Source of the DNA: Eledone cirrhosa
Taxonomy: Eukaryota
Direction: 5' to 3'
Assembly (NCBI GenBank): GCA_964016885.1
Contig: OZ024741.1
Location: 147,932,001-147,996,000, forward strand
DNA: 64,000 bases
A program made the translations under genes and the position numbers. The notes under the pieces were generated by a model, which made no database searches, was not told where the DNA came from, and saw only the letters and a list, made by a program, of their open reading frames with translations. Every line of letters begins with the position of its first letter. Position 1 is the stretch's first letter. Positions 1 to 64,000 of the stretch are shown here, piece after piece.

Positions 1-1990
1 ACAATTGATGTGGCACTGATATCTCAATGAGAGGAAAGGGTTGTATGGAACAATCCAATGACTATCAACAGTAAATTCTTGACCTTTTAAGTTGGATTGT
101 ATGGGTGTGACCACCATGCTGTCTATCCCTTCTTCTATACTCCGGAAAGGAATTTTCGGCGACAAATGTGGTTTGTCTGAATGTCTTAGGATAACTTTAT
201 GAGCAATGGCGTTGTTGTCGTAGCCCTTCCATACATAAGCACATCATATTAGCTTGTGCACATGGGCCATGAATGTTGCAGGATGTGATGATCTTATTCA
301 GAATTGGATTGGTCACTTTATCAGGAATCTCACAGTACACTACCTGATCAATGGCATCTGCAGTTTTGGGCTTGCTATCTTCAGCCATTATCAGCAGAAT
401 GTGAGCATTAGTGAGGCCTCGTTTCTGATACTCTATTGTAACAGAATGAGCCACAACTTTTCCTAGGACATTCATTTTCAGTATGTCATCCATGAGGCTC
501 TCATGCTTGATCTTGAAGACTCTTGCACAAATATCGGGACGGGCCCTAGGTTCTTCACCAGGGTGCAAGCTATTTTTTATTTCATCCCAGTTAGGGTTAG
601 TTGTTACTGTGATGAAATAAGATGGCTTTTCCATGTGTCGAACCACAGTCATTGAATTCTGGAAGCACTCACTGTAGAAGCGAGGGATACCATAGATCGC
701 AGGAAGAAGAACAATTCTCTGGCCTGCATTTACTGAATCTCCTTCAACCACAGCATCATACAAACCCTTATACTTTTCAGCTCGTATCATGGTTTGATTG
801 TTGTGGGCCCATTTGAGAAGACAATGTCCTATTTTGTGGGCCCATTTGATGAGACAATGTTCTATTGCCTGGGCATCTACAGCATATTGCTACATCAGCC
901 GTCTGCTCTTCATGATAATGTTACAGTCACCTTACCTAACCTGAACCGATAACAGAAGAAATCAGTGGGAGTGGGTGTGTTGTCAATCCTTTTCAAACCA
1001 ACCTGAAATCCACCATTCTCCCAAGGAAACAGTAGCACATAATGCAGAGGATCATAAGAACGGTGAAACTGATGAATCCTCTAAAGACCTCTATTATGAA
1101 TGATGACAAGAAACCTAATGCTGTATCAGGTTGAATAACAGCAATCTCAGAAGCCATGGGAAGACTATATGTGCGACATTGTAAATCAATGGGTTTTACT
1201 TTGTCAGCATGTAGGACAATATTCACATTTTCGGAGACTGGCATTTCAATGGCTGCCTTAAAGCTTCTTATATATGGGTGTTGCAGTAGTGCAAGTCTTC
1301 TTGCAGCCCTTGCAGGACAGCAGCATCTAAATTAGCATGATGCAAGCGATTCTGAAGCTCATGATCCTTATCATAGAAGTAAAGCTGCGCAAACTTGGGT
1401 GAAGCATCACTTGGAAGTAGTGATCCAATAATATGACAAATCCTACCTTGGAACTTAAATGTGAGACTAAATCCTGGTGCTCTAATCTCTTTGCAACCAA
1501 TTGAAGGTAAGGCAAGCACATTGTTATATGCACGTATCTTATGGAGAAAAGAATTTGCTGCATGAGTGATATCGACATATTTCAATATATTTGGTGGAGG
1601 AGGAGTAAGTTGAGGGAGTTTCACTTTTCTCTGGAAGCAGCATAGAGATTTGGGTTCATGTGGTCAGCTATAAGCTTGGCAGTGCGGACAAACAGAGGCA
1701 AAGAGATTCCCTGCACTATGTTGTGGCATTATGCAAAGAACAGTTTGCTCTTGGAAAGGTTCATCTCTAGGATTCTTTGCCAGACCTTCAATGAATGTTT
1801 GGTGTATTTGTTGCAAATTGTTGTTGGTGTGTTAGCTGAACTATATTTGTAGAAATTTGTGGGGATCTTGTAGAGCGATTATTGTTTGATTGATTTGCCC
1901 TCGTCCCTCTTTGCCGTTGTGCGTCTGCTGCCATGCATTTGGATTTAGATGTGAAATATTTTCTGCGTCCCATGTTCATTTTCTGTCGTG
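1..1990 (-). mobile_element. Decayed Helitron Rep-Hel, 5' part (Zn-binding N-terminus plus Rep/HUH region); runs off the window's left end
   Basis: Frameshifted minus-strand ORFs contain IRAYNNVLAL, FQGRICHIIGSLLP...PKFAQLYFYD, GQRIVLLP, PSYFITVTTNPNWDEI, RPDICARVF and IEYQKRGLTNAHILL (HUH motif degraded from PHAH), all typical Helitron Rep blocks. Confidence 0.9.
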
Positions 1991-2199
1991 TATGTATAAA
2001 TACATGTTATCTCTACAGTGAAATCTTAGAAATAAATACGTGTTAAAATGAAAAAAGATAAATAAATATAAATAAAATAAAGCTGACACGGAGAAAAGAA
2101 ATCTTTGAAATAAATGTATGTTTGAAATTCATGAGAGACGGGAAATATAAACGTTATGAAAGAACGATGGAAATATATGAACGTTTATATATATATAAT

Positions 2200-2385
2200 T
2201 GTTTCTACGTTTGGCACAAGGCCAGCAATTATCCCAGTGTTTGACTGGTACTTTATTTTATCGACCCCGTAAGGATGAAAGGCAAAGTTAACCTCGGTGG
2301 GATTTGAACTCAAACCATAAAGCGACGTAACTCTTTGCTGCAAAGCACAGCATGCCATCTGACCCTCTACCGATACTGCCAAGCT
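2200..2385 (-). mobile_element. tRNA-derived SINE
   Basis: Reverse complement contains a B-box (GAGTTCAAATCCC) and the body ...ACTTTGCCTTTCATCCTTACGGGGTCGATAAAATAAAGTACCAG; homologous copies at 6590, 15062, 32572, 33735, 47110 and 61410. Confidence 0.8.
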
Positions 2386-2708
2386 AGGTTTATATAAATA
2401 ATGGTATATAATCGATGTGATAATGGTATATAATCGATGTATAGCTATAAAGATATAGCATACCTATTACCACTTTAAAATATGTTAATACATGTCTGTA
2501 AGTGTATATTTTTGTGTGTCTGTTTTTGCGTGATTATATTTATATATAAATCGTACATATAAATGTATGATCGTCTGCTATCTCATACATCGTCTGCTAT
2601 CTCATAGAGAGAGAGTAGTATGGGGTAATCATAACAACAGTGGTAGCAGCTCAACGCGCGGCTGAAACGTATGAAAACAAAAGTTCTAGCATGTATATAT
2701 ATATATAT

Positions 2709-3355
2709 ATAATTGAACCGACAAGAGAGATAAACACAAATATAAACATACATGTGTTCGAATTGTAAAGGACCAGGTTTGCTAGGGTGAAAAAACACTA
2801 ACTCTAACAATATGGTTTGCCAGACTTAATTTAAAGTAGTAAATCAAGAAAAAGAATAACAAACCTATATTTGGCAACTGCCTGAAAACACCTAGACAGT
2901 TATAGAAACTGTTCGTAAAATTATATTAAGTGAAGGCATCACCAACTCTCTGCTCATCAGTAGGTGTAAAAATTAGCGATCCTTCCACTTCTAAAAATCT
3001 TAGAAGACTGAATCGTGTGCGATATGAAATAATGCACATGTCTTCGGAGCCTAGCTTGTCTCGAAAACCTATGCCGCTAAAAATAGCAGCCTGATTAACA
3101 CGACATTAAAATTAGCTCAACATGATGGAGCCGACAATCATATACTGAGTTAGAAACTCAAAATAGTCTCTTACAATTAATTAGCTCTAAGAAAGAAGTT
3201 TTTCTGAGCCGTGTAGTATAATTGAACATACAAGAGAGATAAACACAAATATAAACATACATGTGTTCGAATTGTAAAGGACCAGGTATGCTAGGGTGAA
3301 AAAATACCAACTCTAACAATATGGTTTGCCAGACTTAATTTAAAGTAGTAAATCA
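2709..3355 (+). repeat. ~135-bp direct repeat pair (about 2709-2846 and 3218-3355)
   Basis: TAATTGAAC..ACAAGAGAGATAAACACAAATATAAACATACATGTGTTCGAATTGTAAAGGACCAGG...AAAGTAGTAAATCAA occurs twice with few mismatches. Confidence 0.85.
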
Positions 3356-3381
3356 AAGTAGTAAACTAAAGTAGTAAATCA

Positions 3382-3425
3382 CATGTCTATGTGTTCTATC
3401 AAGGTTGATAGAACACATAGACATG
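3382..3425. repeat. Perfect 21-bp inverted repeat with 2-nt spacer
   Basis: CATGTCTATGTGTTCTATCAA-GG-TTGATAGAACACATAGACATG. Confidence 0.95.
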
Positions 3426-3728
3426 GACCCGGATACTGGAAGATAAAACGCGTAAGGCCTACAGTAAACGGATTAGCACTTTAGTTAACTCCAGTTGACG
3501 GGGGCCATCGTCAACATGTGGTTGAGATCTCTCAAGAGAGTAATTAGAATAGAATCGATCCTGTCTTCAGAGGCTGTATGTATCCTACACACTTCCCTAT
3601 AGTTTCTTAGCTTTACTCTCTCCGTCGCTCTTCCTTCTCTCTATAATAGATCATTCCCCCTCTCTATAATTTAACTGTTTTACTCTCTCTGTCGCTCTTC
3701 ACTCTCTAATATTATAAAGCTGAGCGTC

Positions 3729-3785
<57 letters not shown>

Positions 3786-3889
3786 TTTCACCCTCTCTAT
3801 AATTTAACTGCTTTACTCTCTGTCTCTCTTCACTCTCTATATGACAACACACTTTTACTTTCTGTATCTACCTTCAATATATCAATATA

Positions 3890-4180
3890 TACCCAGGTGC
3901 TGCTGCACGTCGGGCTGAGGGGGCCAAACTCCTCAAATACCGGTCGCTCTCCGATAGGTTTGCGGTCGTATCCCTGGCAGTGGAGACTTCTGGTGTCCTC
4001 GACCCCAGGGCTACCTCCTTACTCACCACCGTAGGCGCTGAGCTGGCCAGCCGCAGGTGTGAGCCCCGCGAGTTGGAGTGACTTTTCCAGCGCGTCTCCC
4101 TTGCCGTCCTCCGGAGAAACACCTTCTCCATTCTGTCCGCCGGCACTGTGGGTAGACCCCATCGCGTACCGTTGTAGTTG
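3890..4180 (+). mobile_element. 3' end fragment of a CRE-like (RLE-type) non-LTR retrotransposon
   Basis: Plus-strand translation PGAAARRAEGAKLLKYRSL..FAVVSLAVETSGVL..EPRELE*LFQRVSLAVLRRN resembles the C-terminal restriction-like endonuclease tail. Confidence 0.7.
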
Positions 4181-4556
4181 TTGTATAGAGATATTAACTC
4201 ATCAATCCCATTATTTATATCATATATCAACATAGAGATGAGCGTTGTATGTATGTTTATTTAAAAAGGATAACCTCCTTCAAATTCGGTCAACACACAA
4301 GCAGGTAATACATACATCAAAAGACATCTCTTAGAGAGACAGAGAGTGAAAGAGACAGATTAGGAAAACTACACACACACATCTAAAGAGAGAGAGAGGG
4401 AAAGAGAAACAGTGGGACGGGCAAGCAGGTAATACATACATCTAAAATCATTTGGATACAAATATCATAATATAATGGTTGCAGAAAGAAAATACAGACA
4501 AATATAATAATGTGTGTATCCCACACACACTTTTTCTGTCGTCGCTCGCATAAGTA

Positions 4557-4668
4557 ACACACACACACACACACACATACACACACACACACACACAAAT
4601 AGACATACTTTCACACCTGATTTCGCCAATTGCCGGATAACATCAAAACAAAACACACACAGACACAC

Positions 4669-4747
<79 letters not shown>

Positions 4748-4752
4748 TACTT

Positions 4753-4784
<32 letters not shown>

Positions 4785-4810
4785 TGTATGTATGTATGTA
4801 TGTATGTATG
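4557..4810. repeat. (CA)n and (TATG)n microsatellites
   Basis: Directly visible. Confidence 0.95.
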
Positions 4811-6490
4811 CATGAAAGTCAATCTGGTTTTCGTGCTGGACGCGGCACTACTGATATGATCTTCTCAGCTAGACAGGCTCCAGAAGTGCATGGAACAAGG
4901 CTTGGATCTGTATCAGGTTTTTGTCGATCTGACAAAAGCTTTCGATACTGTTAACAGAGATGCATTATGGAAGGTTCTCCAGAAACTTGGTTGCCCTGAT
5001 AAGTTCCTTGCTTTAGTTAGGTCTTTCCATGACGACATGAAGGCTTGGATTAATGTCGGAGGTAACATGTCGGAGCCTATCTCGGTAAAAAATGGAGTGA
5101 AACAGGGGGATATTCCAGCACCGACCCTGTTTGCCATATACTTTGCAATGGTTTTTTGTATTGCATTCAAGAATTGCGAGCATGGTGTTTACATCCGATA
5201 TCGAACCTCAGGCAGCATATTTAACATCAGGCGCTTTGCTGCAAAGACAAAAGTATTTACATCAATCATAAGAGACCTCTTGTATGCAGATTATTGCGAT
5301 CTTGTAGCGCACACAGAGAGTGATATGCAGCACATTTTGAATGCATTTTCTGACGCTTGCACTGCCCTAGGATTGACTGTCAGTCTCAAGAAAACCGTCG
5401 TCATATACCAACCTGCCCCTGGTAAGCAGTACACTGAACCAAATATCTATGTGTATGGCAAACGACTTGGAGTGGTTGATCAGTTTGTCTACCTGGGAAG
5501 CACTGTCAATCGATACAGCAACCTTGACAGTGAAATCTCACTTAGGATTAGGAAAGCAAGTGATGCTTTCGGAAAGCTAGAAAGGCGACTCTGGGGTCGG
5601 CGAGACATATGCAGGAGGACAAAGGTAAAGGTGTACAGGGCATGTGTGCTCTCTTGTCTTCTTTATGCCTGCGAGATCTGGGTCACATATCGACACCACC
5701 TTAAGCAATTGGAGCGTTTCCATCAGATGTGTCTCAGACGGATCCATGGCGTTCACTGGAGGGACCACATCAGTGTTGTCGAGATTTTGGAAAGCTCTAT
5801 GTGTGACAGTATAGAAGCTCTTGTGCTTAAGCAACGACTCCGTTGGAGTGGTCACCTTGCCAGGATGAAGGATTCTAGAATACCAAAACAACTCTTTTAT
5901 GGAGAGTTGGTTAAAGGAAAACGACCGCCACATAAACCAAAAAAGAGGTATAAGGATTCCCTGAAAGCCTCTCTGAAAGACGCTAACATCTCTGCTGATA
6001 CATGGGAAAATATTGTTGCTGATCGTAATAAATGGAGAAAGACTGTATATGAGGGAAAAGTTGCCTTTGAGGCATCTCGAATCACATACGAGAAAGTAAA
6101 GCAGGATGTGAGGAAGGGCATTGCTGTTGCACTTCCAGACGGCGAGGGTCCTCCTATGGTGCTGACATGCAGCGTCTGTGCGAGACTCAGCCTAAGCAAA
6201 GCTGGACTCGAAAGTCATCTTCGCAGTCATAAAGTAAGACCAGTGGTTGACTACCAGGCTGCTGTTGGAGATGCTACTCATCATGCTTGCCAAACATGTG
6301 GTAGAGAATGTAAATCAGCAGGAGGGCTCAAGCGACATGCAAAAGTACATGAACTCCAACCACAGCCGACTATTCCCAGTGAATGTTTTGGTTGCCGACT
6401 CTGTGCAAGACATTTTAGATCATTGGCTGGGCTAAAAAGCCACATTCGATCGCAGCGCTGTTAGTTGCTATCGTGTGTGTGTGTGTGTGT
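4811..6490 (+). mobile_element. 5'-truncated RTE-clade LINE (RT, C-terminal region, three C2H2-type fingers)
   Basis: [17 protein letters not shown], then a frameshift into the 524-aa ORF 4890-6464: FVDLTKAFDTVNR, GVKQGD, LLYADY (YADD mutated), FVYLGS, RLRWSGHLARM, and three CxxC..H motifs; ends in a (TG)n tail. Confidence 0.92.
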
Positions 6491-6589
6491 ATAGATATGT
6501 TTATGTGGTGCGTGTATGTGTATATATATATGTATATTATTATTATTGTTGTTATTATTATTATTGAAGCATAGAGTTACCTCCCTGTA

Positions 6590-6710
6590 TGATCTGAGTT
6601 CAAATCCCGCCGAGGTTAACTTTGCCTTTCATCCTTCCGGGGTCGATAGAATAAAGTACCAGTAATGCACTGGGTAATTGGTGGCCTTGTGCCAAAAGTA
6701 GAAACAATTA
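6590..6710 (+). mobile_element. tRNA-derived SINE fragment
   Basis: GAGTTCAAATCCCGCCGAGGTTAACTTTGCCTTTCATCC...GGCCTTGTGCCAAAAGTAGAAACAATTA. Confidence 0.8.
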
Positions 6711-6767
6711 TTATTATTATTGTTATTAATGTATATGTGTGTGTGTATATATGTGTGTGTGTATATA

Positions 6768-6836
<69 letters not shown>

Positions 6837-6940
6837 TTTTTTTATTTTTATTTTATTTTATTTTTTTTTTTTCTCCTCCTCGTGCAATGGCCATACTCGA
6901 TAACGAGGGGGCAGCCATCATCATGTATGCATGTATGTAA

Positions 6941-7520
6941 GATCATTCCCCTTCTCCATAATTTAACTGCTTTACTCTCTTTGTCGCTCTTCACTCTCAA
7001 ATATTATAAAGCTGAGCGTCGTCTCTCTCCCTCTCTCTCCATCTTTTACTCTCTCCGTCGCTCTTGCCTCTCTCTATAATAGATCATTCCCGCTCTCTAT
7101 AATTTAACTGCTTTACTCTCTCCGTCGCTCTTCACTCTCAAATATGATAAAGCTGAGCATCGTCTCTCTCTCTCCCTCTTTTACTCTCTCCGTCGCTCTT
7201 CCCTCTCTCTATAATAGATCATTCCCCCTCTCTATAATTTAACTGCTTTATTCTCTCTGTCGCTCTTCACTCTCAAATAGTATAAAGCTGAGCGTTGTCT
7301 CTCTCTCTCTCTCTCTCTCCCTCTTTTACTCTCTCCATCGCTCTTCCCTCTCTCTATAATAGACCATTCCCCCTCTCTATAATTTAACTGCTTTACTCTC
7401 CCTGTCGCTCTTCACTCTCAAATATTAAAAAGCTGAGCGTCTTCTCTCTCTCTCTCTCCCTCTTTCACCCTCTCTATAATGTAACTGCTTTACTCTCTGT
7501 CTCTCTTCACTCTATATGAC
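6941..7520 (+). repeat. ~135-140-bp CT-rich tandem repeat (about 4 units; related copies at ~3610-3850 and ~7738-7810)
   Basis: Unit GATCATTCCCCCTCTCTATAATTTAACTGCTTTACTCTC...GTCGCTCTTCACTCTCAAATATTATAAAGCTGAGCG(CT)n is repeated. Confidence 0.85.
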
Positions 7521-7889
7521 AACACTCTTTAACTTCCGTAGCGTCGTATGTATATGTTTATTTCGCCAATTGCCGGATAACATCAAAACAAAACACATAC
7601 ACACACATGCACAAACACAAATACAGATACACAAACACACACACACACATATCTATACTTTATATGTATGTGTGTATGTGTGTATGTATGTATGTATGTA
7701 TGTATGTATGTATGTATATATGTATGTATGTATGTAAGATCATTACCCCTCTCTATAATTTAACTGCTTTATTCTCTCTGTCGTTCTTCACTCTCTATAT
7801 GACAACACTGTTTTAGTTTCCGTATCTCCCTTCACATAGAGAGAGAACGAGAGAGATAGAGTGAGTGAGAGAGAGAGAGGAGAGAGAGA

Positions 7890-8089
7890 NNNNNNNNNNN
7901 NNNNNNNNNNNNNNNNNNNNNNNNNNNNNNNNNNNNNNNNNNNNNNNNNNNNNNNNNNNNNNNNNNNNNNNNNNNNNNNNNNNNNNNNNNNNNNNNNNNN
8001 NNNNNNNNNNNNNNNNNNNNNNNNNNNNNNNNNNNNNNNNNNNNNNNNNNNNNNNNNNNNNNNNNNNNNNNNNNNNNNNNNNNNNNNNN
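7890..8089. other. Assembly gap (200 N) inside a (GA)n tract
   Basis: Run of N. Confidence 1.
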
Positions 8090-8137
8090 AGAGAGATAGG
8101 CCGTGAGACAAAGAGAGATACAATTAAAGTGTTAGTT

Positions 8138-8202
<65 letters not shown>

Positions 8203-8259
8203 GAGAGTCGGAAGGACAATGTGACACAGGGGGTGTATCTTTGCAGTGGGGGCAGGTAT

Positions 8260-8293
8260 ACCTAGCCGGGCGCCAGCCGGACGAGCCAGCTAG
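8260..8293 (+). mobile_element. Helitron-type 3' terminus (GC hairpin plus CTAG|T)
   Basis: CCGGGCGCCAGCCGG hairpin, short spacer, CTAG at 8290-8293 followed by T. Confidence 0.65.
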
Positions 8294-8624
8294 TATATAT
8301 ATATATTTATTAAAATAACAGATTAAAGTTTAAGCAAAGAATCGCTGCTTTCACCCTCAACGGGATCTTCTGAAACTAAAAAAAATCAATCTGTGAACGC
8401 AGAAATAGATATTTCGAAAAACGATGCAACCGAAGGAAAACAGGAAGACGATACTTTGGTTCGTGAAGACGTTCCCTGGCAATGAACGGAAAAAAACGAA
8501 GAGAATACGTCGTTATGTGGATCGATGAGAACAATTACACGCAAAGACAAAACTACGTTTATGGTATAATATTCTATTTAGGAAACCGAGTGATTCTCGG
8601 CTTCGGAGTTAATAATAATTTAAA

Positions 8625-8983
8625 CTAGCTGACGTACCCAGCTTCGCCCGGGTAAACAGATGATAAGAGAAGACAGGTAAAAGAGAAAATGACTGTATTG
8701 GATGTTTGTCTGGTTACAGTATGAGGCGAGTCCGTGGAGTCTGTGTGATTCAAAAAAACAGTAAAAAAATCTTCCAGATATACCAGATTCTTCGTTGTAC
8801 CGTTTGTGCATAGTATATGAACAATTCTAGGTGCTCCCACCTAAAATAGTGACCTCTAGGAGATGGTTCATCTTCTGCCTGACTGTAAAACGTGTATCAT
8901 TGCATAGACGTGGTTGTTCCACGTTTCTCAAAAGGATGATGAAAGTTCCAATCTTTTATATTATATGTAGATATAGATATAGA
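8625..8983 (-). mobile_element. Short non-autonomous Helitron (about 359 bp), or the 3' end of the adjacent Rep-Hel element
   Basis: Minus strand reads A|TCTATATCTATATCTAC...ACCCGGGCGAAGCTGGGT-ACGTCAG-CTAG|T: 5' TC, 3' hairpin plus CTAG, AT target. Confidence 0.7.
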
Positions 8984-9487
8984 TAATTAATATAAAAGAT
9001 GTCCGTCAATGTAAAAAGGGTCCCTATTTACTTGAAATATAGTTTATACAAATGCCAAATTAATATGGATATGGACAACATGCTTATCTATAAGTGGTCA
9101 GCTATAATAATAAAACAACAAATTATATGACACAAAAATTTATTCAGTAATTTCCAGGCTCTTAGCCACTGAGTAATAGACAGTCAATGTTGCCCAGAGT
9201 TCAACTCGGGGAGGTGGCCTGGTTTGAATTCCAAATGGTGGATCCTTCTACTTCGAAAATAAAATCGTTTTTCAATATTACTCTAGCCCTGGGCGGCCAT
9301 AGGATCGAACATTGTTGCCAGACTCAGCATATGATGAGGTTTTATTACCACCACAATCAGAAGCGATAAATTTGAAGGCAATTTCTACCAATACTTGTTG
9401 GTTTTTATTGCTCATTATCGAAAATAAATGACATTGAACAGAAATGATAACTTTGTCAAAGCTCACAATACTGATCAAAGGACAAGA

Positions 9488-12400
9488 TCAAAGGACAAGA
9501 TCTTCACTTGGTCTTAGCATGATCCTCGGAATGAGAACCGATTCCTCTCTGCCTGGGAGTTTAGCTTCTAAAACTCTTCCGTTAATCAATCTCTCAACAA
9601 TCAATCTGGTACCATTGCAAAGACCCATTTTATGATTGATATTTCTAAGCAATATAATCGGCATACCCTTTTTCAACCTCAAAATATGTGAGGGAAATCC
9701 GGGTATTTGAAGTGAATTCAGATACTCAGTCGGAACATCTATATTGTTCTGCTGATTAGGCTCCATTGCATCCGCACTGACGGTCCACCATTCCTCTCCA
9801 GGAAATATTCCGGCTATTTGTGAATTTATTTCATCGACCGTTTCATTCGTATGAGTTAGAATAACGCGTTCCGATATCCAGGAGATATTCTGCCAAAAAG
9901 CATTCAAATTAGAGAACACAGAGTCAATCAATGCTTGGCGGTCCAGTGGCATGACCAAATGGTCTGGGATTCTTACAGTCTGATTATCACCAACGTGTGG
10001 CAATTCATCGTTTCCCAACTGCATCAACCATCGGCCGTATGTCTCAGCCTCTTCGTTTTTCCCGAACATACGAAGTCGCATATTATCGTGTAATCGCAAA
10101 ACTCTGAAATGGCGCCACAACGGGGACTTTTTAAGACATGCATTGACAATTTGCGCTCTTTGAGCATTCCTAACAATTGGTAGCACCTGTCTGAAATCGC
10201 CACCAAGAACGATAGTCTTACCACCGAATGGCAGGTCACTACTGCAGATATCTCTCAAAGTTCTGTCCAATGCCTCCAGCAAATATCTGTGTGCCATTAG
10301 AGCCTCGTCCCAAATAATCAGAGACGTATTGCATATAAGGCCCGCGAGTTCACTTTGTCCTGTAATGTTACAGACACTCAACTCATCCGGAGCCAATGGA
10401 GCCTTGAAGCAATATTGAGCAAAACAATAGCTTTCATCAAATTTTCATCATCGACCTGAAGATGCCTAAAATCATCAGCCATAATTCCCCAATGGCGTTC
10501 AAATAACTCTCTTGGATCAGCAGGATTGCAGACTCCTAAAATCGTGACAAACAACTGCCTTATTTGAGCTGGCATCTGTATTCCTGCAGCTTCCATGGCG
10601 TTATTCCATTCAGCGTCATCCTGAAAGAGTCCCAGATGCTGACACACAGCCTGGTATGTTTCATATTCCACGCCATTGGTTGTTTTCAAATCAGCGAAGC
10701 TCTGTTTACCTCTCGAAAAATCATTATGCAACAGAATTCGGAGATAACACACATCACCAGATGCGGGATGAACATTACAAACCCGTCCAATAGTCATGAA
10801 TCTCAACTTTTGTTTACTATCTTCCATTTCTTTCCTTTCTTATCCCACGTATAGCGCGAAGGGAAATCGCAGTAGAGTTGCCTTTGATCCAGGTTCAAAG
10901 CATGTTCCCTATTATGCTTGAACCACTCAGTAAATTCCGTCTTAGAAGGTGGTGCGTTAGCAATTCTTTCGACATCTTCTAGTGTCCTGAAAACAGACCA
11001 TTTGCCTATTCTCTAAGTGAACCGTCAGTTTCTGAACGCTGGGTTTGCATTCATTGAGATCAAAATCGGACAATCTCCAGCAAACTTCGCTAGATCCAAT
11101 CGAGCGAACATCCTGGAACCTGCCAACTTCATCTCCTTGGTTCGCCTCCTCATTCCTGACATTGATCATTGCCCGATCATGGCCTTTGTAAACATATTTG
11201 AATAGATATTTGCAAGCTTTCACTGAGCTACAAATTTCCACATTAATATGACAACGATATTTCATAATCAAATATGGATTGTATGGCACAACCCATTGAT
11301 TTGTAACCTGTCGACCGTTTACATTTTCGACCAAACCGCCATCGGCAGGCGACCGTCTTCTGTATGAGGGATGAGCATCCCCATCGTTCCAGGAAGTGTT
11401 CGTGACAAAAGATTTCGGAAAGTGCTTACTGCATTGGCCATTTTTTCATACAATGCGCTTTCCGATTTGCCACTCCGCATTGGTTGTGCACCATTGACTT
11501 TGCCACTAAGTTGCGTAGTGCCTCATTCTCCGGCAGATCAGCACACACAACGCTGTCGACATCCTCAGTCCATCTCAATTTGCAATCTCTATGTAAAATG
11601 ATCAGCAAATGTGCATGTGGCAATCCCCTTTTTTGGAATTCAATTACATACGTAAAAGCAACTATAGATCCAAAGATTCCCCCTTTTTCCACATCATCCA
11701 TTATCTTTTTCAGATATCCTTTGAATCTCTTGCCACAATATTAGGACGGACCTTTGGCTGTTGTCCTGCCAAAAGTGCATCCTTAGTATCAGTCCATTCA
11801 GGATTGCCAGTAACCGTTATAAACAAATCTGGCTTTCCAAACTTTCTGACAATAGCCATTGCATCCTGATAGCGAATGTTCATATATCTCGGGCCGCCGA
11901 TGAACGACGATGGCAAAATGATGCGTCGACCAATTTGTTTGTAATTGGCATCATCGGCCGTTATCGCATCTTGTATATTATTATACAATTCAGCTCTGAT
12001 ATGTTGCTGATGTGTAGCTATATAATTTAGCCTTTGATTTTTTATCTTTGTGAATGCCATACAACAGTATTCCTGGAACAATCTGCTGGCTTGAAATAGC
12101 GCATTTCTCTGTTGATTCCTCTCGTTCAAATGGAACGCGTAAAAGTCGCGAATCGAATTATTGTGTCTATTGCCGCCTCCCTGTTGATGCTGATTCTCAT
12201 GATCATCTTTTGGGAATAAAAGAACATAATGCAATGGATCGTATGCCCTATTTGACTCATTGATAGTCTTGAGACCACTATCTCTGCGATTGAGGACGAT
12301 ATCTCTCGATCGAGGCTTATCGTCCATCAACACAGCAACTTCACGAAATCCTTCAGGGGCATTATATCACTGTTCGTGTTGATTTCTTGGCACTGCGTCT

Positions 12401-13401
12401 GCCTTAATCACCAATGTTTGCTGCTGAACATTTTGCAGTTCAGCCACCAACATGAAATCCATAACATAAGGATTACACTGTCTAAGCCATGATTGCAAAT
12501 CACGGATCAAATCACTTAACATTTGCCGTTCAATTTCAGTTATATTTCCCGGCAATTTCATCCAACCGATCCTGATATCCTCCTCCGATTCACTATAATC
12601 TGGATCGTTAACGTAAATTTGAGCGAATCGAGGCCTCTCTCCTGGAGTAACTTCTAAATTACCGATACAATGATACAAACGGCCTTGAATGACTACATTC
12701 GGTTGCAATGTTCCACTCTCAAACATCTCACTAACTCTCTGCGATGCTAAAGCTAATGAATTGTTAATTTGCCGCGAATATTTGCGCAGTAAACTACCTC
12801 GGTCTCCTTGATCACCCCACATACTTAGTATTTTAAACTCCGGTGACTCCTCATCATCCGGCATTCGCAAGGGTTCTAGTTGAACTGCTCCTTTATGACA
12901 GCACATTGAGGTCCACGTCTTTTCGTACCTCCAAAGCAATGCTCCACAATGTGGACACTCTGCTCGTACACCAATCTGAAAATGACACGGTTGCCATGAT
13001 CCATTTTTAATATCCCCCGTTCGCCTTCTAGCCTCTTTACTGGAATGAGGAGCACTTTGGCGACACATTCTCTGGACTTCTGTATTGCGCTGGCGCTGTT
13101 CAGCCAGCTCCTCTTCATCCATCGCAGCAGGCCATTGATGCTGAATTCCGGCCATCTGCTGATGATGCTCAGCCAGTTCGTCTTCAACCATTGCAGCACG
13201 CCGTCGCTGCTTGACTCCAGTGTTTCGTTGGCGTTGTTCAGCCAGCTCCTCTTCATTCATGGCGGCACGTCTTCGCCTCTGAAGTTCGGCGTTCTGAAGT
13301 TCAGCCCGTTTTTCTTCATTCCTGGCTGCACGCTGTCGCCGCTGTAGTTCACTGTTTGATAAATTCGAATTGCTTTTATTATCAGTATTCATTTCGAGCA
13401 A
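9488..13401 (-). mobile_element. Decayed autonomous-type Helitron Rep-Hel (repeat-rich N-terminus, Zn finger, Rep HUH, partial Pif1 helicase)
   Basis: CPHCGALLW..CCHKG, YDPLHYVLLFP, GRRIILPSSFIGGPR, KPDLFITVT, EFQKRGLPHAH, VVPYNPYL, HINVEIC, KYLFKYVYKG, IIWDEA, GGDFRQVLP, LRNINHKMGLCNGTRL; several stops and frameshifts. Confidence 0.95.
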
Positions 13402-13985
13402 TTGTCAAAAAATGACACAATAATAAATATAAAAGATGTCTGTCAATGTAAAAAAAGGTCCCTATTTACTCCCTTCACAACTGTATGTATGTTAGACTGA
13501 CAGACCGGCACACAGACAGATAAACTGCGTGGCGATTGTGGAACGCCACACATACACATACATACGCGCATGGAAACGCGCACACGCACGCCAACTTACA
13601 CACACACCCGTGCACTTACACACACGCACACACTCACACATGTTGATAGTTTTTACTTTCTGTGGAACGCTGCACGCACGCACACACACATAAACATACG
13701 CGCACGTACATACACACGCACACATGTTAATAGTTATTGCTTTCCCTCCCCTCTTATTTCCACACATATCACACATGTCTCTACACTGACACATATACAT
13801 AGTGTATCCAACACAGCGTTCACTTTGCCTCTCTGTTTCTTACTCTCCCCTCTCACTCCCTCATTGGCATTATGCATATTAATTTAAGTTTGGCGTCGTT
13901 GAGGTGGACGGAGTCGTTTGAAACCTATGAACCAATGATAATCGAGAATTATGACACACGGAATACTGACATTGTTGCATTGTCC

Positions 13986-14760
13986 TTAATTGTAAGTTGT
14001 GATGTTGCTGTTCCACTCATGTTTTCTATTTAATTTTGGTTGGAGTTCATTTATGTTTATTGCCTCTGTGATTTGTCTAAACATTGCGTCTTTTCTGTGT
14101 GTAGATTCTATTTTTATTTCTATGTTCTCTAATTTACCCTTATGTTCTATTTTAGCATGTTGGTAGAGTACAGATGATTCTTTACTATCTTGAAGGTCTC
14201 GCCAGTGTTCATTTATCCGTTCCCCTATACTACGAGCTGTCTCACCTATGTACACTATATTTTTATCTCTACGTTGTCCTTCAGTACATCTTATACTATA
14301 TACTACATTTCTAGTTTTACAGTTAATATGGGGGCTTAATTTACTGATTATACATTTCTTATCTATACAGGGAGGTCTTTGAAAAGGGTATGTATTGCTA
14401 ATAAGTGTTTTTATGGAGGTACCTGGTCTTTCTACTATCTTAATATTGAGTTTATGTTTATCTAGGGCCTTTCTAAATTTGTAAGCTAATTCACCTCTAG
14501 GTGTATCTATAAACATTATCGATAAACATTACACTCTGGTATTTATGGCTATCATACCATGAGTTTATTCTATTAGCCTTATTCCTAGTTCTTTCTATTC
14601 TATTCCAAAATTTGCTCCTATACAAGGAGCAGGTCCCATTTGTGTCGTTATTTAACATTTTTTCCCATTTGGTTCTGGCTCCTCTATATACTCTGATTTT
14701 ATCTCTCTGATTGTAACCAGAGAACTGCATACGGTGGATGAAGTGTTGTATGTGTCTCTC
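13986..14760 (-). mobile_element. Penelope-like element 3' fragment (RT linker plus GIY-YIG endonuclease)
   Basis: NVVYSIRC...IVYIGETARSIGERINEH...RQITEAININELQPKLNRKHE; upstream MQFSGY linker; frameshift near 14515. Confidence 0.85.
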
Positions 14761-14761
14761 T

Positions 14762-15010
14762 AGTTCTTCGTCAGCGAGGTCCTCGGCCAGAGAGGTCGAA
14801 CATGACGTTGCCCGTCTGAGGAAGGTGCCCCGCGAGTTGGGGTGGCTGTTGCAGCGGGTGTCGCGGGCAATTGTCTGTGGGAAAGCTCTTGCAGTCTTTT
14901 CCGTGGGGCGCAGCTCCAACACCGCCACGCCCTGCGCCCAGAGCCCATCATCTTCCTCTTCCCTCTTCCATTTTCTTTTACACTAGAGCTCTTGCTTTTC
15001 CCTTCCTTTT
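14762..15010 (+). mobile_element. CRE-like non-LTR 3' end remnant, 5' side cut by the Penelope fragment
   Basis: PRELGWLLQRVSRAIVCGKALAV, homologous to the RLE tail at 3890-4180. Confidence 0.6.
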
Positions 15011-15061
15011 CCATTTTTAAATATTGATAAAGTTATTTTCACTGAAAAAGAAAGTAAAAAT

Positions 15062-15180
15062 AATTGTTTCTACTTTTGGCACAAGGCCAGCAATTACTCA
15101 GTACATTACTGGTACTTTATTTTATCGACCCCGTAAGGATGAAAGGCAAAGTTAACCTCGACTGGATTTGAACTCAGACC
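15062..15180 (-). mobile_element. SINE fragment ~180 bp upstream of GPCR1 (also at ~33735, ~47110, ~61410)
   Basis: Same SINE body as 2200-2385. Confidence 0.8.
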
Positions 15181-15360
15181 AAAAAAAGTAAAAATAGTAA
15201 TGTGTTAACTATATTGACGTAATCTGCGAGAGTAATGCGTAAGGTTTCAAACAGATTCTTTCATTAAAAAGTTGATACACAGCGTTCTCTATTTGTGATT
15301 CAACCAGATATTTTCGAAGCTGCAAGAACTAATTCAAAAATTTGGAAGAAAGAAAAAAAA

Positions 15361-16380
15361 ATGGATGAAAACCTTAATCCCCTCCACTGTGCTAATACGT
15401 TAGAGGAGTTAAATGCTGGACATGTGAATGTTTTGTTTCCAGTAATAATGTATCTGGCAATTCTGATGGCGGTTGGATCAGTTGGAAATATCTTAGTATC
15501 TTATATATACTATTTTAAATTTCAGAAAAATACCACAAATTTGTTCATTGTAGCACTTTCGATGTGTGATTTTTTTACTTGTACAATATGCATGCCAATG
15601 GAAATTGTGTATCTACATCATCCACACACATTTATCAGTAATGTTGCTTGCCGCCTCATGCGTTTTATTGTTGGTCTAATGGTAATCACTTCAGCATTTA
15701 TTGTATTCGTTATAGCACTTAATAGATACTCACTTGTGTGTCGACCTCTTAAAAAACAAATTTCTCAAAAGCAGTCAAAGATAATCATATTATGTGTACC
15801 AATCATCGCCGGTATAATGAACCTGCCAGCACTTTTTCTATACAGCACAAATAAACTGAAGGTAACAGGCTGTGGATATATTGGAAGTAGGTGTAGCACG
15901 ACTGATCATTTGCACGGTGCAAAATTGATTACGTTCTATTATGGTTTATTGACGTTTGTTTTTATTTCTCTGTTTATTTATCTCATGACAATTTATATCG
16001 TAATTGCAATACATATTCAGAAGCTTTCCATCAGGATGAACCGTAGAACCATAGCATCAGAAACTGAAATGACTTTTGCTTCACAAAATAGTGAAAGACG
16101 ACATAGGAATCGTTCATTGAACCCATCTAAAACCAATAAACTTTTGTTCACCATCACTGTCATCTGGATTATGAGTTATTTACCTCACCTATTTACCGCA
16201 ATATTCTGGAGGGGGAACAAACCAACTTCCATTCACACCGAAGGATCTGAATATTTTGTAATTTATATGTTATTAATGTATTCTGTTTACTTCAATTGTG
16301 GTGTAAGCCCATTTTGTTATGGAATTTATAATACGAAGTTTCGTATTGAACTACTGCAAATATTTCGCATTAATACCTGA
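15361..16380 (+). CDS. Class A (rhodopsin-like) GPCR, copy 1, 339 aa, single coding exon
   Basis: Seven hydrophobic segments; TM1 GN, TM2 LSMCD, TM3 Cys and NRY, ECL2 Cys, TM6 SYLP, TM7 SPFCY, helix-8 NTKFR; ATG at 15361. Confidence 0.93.
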   Translation: MDENLNPLHCANTLEELNAGHVNVLFPVIMYLAILMAVGSVGNILVSYIYYFKFQKNTTNLFIVALSMCDFFTCTICMPMEIVYLHHPHTFISNVACRLMRFIVGLMVITSAFIVFVIALNRYSLVCRPLKKQISQKQSKIIILCVPIIAGIMNLPALFLYSTNKLKVTGCGYIGSRCSTTDHLHGAKLITFYYGLLTFVFISLFIYLMTIYIVIAIHIQKLSIRMNRRTIASETEMTFASQNSERRHRNRSLNPSKTNKLLFTITVIWIMSYLPHLFTAIFWRGNKPTSIHTEGSEYFVIYMLLMYSVYFNCGVSPFCYGIYNTKFRIELLQIFRINT

Positions 16381-17499
16381 ATAACATGGTGAATTTCTTG
16401 AAAATAAATACAAAAGATCTCAGAATGTACTGTAACAAAAGTAAGCAAAAAAGGTTGTTGGTTATATGAGAGAATGTATGAATTACAAGTGAATTATGTA
16501 AGGTTAGTCTTCGAAAAGATTATAGAAAGAAAGAGTTGTGTATGAATGCGATGTGCGTGTGTTTTGTTCGTGTGTATGAATGTGAGACTAACGGAGGTTA
16601 CGGATGTTATCCTACCACCCTGCTCGATTGGCTTTACCCGTAAAATCTCTCCTATGATTATTTCCTTAACTTTCTAGCCACATTACCCAAATGGCAAATA
16701 TCCTTTGGATGGTTGCTTGTTTCCTGCATTTGTACAAAGTCTGCACTGGCTAATTCCCATGATACGCTATATCTAACATGAGCAGAATAACATCAAACAA
16801 AAGGGAAGTAAACTTGCCACAAACAAACAAAACGTAAATATATACCCGTAAAATCTCAGTCTTTTCACATATCTATCTCGACAAACACTCGTAATAAGGA
16901 GACAATGCAACATATGCTAAGATACTAGAATATGAAATCAACAATGAGAAGTAGTCTCTTCTGTATGAATGAGAGCTACTTCTCATCACATACATAGCCA
17001 GAAATTTACTACGGGTTGTAGTAAATTCTATTAAAAATATGTATCTAATATGATGAAGCAATAAAGAAGTTTTGATTTATTTTTCTAATGAAGAAAAAAT
17101 CGGTTCGGTACAATGTTATTTTCACACTTGTCTTGTTGATTGGTTTTGTTAGAATTTTGAAGGTGAAATTTGCTTTTACTATGATTTAAAAAATGTAATT
17201 TATACGAATATGGACTTGAAAACCATCGTAAATTATTCGTTTTCTGTGGTTTCACGTCGAAGAATTCCATCTTAGAGACGGTGTAATAATGAAAATTTGC
17301 CTAAAATCTTTCATTCCATTTGACAATTTTTGCGAGGAATTGCCAAAAGGTTTAAATATGTCCTATTTTAGCCATTGTGTTCTCATTGTTACTATATTTA
17401 CATCAAATCTTCAATTATTTCTCAAATTATCAATACAAGTATTTTGCAAAACAAACCATCATAAACCAATCTTCTCCAACCATATCTACTCTCTGCCTC

Positions 17500-18215
17500 A
17501 TCTTCCCAATCCTCAACACTAGTACTAAGTGTCTTCAGGTTGCCTTTGACAACATCCATGAAACATTTCCTGGGTGTCTGTCTGGGGCGTTGATCAAGAG
17601 TTCACCCTTCTTCGTTCACTTATTCCATCGGGTCCTGTCAGAAGCAACCGTTTCTAAATGATCTGGCTGGATCCCTAAGCGAGAACAGCGAAGCTGTTGG
17701 GCTCGGCGTAATGTTGCTCAGGAGGTGGTGTGTACAGGACCTTCGTCTTTTCTGTGTTGATAGAAAGCCCCAAAGCAGTCCATGCCCCAGGTCCATGATT
17801 GCCTGCATGTCCTCCTCGGTATGAGTTATAAGGTCTGCGCCATCATCATAGAGGAACTCTCTGATGAGAGACCAGAAAGTCTGCCAAGGTGAAAACCCTA
17901 ACCGTGGTCCTGAAACACAGATACACACCAGCATCGCAATTCTGAAACGTATACGTGAGAGTCACTGCAAAGAAGATAGAGAACAGAGTTGGTGCTAGGA
18001 TGTTCCCTTGCTTAACTCCATTGTCGATGGAAATGTGTTCAGGCAGAGAACCATTGAAGTTAAGCCTCTTTTAAAACTTGGTACAAAGACATGCAAAGTT
18101 CTAGTCATTGCTCCTGCAGCTGGCGAAGTTCAGGTCCGTTGTACCCTGCTCTACCTAAAGCAGAATTGTGTCTCCGGAATCACTCAGGGGCAAATTGCCT
18201 TGGTAAGCCTATTAC
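17500..18215 (-). mobile_element. Rearranged RTE LINE fragments (homologs at ~36230-37490 and ~49620-50550)
   Basis: LIREFLY(A/D)DDADLITHTEEDMQAIMD and GVKQGNILAPTLFS on the minus strand. Confidence 0.8.
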
Positions 18216-18229
18216 GAATTTCTGCAAAA

Positions 18230-19279
18230 ACTTTACCCACTCTTGAAAATGGACAAAATTTGGCATTGTGGTGTTATCAAGTATTCATATTGACATGGTT
18301 GCTACATTATGAGGACACACTCCAGCTTTTTTAACAGTGCAAAAGTGGGGCAGGTGAATTTAGGAGGGGAAAGGAGAGTCTTAAAGATGACCCAAGGTTT
18401 GGACGTCCTGCTACTGCCACCACCAAGGAAAACATTGATTGTGTTTATCACATGGTGATGGATTACAGCCAATTGCCTATAAATCAAATAAGCAATATTA
18501 TAAGCATTTCTCGTGAGAGAGTCGAGAATATTGTGCATAATGAACTTGGTATGATGAAGATTTTTGCTTTGTGTGTGCCACGTCTTCTGACACCTGATTA
18601 AATGCACACCAGGCTGATCACATCACAGGGAAAATCTGGTATAGTTTGAGGCAGACACAGCTGGTTTCCTTGAATGTTACCTAACCTAGGGTCAGTGTTG
18701 GGTTCATCACTTTGACCTAGACAAAAAGAGATAATCCATGCACTAGAAACACTTCTCCACCTGCTCCAAAGAAGGCCAAGGTCGTTTCATCTCCAGAAAA
18801 GGTGAGGACCCCACGATCAAAGGAGAGTATGATGCCAACTTGTTAAGGAAGTTACGAAAGGCTATCAAGACCAAATGCCCAGGAAAACTAAAGAAAGGGG
18901 TCTTGTTTCAGCAAGACAATGCTCCAGCACACAAATCCTTGGTTTCAATGCTCTGCATGACTGTGGCTTTGAAGTAGTTGATCACCCTCCCTATTCTCCT
19001 TAGTTGGCCCCATCTGACTATAATCTGTTATCCAACATGAAACAACACTAGGCAGGGAACCAGTATTGCAGTGATGATGACATCAACATCATATTTGCTG
19101 TTGATGACTTTTTTTACCAACAGGATGAAAGCTTCTTCACTAATGGAATCCAAGCACTGCTACATTGATGGAAGAGCAGTGTAGACCTCAAGGGAACTAT
19201 TTTGAAAAATAAACCTTATTTGGTGATATTTTATGAGAGTGTCTTGGTCATCCTATGAATTTTTCACCTAACCCTCATA
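18230..19279 (+). mobile_element. Decayed Tc1/mariner transposon (copies at ~37510-38559 and ~50555-51249, the latter 5'-deleted)
   Basis: ISRERVENIVHNELGMMK..WVPRLLTPDQ, QDNAPAH and HPPYSP*LAPSDY motifs; ends ...AACCCTCA|TA. Confidence 0.88.
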
Positions 19280-21058
19280 ATATAGCAAAATTGAATATGA
19301 AAATGAAATACATGGAGTGAGGGAGGTAAAAAGCATCCACCTTCCACTTCATCTAACCACGGCCAATGCAATTTTGTGCATAAACATGGTATTGCAGAAC
19401 ATTGAATCCAGGTTGTACAATAGCTTAGAACAAGCTGCCAGAAAGATGCATATACAACAATACAACAGTATACAGGAGTCAACATGTGAGGGTCTTTTGA
19501 CTAGGACAAAACGAGTTTGTAAACAAATGATAAAGTCTTACAACTGGAAACATGGCAGGATATGGTGCCAGTTGTGCATATATATATATTGATCAACAAC
19601 ATCATCTCACATCTATTTTCCATGCTTGCATAGATTAGAAGGGTTGTTACATTCTGAGACTAGGCAGGTCAGATAACTGTCTTACGCGCACACTCCATTT
19701 TGGCATGGTTGGCAATTGCTAATGCCAACCATTTCATGGCGTATGCATTTATACACACACATGTATGTATAATGGGCAGTCTCACATATATGCTGCAGAA
19801 TACCTACCCTATCAATGCTCATCCAACGCATGCAAGGATAGAAAAGCAACTGTAAAAAGGATGATGAAGGATAGGAAGAAAAATTACATTTTTCGGCAAA
19901 GTAGCCGTTAGCCTTTTGGGCTCCATGACAAGATTCATACTCATCATGGGGTCCTTTTTGTTACCTTTCCTGGTACTGAACACAAGAAGTGGTTTAAGGT
20001 CATTTCTTCTGCAAAGCAGCTGTTAGCCTCTTGTGCCCCATGAGAGGCTTCATACCCATAGGGTCCATTTTGATTGATACGTTTTCTGGTGCCAAACCTT
20101 TTCATCATCTTTTAAGACATGATGAGATGAGTGTATGGTGGTGTGATAAGATGAAGGCCATGTAAAAGGATATATTTCATTTTTGTGCTCCTTTTTGTGT
20201 TGGTAGGAAAATATAAATCATTACAGACTGTTTATCGGGTATGTAATGAAATACTTTCCACCAGCAAACTCATTCATTCTTCGTCCATTGAGCCAAGTTC
20301 TGAATAAACTTGATCTAAATAAAGACAGTTTTACCATGTTAAAGGATCTACAAACGTTAATGTCCCAAATTCTCTCGGTGAGTACATTGTTTTTTCAATT
20401 CTTTTGTTGAAGGCATGGGGCCTAGTAGTTAGGGTGTTGAGCTCAAAATCATAAAAACATGGATTTGCTTCCTGGACCAAGTGACATTTTCTTCAGCCAT
20501 ATACTTTATTTCCACATTGCTCCTTCTGCAATTAATATCAGCAATGGAAGAACTAATAGAAAAATTATTTCTTTGGTACAATTTAATGATTGGCTCTTTT
20601 CCTTTCATTGTCATATTTCTAATGAAAGAGACCTCCTTTGATTTTGAAAATAATCAAGAATTTGGAGGGATTTAGTAATTATAATTGTCTCATTACTAAT
20701 CTGGTGTTTGGAACGAATATAACAATGGTTCTTTCATCATCATTGTATAGCTGTGTTTCATGCTGGCATGGGTTGGACAGGTTGTCACTGTTTGAGACTA
20801 GATGGGTCTGAGAAACCTCATCTTGCTCATATATTCCATATTTGGCATAGTTTCTATAGCTGGATACCCTTCCTGACATCAATCACCTTACAGAGTACAC
20901 TGAGTGTATTTTATTGTTGTACCAGTAGTAAAGATGTTATATGCTCAGCCAGACTGCAGTGTCCTCTCTACTCTATTTTGTCTCTGTTTGATCACTAATC
21001 ACTTTACAGAGTTTACTGGGTGAATTTTAAGGTGACACTTATTTCCATTGGATTGACC

Positions 21059-21375
21059 TGTTGATGGAAGCAGTGTAATGTCCGAGAGTCAGACAGCTGT
21101 TGATGGAAGCAGTGTAATGTCCGAGAGTCAGACAACTGTTGATGGAAGCAGTGTAATGTCCGAGAGTCAGACAACTGTTGATGGAAGCAGTGTAATGTCC
21201 GAGAGCCGGATAATTATTGATGGAAGCAGTGTAATGTCCGAGAGTCAGACAACTGTTGATGGAAGCAGTGTAATGTCCGAGAGTCAGACAGCTGTTGATG
21301 GAAGCAGTGTAATGTCCGAGAGCCGGATAATTATTGATGGAAGCAGTGTAATGTCCGAGTGTGAAACTGCTGATG
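21059..21375 (+). repeat. 39-bp minisatellite, 8 units
   Basis: TGTTGATGGAAGCAGTGTAATGTCCGAGAGTCAGACAAC repeats. Confidence 0.95.
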
Positions 21376-22021
21376 GACTACAAGTGTAAATGAAGGTAAG
21401 CTGATTGACATCTAATCAACTAAATCTGGTGATGAATACCATAACCTATTAGTTCTTTAACCCATTTGTTACCATATTTCTTGTGGTGGTGGTGTGGGGC
21501 TTAGTGGTTTGGATGTTTGGTTCAGTCTTGTGTTCAATTCCTGGTGGTGCATTGTTCTTGAGCAGGACATTTCATGTTGTTCCAGTCTGCTCAGCTGGCA
21601 AAAATTCAAAAGGCCCAGCCTTGACACACAGTGTCATGTTGAATTAGGTTATGGGTACACATGTCTGCAGAATGTTCAGCCACTTGCATGTTAATTTCAC
21701 GAACAGATGGCTCAATTGATCATGGAGTCTCAACACACGCTCACACCATCTTAACTATAATAGAGGAGTGCGGGACAGCATCCAGAATATATTTTTTGTC
21801 CCGTTTGTAAAATAAGTTGGATTACTTTCAATAAATAATGAATGAATATTACATAATTTATGTACTAAATAACGTAACACATGATTAAAGATAAATACTG
21901 TTATTGCATATTTCAATATTCACTTCTTTTAAAAGATTCAAATTTCAATACATCCGGTATATCACCACCACCATATATATATATATAGAGAGAGAGAGAG
22001 ACAGAGCGAGAAAGAAAGAGA

Positions 22022-22960
22022 ATGTGTGTGAATAGAGAGATACAAAGTGACTATATGACATATAAAATGCCACACCTGGGCGAGAATACCACCAACGCTA
22101 TCCGCAAGGCTATACGGAGGGAGGGCCTCGACATCCACCTGGCCCACTCGATCCCCTCCCTGCGAAGATGCCTCTCCAGGAAACCCGGGAAATCAACTGA
22201 CGCGTGCTCTCTCAGAGACTGCCCGATGCGCCATGCGAACTGTTACCTACGCACATACGTCGTGTATAAGGTAGAATGTAACAAATGCAACCAATACTAT
22301 ATAGGTAGCACAATCCGGCCGTTGCACATGTGGATCAAGGAACACACTAAAACCAGGGCCTCGTCTTTCCGGAAACACATAGCCAAATGCGGAAACAAAG
22401 ACGGAAGGCCCATTGTCACAATTCTAGCGACAGAAAGAAACGTCGGCACGTTACGTATCAAGGAAGCATTTTGGATCAAACGCCTAGGGCCACAATTAAA
22501 CAACCGATCCGAGAGAAGCGAAATGAGGTGTTTGGTTTAAGTTAACAAACGATCAGCAACACACGCGCACACACAAGCGAGACAGCAACACACGCACACA
22601 CACACACACATTAACACTCCACCATACGAACATACTACACTGCCAATACAAGGCAACAACACACGCACACACACACACACACACAGTAACATTCAACAAA
22701 CAGGCAGAGAATGGACTGACAGCTAGCGCCACCCCACTCCCACAATTGAAAGAACTACTTCGGCCGCTGACCTCTGCCTAACCGACCCCATTTCACGCGC
22801 ACGCGCGCTCTGCTGAATACCTCAGATATTCAAAACAACGAACAGCAGAGGATACGTTTCGCACCTTTCCGACAGACAACCTTTCCCCCACCCCGCATAA
22901 TACCCCCAGTTGATGGATGTGAATCCGAAATATATAGGGACAATTGAATCTCTCCCAAGG
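22022..22960 (+). mobile_element. Penelope-like element 3' fragment (GIY-YIG ORF plus 3' region); full extent only in unit A
   Basis: VVYKVECNKCNQYYIGSTIRPLHMWIKEH...LRIKEAFWIKRLGPQLNNRSE; hammerhead-like motif downstream. Confidence 0.85.
22903..22940 (+). ncRNA. Degenerate type-I minimal hammerhead ribozyme motif
   Basis: CCCC-CAGTTGA(consensus CTGATGA)-T-GGAT GTGA ATCC-GAAA-TATA-TA-GGG; stem II closed by a GNRA loop; lies 3' of the Penelope GIY-YIG ORF. Confidence 0.55.
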
Positions 22961-23150
22961 TAACTCTCTCTCGTGTTGTTATTTTTATTTTTATCCTTTA
23001 CGCTCTATCCTTCATTCCTCTACACGTCTTATACACGCCACGCATTTCAACGTACACCCACTTACATCTCTCTCTCTACGACCGGATCCTGTTACCCGGA
23101 GATTTACCCATCTGCATTGTCGAGGCTTCCAAACGACTTAAAGAAATATA

Positions 23151-23201
<51 letters not shown>

Positions 23202-23749
23202 GGTTTTTCATGAAATCAGACACACTTGATTCTGAAAGGGTAAAATGGATTACTAACCCTAACCCCTAAACCATATTCCAGACATCCATACATTCCCAGG
23301 TATCTCTCTTCCCCAAATGCAAATCATTTCGCTGGCCTTCACAACGCATACATATTCTTTACTCTTGTTTTTCCCATGTTGGCTATTATGACTGTCTCTA
23401 CGAAATTAATCCCTTCCTCTCTCTTTTCGAGGTTTACGAAGGTAGATGAACATCTTCGAAATCCTAACATATTCGCCTTGTCTAATATACGTACTTGTAT
23501 CGGGTTATTTCACCCAAATCTCCTGGGATGATATAAGCCGCCATGATGGCTACCTATCTCACAATTTCTCTCTCCCCCCTCACACCACCATAGCCTATTC
23601 GACCAATCAAACCTCAGCAACATGCCCCCCACCCATTACCAACCCCAACAAACTCTGCCATTACTACTATTACTACTACTTTTCTTCTAACCATACCGTT
23701 ATGTATGGATGAGCTGAGGATAAATGGAGCAACCCCGAATTAATAAATG

Positions 23750-26462
23750 AATATGAATCCGCGAGTTACCAAGCACCCATGCGAAGCTTTAATTCAGAAA
23801 CAGGAAGCATACACACACCCTCGCAAAAATTTACCCTTCCCCACGAATGTTGGCAAATGCCCAAAACTCCAAGTTGGAACCATCAATGTAAGCACAGTGA
23901 AAGGAAGAGCAGGAGAAATCGTAGATATGCTAGAGTGAAATGAAATTGATGTATGCTGTGTGCAAAAGACTAGATGGAGAGGAGAGTCTGCTAGAGTCAT
24001 TGTAGGCAAAAGTCAGTGCTACAAATGTTTCTGGGTGGGAAATGACAATGGGATGGGTGATGTAGGTATACTATTAGCTGACAAATGGTTAAATAAGGTA
24101 ATCTCAGTGAACAGGGTGAACGCAAGAATCATTAAACTTAGACTAGTCCTGAATAAAACAATTACCACAATAATATAAGCTTACGCACCCCAATCGGGGT
24201 TGCCAGACGAACTTAAGGATAGGTTTTACGAGTCCCTAATGCACACTACTGCCCTAACAAACGACAATGACTTCCTAATCATTGCAGAAGATTTTAACGC
24301 ACATGTAGGTAAACACCATGACGGCTTCTATAGAGTCAATGGAGGGCACAGATTTGGCATAAGAAATGAAGAAGGCTTCAGGCTTCAAGAATTCTGCGAC
24401 GCCAATCATATGTCGATATGTAACACAAAATTCAAAAAAACCCGACAACCATCTGATCACCTATAGATCAGGGAAGCATTCTAGTCAAATAGATTTTATC
24501 CTCATCAGAAGACGAGACAGATGGATGGTCGTGAACACAAAAGCCTTCCCTAGTGAGAAATGTACCTCCCAACATAACTTAGTTGTCAGCGACCTCGCTG
24601 TCAGAACTAGACGAACTTGGAAACAGAAGGCAACCTGGAGAAGAAAATCTGGAAGCTGAAAGACCCCTCAGCCAGTTACAGATTTAAAGATATTTTACTC
24701 GACGCCTACGACAGTAAAGAAGAACAGATAGAGACATTCAATGTAGAAGAACACTGGGAGTTCCTAAATAATAACTTACTAAAGGCGACGGGCGAGATTT
24801 GTGGCTGGAGCAAGACCACAGGCAGGAGGAGAGTGACTTGGTGGTGGAACAATAAGATAGATAAGGCAGTTAAGGCTAAGCGACAGGCATGGAAAGAATG
24901 TAAGAACGGAGGAAGCAGAGTACATTACATAGAGACCATGGGGGAAGCTAGGCGACAAGTATACTTAGCTAGAAGGGAAGCGGATGATAGAAATTTCGTC
25001 GATCTGGAGAAAGCCTTTGACAGAGTCCCTCGTGCTATAGTCTGGTGGGCTCTTAGAAAACTAGGAGTAGATGAATGGCTTGTGAAAGCTGTACAAGCCA
25101 TGTATAGGGGAGCAGTCAACAAAGTTAGGATTAGCAATGACTATAGCGAGGAATTTAGCATACAGGTCGGTGTCCACCAGGGCTCTGTTCTTAGCCCTCT
25201 CCTGTTCATCATAGTTTTGCAGGCACTAGCGGAGGAGTTTAAGACCGTATACCCATGGGAACTCCTGTATGCAGATGACCTCACGCTTATAGCTGAATCT
25301 ATGGTAGAACTAGAGAACAAATTCCAAACATGGAAGCAGGGACTAGAAAGAAATGGTCTCAAATTCAACCTGACAAAGACTAATGTCTTTGTAAGTAGAC
25401 GAGAAAGCAGAATCCAAATCCCCTCAGGGAAATGACCTTGTTCAGTATGTAGGAAAGGTGTAGGTAGGAACTCCATCCTCTGCCCCAAATGCAAACAGTT
25501 GGTACACAAGAGATGTAGTGGGATCTCGGGAAGCTTAACTAAGAATGTAGGCTTCACCTGTAGCAGCTACGCCGTGACAGCAAGCAGCAAACAGCCACAG
25601 GAAACAAGCACCACCAAACTCTGGGAGAGCTCTGTAGAAACAGTAGTACCTAGGTGACCGAATTAGCAGCGGAAGTGGGTGTTCGGAAAGTACAATAACT
25701 AGGGTAAGAACGGGATGGAAGAAGTTTAGGGAGGTACTGCCACTGCTAGCTGCAAAAAACTTTTCCCTCATAATGAAAGGCAGACTGTATGATGCGTGCA
25801 TATGAACAGCAATGTTACATGGTAGTGAGACCTGGGCGCTGTCTGTAGAAGACTTGCGTAGATTAGAGAGAAACGAAGCCTGCATGCTCCGATGGATGTG
25901 TAATAGTAATATACGCGAACGGCAAAGCATGAATGAATTGAGAGAGAGACTGAGCATAAGAGGAATCAAATGCTGTGTGCAGGAGAGGTGGTTGTGTTGG
26001 TATGGACATGAGGCGTATGAAGGGTGACAGCTGCATAAAAAGGTGCAGAGCACTAGAAGTCGATGGAAGCCGCGAAGTGGGGAGACCCAAGAAGACCTGG
26101 GATGAGGTGATAAAAGCCGATCTTATCTAATTCCACCTCTCAAAGGCGATGACACACGACCGTGCCCTCTGGCGTCACGCAGTAATGACGAAGACCCGAA
26201 CCCCACGGGTACAAACCGAAGCTGAAGCATATAGACAATATGCCCCACACCCTCCCACTGCAAAGTGGTTGTGGAGGTGCCACGGAAAAAAGCACCCAGC
26301 ACTCACTGTAAATGAGGTTGGTGTTAGGAAGGGCGTCCAGCCGTAGAAATCAAGCCAGAATCAGTTCCCATATGAGCAAGACGAGGTCAGCCAACCGGAC
26401 ACTGCTCACAATAGGACAACCCGTCTAACCCATGCTAGCGTGGAAGAATGGACGTAAAACGG

Positions 26463-26517
<55 letters not shown>
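23750..26517 (+). mobile_element. Internally deleted RTE-clade LINE (APE, RT, Cys-rich finger, (GAT)n tail); only 3' parts retained at ~40914-41735 and ~53866-54732
   Basis: VGTINV..EIDVCCVQKTRW, EDFNAHVG, SQIDFILI, FVDLEKAFDRVP, GVHQGSVLSPLLF, LLYADDL, MLHGSETW, GRPKKTW; 3' CCCATGCTAGCGTGGAA..GGACGTAAAACG(GAT)n. Confidence 0.92.
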
Positions 26518-26595
26518 ATAATTAGATAGTGAAATAGCTCTTACGCTGTTTGTAAACAAATTTAATTTTCAAACCAACGCTAAGCTATAAACCTT

Positions 26596-26718
<123 letters not shown>

Positions 26719-27449
26719 CGGAATTCTTCTATGTTTTACCTGGCGAACTTTCTCATTATTTAGTTGATGTTTGGAACATAACTTTAAAAATGTTCTTACA
26801 TGGAATTATTACCAAAGTCATGTAGAGTGGGAATTCAAGAGTGATGACACTCTGGGGAAGAAACGTTGTGACTATTGGTTCAATGTGGGGCTTGGGACAT
26901 TGGACACAACATGGTCAATGGAAGGAGGAGAGACTAATGCAAGGCCAACCAGCTCTAAAGAGCAGATGCCATTGTAGAAGTGATAAAAAGGATAGAGAGC
27001 AGACAGTAATCTGTGAGCTAGACTGAAGTATGTCCAGTGGCCTTTCAATGTGGTCTGGAATGTCTCTGTGTCTATATTAGCAGCAAAGTTATAAAACTGG
27101 AAGTGTAATTCCATTGTGGGTCTCATCTGAGCATTGTAGACAGTCAGTAATTATTGGAAACTGAAGTATCTTCTGGCTCTGAAGAGAATGACCGGTCTTT
27201 ATGTTGTTGTCTTTACTATGTTATGGATGTGTGGTCATCGGGAGAGATCCTCATTGATAATAAGGCCTAGTATTTGGGGTGAGGGCTCTAGGTGAATGCG
27301 TTAATTTTTAAGTGGGGTGAAGTTTAATGTTTTCTTGTTATGTGCAATAAGTGTCTCTGGTTAGAGGATTTTTTCCTTCCACCCTCCCACCAGTCTCGGA
27401 GGCTCTGATAAAATAAAGGGTCATGGATCCTGCCTTTCTCTCCTTGACT

Positions 27450-28470
27450 CTTGCATGGGTTGGATGGGTCCTTTTTAGCACTTGTTGCGTTCCTTCCACA
27501 TCTCCTTTGTGAGTTTCAACATTTGAGATCAGCACTCATCACCTCAACCCAGGTCATCCCTGGTCTTCTACTGTGGCTTACTTCTATTGGGATGCAAATG
27601 TAGAAAAGTTAATGTAAAAACAATGATGATGATGAGTCGATAGCTTATAATATGACTGCAAGTAATATTCTAGGTAGCAGAAGCTCTCAACTACTTTTAT
27701 GGATCCTTCATATGATAGGACAAGGTTTATATCACTGACACTCTACCCCTGTGCATCTATTACATGTAATGCACACATTTGCATTGTGTACATCTTATAG
27801 AGTTTCCGCTGACTCCTTTTCTGTGTATAGAACAGGCCCATTTATTGATGGGATCAGGATCGTGTCTTATTTCTTATTTACTAACACTTGAGTTTTTTCT
27901 AGGCTTACTCTCAGCCCTTTTGATTCTGTTTCCACATTTAGAACTTCTTCATCTGTTGTTCTCCACCCTGGAATAAAATGAAACTGCATTTCATCTAATT
28001 TTAACTCTTTCCCTAATTAGATACTCTAAACCTCTTTCTGTCACTTTTATAACTTGGTCCATTAGTTTTATGGATCCGAAGTTACTCCTTTTCAGGGCAT
28101 AATTTTATCCATTGTAACAATTAATGGGTATACTGCTGTGCCAATTATTGAGTATGACCTCATCCTGTATTATATCATTGACTATGCAGTTGACAAGTTT
28201 GTTTCCTACTTCCTTTCATTTTCAACATCTCTGTAACTGCATCTGGTGGTCCAGTGGCTTTCCCATTCTTATTCCCCTTGATTACTTTTTGACTCTATAA
28301 CTGTTGATTTCAATAGCTGGTCCCACTAAGGGGTTGGCTGGGGGTAGTCTCTCTTCCTCCCATTTATTCTCCACATTCATCAGCCTTTCAAAGTATCATT
28401 TCCAGGCACTTTTTTTTAGCACCAGTGGTGTTAAGTGCACCAGTGTCATTTCTAACACACTTTTCCCCAA
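27450..28470 (-). mobile_element. Older degraded RTE LINE fragments
   Basis: Minus-strand KGVSGNSIRCTQC-like finger, GKATGP, and an RTE 3' tail motif CCAACCCATGCAAG. Confidence 0.55.
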
Positions 28471-29539
28471 CAACATCCCTATTCACAATGCTTTGCAATG
28501 CAGAACGCTTTATGTCTCTGATCCTCACGTTACAAGACATTCGCAAACCTCCTTTCATCCTCTTTCCATGCTATGTATACTTGTCTAGCTTCTCTCTTAA
28601 TTACCTAGTACTGGTCTCTACTACCCTTATTTTTCCTGTCTTTCCATGCCTGTCTCTTGACTTTAATTACTCTATACACTGTGCTGCCACCAGCAGGTCA
28701 AGCTCTGTCTGGCTGGTGCTTTCCTCAATGTCAGAAAAAAAATTAATTCTTGAAACAAGCTTTTTTTCATAACACCAACTAGTGTTTCAGTAAAAACAAA
28801 TATTTAAAAAATAAGTTTGTTAATTCAAATATTTATATTATCTTTACTGGTGGACATTTTTTTGTGAAAATGTGCAGTATTAGTTAGTGTAAACAGTTGA
28901 ATTTTTAATGTGATGCACTCAGTGTTGTTTTGTTCTTTTCAAAACTCTTGCTAATACATTTCATGTTGTAAAAGATATTAAGGGATGATATATTCACCAG
29001 CATTTGTTTTCTTTTTCAAACCAGATTTTAATAAGGTAGACTATAGAGCTGATCATTCATATTTCCAGTTTCAAATCCTGTTAAATATTATGTATTTTTA
29101 TTTATTTTGTTACACTTGTGAAATCTCCTTTAAAGAATGACTTTGAGAATAATCAGGATTTTGAACAGATTTAGAAATGTAACTTTCTGGTTATTTATCT
29201 GCTATTTAGAACATAACTTAACAAAAGTTCTTGCATAAAATTACAATGGTTAGATTTTACATAAATATAAACACCTTTATAGCCAGGGTCAGTTTCAGGC
29301 AGTTTGATATCAAAAGGGTTAACCGTTTTGGTATCAAACTGCCGAAACCTTTCATTATAAATTTATGTAAGAAACTTTGTTCCAAACACCAGCTTAGTAA
29401 TGGCAGTGATGCTATTAAAACTCCAAATTCTTGATTATTTGAAGATCACAAGGAGTGTTGGTTACACTACTGCCATTAACGGCAAAACTCCATTCTTTAT
29501 TTTCGCCTTCTAAGGTATCAATTTCACTTCCCCGATCTA

Positions 29540-30560
29540 TCTTTGCACCTATCCCTCAAACTCGCTTCTGGCATCTCCTTTCAAGTTATGCTGATAGCAG
29601 CTCACTCTGTTTTCAGCGTTGGGTGTTCTCCTTTCTAGTACCAATCAACTATCCACTGTTGCCCATTGAACACAGCCCTGAAATCCTTGTCCTGTATGGT
29701 GTGAACAGCATGTTTTTCTTCGTGGATCTCCTTGTTCTCCTGTTGCACACTCACGGCGCATGACGCTTCCACGCTATCAAACGTTACCCGGACCTCACTC
29801 ACTGTATTGTCTCCCAAGCAGCCAATCGCATCTATGCCCATTACCACATCAATTCCATCCACCATATGGTCGATCATGATTACCTGAGCCTTATTTTCAT
29901 TCTTCGTAATGCCATTTCCAGCTCATTGGGGAACCCGTTCACGAACGCCCTCCGGACCACCTTTTCACTGTTTCCTCTTGTCAACTCGGCTAGCGTAGCC
30001 AACCGCCATATTTCTGCTGCAAATACGTCTACCTGCCGCCCCCCCCCCCCACACACACACACACACTTGGCAAAAGCAGCATAAGGTCCCTCAGTGAACG
30101 CTTCCTTAAGATGTTTTATTTTCTCCGCATTCAGTTGGTCTGACGCATCCATCTCGGGGTATAATGCTACTACATTGCCATCGAGATAGAGAGCCATTAG
30201 GCCAGCCACGTTTTCGATACTTTGCAGCGTTTTGTTGTTTGACAAAAATTGAAACAACAAAAATTCCACAAAAGGGGGACACCTCCGAGGTTGACTCGTG
30301 GTGAAAACCACACAATAGACTAAGGCCACCCTGACCACTAGCGCAAGCACCCTCTCTCTGTTCTCCCACTCCTCAGTCTACAGGCGCATATTCAGAACGG
30401 GCTCGTTCACTTGGACCAGATTCGCCACTTTCACCCGCCGTTCAACAAACTTAGTAGAAGACAGCTGTCCGTCTTCAATCCTTTCAACCTTGTCCACCAT
30501 ACAATCTCTTTCACCATGGCCACAAGGCAGAGGAAAACTGCCTGCACTTGACCTGGAGGC
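29540..30560 (-). mobile_element. Gypsy-like LTR retrotransposon gag/protease-region remnant
   Basis: ALYLDGNVVALYPEM..EKIKHLKEAFTEGPYAAFAK..VDVFAAEIWRLA..AFVNGFP (Gag-like) and IDVVMGIDAI..IQDKDFRAVFNGQQWIVDW (post-protease region). Confidence 0.65.
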
Positions 30561-31850
30561 CGATTCCGCCAGGGCAGGAACCACTGATTGAAGGTCATGG
30601 CAGACAGTCTCCACGGGCCTGCCCAGCGTAGCATCATCCAAGTACCAAAGGTTTAGAGGGGCTGTGTTACTCCGGGCAATGCGGTCTATACCAAGGGCAA
30701 ACAGAAGGGGGCCCAAAGGTCGCCCTGTTGGACCCCAGCGGCCGAAGGTATGACCGTGTCAGCAGCAAGGAGCATGCTCGGGGCTCAATATGACAAGTAG
30801 GCCAGCGGGTAGTGGAGGGGGCTCGGCTGAGTCAGGCATCGAGCAGATGGTCCAGGCTTATGCAGTTAAAGGCATTCCTCATGTCAAGCTTGACAATGAG
30901 GTGCCTGAAGTCCCTGGACCACGGTTCCGAGGGCAGCTATTGAAGAACTGGCTGGTTGCATGTGCGGCCCCCTCATAGCCACCGGACACGCCGACACCCA
31001 GTTGCACCGGACTGAACTCTTCACCCAGTTCAGGTGTTATGGACCTGCAGACCATCTTAGCAACCAGCCTCCGAAAGACATTGCCCACAGCGGGTGAAGT
31101 CAGCGGGTGGCTCAGGGTGCTTGAGTCGCAGGGCAGCCAGGACCTCCTTGGTGGGTTGGAGGACAGTGTCCTCTGAGGCAACCACTCTCACTGCGGCCCA
31201 GACATCACCCTGTGGTCACGCAAACGCTTGGCGCTTGCCCGAAGAACGAAAGATTGGCCTTGACAAAGGGTGCTGTCGACAGGCCGCCTCGGTCAGCGCC
31301 AGAGCTGGGGAGGCCGAGGGCGAGTGGGACGAAATAGAATAGGCGCTCTCAGTCGCTGGCTCGATTGGAGTCCGGAGCACTCTCGATCGAGAAAGCAAGG
31401 GCATCACTACTGGCACCCGGGCCGCTCTCGAGATCCTGAGCGGAATCTTCTGGAGCCGCCTGAGTCGAGCGATGTTGACCAGCGAGGCTTGGACATCAGG
31501 TAAGCTCTCCGTCTCATCTGGTGGAGTGCCAGATGGCCGTGGCTGGACAGACGAGGGGAAGAGACAGTTTCTGCAACTCCACGCTGCGTGGGCACTGGAA
31601 GCCTGACGCGTCAAGCCAACACAGGTGAGGTCGTGGAAGCAGCCGCACCCCGAACAGTTCCGGCCTCTCTCTCGTCTTTTCGTGGTGCTGCAAGTGCTGC
31701 AGATGTCGACTGTTGCGGCTGAAAGATGGGGCGTGGAGCAGGGGACTGGGGTCCCAAGCAAGATCAGGGGTGACTGGCTGGTTGTCACCAGCCTAGGTGC
31801 TAGGCACAACTGCACATGGGTGGAAGGGAAAGTGTTGGTATGAGTGAGGC
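30560..31850 (-). mobile_element. CRE-like non-LTR retrotransposon, 5' half (PHD-like finger plus RT); copies at ~43940-45510 and ~58240-59810
   Basis: CSTC..CSGCGCFHDLTC..WSCRNC; AVGNVFRRLVAK, PVQLGVGVSGG, KLDMRNAFN, PLLFALGI, WYLDDATLG. Confidence 0.8.
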
Positions 31851-32551
31851 CTTATAGCTCACCTACATCAGATATGGAGGCGATAGAAGACAAGATAAAA
31901 GAGAAGGGGGTACATGGAGGGGGACACACACGAAAGTAGAAAGTTAGCAAATAAATAAATGAAAGAATGGAGGGATGTACAAAAAGAAAACAGGGGGTTG
32001 TTCCCAGCGGAATGACCCAAAGGTTGTTATTGTCACTGATGCTGGAGTTGGCTTCCTCTTGTTAATGGTGGTGGTAGTGACTGCTGGTAAGATGTTGGTG
32101 TATACACATATATGTTGTTGTTATTGTCACTGCCGCTGTCATATCCTTCCTCTTGTTAATGGTGTTGATACCGATACCTATTTCGGTTGCCCGGCTGGTT
32201 GCTGGGGTTCGACTGCCTTCTTTCACCCTAGATGCGGGGTCGTTGTTATTGTCACTGTTGCTGTCGTTGCCTTCCTCTTGTTAATGGCAGTAATAATTGT
32301 TGGTGCTACCTATTTCGGCTGTCAAGCTGGCTGCTGAATCAGCTTCTGTTTAAATTTTCGCATACATACGATATTCTCAATGGACGCCCTTACAATATTT
32401 GAACATAACTGAACCGTCGTTGCCTTCCTCTTGGTAATAGTAGTGAAAATCCACCGGCAGACAATTATATAAAAGAGTATATAGAAATAAAAACTAACAT
32501 TTCTGTCTGGGATATAAATATTTGTTTACGTAGCGTTATTTACTGTCACTT

Positions 32552-32756
32552 ATTTACTGTTATTTATCCACTGGCGGTGGATTGGCAGTATCGGTAGAGG
32601 GTCGGACGCCATGCTTTCCAGCATAGTTACGTCCCTTTACGATCTGAGTTCAAATCCCGCCGAGGTTGACTTTGCCTTTCATCCTTACGGGGTCGATAAA
32701 ATAAAGTACCAGTAATGCACTGGGTGATTGCTGGCCTTGTGCCTAAAGTAGAAACA
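32552..32756 (+). mobile_element. Near full-length tRNA-SINE with 17-bp target-site duplication
   Basis: A-box-like TGGCAGTATCGG, B-box GAGTTCAAATCCC; GTTATTTACTGTCACTT at 32535-32551 and 32757-32773; single empty site in paralogs at 46203 and 60503. Confidence 0.9.
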
Positions 32757-33049
32757 GTTATTTACTGTCACTTTGAAAATATTGAAGTTAATGAACTCTG
32801 TAAGTATCGTTGCTGGGAAGAAGTTAAAGAAACATATCAATGTCATACAAATTCCTTAAATATTATCTAGATAGTGGGTTGTAGCGTTATTTACTGTCTA
32901 TTTGCTCCTCATTGGGCATGCTTTATCTACACACTCTATCCATTCTTCGCCCCTTCCACACTTCAATCCTCATATTCTACCCACATCATACTCCTCTCTA
33001 CTTCTCCTTCACTCCATTCTCCTACACACCTACCAACCACCCCACACAC

Positions 33050-33700
33050 TCTCCATTTTCAATTTTCCGCCTCCATCACCAACACCCCTGAATTAAATGC
33101 CCGCCTCTCCTCAGCCTTCCACCCTACGGGAAGTCAATCAGTGCCACTCGTGCTACACGCGCAACAGGCGCAAGAAAGGAAAGAACTGCTCCAACTGTAG
33201 CAGCTTTTTCCACCTCTTGCGTCAAACTCACCCGATGCGCGTTGGAATCCTTGCACCGGTGGCACTGCCCGCCATACCTATCCACCTGTCAGTTTCGACA
33301 GTGCCGGCTGGCAACAGGCGAAGCTCCCAGTGAGGTTCGGTAGCCTCGGTTTCTGACCCGCTTCAGATCCGACTCTACCGGCCTATCTCTCCTCAATCTC
33401 CTCCAGTAGCGTTCTCGTCAGCGAAGTCCTCGGCCAGAGAGGTCGAACATGACGTTGCTTGTCTGAGGCAGCAGCCCCGCGAGTTGGGGTGGCTGTTGCA
33501 GCGGGTGTCGCTGGCAATTGTCTGTGGGAAAGCTCTTGCGGTCTTGTCTGTGGGAAAGCTCTTGCGGTCTTGTCCGTGGGGCGCAGCTCCAACACCACCA
33601 CGCCCTGCGCCCAGAGCCCATCATCTTCCTCTTCCCTCTTCCATTTTCTTTTACCCTAGAGCCCTTGCTTTTCCCTTCCTTTTCCGTTTTTAAATATTGA
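33050..33700 (+). mobile_element. Internally deleted CRE-like element (PHD-like 5' part joined to RLE 3' tail); copies at ~46500-47060 and ~60800-61360
   Basis: QCHSC..KNCSNCSSFFHLSCV..WHCP joined to ..GWLLQRVSLAIVCGKALAV. Confidence 0.65.
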
Positions 33701-34033
33701 TAAAGTTATTTTCACTGAAAAAGAAAGTAAAAATAATTGTTTCTACTTTTGGCACAAGGCCAGCAATTACTCAGTACATTACTGGTACTTTATTTTATCG
33801 ACCCCGTAAGGATGAAAGGCAAAGTTAACCTCGACTGGATTTGAACTCAGACCAAAAAAAGTAAAAATAGTCATGTGTTAACTATATTGACGTAATCTGC
33901 GAGAGTAATGCGTAAGGTTTCAAACAGATTCTTTCATTAAAAAGTTGATACACAGCGTTCTCTATTTGTGATTCAACCAGATATTTTCGAAGCTGCAAGA
34001 ACTAATTCAAAAATTTGGAAGTAAGAAAAAAAA

Positions 34034-35059
34034 ATGGATGAAAACCATAATCGCCTCCAATGTGCTAATACGTTAGAGGAGTTAAATGCTGAACATGTGA
34101 ATGTTTTGTTTCCAGTAATAATGTATCTGGCAATTATTATGACGCTTGGATCAGTTGGAAATATCATAGTATCTTATATATACTATTTTAAATTTCAGAA
34201 AAATACCACAAATTTGTTCATTGTAGCGCTTTCGTTGTGCGATTTTTTTACTTGTACAATATGCATTCCAATGGAAATTGTGTATCTACATTATTCATAT
34301 ACATTTTTCAGTGATATTGTTTGCCGCCTCATGCGTTTTCTTGCTGGTCTAATGGTAATCTCTTCAGCATTTATTGTATTCGTTATAGCACTTAATAGAT
34401 ACTCACTTGTGTGTCGACCTCTTAAAAAACAAATTTCTCAAAAGCAGTCAAAGATAATCATACTATGTTTACCAATCCTCGCCGGTTTATTGAACCTGCC
34501 AACAATTTATATATACAGCTCACAAAAACTGAAGATACCAGGCTGTGGATATATTGGAAGAAGGTGTAGCATGAATGAACATTTGCGCGGTACAACCTAT
34601 GTTATATGCTATTATGGTTTAATGTTGGTTATTTTAATTTCTCTGTTTATTTGTCTCATGGTACTTTATATCGTAATTTCAATACGTATTCAGAAGATTT
34701 CCATCAAGATGAACACTAGAACCGTAGAAGTAGAAACTGAAAGTATTTTTGTTTCTGGAAATAGTACAGGTATTAAACGACCGAGGAGGCGTTCATTGAA
34801 CCCATCTAAAACCAATAAACTTTTGTTCACCATCACTTTCATCTGGATTATGAGTTATTTACCTCACCTATTTACCGCAATATTCTGGAAGAAGAACAAA
34901 CAAACTTCCATTGAATCCCAATCAGCTGAAGATATTGTAATTTATATGTTATTAATGTATTCTATTTACTTTAATTCTGCTGTAAACCCATTTTTTTATG
35001 GAATTTTTAATACGAGGTTTCGTGATGAAATAATGAAAATAATTCGTATTAATACATGA
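34034..35059 (+). CDS. Class A GPCR, copy 2, 341 aa
   Basis: Intact 7TM ORF with GN, LSLCD, NRY, SYLP, NPFFY; an in-frame TAA just upstream fixes the ATG start. Confidence 0.93.
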   Translation: MDENHNRLQCANTLEELNAEHVNVLFPVIMYLAIIMTLGSVGNIIVSYIYYFKFQKNTTNLFIVALSLCDFFTCTICIPMEIVYLHYSYTFFSDIVCRLMRFLAGLMVISSAFIVFVIALNRYSLVCRPLKKQISQKQSKIIILCLPILAGLLNLPTIYIYSSQKLKIPGCGYIGRRCSMNEHLRGTTYVICYYGLMLVILISLFICLMVLYIVISIRIQKISIKMNTRTVEVETESIFVSGNSTGIKRPRRRSLNPSKTNKLLFTITFIWIMSYLPHLFTAIFWKKNKQTSIESQSAEDIVIYMLLMYSIYFNSAVNPFFYGIFNTRFRDEIMKIIRINT

Positions 35060-38000
35060 ATAACATGGTGAATTTCTTGAAAATAAATACAAAAGATCTG
35101 AGAATGTACTGTAACAAAAGTAAGCAAAAAAGGTTGTTGGTTATATGAGAGAATGTATGAATTACAAGTGAATTATGTAAGGTTAGTCTTCGAAAAAATT
35201 ATAGAAAGAAAGAGTTGTGTATGAATGCGATGTGTGTGTGTTTTGTTCGTGTGTATGAATGCGATGTGAGTGGGGTTTTTTTTGCTTTTGTTTTTTCGTG
35301 TGTATGAATGCGAGACTAACGGAGGATACGGATGTTATTCTACCACCCTGCTCGGTTGGCTTTACCCGTAAAATCTCTCCTGTGATTATTTCCTTAACTT
35401 TCTAACCAAATGGCAAATATCCTTTGGATGGTTGCTTGTTTCCTACATTTGTACAAAGTCTGCACTGGCTAATTCCCAGGATACGCTATATCTAACATGA
35501 GCAGAATAACATCAAACAAAAGGGAAGTAAACTTGTCACAAACAAACAAAACGTAAATATATACCCGTAAAATCTCAGTCTTTTCACATATCTATCTCGA
35601 CAAACACTCGGAATAAGGAGACAATGTAACATATGCTAAGATACTAGAAAATGAAATCAACAATGAGAAGTAGTCTCTTCTGTATGAATGAGAGCTACTT
35701 CTCATCACATACATAGCCAGAAATTTACTACGGGTTGTAGTAAATTCTATTAAAAATATGTATCTAATATGATGAAGCAATAAAGAAGTTTTGATTTATT
35801 TTTCTAATGAAGAAAAAATCGGTTCGGTACAATGTTATTTTCACACTTGTCTTGTTGATTGGTTTTGTTAGAATTTTGAAGGTGAAATTTGCTTTTACTA
35901 TGATTAAAAAATGTAATTTATACGAATATGGACTTGAAAACCATCGTAAATTATTCGTTTTCTGTGGTTTCACGTCGAAGAATTCCATCTTAGAGACGGT
36001 GTAATAATGAAGATTTGCCTGAAATCTTTCATTCCATTTGACAATTTTTGCGAGGAATTGCCAAAAGGTTTAAATATGTCCTATTTTAGCCATTGTGTTC
36101 TCATTGTTACTATATTTACATCAAATCTTCAATTATTTCTCAAATTATCAATACAAGTTTTTTGCAAAACAAACTATCATAAACCATCTTCTCCAACCAG
36201 ATCTACTCTCTGCCTCATCTTCCCAATCCTCAACACTAGTACTAAGTGTCTTCAGGTTGCCTTTGACAACATCCATGAAACATTTCTTGGGTTTCTGTCT
36301 GGGGCGTTGATAAAGAGTTCACCCTTCTTCGCTCACTTATTCCAGCGGGTCCTGTCAGAAGCAACCGGTTCTAAATGATCTGGCTAGATCCCCAAGCGAG
36401 AGCAGCCAAGCTCATGGATGTTATCCAACCATCTTGCTCGGGATCTACCCCTGGGTAACCTGCCGATTGGTTTTGCCCGTAAAATCTGTACAGCGAATCT
36501 TTCCTGAGACATTCTAACCACATGCCCATAGTATTGGAGCTGTGATCTCTCAATTCGGAGAAGTAGCGGTTCTACCTGGGGTGACTATCTGATCCCCGAG
36601 TTACGCACCCTATTGAGTAACTCCAAAGACCCTTCGTAGGAACCCCATTTCGGTTGTTTGGATTCACAATCGTATTCTTTCGGTCTTTGATTCTGAGCTG
36701 GATATTCGTGTTAAGAGAGGAGCTGAACTGTCAATCGATCACAATCTAGTTATCTGCAACTTGAGACTAACTAAAGCCAAGGAAGCCCACAAACCTGCCA
36801 GGTCCAGGGCAACCGACAGGATAAAGTGGGAAGCGTTGGTGAATAAAGATGTGAAGACCAGGTATGCAAATTCTATTGCATACAAATTCAGAGAATTCCC
36901 TGAGAAAACTGAGAATGTTGAGACAGATGTTGAGAGCACTACCGAGGTAGACAAATGTATCAACAACCTTCTACCTCTGACCCTGAACAAAGATGTTGCG
37001 CTCGGCGTAATGTTGCTCAGGAGGTGGTGTGTACAGGACCTTGGTCTTTTCTGTGTTGATAGAAAGCCCCAAAGCAGTCCATGCCCCAGGTCCATGATTG
37101 CCTGCATGTCATCCTCGGTATGAGTAATAAGGTCTGCATCATCAGCATAGAGGAACTCTCTGATAAGAGACCGGAAATTCTGGTCCTGAAACACAGATAC
37201 ACACCAACATTGCAATTCTGAAACGCATACGTGAGAGTCACTGCAAAGAGGATAGAGAACAGAGTTGGTGCTAGGATGTTCCCTTGCTTAACTCCATTGT
37301 CGATGGAAATGTGTTCAGGCTGAGAACCATTGAAGTTAAGCCTCTTTTAAAATTTGTTACAAAGACATGCGAAGTTCTAGACATTTCTCCTGCAGCTGGC
37401 GAAGTTCAGGTCCGTTGTGCCCCTGCTCGACCTAAAGCAGCATTGTGTCTCCGGAATCACTCAAGGGCAAATTGCCTTGGTAAGCCTATTACGAATTTCT
37501 GCAAAAACTTTACCCACTCTTGAAAATGGACAAAATTTGGCATTGTGGTGTTATCAAGTATTCATATTGACATGGTTGCTACATTATGGGGAGACACTCC
37601 AGCATTTTTAACGGTGAAAAAGTGGGGCAGCTGAATTTAGGAGGGGAAAAGAGAGTCTTAAAGATGACCCAAGCTTTGGACGTCCTGCTACTGCCACCAC
37701 CAAGGAAAACATTGATTGTGTTTATCACATGGTGATGGATTACAGCCAATTGCCTATGAATCAAATAAGCAATATTATAAGCATATCTCGTGAGAGAGTC
37801 GAGAATATTGTGCATAATGAACTTGGTATGATGAAGGTTTTTGCTTGGTGGGTGCCACGTCTTCTGACACCTGATCAAATGCACACCAGGCTGATCACAT
37901 CACAGGGAATATCTGGTATAGTTTGAGGCAGACACAGCTGGTTTCCTTTAATGTTACCTAACCTAGGGTCAGTATTGGGTTCATCACTTTGACCTAGACA

Positions 38001-40183
38001 AAAAGAGATAATCCATGCACTAGAAACACTCCCCCTCCACCTGCTCCAAAGAAGGCCAAGGTCGTTTCATCTCCAGAAAAGGTGAGGGCCCCACGATCAA
38101 AGGAGAGTATGATGCCAACTTGTTAAGGAAGTTACGAAAGGCTATCAAGACCAAATGCCCAGGAAATCTAAAGAAAGGGGTCTTGTTTCAGCTAGACAAT
38201 GCTCCAGCACATAAATCATTGGTTTCAATGCTCTACATGACTGTGGCTTTGAAGTAGTTGATCATCCTCCCTATTCTCCTTAGTTGGCCCCATCTGACTA
38301 TAATCTGTTATCCAACATGAAACAACACTAGGCAGGGAAGCAGTATTGCAGTGATGATGACATCAACATCATATTTTCTGTTGGTGACTATTTTTACCAA
38401 CAGGATGAAAGCTTCTTCACTAATGGAATCCAAGCACTGCTACATTGATGGAAGAGCAGTGTAGACCTCAAGGGAACTATTTTGAAAAATAAACCTTATT
38501 TGATGATATTTTATGAGAGTGTCTTGGTCATCCTATGAACTTTTCACCTAACCCTCATAATGTAGCAAAATTGCAAATGAAAATGAAATACATGGGGTGA
38601 GGAAGGAAAAAGCATCCACCTTCCACTTCAGCTAACCACGGCCAATGCAATTTTGTGCATAAACATGGTATTGCAGAAAACAGGATATGGTGCAAATTGT
38701 GCATATATATATTGATCAACAACATCATCTCACATCTATTTTCCATGCTTGCATGGGTTAGAAGGGTTGTTACATTCTGAGACTAGGCAGGTCAGATAAC
38801 TGCCTTACGCGCACACTCCATTTTGGCATGGTTGCAATTGCTAATGCCAACCATTTCATGGCGTATGCTTTTATACATACACATGTATGTATAATGGGCA
38901 GTCTCACATATATGCTTCAGAATACCTACCCTATCAATACTCATCTAACGCATGCAAGCATAGAAAAGCAAATGTAAAAAGTATGATGAAGGATAGTAAG
39001 AAAAATTACATTTTTCGGCAAAGTAGCCGTTAGCCTTTTGGGCTCCATGACAAGCTTCATACTCATCATGGGGTCCTTTTTGTTACCTTTCCTGGTACTG
39101 AACACAAGAAGTGGTTTAAGGTCATTTCTTCTGCAAAGCAGCTGTTAGCCTCTTGTGCCCCATGAGAGGCTTCATACCCATAGGGTCCTTTTTGATTGAT
39201 ACTCTTTCTGGTGCCAAACCTTTTCATCATCTCTTAAGACATGATTAGATGATTGTATGGTGGTGTGATAAGATGAAGGCCATGTAAATGGATATATTTC
39301 ATTTTTGTGCTCCTTTTTGTTTTGGTAGGAAAATATAAATCATTACAGACTGTTTATCGGGGTATGTAATGAAATACTTTCCACCAGCAAACTCAGTCAT
39401 TCTTCGTCCATTGAGCCGAGTTCTGAATAAACTTGATCTAAATAAAGACAGTTTTACCATGTTAAAGGATCTACAAACGTTAATGTCCCAAATTCTCTCG
39501 GTGAGTACATTGTTTTTTTTCAATTCTTTTGTTGAAGGCATGAGGCCTTGTAGTTAGGGTGTTGAGCTCAAAATCATAAAAACATGGATTTGCTTCCTGG
39601 ACCAAGTGACATATTCTTCAGCCATATACTTTATTTCCACATCGCTCCTTCTGCAATTAATATCAGCAATGGAAGAACTAATAGAAAAATTATTTCTTTG
39701 GTCCAATTTAATGATTGGCTCTTTTCCTTTCATTGTCATATTTCTAATGAAAGACACCTCCTTTGATTTTGAAAATAATCAAGAATTTGGAGGGATTTAG
39801 TAATTATAATTGTCTCATTACTAATCTGGTGTTTGGAATGAATATAACAATGGTTCTTTCATCATCATTGTATAGCTGTGTTTCATGCTGGCATGGGTTG
39901 GACAGGTTGTCACTGTTTGAGACTAGATGGGTCTGAGAAACCTCATCTTGCTCATATATTCCATATTTGGCATAGTTTCTATAGCTGGATACCCTTCCTG
40001 ACATCAATCACCTTACAGAGTACACTGAGTGTATTTTATTGTTGTACCAGTAGTAAAGATGTTATATGCTCAGCCAGACTGCAGTGTCCTCTCTACTCTA
40101 TTTTGTCTCTGTTTGATCACTAATCACTTTACAGAGTTTACTGGGTGAATTTTAAGGTGACACTTATTTCCATTGGATTGACC

Positions 40184-40382
40184 TGTTGATGGAAGCAGTG
40201 TAATGTCCGAGAGTCAGACAGCTGTTGATGGAAGCAGTGTAATGTCCGAGAGTCAGACAACTGTTGATGGAAGCAGTGTAATGTCCGAGAGTCAGACAAC
40301 TGTTGATGGAAGCAGTGTAATGTCCGAGAGCCGGATAATATTTGATGGAAGCAGTGTAATGTCCGAGTGTGAAACTGCTGAT
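40184..40382 (+). repeat. 39-bp minisatellite, 5 units
   Basis: Paralog of 21059-21375. Confidence 0.93.
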
Positions 40383-41806
40383 GGACTACAAATGTAAATG
40401 AAGGTAAGCTGATTGCATTGTTCTTGAGCAGGACATTTCATGTTGTTCCAGTATGCTCAGCTGCAAAAATTCAAAAGGCCCAGCCTTGACACACAGTGTC
40501 ATGTTGAATTAGGTTATGGGTACACATGTCTGCAGAATGTTCAGCCACTTGCATGTTAATTTCACGAACAGATGGCTCAATTGATCATGGAGTCTCAACA
40601 CACGCTCACACCATCTTAACTATAATAGAGGAGTGCGGGACAGCATCCAGAATATATTTTTTATACCCGTTAGTAAAATAAGTTGGATTACTTTCAATAA
40701 ATAATGAATGAATATTACATAATTTATGTACTAAATAACGTAACACATGATTAAAGATAAATAATGTTATTGCATATTTCAATATTCACTTCTTTTAAAA
40801 TATTCAAATTTCAATACATCCGGTATATCACCACCACCATATATATATATAGAGAGAGAGAGACAGAGCGAGAAAGAAAGAGAATGTGTGTGAAGAGAGA
40901 TACAAAGTGACTATTAGCAGCGGAAGTGGGTGTTCGGAAAGTACAATAACTAGGGTAAGAACGCGATGGAAGAAGTTTAGGGAGGTACTGCCACTACTAG
41001 CTGCAAAAGGCTTTTCCCTCAAAATGAAAGACAGACTGTATAATGCGTGCATATGAACAGCAATGTTACATGGTAGTGAGACCTGTGCGCTGTCTGTAGA
41101 AGACTTGCGTAGATTAGAGAGAAACGAAGCCTGCATGCTCCGATGGATGTGTAATAGTAATATACGCGAACGGCAAAGCATAAATGAATTGAGAGAGAGA
41201 CTGAGCATAAGAGGAATCAAATGCTGTGTGCAGGAGAGGCGGTTGTGTTGGTATGGACATGTGAGGCGTATGAAGGATGACAGCTGCATAAAAAGGTGCA
41301 GAGCACTAGAAGTCGATGGAAGCCGCGAAGTGGGGCGGCCCAAGAAAACCTGGGATGAGGTGATAAAACCGATCTTATCTAATTGCACCTCTCAAAGGCG
41401 ATGACACACGACCGTGACCTCTGGCGTCACGCAGTAATGACGAAGACCCGACCCCCACGGGTACAAACCGAAGCTGAAGCATATAGACAATATGCCCACA
41501 CCCTCCCACTGCAAAGTGGTCGTGGAGGTGCCACGGAAAAAAGCACCCAGCACTCACTGTAAATGAGGTTGGTGTTAGGAAGGGCGTCCAGCCGTAGAAA
41601 TCAAGCCATAATCAGTTCCCATATGAGCAAGACGAGGTCAGCCGACCGGACACTGCCCACAACAGGACAACCCTTCTAACCCATGCTAGCGTGGAAGAAT
41701 GGACGTAAAACGGTGATGATGATGATGATGATGATGTTGATATAATTAGATAGTGAAATAGATCTTCAAACCAACGCTAAGCTATATACCTTTCTATATA
41801 TATATA

Positions 41807-41949
<143 letters not shown>

Positions 41950-44900
41950 CGGAATTCTTCTATGTTTTACCTGGCGAACTTTCTCATTATTTAGTTGATG
42001 TTTGGAACATAACTTAAAAAATGTTCTTACATGGAATTATTACCAAAGTCATGTAGAGTGGGAATTCAAGAGTGATGACACTCTGGGGAAGAAACGTTGT
42101 GACTATTGGTTCAATGTGGGGCTTGGAACATTGGACACAACATGATCAATGGAAGGAGAAGAGACTAATGCAAGGCCAACCAGCTCTAAAGAGCAGATGC
42201 CATTGTAGAAGTGATAAAAAGGATAGAGAGCAGATAGTAATCTGTGAGCTAGACTGAAGTATGTCCAGTGGCCTTTCAATGTGGTCTGGGATGCCTCCGT
42301 GTCTATATTAGCAGCAAAGTTGTAAAACTGGAAGTGTAATTCCATTGTGGGTCTCATCTGAGCATTGTAGACAGTCAGTAATTATTGGAAACTGAAGTAT
42401 CTTCTGGCTCTGAAGAGAATGACCGGTCTTTATGTTGTTGTCTTTACTATGTTATGGATGTGTGGTCATCGGGAGAGATCCTCACTGATAATAAGGCCTA
42501 GTATTTGGGGTGAGGGCTCTAGGTGAATGCGTTAATTTTTAAGTGGGGTGAAGTTTACTGTTTTCTTGTTATGTGCAATAAGTGTCTCTGGTTAGAGGAT
42601 GTTTTCCTTCCACCCTCCCACCAGTCTCGGAGGCTCTGATAAAATAAAGGGTCATAGATCCTGCCTTTCTCTCCTTGACTCTTGCATGGGTTGGATGGGT
42701 CCTTTTTAGCACTTGTTGCGTTCCTTCCACATCTCTTTGTGAGTTTCAATATTTCAGATCAGCACTCATCACCTCAACCCAGGTTATCCCTGGTCTTCTA
42801 CTGTGGCTTACTTCTATTTCAACACCTCTGTAACTGCATCTGATGGTCCAGTGGCTTTCCCATTCTTATTCCCCTTGATTACTTTTTGACTCTATAACTG
42901 TTGATTTCAATAGCTGGTCCCACTAAGGGGTTGGCTGGGGGTAGTCTCTCTTCCTCCTATTTATTCTCCACATTCAGCAGCCTTTGAAAGTAACATTTCC
43001 AGGCACTTTTTTTGAGCATCAGTGGTGCTAAGTGCACCAGTGTCATTTCTAACACACTTTTCCCCAACAACATCCCTATTCACAATGCTTTGCAATGCAG
43101 AACGCTTTATGTCTCTGATCCTCACGTTACAAGACATTGGCAAACCTCCTTTCATCCTCTTTCTATGCTATGTATACTTGTCTAGCTTCTCTCTTAATTA
43201 CCTGGTACTGGTCTCTGCTACCCTTATTTTTCCTGTCTTTCCATGCCTGTCTCTTGGATTTAATTACTCTAAACACTGTGCTGCCACCAGCAGGGCAAGC
43301 TCTGTCTGGCTGGTGCTTTCATCAATGTCAGAAAAAAAACTAATTCTTGGAAAAAGCTTTTTTTATTAACACCAACTAGTGTTTCACCAAAAACAAATAT
43401 TTAAAAAATAAGTTTGTTAATTCAAATATATATACTATCTTTACTGGTGGACATATTGTTGTGAAAATGTGCAGTATTAGTTAGTGTAAACACTTGAATT
43501 TTTAATGTGATGCACTTAGTGTTGTTTTATTCTTACCTTTTCACAGTTTCCTCTTGCCATCGAGATAGAGAGCCATTAGGCCAGCCACGTTTTCGATACT
43601 TTGCAGCATTTTGTTGTTTGACAAAAATTGAAACAACAAAAATTCCGCAAAAGGGGGACACCTCCGAGGTTGACTCGTGGTGAAAACCACACAATAGTCT
43701 AAGGCCACCCTGACCACTAGCGCAAGCACCCTCTCTCTGTTCTCCCACTCCTCAGTCTACAGGCGCATATTCAGAACGGGCTCGTTCACTTGGACCAGAT
43801 TCGCCACTTTCACCCGCCGTTCAACAAACTTAGTAGAAGACAGCTGTCCGTCTTCAATCCTTTCAACCTTGTCCACCATACAATCTCTTTCACCATGGCC
43901 ACAAGGCAGAGGAAAACTGCCTGCACTTGACCTGGAGGCCGATTCCGCCAGGGCAGGAACCACTGATTGAAGGTCATGGCAGACAGTCTCCACGGGCCTG
44001 CCCAGCGTAGCATCATCCAAGTACCAAAGGTTTAGAGGGGCTGTGTTACTCCGGGCAATGCGGTCTATACCAAGGGCAAACAGAAGGGGGCCCAAAGGTC
44101 GCCCTTTTGGACCCCAGCGGCCGAAGGTATGACCGTGTCAGCAGCAAGGAGCATGCTCGGGGCTCAATATGACAAGTAGGCCAGCGGGTAGTGGAGGGGG
44201 CTCGGCTGAGGCAGGCATCGAGTAGATGGTCCAGGCTTATGCAGTTAAAGGCATTCCTCATGTCAAGCTTGACAATGAGGTGCCTGAAGTCCCTGGACCA
44301 CGGTTCCGAGGGCAGCTATTGAAGAACTGGCTGGTTGCATGTGCGGCCCCCTCATAGCCACCGGACACGCCGACACCCAGTTGCACCGGACTGAACTCCT
44401 CACCCAATTCAGGTGTTATGGACCTGCAGACCATCTTAGCAACCAGCGAAAGACATTGCCCACAGCGACGGGGCGTGTGCCAGCCTCTTTCTTCCTGAGA
44501 GCGGTCATCCTAGCCGAAAAAAAGAGGCCTCGGGCGTGAGGATCCAGGACGCCATGGATAGGTGAGTGCCACAATTTCACTCAGAAGGCGACGCCCGGCC
44601 TCAGCGGAGAGTGGGGATAGCAACTATTTGAGGTGGCCTGGTCGGAGACCAGCAGCGCCTTCCGCTGCCGCTAGCTGGGAAGGACTTGATTGCAGGCATG
44701 ATGTCTGCGTCGGAAGCCACAAGGAGCAGGTGGGGATCCGGTGGGGGTATGGGTCTGAGGTCAGCGGGTGGCTCTGGGTGCTTGAGTCGGAGGGCAGCCA
44801 GGACCTCCTCGGTGGGTTGGAGGACAGTGTCCTCTGAGGCAACCACTCTCACTGCGGCCCAGACATCACCCTGTGGTCACGCAAACGCTTGGTGCTTGCC

Positions 44901-47406
44901 CAAAGGACGAAAGATTGGCCTTGACAAAGGGTGCTGTCGACAGGCCGCCTCGGTCAGCGCCAGAGCTGGGGAGGCCGAGGGCGAGTGGGACGAAATAGAA
45001 TAGGCGCTCTCAGTCGCTGGCTCGATTGGAGTCCGGAGCACTCTCGATCGAGAAAGCAAGGGCATCACTACTGGCACCCGGGCCGCTCTCGAGATACTGA
45101 GCGGAATCTTCTGGAGCCGCCTGAGCCGAGCGATGTTGACCAGCGAGGCTTGGACATCAGGTAAGCTCTCTGTCTCATCTGGTGGAGTGCCAGATGGCCG
45201 TGGCTGGACAGACGAGGGGACGAGACAGGTTCTGCAACTCCACGCTGCGTGGGCACTGGAAGCCTGACGCGTCAAGCCAACACAGGTGAGGTCGTGGGAG
45301 CAGCCGCACCCCGAACAGTTCCGGCTTCTCTCCCGTCTTTTCGTGGTGCTGCAAGTGCTGCAGATGTCGACTGTTGCGGCTGGAGGATGGGGCGTGGAGC
45401 AGGGGACTGGGGCCCCAAGCAGCATCAAAGGTGAGTGGCTGGTTGTCACCAGCCTAGGTGCTAGGCACAACTGCACGTGGGTGGAAGGGAAAGTGTTGGT
45501 ATGAGTGAGGCCTCATAGCTCACCTACATCAGATATGGAGGCGATAGAAGACAAGATAAAAGAGAAGGTGGGTACATGGAGGGGGACACACACGAAAGTA
45601 GAAAGTTAGCAAATAAATAAATGAAAGAATGGAGGGATGTACAAAAAGAAAACAGGGGGTTGTTCCCAGCGGAAATACCGAAAGGTTGTTATTGTCACTG
45701 ATGCTGGAGTTGGCTTCCTCTTGTTAATGGTGGTGGTAGTGACTGCTTGTAAGATGTTGGTGTATACACATATAGTTGTTGTTGTTGTCACTGCCACTAC
45801 CGTATCCTTCCTCTTGTTAATGGTAGTGGTAGTTGATACCGATACCTATTTCGGTTGCCCGGCTGGTTGCTGGGGTTCGAATGCCTTCTTTTACCCAAGA
45901 TGCGGGGTCGTTGTTATTGTCACTGTTGCTGTCGATGCCTTCCTCTTGTTAATGGCAGTAATAATTGTTGGTGCTACCTATTTCGGCTGTCAAGCTGGCT
46001 GCTGAATCAGCTTCTGTTTACATTTTCGCATACATACGATATTCTCAATGGACGCCCTTACAATATTTGAACATAACTGAACCGTCGTTGCCTTCCTCTT
46101 GGTAATAGTAGTGAAAATCCACCGGCAGACAATTATATAAAAGAGTATATAGAAATAAAAACTAACATTTCTGTCTCGGATATAAATATTTGTTTACGTA
46201 GCGTTATTTACTGTCACTTTGAAAATATTGAAGTTAATGAACTCTGTAAGTATCGTTGCTGGGAAGAAGTTAAAGAAACATATCAATATCATACAAATTC
46301 CTTAAATATTATCTAGATAGTGGGTTGTAGCGTTATTTACTGTCTATTTGCTACTAATTGAGCATGCCTTATATACACACTCTATCCATTCTTCGCCCCT
46401 TCCACACTTCAATCCTCATATTCTTCCCACACCATACCCCTTTCTACTTCTCCTTCACTCCATTCTCCTACACACCTACCAACCACCCCACACACTTTCC
46501 ATTTTCAATTTTCCGCCTCCATCACCAACACCCTTGAATTAAATGCCCGCCTCACCTCAGCCTTCCACCCTACAGGAAGTCAATCAGTGCCACTCGTGCT
46601 ACACGCGCAACAGGCGCAAGAAAGGAAAGAACTGCTCCAACTGTAGCAGCTTTTTCCACCTCTCTTGCGTCAAACAGACCCGATGCGCGTTGGAATCCTT
46701 GCACCGGTGGCACTGCCCGCCATACCTATCCACCTGTCAGTTTCGACAGTGCCGGCTGGAACAGGCGAAGCTCCCAGCGAGGTTCGGTAGCCTCGGTTTC
46801 TGACCCGCTTCAGATCTGACTCTACCGGCCTATCTCTCCTCAATCTCCTCCAGTAGCGTTCTCGTCAGCGAAGTCCTCGGCCAGAGAGGTCGAACAAGAC
46901 GTTGCTTGTCGCTGGCAATTGTCTGTGGGAAAGCTCTTGCGGTCTTGTCCGTGGGGCGCAACTCCAACACCGCCACGCCCTGCGCCCAGAGCCCATCATC
47001 TTCCTCTTCCCTCTTCCATTTTCTTTTACCCTAGAGCCCTTGCTTTTCCCTTCCTTTTCCGTTTTTAAATATTGTAAAGTTATTTTCACTGAAGAAGAAA
47101 GTAAAAATAATTGTTTCTACTTTTGGCACAAGGCCAGCAATTACCCAGTACATTACTGGTACTTTATGTTATCGACCCCGTTAGGATGAAAGGCAAAGTT
47201 AACCTCGACGGGATTTGAACTCAGACCAAAAAAAGTAAAAATAGTAATGTGTTAACTATATTGACGTAATCTGCGAGAGTAATGCGTAAAGTTTCAAACA
47301 GATTCTTTCATTAAAAAGTTGATACACAGCGTTCTCTATTTGTGATTCAACCAGATATTTTCGAAGCTGCAAGAACTAATTCAAAAATTTGGAGAAAGAA
47401 AAAAAA

Positions 47407-48441
47407 ATGGATGAAAACCTTAATCCCCTCTACTGTGATAAGAGATTAGAGGAGTTAAATGCTGGACATGTGAATGTTTTGTTTCCAGTAATAATGTATC
47501 TGGTAATTATTATGATGCTGGGATCAGTTGGAAATATCATAGTAGCTTATATATACTATTTTAAATTTGAGAAAAATACCACAAATTTGTTCATTGTAGC
47601 GCTTTCGATGTGTGATTTTTTTACTTGTACAATATGCATTCCATCGGAAATTGTGTATCTACATTATTCATATACATTTTTCAGTAATGCTGCTTGCCGC
47701 CTCCTGCGTTATACTGTTGGTCTAATGGTAATCACTTCAGCATTTATTGTATTGGTTATAGCACTTAATAGATACTCACTTGTGTGTCGACCTCTTAAAA
47801 AACAAATTTCTCAAAAGCAGTCAAAGATAATCATACTATGTTTACCAATCCTCGCCGGTATAATGAACCTGCCAACACCTTTTACATACAGCGCACAAAA
47901 TGTGGAGGTAACAGGCTGTGGAAATATTGGAAGTAGGTGTAGCCTCACTGACAATTTGCGCGGTTCACCCTTTGTAGTATTCTATTATGGTTTATTGTTG
48001 TTTATTTTTATTTCTCTGTTTGTTTTTCTCATGATAATTTATATCATAATTTCAATACGTATTCAGACGTTTTCCATCAGGATGGAAAATAGAACCATAG
48101 AATCAGAAACTGAAAGTACTATTGCTTCTGGAACTAATACAGGTATTAAACGACTGAGGAAGCGTTCATTGAACCCATCTAAAACCAATAAACTTTTGTT
48201 CACCATCACTTTCATCTGGATTATGAGTTATTTACCTCACCTATTTACCGCAATATTCTGGAAGAAGGACGAAAAAACTTTCATTGAGACCCAACCAGCT
48301 GAAGATATTGTAATTTATATGTTATTAATGTATTCTGTTTACTTTAATTGTGCTTTAAACCCATTTTTTTATGGAATTTTTAATACGAAGTTTCGTAGTG
48401 AACTACTGCAAATATTACACGTTAATACATTAATAACATAG
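47407..48441 (+). CDS. Class A GPCR, copy 3, 344 aa
   Basis: Intact 7TM ORF with GN, LSMCD, NRY, SYLP, NPFFY; ATG at 47407. Confidence 0.93.
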   Translation: MDENLNPLYCDKRLEELNAGHVNVLFPVIMYLVIIMMLGSVGNIIVAYIYYFKFEKNTTNLFIVALSMCDFFTCTICIPSEIVYLHYSYTFFSNAACRLLRYTVGLMVITSAFIVLVIALNRYSLVCRPLKKQISQKQSKIIILCLPILAGIMNLPTPFTYSAQNVEVTGCGNIGSRCSLTDNLRGSPFVVFYYGLLLFIFISLFVFLMIIYIIISIRIQTFSIRMENRTIESETESTIASGTNTGIKRLRKRSLNPSKTNKLLFTITFIWIMSYLPHLFTAIFWKKDEKTFIETQPAEDIVIYMLLMYSVYFNCALNPFFYGIFNTKFRSELLQILHVNTLIT

Positions 48442-51400
48442 TGAATTTCTTGAAAATAACTACAAAAGATCTCAGAATGTACTGTAACAAAAGTAAGCAA
48501 AAAGGGTTGTTGGTTATATGAGAGAATGTATGAATTACAAGTGAATTATGTAAGGTTAGTCTTCGAAAAAATTATAGAAAGAAAGAGTTGTGTATGAATG
48601 CGATGTGTGTGTGTTTTGTTCGTGTGTATGAATGCGATGTGAGTGGGTTTTTTTTTTTTTTGCTTTTGTTTTTTCGTGTGTATGAATGCGAGACTAACGG
48701 AGGATACGGATGTTATCCTACCACCCTGCTCGATTGGCTTTACCCGTAAAATCTCTCCTGTAATTATTTCCTTAACTTTCTAACCACATTACCCAAATGG
48801 CAAATATCCTTTGGATGGTTGCTTGTTTCCTGCATTTGTACAAAGTCTGCACTGGCTAATTCCCAGGATACGCTATATCTAACATGAGCAGAATAACATC
48901 AAACAAAAGGGGAGTAAACTTGCCACAAACAAACAAAACGTAAATATATACCCGTAAAATCTCAGGTTTTTCACACATCTATCTCGACAAACACTCGTAA
49001 TAAGGAGCCAATGCAACATATGCTAAGATACTAGAAAATGAAATCAACAATGAGAAGTAGTCTCTTCTGTATGAATGAGAGCTACTTTTCATCACATACA
49101 TAGCCAGAAATTTACTACGGGTTGTAGTAAATTCTATTAAAAATATCTATCTGATATGATGAAGCAATAAAGAAGTTTTGATTTATTTTTCTAATGAAGA
49201 AAAAATCGGTTCGGTACAATGTTATTTTCACACTTGTCTTGTTGATTGGTTTTGTTAGAATTTTGAAGGTGAGATTTGCTTTTACTATGATTTAAAAAAT
49301 GTAATTTATACGAATATGGACTTGAAAACCATCGTAAATTATTCGTTTTCTGTGGTTTCACGTCGAAGAATTCCATCTAAGAGACGGTGTAATAATGAAG
49401 ATTTGCCTAAAATCTTTCATTGCATTTGACAATTTTTGCGAGGAATTGCCAAAAGGTTTAAATATGTCCTATTTTAGCCATTGTGTTCTCATTGTTACTA
49501 TATGTACATCAAATCTTCAATTATTTCTCAAATTATCAATACAAGTGTTTTGCAAAACAAACTATCATAAACCAATCTTCTCCAACCAGATCTACTCTCT
49601 GCCTCATCTTCCCAATCCTCAACACTAGTACTAAGTGTCTTCAGGGTGCCTTTGACAACATCCGTGAAACATTTCTTGGGTTTCTGTCTGGGACGTTGAT
49701 CAAGAGTTCACCCTTCTTCGCTCACTTATTCCAACGGGTCCTGTCAGAAGCAACCGTTTCTAAATGATCTGGCTGGATCCCCAAGCGTGAGCAGCCAAGC
49801 TCATGGATGTTATCCAACCATCTTGCTCTGGATCTACCCCTGCGTAACCTGCCGATTGGTTTTGCCCGTAAAATCTGTCCAGCGAATCTTTCCTGAGACA
49901 TTCTAACCACATGCCCATAGTATTGGAGCTGTGATCTCTCAATTCGGAGAAGTAGCAGTTCTACCTAGAGTGACTATCTGATTTCCGAGCTACGCACCCT
50001 ATTGAGTAACTCCAAAGACCCTTCGGAGGAACCCCATTTCGGCTGTTTGGATTCACAATCGTATTCTTTCGGTCTTTGATTCTGAGCTGGATATTTGTGT
50101 TAAGAGAGGAGCTGAACTGTCAATCGATCACAATCTAGTTATCTACAACTTGAGACTAACTAAAGCCAAGGAAGCCCACAAACCTGCCAGGTCCAGGGCA
50201 ACCAACAGGATAAAGTGGGAAGCGTTGGTGAATAAAGATGTGAAGACCAGGTATGCAAATTCTATTGCATACAAATTCAGAGAATTCCCTGAGAAAACTG
50301 AGAATGTTGAGACAGATGTTGAGAGCACTACCGAGGTAGACAAATGTATCAACAACCTTCTACCTCTGACCCTGAACAAAGATGTTGGGCTCGGCGTAAT
50401 GTTGCTCAGGAGGTGGGGTGTACAGGACCTTCGTCTTTTCTGTGTTGATAGAAAGCCCCAAAGCAGTCCATGCCCCAGGTCCATGATTGCCTGCAAGTCC
50501 TACTCGGTATAAGTAATAAGGTCTGCGCCATCATCATAGAGAAATTCTCTGATCTGACACCTGATCAAATGCTCACCAGGCTGATCACATCACAGGGAAA
50601 ATCTGGTATAGTTTGAGGCAGACACAGCTGGTTTCCTTTAATGTTACCTAACCTAGGGTCAGTGTTGGATTCATCACTTTGAGCTAGAGAAAAAGAGATA
50701 ATCCATGCACTAGAAACACTCCTCCTCCACCTGCTCCAAAGAAGGCCAAGGTCGTTTCATCTGCAGAAAAGGTGAGGGCCCCACGATCAAAGGAGAGTAT
50801 GATGCCAACTTGTTAAGGAAGTTACGAAAGGCTATCAAGACCAAATACCCAGGAAAACTAAAGAAAGGGGTCTTGTTTCAGCAAGACAATGCTCCAGCAC
50901 ACAAATCCTTGGTTTCAATGCTCTGCATGACTGTGGCTTTGAAGTAGTTGAACACCCTCCCTATTCTCCTTAGTTGTCCCCATCTGACTATAATCTGTTA
51001 TCCAACATGAAACAACACTAGGCAGGGAACCAGTATTGCAGTGATGATGACATCAACATCATATTTGCTGTTGATGACTTTTTTTACCAACAGGATGAAA
51101 GCTTCTTCACTAATGGAATCCAAGCACTGCTACATTGATGGAAGAGCAGTGTAGACCTCAAGGGAACTATTTTGAAAAATAAACCTTATTTGGTGATATT
51201 TTATGAGAGTGTCTTGGTTATCCTATGAACTGTTCACCTAACCCTCATAATATAGCAAAATTGCAAATGAAAATGAAATACATGGAGTGAGGGAGGTAAA
51301 AAGCATCCACCTTCCACTTCATCTAACCACGGCCAATGCAATTTTGTGCATAAACATGGTATTGCAGAACATTGAATCCAGGTTGTACAATAGCTTAGAA

Positions 51401-53030
51401 CAAGCTGCCAGAAAGATGCATATACAACAATACAACAGTATAGATACAGGAGTCAACATGTGAGGGTCTTTTGACTAGGACAAAACGAGTTTGTAAACAA
51501 ATTATAAAGTCTTACAACTGGAAATATGGCAGGATATGGTGCAAATTGTGCATATATATATTGATCAACAACATCATCTCACATCTATTTTCCATGCTTG
51601 CATAGATTAGAAGGGTTGTTACATTCTGAGACTAGGCAGGTCAGATAACTGTCTTACGCGTACACTCCATTTTGACATGGTTGCAATTCCTAATGCCAAC
51701 CATTTCATGGCGTATGCATTTATACACACACATGTATGTATAATGGGCAGTCTCACATATATGCTGCAGAATACCTACCCTATCAATACTCATCCAACCC
51801 ATGCAAGCATAGAAAAGCAACTGTAAAAAGGATGATGAAGGATAGTAAGAAAAATTACATTTTTCGGCAAAGTAGCCGTTAGCCTTTTGGGCTCCATGAC
51901 AAGCTTCATACTCATCATGGGGTCCTTTTTGTTACCTTTCCTGGTACTGAACACAAGAAGTGGTTCAAGGTCATTTCTTCTGCAAAGCAGCTGTTAGCCT
52001 CTTGTGCCCCATGAGAGGCTTCATACCCATAGGGTCCTTTTTGATTGATACTCTTTCTGGTGCCAAACCTTTTCATCGTCTCTTAAGACATGATTATATG
52101 ATTGTATGGTGGTGTGATAAGATGAAGGCCATGTAAATGGATATATTTCATTTTTGTGCTCCTTTTTGTTTTGGTAGGAAAATATAAATCATTACAGACT
52201 GTTTATCGGGGTATGTAATGAAATACTTTCCACCAGCAAACTCAGTCATTCTTCGTCCATTGAGCCGAGTTCTGAATAAACTTGATCTAAATAAAGACAG
52301 GTTTACCATGTTAAAGGATCTACAAACGTTAATGTCCCAAATTCTCTCGGTGAGTACATTGTTTTTTCAATTCTTTTGTTGAAGGCATGAGGCCTTGTAG
52401 TTAGGGTGTTGAGCTCAAAATCATAAAAACATGGATTTGCTTCCTGGACCAAGTGACATATTCTTCAGCCATATACTTTATTTCCACATTGCTCCTTCTG
52501 CAATTAATATCAGCAATGGAAGAACTAATAGAAAAATTATTTCTTTGGTCCAATTTAATGATTGGCTCTTTTCCTTTCATTGTCATATTTCTAATGAAAG
52601 ACACCTCCTTTGATTTTGAAAATAATCAAGAATTTGGAGGGATTTAGTAATTATAATTGTCTCATTACTAATCTGGTGTTTGGAAACGAATATAACAATG
52701 GTTCTTTCATCATCATTTTATAGCTGTGTTTCATGCTGGCATGGGTTGAACAGGTTGTCACTGTTTGAGACTAGATGGGTCTGAGAAACCTCATCTTGCT
52801 CATATATTCCATATTTGGCATAGTTTCTATAGCTGGATACCCTTCCTGACATCAATCACCTTACAGAGTACACTGAGTGTATTTTATTGTTGCACCAGTA
52901 GTAAAATGTTATATGCTCAGCCAGACTGCAGTGTCCTCTCTACTCTATTTTGTCTCTGTTTGATCACTAATCACTTTACAGAGTTTACTGGGTAAATTTT
53001 AAGATGACTCTTATTTCCATTGGATTGACC

Positions 53031-53190
53031 AGTTGATGGAAGCAGTGTAATGTCCGAGAGTCAGACAGCTGTTGATGGAAGCAGTGTAATGTCCGAGAGT
53101 CAGACAACTGTTGATGGAAGCAGTGTAATGTCCGAGAGCCGGATAATAGTTGATGGAAGCAGTGTAATGTCCGAGTGTGAAACTGCTGAT
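53031..53190 (+). repeat. 39-bp minisatellite, 4 units
   Basis: Paralog of 21059-21375. Confidence 0.93.
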
Positions 53191-54669
53191 GGACTACAAA
53201 TGTAAATGAAGGTAAGCTGATTGACATCTAATCAACTAAATCTCATGATGAGTGCCATAAACTATTAGTTCTTTAACCCATTTGTTACCATATTTCTTGT
53301 AGTGGTGGTGTGGGGCTTAGTGGTTTGGATGTTTGGTTCAGTCTTGTGTTCAATTCCTGGTGGTGCATTGTTCTTGAGCAGGACATTTCATGTTGTTCCA
53401 GTCTGCTCAGCTGCAAAAATTCAAAAGGCCCAGCCTTGACACACAGTGTCATGTTGAATTAGGTTATGGGTACACATGTCTGCAGAATGTTCAGCCACTT
53501 GCATGTTAATTTCACGAACAGATGGCTCAATTGATCATGGAGTCTCAACACACGCTCACACCATCTTAACTATAATAGAGGAGTGCGGGACAGCATCCAG
53601 AATATATTTTTTATCCCGTTAGTAAAATAAGTTGGATTACTTTCAATAAATAATGAATGAATATTACATAATTTATGTACTAAATAACGTAACACATGAT
53701 TAAAGATAAATAATGTTATTGCATATTTCAATATTCACTTCTTTTAAAAGATTCAAATTTCAATACATCCGGTATATCACCACCACCATGTATATATAGT
53801 GAGAGAGAGAGAGACAGAGCGAGAAAGAAAGAGAATGTGTGTGAAGAGAGAGATACAAAGTGACTATTAGCAGCGGAAGTGGGTGTTCGGAAAGTACAAT
53901 AACTAGGGTAAGATCGGGATGGAAGAAGTTTAGGGAGGTACTGCCACTGCTAGCTGCAAAAGGCTTTTCCCTCAAAATGAAAGACAGACTGTATAATGCG
54001 TGCATATGAACAGCAATGTTACATGGAAGTGAGACCTGTGCGCTGTCTGTAGAAGACTTACGTAGATTAGAGAGAAACGAAGCCTGCATGCTCCGATGGA
54101 TGTGTAATAGTAATATACGCGAACGGCAAAGCATAAATGAATTGAGAGAGAGACTGAGCATAAGAGGAATCAAATGCTGTGTGCAGGAGAGGCGGTTGTG
54201 TTTGTATGGACATGTGAGGCGTATGAAGGATGACAGCTGCATAAAAAGGTGCAGAGCACTAGAAGTCGATGGAAGCCGCGAAGTGGGGAGACCCAAGAAG
54301 ACCTGGGATGTGGTGATAAAAGCCGACCTTATCTAATTGCACCTCTCAAAGGCGATGACACAGGACCGTGACCTCTGGTGTCACACAGTAATACAGAAGA
54401 CCCAACTTCCCATGGGTACAAGCTGAAGCTGAAGCATATAGACAATATGCCCCACACTCTCCCACTGCAAAGTGGTCGTGGCGGTGCCTCGGAAAAAAGA
54501 ACCCAGCACTCACTGTAAATGAGGTTGGTGTTAGAAAGGGCGTCCAGCCGTAGAAATCAAGCCAGAATCAGTTCCCACATGAGCAAGACGAGGTCAGCCG
54601 ACCGGACACTGCCCACAATAGGACAACCCGTCTAACCCATGCTAGCGTGGAATAATGGACGTAAAACGG

Positions 54670-54733
<64 letters not shown>

Positions 54734-54811
54734 ATAATTAGATAGTGAAATAGCTCTTACGCTGTTTGTAAACAAATTTAATTTTCAAACCAACGCTAAG
54801 CTATAAACCTT

Positions 54812-54882
<71 letters not shown>

Positions 54883-57800
54883 CGGAATTCTTCTCTGTTT
54901 TACCTGGCGAACTTTCTCATTATTTAGTCGATGTTTGGAACATAACTTAAAAAATGTTCTTACATGGAATTATTACCAAAGTCATGTAGAGTGGGAATTC
55001 AAGAGTGATGACACTCTGGGGAAGAAACGTTGTGACTATTGGTTCAATGTGGGGCTTGGGACATTGGGCACAACATGGTCAATGGAAGGAGGAGAGACTA
55101 ATGCAAGGCCAACCAGCTCTAAAGAGCAGATGCCATTGTAGAAGTGATAAAAAGGATAGAGAGCAGACAGTAATCTGTGAGCTAGACTGAAGTATGTCCA
55201 GTGGCCTTTCAATGTGGTCTTGGATGCCTCCGTGTCTATATTAGCAGCAAAGTTGTAAAACTGGAAGTGTAATTCCATTGTGGGTCTCATCTGAGCATTG
55301 TAGACAGTCAGAAATTATTGGAAACTGAAGTATCTTCTGGCTCTGAAGAGAATGACCGGTCTTTATGTTGTTGTCTTTACTATGTTATGGATGTGTGGTG
55401 ATCGGGAGAGATCCTCACTGATAATAAGGCCTAGTATTTGGGGTGAATGCGTTAATTTTTTAGTGGGGTGAAGTTTAATGTTTTCTTGTTATGTGCAATA
55501 AGTGTCTCTGGTTAGAGGATTTTTTCCTTCCACCCTCCCACCAGTCTCGGAGGCTCTGATAAAATAAAGGGTCATGGATCCTGCCTTTCTCTCCTTGACT
55601 AAACAATAAAAAAATTCGTTGACATTAGGAAGTTCCTTTAGCTGTAGAAACTATGCCAAATATGGAGCATATAAACAAGACGTGGCTATCTGACCTGCTG
55701 TCCATGACAATGACCATAAAATCATGTGATAGCCCTTAACTTTTCCTGCCTTTTTCTTATTCTGGTTATGTTTCGAGAACATTCATCATCATTTAACATC
55801 CGTTTCCCCAGCTAGCAAAGGTTTGATGGGTTGTCACAGTCCAAGTCAGTACTTAATCAGAGCCACTGATTTCTCAGATGGGCCAGGGCCTCATTTTGCT
55901 TAAATACATTCCTGCACTCTACATTCTGATATATTTTGTTTGTTTCAGAGACTGAAGCTGAATGATCAATACCAACAACTCCATCCAATCAAGTTTCTTA
56001 ACCTCCAACTGCTCATAACTGAAGTAGAATGTCACTTGCTGTCATATTATAACCTATCAATTTATCATCATCATCGCTTTTACGTCCGTTTTTCCACTCT
56101 TGCATGGGTTGGATGGGTCCTTTTTAGCACTTGTTGCGTTCCTTCCACATATCCTCTGTGAGTTTCAACATTTGAGATCAGCACTCATCACCTCAACCCA
56201 GGTCATCCCTGGTCTTCTACTGTGGCTTACTTCTATTGGGATGCAAATGTAGAAAAGTTAATGTAAAAACAATGATGATGATGAGTCGATAGCTTATAAT
56301 ATGACTGCAAGTAATATTCTAGGTAGCAGAAGCTCTCAACTACTTTTATGGATCCTTCATATGATAGGACAAGGTTTATATCACTGACACTCTACCCCTG
56401 TGCATCTATTACATGTAATGCACACATTTGCATTGTGTACATCTTATAGAGTTTCCGCTGACTCCTTTTCTGTGTATAGAACAGGCCCATTTATTGATGG
56501 GATCAGGATCGTGTCTTATTTCTTATTTACTAACACTTGAGTTTTTTCTAGGCTTACTCTCAGCCCTTTTGATTCTGTTTCCACATTTAGAACTTCTTCA
56601 TCTGTTGTTCTCCACCCTGGAATAAAATGAAACTGCATTTCATCTAATTTTAACTCTTTCCCTAATTAGATACTCTAAACCTCTTTCTGTCACTTTTATA
56701 ACTTGGTCCATTAGTTTTATGGATCCGAAGTTACTCCTTTTCAGGGCATAATTTTATCCATTGTAACAATTAATGGGTATACTGCTGTGCCAATTATTGA
56801 GTATGACCTCATCCTGTATTATATCATTGACTATGCAGTTGACAAGTTTGTTTCCTACTTCCTTTCATTTTCAACATCTCTGTAACTGCATCTGGTGGTC
56901 CAGTGGCTTTCCCATTCTTATTCTCCTTGATTACATTTTGTCTCTATAACTGTTGATTTCAATAGCTGGTCCCTCTTCGGTGTTGGCTGGGGGTAGTCTC
57001 TCTTCCTCCCATTTATTCTCCACATTCATCAGCCTTTCAAAGTATCATTTCCAGGCACTTTTTTTGAGCATCAGTGGTGCTAAGTGCACCAGTGTCATTT
57101 CTAACACACTGTTCCCCAACAACATCCCTATTCACAATGCTTTGCAATGCAGAACGCTTTATGTCTCTGATCCTCACGTTACAAGACATTGACAAACCTC
57201 CTTTCATCCTCTTTCCATGCTATGTATACTTGTCTAGCTTCTCTCTTAATTACCTGGTACTGGTCTCTGCTACCCTTATTTTTCCTGTCTTTCCATGCCT
57301 GTCTCTTGACTTTAATTACTCTATACACTGTGCTGCCACCAGCAGGGCAAGCTCTGTCTGGCTGGTGCTTTCCTCAATGTCAGAAAAAAAACTAATTCTT
57401 GAATCAAGCTTTTTTTCATAACACCAACTAGTGTTTCAACAAAAACAAATATTTAAAAAATAAGTTTGTTAATTCAAATATATATACTATCTTTACTGGT
57501 GGACATATTTTTGTGAAAATGTGCAGTATTAGTTAGTGTAAACACTTGAATTTTTAATGTGATGCACTCAGTGTTGTTTTGTTCTTTTCAAAACTCTTGC
57601 TAATACATTTCATGTGGTAAAAGATATTAAGGGATGATATATTCACCAGCATTTGTTTTCTTTTTCAAACCAGATTTTAATAAGGTAGACTATAGAGCTG
57701 ATCATTCATATTTCCAGTTTCAAATCCTGTTAAATATTATGTATTTTTATTTATTTTGTTACACTTGTGAAATCTCGTTTAAAGAATGACTTTGAGAATA

Positions 57801-60800
57801 ATCAGGATTTTGGACAGATTTAGAAATGCAACTTTCTGGTTATTTATCTGCTATTTAGAACATAACTTAACAAAAGTTCTTGCATAAAATTACAATGGTT
57901 AGATTTTACATAAATATAAACACCTTTATAGCCAGGGTCAGTTTCAGGGGGGGGGGGTCACCTCCGAGGTTGACTCGTGGTGAAAACCACACAAAAGACT
58001 AAGGCCACCCTGACCACTAGCGCAAGCACCCTCTCTCTGTTCTCCCACTCCTCAGTCTACAGGCGCATATGCAGAACGGGCTCGTTCACTTGGACCAGAT
58101 TCGCCACTTTCACCCGCCGTTCAACAAACTTAGTAGAAGACAGCTGTCCGTCTTCAATCCTTTCAACCTTGTCCACCATACAATCTCTTTCACCATGGCC
58201 ACAAGGCAGAGGAAAACTGCCTGCACTTGACCTGGAGGCCGATTCCGCCAGGGCAGGAACCACTGATTGAAGGTCATGGCAGACAGTCTCCACGGGCCTG
58301 CCCAGCGTAGCATCATCCAAGTACCAAAGGTTTAGAGGGGCTGTGTTACTCCGGGCAATGCGGTCTATACCAAGGGCAAACAGAAGGGGGCCCAAAGGTC
58401 GCCCTTTTGGACCCCAGCGGCCGAAGGTATGACCGTGTCAGCAGCAAGGAGCATGCTCGGGGCTCAATATGACAAGTAGGCCAGCGGGTAGTGGAGGGGG
58501 CTCGGCTGAGGCAGGCATCGAGTAGATGGTCCAGGCTTATGCAGTTAAAGGCATTCCTCATGTCAAGCTTGACAATGAGGTGCCTGAAGTCCCTGGACCA
58601 CGGTTCCGAGGGCAGCTATTGAAGAACTGGCTGGTTGCATGTGCGGCCCCCTCATAGCCACCGGACACGCCGACACCCAGTTGCACCGGACTGAACTCCT
58701 CACCCAATTCAGGTGTTATGGACCTGCAGACCATCTTAGCAACCAGCGAAAGACATTGCCCACAGCGACGGGGCGTGTGCCAGCCTCTTTCTTCCTGAGA
58801 GCGGTCATCCTAGCCGAAAAAAAGAGGCCTCGGGCGTGAGGATCCAGGACGCCATGGATAGGTGAGTGCCACAATTTCACTCAGAAGGCGACGCCCGGCC
58901 TCAGCGGAGAGTGGGGATAGCAACTATTTGAGGTGGCCTGGTCGGAGACCAGCAGCGCCTTCCGCTGCCGCTAGCTGGGAAGGACTTGATTGCAGGCATG
59001 ATGTCTGCGTCGGAAGCCACAAGGAGCAGGTGGGGATCCGGTGGGGGTATGGGTCTGAGGTCAGCGGGTGGCTCTGGGTGCTTGAGTCGGAGGGCAGCCA
59101 GGACCTCCTCGGTGGGTTGGAGGACAGTGTCCTCTGAGGCAACCACTCTCACTGCGGCCCAGACATCACCCTGTGGTCACGCAAACGCTTGGTGCTTGCC
59201 CAAAGGACGAAAGATTGGCCTTGACAAAGGGTGCTGTCGACAGGCCGCCTCGGTCAGCGCCAGAGCTGGGGAGGCCGAGGGCGAGTGGGACGAAATAGAA
59301 TAGGCGCTCTCAGTCGCTGGCTCGATTGGAGTCCGGAGCACTCTCGATCGAGAAAGCAAGGGCATCACTACTGGCACCCGGGCCGCTCTCGAGATACTGA
59401 GCGGAATCTTCTGGAGCCGCCTGAGCCGAGCGATGTTGACCAGCGAGGCTTGGACATCAGGTAAGCTCTCTGTCTCATCTGGTGGAGTGCCAGATGGCCG
59501 TGGCTGGACAGACGAGGGGACGAGACAGGTTCTGCAACTCCACGCTGCGTGGGCACTGGAAGCCTGACGCGTCAAGCCAACACAGGTGAGGTCGTGGGAG
59601 CAGCCGCACCCCGAACAGTTCCGGCTTCTCTCCCGTCTTTTCGTGGTGCTGCAAGTGCTGCAGATGTCGACTGTTGCGGCTGGAGGATGGGGCGTGGAGC
59701 AGGGGACTGGGGCCCCAAGCAGCATCAAAGGTGAGTGGCTGGTTGTCACCAGCCTAGGTGCTAGGCACAACTGCACGTGGGTGGAAGGGAAAGTGTTGGT
59801 ATGAGTGAGGCCTCATAGCTCACCTACATCAGATATGGAGGCGATAGAAGACAAGATAAAAGAGAAGGTGGGTACATGGAGGGGGACACACACGAAAGTA
59901 GAAAGTTAGCAAATAAATAAATGAAAGAATGGAGGGATGTACAAAAAGAAAACAGGGGGTTGTTCCCAGCGGAAATACCGAAAGGTTGTTATTGTCACTG
60001 ATGCTGGAGTTGGCTTCCTCTTGTTAATGGTGGTGGTAGTGACTGCTTGTAAGATGTTGGTGTATACACATATAGTTGTTGTTGTTGTCACTGCCACTAC
60101 CGTATCCTTCCTCTTGTTAATGGTAGTGGTAGTTGATACCGATACCTATTTCGGTTGCCCGGCTGGTTGCTGGGGTTCGAATGCCTTCTTTTACCCAAGA
60201 TGCGGGGTCGTTGTTATTGTCACTGTTGCTGTCGATGCCTTCCTCTTGTTAATGGCAGTAATAATTGTTGGTGCTACCTATTTCGGCTGTCAAGCTGGCT
60301 GCTGAATCAGCTTCTGTTTACATTTTCGCATACATACGATATTCTCAATGGACGCCCTTACAATATTTGAACATAACTGAACCGTCGTTGCCTTCCTCTT
60401 GGTAATAGTAGTGAAAATCCACCGGCAGACAATTATATAAAAGAGTATATAGAAATAAAAACTAACATTTCTGTCTCGGATATAAATATTTGTTTACGTA
60501 GCGTTATTTACTGTCACTTTGAAAATATTGAAGTTAATGAACTCTGTAAGTATCGTTGCTGGGAAGAAGTTAAAGAAACATATCAATATCATACAAATTC
60601 CTTAAATATTATCTAGATAGTGGGTTGTAGCGTTATTTACTGTCTATTTGCTACTAATTGAGCATGCCTTATATACACACTCTATCCATTCTTCGCCCCT
60701 TCCACACTTCAATCCTCATATTCTTCCCACACCATACCCCTTTCTACTTCTCCTTCACTCCATTCTCCTACACACCTACCAACCACCCCACACACTTTCC

Positions 60801-61157
60801 ATTTTCAATTTTCCGCCTCCATCACCAACACCCTTGAATTAAATGCCCGCCTCACCTCAGCCTTCCACCCTACAGGAAGTCAATCAGTGCCACTCGTGCT
60901 ACACGCGCAACAGGCGCAAGAAAGGAAAGAACTGCTCCAACTGTAGCAGCTTTTTCCACCTCTCTTGCGTCAAACAGACCCGATGCGCGTTGGAATCCTT
61001 GCACCGGTGGCACTGCCCGCCATACCTATCCACCTGTCAGTTTCGACAGTGCCGGCTGGAACAGGCGAAGCTCCCAGTGAGGTTCGGTAGCCTCGGTTTC
61101 TGACCCGCTTCAGATCTGACTCTACCGGCCTATCTCTCCTCAATCTCCTCCAGTAGC

Positions 61158-64000
61158 GTTCTCGTCAGCGAAGTCCTCGGCCAGAGAGGTCGAACAAGAC
61201 GTTGCTTGTCGCTGGCAATTGTCTGTGGGAAAGCTCTTGCGGTCTTGTCCGTGGGGCGCAACTCCAACACCGCCACGCCCTGCGCCCAGAGCCCATCATC
61301 TTCCTCTTCCCTCTTCCATTTTCTTTTACCCTAGAGCCCTTGCTTTTCCCTTCCTTTTCCGTTTTTAAATATTCTAAAGTTATTTTCACTGAAGAAGAAA
61401 GTAAAAATAATTGTTTCTACTTTTGGCACAAGGCCAGCAATTACCCAGTACATTACTGGTACTTTATTTTATCGACCCCGTTAGGATGAAAGGCAAAGTT
61501 AACCTCGACTGGATTTGAACTCAGACCAAAAAAAGTAAAAATAGTCATGTGTTAACTATATTGACGTAATCTGCGAGAGTAATGCGTAAAGTTTCAAACA
61601 GATTCTTTCATTAAAAAGTTGATACACAGCGTTCTCTATTTGTGATTCAACCAGATATTTTCGAAGCTGCAAGAACTAATTCAAAAATTTGGAGAAAGAA
61701 AAAAAAATGGATGAAAACCTTAATCCCCTCTACTGTGATAAGAGATTAGAGGAGTTAAATGCTGGACATGTGAATGTTTTGTTTCCAGTATTAATGTATC
61801 TGGTAATTATTATGATGCTGGGATCAGTTGGAAATATCATAGTAGCTTATATATACTATTTTAAATTTGAGAAAAATACCACAAATTTGTTCATTGTAGC
61901 GCTTTCGATGTGTGATTTTTTTACTTGTACAATATGCATTACATCGGAAATTGTGTATCTACATTATTCATATACATTTTTCAGTAATGCTGCTTGCCGC
62001 CTCATGCGTTATACTGTTGGTCTAATGGTAATCACTTCAGCATTTATTGTATTGGTTATAGCACTTAATAGATACTCACTTGTGTGTCGACCTCTTAAAA
62101 AACAAATTTCTCAAAAGCAGTCAAAGATAATCATACTATGTTTACCAATCCTCGCCGGTATAATGAACCTGCCAATACCTTTTACATACAGCGCACAAAA
62201 TGTGGAGGTAACAGGCTGTGGAAATATTGGAAGTAGGTGTAGCCTCACTGACAATTTGCGCGGTTCACCCTTTGTAGTATTCTATTATGGTTTATTGTTG
62301 TTTATTTTTATTTCTCTGTTTGTTTTTCTCATGATAATTTATATCATAATTTCAATACGTATTCAGACGTTTTCCATCAGGATGGAAAATAGAACCATAG
62401 AATCAGAAACTGAAAGTACTATTGCTTCTGGAACTAATACAGGTATTAAACGACTGAGGAAGCGTTCATTGAACCCATCTAAAACCAATAAACTTTTGTT
62501 CACCATCACTTTCATCTGGATTATGAGTTATTTACCTCACCTATTTACCGCAATATTCTGGAAGAAGGACGAAAAAACTTTCATTGAGACCCAACCAGCT
62601 GAAGATATTGTAATTTATAGGTTATTAATGTATTCTGTTTACTTTAATTGTGCTTTAAACCCATTTTTTTATGGAATTTTTAATACGAGGTTTCGTAGTG
62701 AACTACTGCAAATATTACACGTTAATACATTAATAACATAGTGAATTTCTTGAAAATAACTACAAAAGATCTCAGAATGTACTGTAACAAAAGTAAGCAA
62801 AAAGGGTTGTTGGTTATATGAGAGAATGTATGAATTACAAGTGAATTATGTAAGGTTAGTCTTCGAAAAAATTATAGAAAGAAAGAGTTGTGTATGAATG
62901 CGATGTGTGTGTGTTTTGTTCGTGTGTATGAATGCGATGTGAGTGGGTTTTTTTTTTTTTTGCTTTTGTTTTTTCGTGTGTATGAATGCGAGACTAACGG
63001 AGGATACGGATGTTATCCTACCACCCTGCTCGATTGGCTTTACCCGTAAAATCTCTCCTGTAATTATTTCCTTAACTTTCTAACCACATTACCCAAATGG
63101 CAAATATCCTTTGGATGGTTGCTTGTTTCCTGCATTTGTACAAAGTCTGCACTGGCTAATTCCCAGGATACGCTATATCTAACATGAGCAGAATAACATC
63201 AAACAAAAGGGGAGTAAACTTGCCACAAACAAACAAAACGTAAATATATACCCGTAAAATCTCAGGTTTTTCACACATCTATCTCGACAAACACTCGTAA
63301 TAAGGAGCCAATGCAACATATGCTAAGATACTAGAAAATGAAATCAACAATGAGAAGTAGTCTCTTCTGTATGAATGAGAGCTACTTTTCATCACATACA
63401 TAGCCAGAAATTTACTACGGGTTGTAGTAAATTCTATTAAAAATATGTATCTGATATGATGAAGCAATAAAGAAGTTTTGATTTATTTTTCTAATGAAGA
63501 AAAAATCGGTTCGGTACAATGTTATTTTCACACTTGTCTTGTTGATTGGTTTTGTTAGAATTTTGAAGGTGAGATTTGCTTTTACTATGATTTAAAAAAT
63601 GTAATTTATACGAATATGGACTTGAAAACCATCGTAAATTATTCGTTTTCTGTGGTTTCACGTCGAAGAATTCCATCTAAGAGACGGTGTAATAATGAAG
63701 ATTTGCCTAAAATCTTTCATTGCATTTGACAATTTTTGCGAGGAATTGCCAAAAGGTTTAAATATGTCCTATTTTAGCCATTGTGTTCTCATTGTTACTA
63801 TATGTACATCAAATCTTCAATTATTTCTCAAATTATCAATACAAGTGTTTTGCAAAACAAACTATCATAAACCAATCTTCTCCAACCAGATCTACTCTCT
63901 GCCTCATCTTCCCAATCCTCAACACTAGTACTAAGTGTCTTCAGGGTGCCTTTGACAACATCCGTGAAACATTTCTTGGGTTTCTGTCTGGGACGTTGAT
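61158..64000 (+). repeat. Tandem segmental duplication unit D (partial, continues past the window)
   Basis: Nearly identical to 46858-49700 at offset 14,300. Confidence 0.92.
61707..62741 (+). CDS. Class A GPCR, copy 4, 344 aa
   Basis: Intact ORF, six substitutions from copy 3. Confidence 0.92.
   Translation: MDENLNPLYCDKRLEELNAGHVNVLFPVLMYLVIIMMLGSVGNIIVAYIYYFKFEKNTTNLFIVALSMCDFFTCTICITSEIVYLHYSYTFFSNAACRLMRYTVGLMVITSAFIVLVIALNRYSLVCRPLKKQISQKQSKIIILCLPILAGIMNLPIPFTYSAQNVEVTGCGNIGSRCSLTDNLRGSPFVVFYYGLLLFIFISLFVFLMIIYIIISIRIQTFSIRMENRTIESETESTIASGTNTGIKRLRKRSLNPSKTNKLLFTITFIWIMSYLPHLFTAIFWKKDEKTFIETQPAEDIVIYRLLMYSVYFNCALNPFFYGIFNTRFRSELLQILHVNTLIT

What the first reader, a model, noticed from the sequence alone, without database searches (positions are those of the whole stretch)
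15781..15970. Ligand-facing region far more divergent than flanking non-coding DNA (diversifying selection signature)
By manual count, copy 1 15781-15970 versus copy 2 34454-34643 (TM4-ECL2-TM5) differ at about 34 of 190 nt, nearly all amino-acid changing. The 5' flanks (15061-15340 vs 33734-34013) differ at about 1 of 280 nt. The TM3-end/ICL2 stretch ALNRYSLVCRPLKKQISQKQSKIIILC is identical in all four proteins, and SLNPSKTNKLLFTIT-IWIMSYLPHLFTAIFW differs at one site only. ECL2 reads STTDHLHGAKL, SMNEHLRGTTY and SLTDNLRGSPF. Inference: ligand specificity is diversifying while G-protein coupling is conserved.
Basis: partly seen in the sequence, partly recalled or inferred. Interest (0 to 1): 0.85.

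Follow-up and report, generated by a model that had tools for sequence, protein, structure and literature searches.

The report
Fast-evolving octopus testis-type receptor cluster
These tandem octopus receptor genes have changed their amino acids several times faster than their silent or non-coding DNA, on the inside of the cell as much as the outside, and they are likely male-germline receptors because their closest studied relative is expressed almost only in testis.

Summary
Counts confirmed: 34/190 versus 1/280. The genes are single-coding-exon class A GPCRs, 4 of 12 intact members of a tandem cluster in an octopod genome. Positive selection is robust. Whole-gene dN/dS is 2.7-4.7 among copies 1-3 and 2.06 over ten paralogues (M2a vs M1a LRT 220); neutral simulations give 0.92, maximum 1.34 of 40. 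In the block dN=0.26, dS=0.05, so it is not an old unconverted patch. Two corrections. First, the 1/280 flank is unrepresentative: the unit's non-coding divergence is 2.5%, and that flank is a high-copy repeat plus a conserved upstream element. Second, the signal is not ligand-side only: intracellular loops change as fast as extracellular ones (N rate 0.27 vs 0.26), and the predicted deep pocket core is invariant. The closest relative with expression data, O. bimaculoides Ocbimv22013760m, is a Ritschard et al. 2019 'group 2' GPCR with 99.7% testis expression. Best reading: sexually selected male-germline orphan receptors, not environmental chemoreceptors. Expression in this species and the ligand are untested.

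The parts
15361..16380 (+). GPCR copy 1 (c1), 339 aa, one coding exon, class A 7tm_1
   Evidence: AlphaFold model pLDDT 81.8 with 7 TM helices, ECL2 beta-hairpin and helix 8
34034..35059 (+). GPCR copy 2 (c2), 341 aa
47407..48441 (+). GPCR copy 3 (c3), 344 aa
61707..62741 (+). GPCR copy 4 (c4), 344 aa; 6 nt from c3, all nonsynonymous, including loss of Pro79 (2.59); CDS identical to c5, 8.4 kb further on outside the window
15781..15970 (+).
15841..15921 (+). ECL2 (codons 161-187), positively selected; Cys171 and Cys178 invariant in the clade
15922..16008 (+). TM5 membrane part (188-216): selected sites 188, 191, 195, 202 fall on one helical face, inferred outer; Tyr193/Tyr194 invariant in ten paralogues
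   Evidence: face inferred from recalled generic numbering
16009..16122 (+). TM5 extension and ICL3 (217-254): 30 N, 2 S among c1-c3, as fast as ECL2; intracellular
16216..16245 (+). ECL3 (286-295): highest rate, 12 N and 1 S among c1-c3
16330..16377 (+). Helix 8 / C-tail (324-339): 11 N, 2 S among c1-c3; intracellular
15709..15795 (+). Slow stretch, codons 117-145 (TM3 end, ICL2, TM4 start): 0 N by the script's count, 1 S among c1-c3
16120..16209 (+). Slow stretch, codons 254-283 (TM6 including W269, Y273, P275, H276, W283): 1 N, 0 S among c1-c3
15058..15185 (.).
   Evidence: (summed contig depth in the millions)
15186..15345 (+). Proximal upstream element, 91-100% identical at 12 cluster loci (97% in L008, whose protein is 48% identical); 17 further matches elsewhere in the genome
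14763..33410 (+). Tandem unit carrying c1 (next units start near 33411, 46858 and 61158); collinear non-coding divergence 2.3-2.5% among c1-c3

Best explanation
The genes are tandem duplicates of an orphan peptide-receptor-like class A GPCR whose amino-acid sites have diverged several times faster than silent and flanking sites, and they likely act in the male germ line or sperm, where post-mating sexual selection would favour each new copy becoming different. SHOWN: segmental tandem duplication; dN far above dS and above flanks in the young copies and on 16 of 17 branches of a ten-gene tree; fast sites in ECL2, ECL3, outer TM4/TM5, ICL3 and helix 8; slow ICL2, TM6 and pocket core; membership in the clade of an O. 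bimaculoides gene that is 99.7% testis-expressed. INFERRED: testis expression in this species; a peptide ligand whose core is read by the invariant E2.61, R3.29, Y5x39/40, Y6.48, H6.51, M7.39, Y7.43 while the variable rim tunes affinity and selectivity; ICL3 and helix 8 changes tune signalling strength, arrestin/kinase handling or trafficking rather than G-protein class; sperm competition or female-tract/egg signals as the driver. My odds by step: positive selection 0.93, testis/sperm expression 0.65, sexual selection as driver given that 0.7-0.75.
For: Pairwise ML omega (F3x4) c1-c2 3.55, c1-c3 2.71, c2-c3 4.70, all p<=1e-3, similar with F61 and F1x4. Trio M0 3.58; M2a vs M1a LRT 45.6, 38% of sites at omega 9.9. 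Ten paralogues M0 2.06, M2a LRT 220; still omega 2.0 and LRT 97-107 on 282 gap-free columns without ICL3 and ECL3. 59 of 60 within-cluster pairs have omega>1, while all 9 pairs with outside genes L015/L020 are <1 (pairs not independent). Neutral simulation with the flank-derived spectrum: mean 0.92, SD 0.19, max 1.34 in 40 of 40 runs. Signal survives removal of multi-hit and adjacent differences in the trio (omega 2.75, 3.17, 7.74). Divergence rises at the CDS edges and falls after them. Reciprocal best relation with O. bimaculoides XP_014772081.1/A0A0L8HIH6; clade support 100/99. That gene is group 2, testes 0.997 of expression; four more group 2 genes are 0.94-0.997 testes (PMC6408891 Table S2). 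Sperm competition and egg-capsule sperm-attractant peptides are described for octopuses (PMC6712556 passages).
Against: No expression data for this species. Testis expression is transferred from one gene at 38-46% identity; I tied only that one of the five testis genes to the clade by sequence, and another group 2 gene on the same scaffold (Ocbimv22006267m) is retina/sucker/skin-expressed, so expression can shift within group 2. Sexual selection does not by itself predict fast intracellular loops. Only about 11% of sites fall in the purifying class, and some copies carry changes at normally conserved positions (c4/c5 P79T; NRY or ARY for DRY), which also fits partial relaxation. Pocket positions are by recalled generic numbering, not by model coordinates. 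Posterior probabilities are naive empirical Bayes from my own code, not PAML BEB.
Confidence: 0.5

Rival explanations
1. Environmental chemoreceptor expansion: the copies detect different outside molecules and the ligand-facing surface is diversifying.
For: Tandem, single coding exon, lineage-specific; lophotrochozoan class A expansions are treated as candidate chemoreceptors with variable extracellular TM ends (PMC11886862 sections 13 and 22); outer TM halves more selected than inner (p=0.0007); second atlas hit is named 'Chemosensory receptor A'; 14 of 41 pocket positions vary among c1-c3.
Against: Closest relative with data has zero expression in sucker, skin and brain and 0.997 in testes; deep pocket core invariant in ten paralogues; intracellular loops as fast as extracellular. 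Nath et al. used entropy rather than codon models (no 'codeml' or 'nonsynonymous' in the main text).
Confidence: 0.2
2. Peak of divergence under gene conversion: flanks are homogenised, the coding region is protected by selection against conversion, and the amino-acid differences are old rather than fast.
For: For c6, synonymous divergence at same-amino-acid codons is 0.10-0.17 against 0.035-0.047 in flanks (p<=5e-4); older paralogues also show dS about 1.5-3 times local flank divergence; the 1/280 flank is below the unit mean (p=0.007); the proximal 160 nt is 97% identical between c1 and L008. The mechanism is described for opsins (PMC3924837 passages).
Against: In c1-c3 clean dS (7/159, 6/166, 4/167) does not differ from flanks (p 0.10-0.58); inside the variable block dN far exceeds the block's own dS (p=0.007 pairwise, 0.048 with synonymous-favouring paths); informative sites show no clustering (20 switches vs 22.6 expected, p=0.21) and the best identical run has p=0.015 uncorrected among 6 pairs; the repeat insertion marks the same c1-c6 clade as the coding tree. 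It may act in addition for older copies but does not produce dN>dS.
Confidence: 0.08
3. Relaxed selection or decay of redundant copies, with mutation bias or multi-nucleotide mutations mimicking selection.
For: Small purifying class; broken members in the cluster (L013, L014, L017, L018); omega near 1 within the L010/L011/L013/L014 subgroup (0.77-1.65, none significant); adjacent differences exceed independence (18 vs 13, 25 vs 13.5).
Against: Relaxation caps omega at 1; simulations never exceeded 1.34; ten ORFs are intact over a tree of 4.0 substitutions per codon where 4.9% of point changes make stops, i.e. tens of stops expected (rough); signal remains without multi-hit codons; 19 of 21 other paralogue pairs in this genome give omega<1.
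Confidence: 0.04
4. Conflict other than mate signalling: the receptors act among haploid sperm or spermatids (drive/suppression, rival-ejaculate sensing) or evade a parasite or toxin, so change is favoured over the whole exposed surface on both sides of the membrane.
For: Selection on both faces with a fixed pocket fits a surface-wide arms race better than ligand tuning; testis-specific relative; very recent amplification c3/c4/c5 with 6 of 6 differences nonsynonymous against 7/6618 downstream and upstream flank sites (p=0.004).
Against: No partner identified; no segregation or population data; purely inferential.
Confidence: 0.18

Closest known systems
Cephalopod-specific class A GPCR expansion 'group 2' of Ritschard et al. 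2019 (PMC6408891), e.g. O. bimaculoides Ocbimv22013760m / A0A0L8HIH6 / XP_014772081.1
   Same: Same clade (100/99), reciprocal best relation, shared N-terminal Cys10 and ECL2 CG.IG..C motif, tandem arrangement, branch-level positive selection reported there.
   Different: Here a separate, lineage-specific burst of 12 intact genes (11 in the tree form their own clade, 100/99), with whole-gene omega 2-4.7 and 49 of 339 sites at posterior >0.95; the paper found no site at BEB 95% in any group. No public protein is above about 44% identity.
Molluscan 'cholecystokinin receptor type A-like / orexin receptor-like' orphan GPCRs
   Same: Top atlas cluster (0.97); database names of the nearest relatives; fold and sequence nearest to vertebrate peptide receptors (ghrelin, orexin, CCK, PrRP).
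   Different: Names are automatic and inconsistent among orthologues (orexin, neurotensin, CCK, vasotocin, nematocin); no ligand is shown. The conserved sister gene L020 is 82% identical to its O. vulgaris orthologue while this clade is about 40% between species.
Lophotrochozoan lineage-specific chemosensory class A expansions (Nath et al. 2025, PMC11886862)
   Same: Tandem, lineage-specific, variable extracellular ends.
   Different: That paper reports no TM3-ECL2 disulfide in such expansions whereas C97 and C178 are invariant here; it does not mention testis; cephalopods have few such expansions.
Rapidly evolving reproductive proteins such as abalone sperm lysin, and Conus toxin superfamilies (recalled, not looked up)
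   Same: Whole-gene dN/dS above 1 with conserved structural cysteines.
   Different: Those are small secreted proteins; this is a seven-helix receptor diversifying among paralogues within one genome.

Membership tests
Class A (rhodopsin-like) GPCR | 7tm_1 profile above the curated cut-off | tested here: met
   97-100 bits vs cut-off 30.5 for the 3 of 4 copies scanned
Class A (rhodopsin-like) GPCR | Seven-helix fold plus helix 8 | tested here: met
   AlphaFold model, pTM 0.78; Foldseek top hits all class A peptide receptors
Class A (rhodopsin-like) GPCR | Signature residues N1.50, D2.50, C3.25-C45.50, (D/E)RY, P6.50, NPxxY | tested here: met
   N43, D70, C97, C178, R122, P275, P317, Y320 present; variants NRY for DRY, no W4.50 or P5.50, SPFCY in c1; numbering recalled
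Ritschard group 2 cephalopod GPCRs | Falls in the clade of listed group 2 genes | tested here: met
   Clade with A0A0L8HIH6 cluster representative, 100/99; L020 and L021 group with group 2 genes A0A0L8HXU1-cluster and A0A0L8HTH5
Ritschard group 2 cephalopod GPCRs | Testis-specific expression (testis subclade) | not testable with these tools
   No RNA holder listed for this species; inferred from the O. bimaculoides relative only
Orexin / CCK receptor orthologues | One-to-one orthology and activation by the peptide | tested here: inconclusive
   Only 16-22% identity to solved human receptors in the structural matches, with no one family preferred; activation not testable
Environmental chemoreceptor expansion | Expression in sensory epithelia | not testable with these tools
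   Relative shows 0 in sucker and skin
Environmental chemoreceptor expansion | Selection concentrated on pocket-lining residues | tested here: not met
   0 of 39 pocket TM positions vs 11 of 165 others at PP>0.95; intracellular rate equals extracellular; pocket list recalled
Genes under positive selection | omega>1 by likelihood-ratio test, robust to codon frequencies, alignment, multi-hit codons and recombination | tested here: met

The most novel reading that the evidence does not exclude
This cluster is a sperm-borne receptor repertoire in an arms race: an octopus-lineage family of GPCRs that reads female-tract or egg peptides (or rival ejaculate), keeps one binding core, and has sustained whole-gene dN/dS near 2 from 99% down to 48% protein identity, remodelling both its outer rim and its signalling loops. 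It would supply candidate receptors for octopus sperm-attractant peptides and a molecular handle on cryptic female choice and species barriers in cephalopods.
Probability: 0.22. Interest if true: 0.82.

Novelty: new variant of a known kind. Interest (0 to 1): 0.52.

Why it matters
Expanded GPCR families usually show selection at a few sites against an overall dN/dS below 1 (own knowledge). Here the whole-gene ratio is above 1 on nearly every branch of a 10-gene tree, which is the level expected of gamete-recognition or venom proteins. The clade is already known to be testis-expressed in another octopus with unknown function, so the cluster gives a short, testable list of receptors for how octopus sperm sense the female tract, and shows that a 'chemoreceptor-looking' tandem array can be reproductive. 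The family and a weaker selection signal were published in 2019, so this sharpens rather than opens the case.

Tried and rejected
No RNA holder listed for the c1 coding sequence; not evidence either way. RAD-seq runs X4 and X5 gave almost no depth on the coding region, so no polymorphism test (4 of 6 listed runs laid). Assembly error: rejected for the block by an identical 381-nt contig in X1 and X2. c3/c4/c5 as mere alleles: contig depth on shared segments is about 5-7 times that on c1-unique sequence and the c3-type variant at 15708 has about twice single-copy depth; rough only, since the tool warns that depth is no copy number. A-to-G (editing-like) bias: A/G share 0.24 in CDS vs 0.28 in flanks, rejected. 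Genome-wide cap on dS: rejected, dS reaches 0.5-9 in other pairs. Alignment artefact: rejected. Word-indexed homologue searches were insensitive (2, 10 and 3 hits), so the other four testis genes of O. bimaculoides could not be retrieved and placed. No Rfam match in 14700-17700. Earlier scan findings: none by place, sequence or words. Literature searches listed no paper on ligand or function of these testis GPCRs or on a receptor for the octopus sperm-attractant peptide; most were seen as listings only, and subscription papers and the Dryad files of PMC6408891 were not visible. C. minor rows of Table S2 were seen only in part (29 of 161), with no group 2 row among them.

Full report
OBSERVATION. 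32 of the 34 are nonsynonymous (pN 0.219, pS 0.047; Fisher p=0.007). The invariant TM3-end/ICL2 stretch, the single TM6 difference and the ECL2 strings are as stated. A 381-nt short-read contig covering 15760-16140 is identical to the assembly in runs X1 and X2, which may be the assembled sample.

WHAT THE GENES ARE. Four single-coding-exon ORFs (15361-16380, 34034-35059, 47407-48441, 61707-62741) sit in tandem units of 13-19 kb filled with transposon debris. Three were scanned and match 7tm_1; the model has seven helices, an ECL2 hairpin and helix 8 and its nearest solved folds are class A peptide receptors at 16-22% identity. The own-genome search gave 86 matches; 12 intact genes (c1-c6, L007-L012) and several broken ones (L013, L014, L017, L018) lie in about 350 kb around the window. 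The conserved relative L020 is 82% identical to an Octopus vulgaris protein and 72% to an Argonauta protein, so the genome is an octopod's. No public protein exceeds about 44% identity to c1.

THE BENCHMARK. Collinear non-coding DNA of the units differs by 229/9289 (c1-c2), 214/9112 (c1-c3) and 256/10576 (c2-c3), i.e. 2.3-2.5%. About half of that flank is a high-copy SINE-like insert (15058-15185) and the rest is a 160-nt element 91-100% identical at 12 cluster loci. With the proper benchmark the contrast shrinks from about 50-fold to about 7-fold but stays decisive (p=2e-19). In 100-nt bins divergence rises at the start codon and drops after the stop.

SELECTION TESTS (own GY94 code, no PAML available). 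Pairwise omega is 3.55, 2.71 and 4.70 for c1-c2, c1-c3, c2-c3, with dS 0.028-0.057 and dN 0.13-0.16; F61 and F1x4 agree. Trio: M0 3.58, M2a vs M1a and M8 vs M8a LRT 45.6. Ten paralogues (c1, c2, c3, c6, L007-L012; c4 and c5 left out as near-identical to c3, broken genes left out): M0 2.06, M2a vs M1a LRT 220, 31% of sites at omega 4.8, 11% near 0. On 282 gap-free columns without ICL3, ECL3 and the ends, omega is 2.0, LRT 95-107, and 16 of 17 branches exceed 1. 59 of 60 within-cluster pairs exceed 1, even at 48% protein identity (dS 0.28), whereas 9 of 9 pairs with L015 or L020 are below 1 (pairs share branches). Controls: neutral simulation under the flank spectrum gave mean 0.92, max 1.34 in 40 runs; dropping multi-hit and adjacent differences leaves omega 2.75, 3.17, 7.74 in the trio but weaker and in 2 of 3 cases non-significant values against c6; no recombination mosaic among c1, c2, c3, c6; 19 of 21 other paralogue pairs of the wider family give omega<1, the other two being near-identical pairs with no synonymous difference.

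RESULTS AGAINST A SIMPLE PICTURE. For c6 and older paralogues synonymous divergence is 1.5-3 times the flank divergence, so some flank homogenisation, flank constraint or inflation of dS by multi-hit codons is present; in the trio, synonymous-favouring parsimony also gives a synonymous tree length of 0.082 against 0.035 for flanks, although same-amino-acid codons alone do not differ from flanks. Whichever clock is right, dN exceeds both. The L010/L011/L013/L014 subgroup evolves at omega near 1.

WHERE THE CHANGES ARE. Among c1-c3, nonsynonymous rates are ECL3 0.51, ICL3 0.34, TM5 0.33, ECL2 0.30, helix 8 0.29, against ICL2 0, TM6 0.05, TM2 0.06; all extracellular parts 0.260 (43 N in 69 codons), all intracellular 0.271 (42 N in 66). 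The most divergent 63-codon window starts at codon 186, not 141 (52 vs 43 N). Over ten genes, 49 of 339 sites reach posterior 0.95: 15 extracellular, 23 intracellular (ICL3 alignment is gappy at that depth), 11 in TM, all in outer halves. None is among 39 pocket-facing TM positions; E81, R101, Y193, Y194, Y273, H276, M306 and Y310 are invariant, although 14 of 41 pocket positions do vary among c1-c3, mostly at the TM4/ECL2/TM5 rim. The pocket list and generic numbers are recalled, not from a call.

FUNCTION. The best outside hit of c1 is O. bimaculoides XP_014772081.1, whose 11 best hits in this genome are cluster genes; the tree joins them at 100/99. Its UniProt twin A0A0L8HIH6 is Ocbimv22013760m in Table S2 of Ritschard et al. 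2019 (PMC6408891; I read parts 1-4 of 6 of the text, supplement 1, and rows of supplements 2 and 3): group 2, 0.997 of expression in testes, 0 in sucker, skin and brain. Four other group 2 genes are 0.94-0.997 testes, one is retina/sucker/skin, and the relatives of L020 and L021 are broader. The paper reports branch-level selection, no individual sites, and unknown function. A review (PMC6712556, abstract and passages) describes sperm competition and egg-capsule sperm-attractant peptides in octopuses. Other papers: PMC11886862 abstract, sections 13 and 22 and a word search; PMC3924837 two passages; PMC8976471 passages; the rest as listings.

MECHANISM. Unequal crossing-over copies the unit; each new receptor is pushed away from its sisters at the outer rim, ICL3 and helix 8 while the fold, the binding core and the G-protein core are kept. 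I infer male-germline or sperm expression, a peptide ligand from the female tract, egg or ejaculate, and post-mating sexual selection as the driver (overall 0.5). Rivals: environmental chemoreception 0.2, other genetic or parasite conflict 0.18, conversion peak 0.08, relaxation 0.04.

VERDICT. Real and strong positive selection in a known cephalopod testis GPCR clade, in a lineage-specific burst of unusual strength; new variant of a known kind; interest 0.52.

Noticed in passing
L039 vs L040 (G000:C24, about 6.66-6.67 Mb): A second young tandem GPCR pair of the wider family differs at 23 nt in 1098, all nonsynonymous (p=7e-5), against 23/3646 in selected flank blocks; the first 130 codons are identical and L039 has DHY for DRY. 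One longer block around the gene is more divergent and was not in that flank count.
   Followed up: partly
window 47407-48441 vs 61707-62741, and L031: c3 and c4 differ at 6 nt, all nonsynonymous; c4 and c5 lie in an 8361-nt duplication with one mismatch. c4/c5 lose Pro79 and regain Arg303 found in older paralogues. c5 could be a very recent copy or an assembly duplicate.
   Followed up: partly
window 15186-15345: Upstream element far better kept than the coding sequence (97% c1 vs L008); contains TGACGTAA and an AG at 15306-15307 that may be a splice acceptor; diverged copies occur at 17 other places, and the 4 of 17 examined have no adjacent receptor sequence. Candidate promoter or co-opted repeat.
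   Followed up: partly
window 15388-15390 and 15871-15873 (Cys10, Cys171): An N-terminal Cys and an extra ECL2 Cys are invariant in the cluster, L015 and the Octopus relatives but absent from L020: a likely clade-specific second disulfide.
   Followed up: no
L015, L020, L024 (G000:C2, about 371.9-372.05 Mb): A divergent clade member (L015) lies beside the conserved relatives about 224 Mb from the cluster, suggesting the cluster arose away from the ancestral site.
   Followed up: partly
L037 vs L038 (G000:C6): Near-identical tandem GPCR pair with 3 differences, all nonsynonymous; not significant.
   Followed up: partly
window 4890-6464, 9488-13392, 22022-22540, 24938-25435: Reverse-transcriptase (with C2H2 fingers), PIF1-helicase (Helitron-like) and GIY-YIG fragments; 200-N gap at 7890-8089.
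   Followed up: no
L034 (about 31-35 kb past the window end): A 3.7-kb minisatellite with a 39-nt period follows c6.
   Followed up: no
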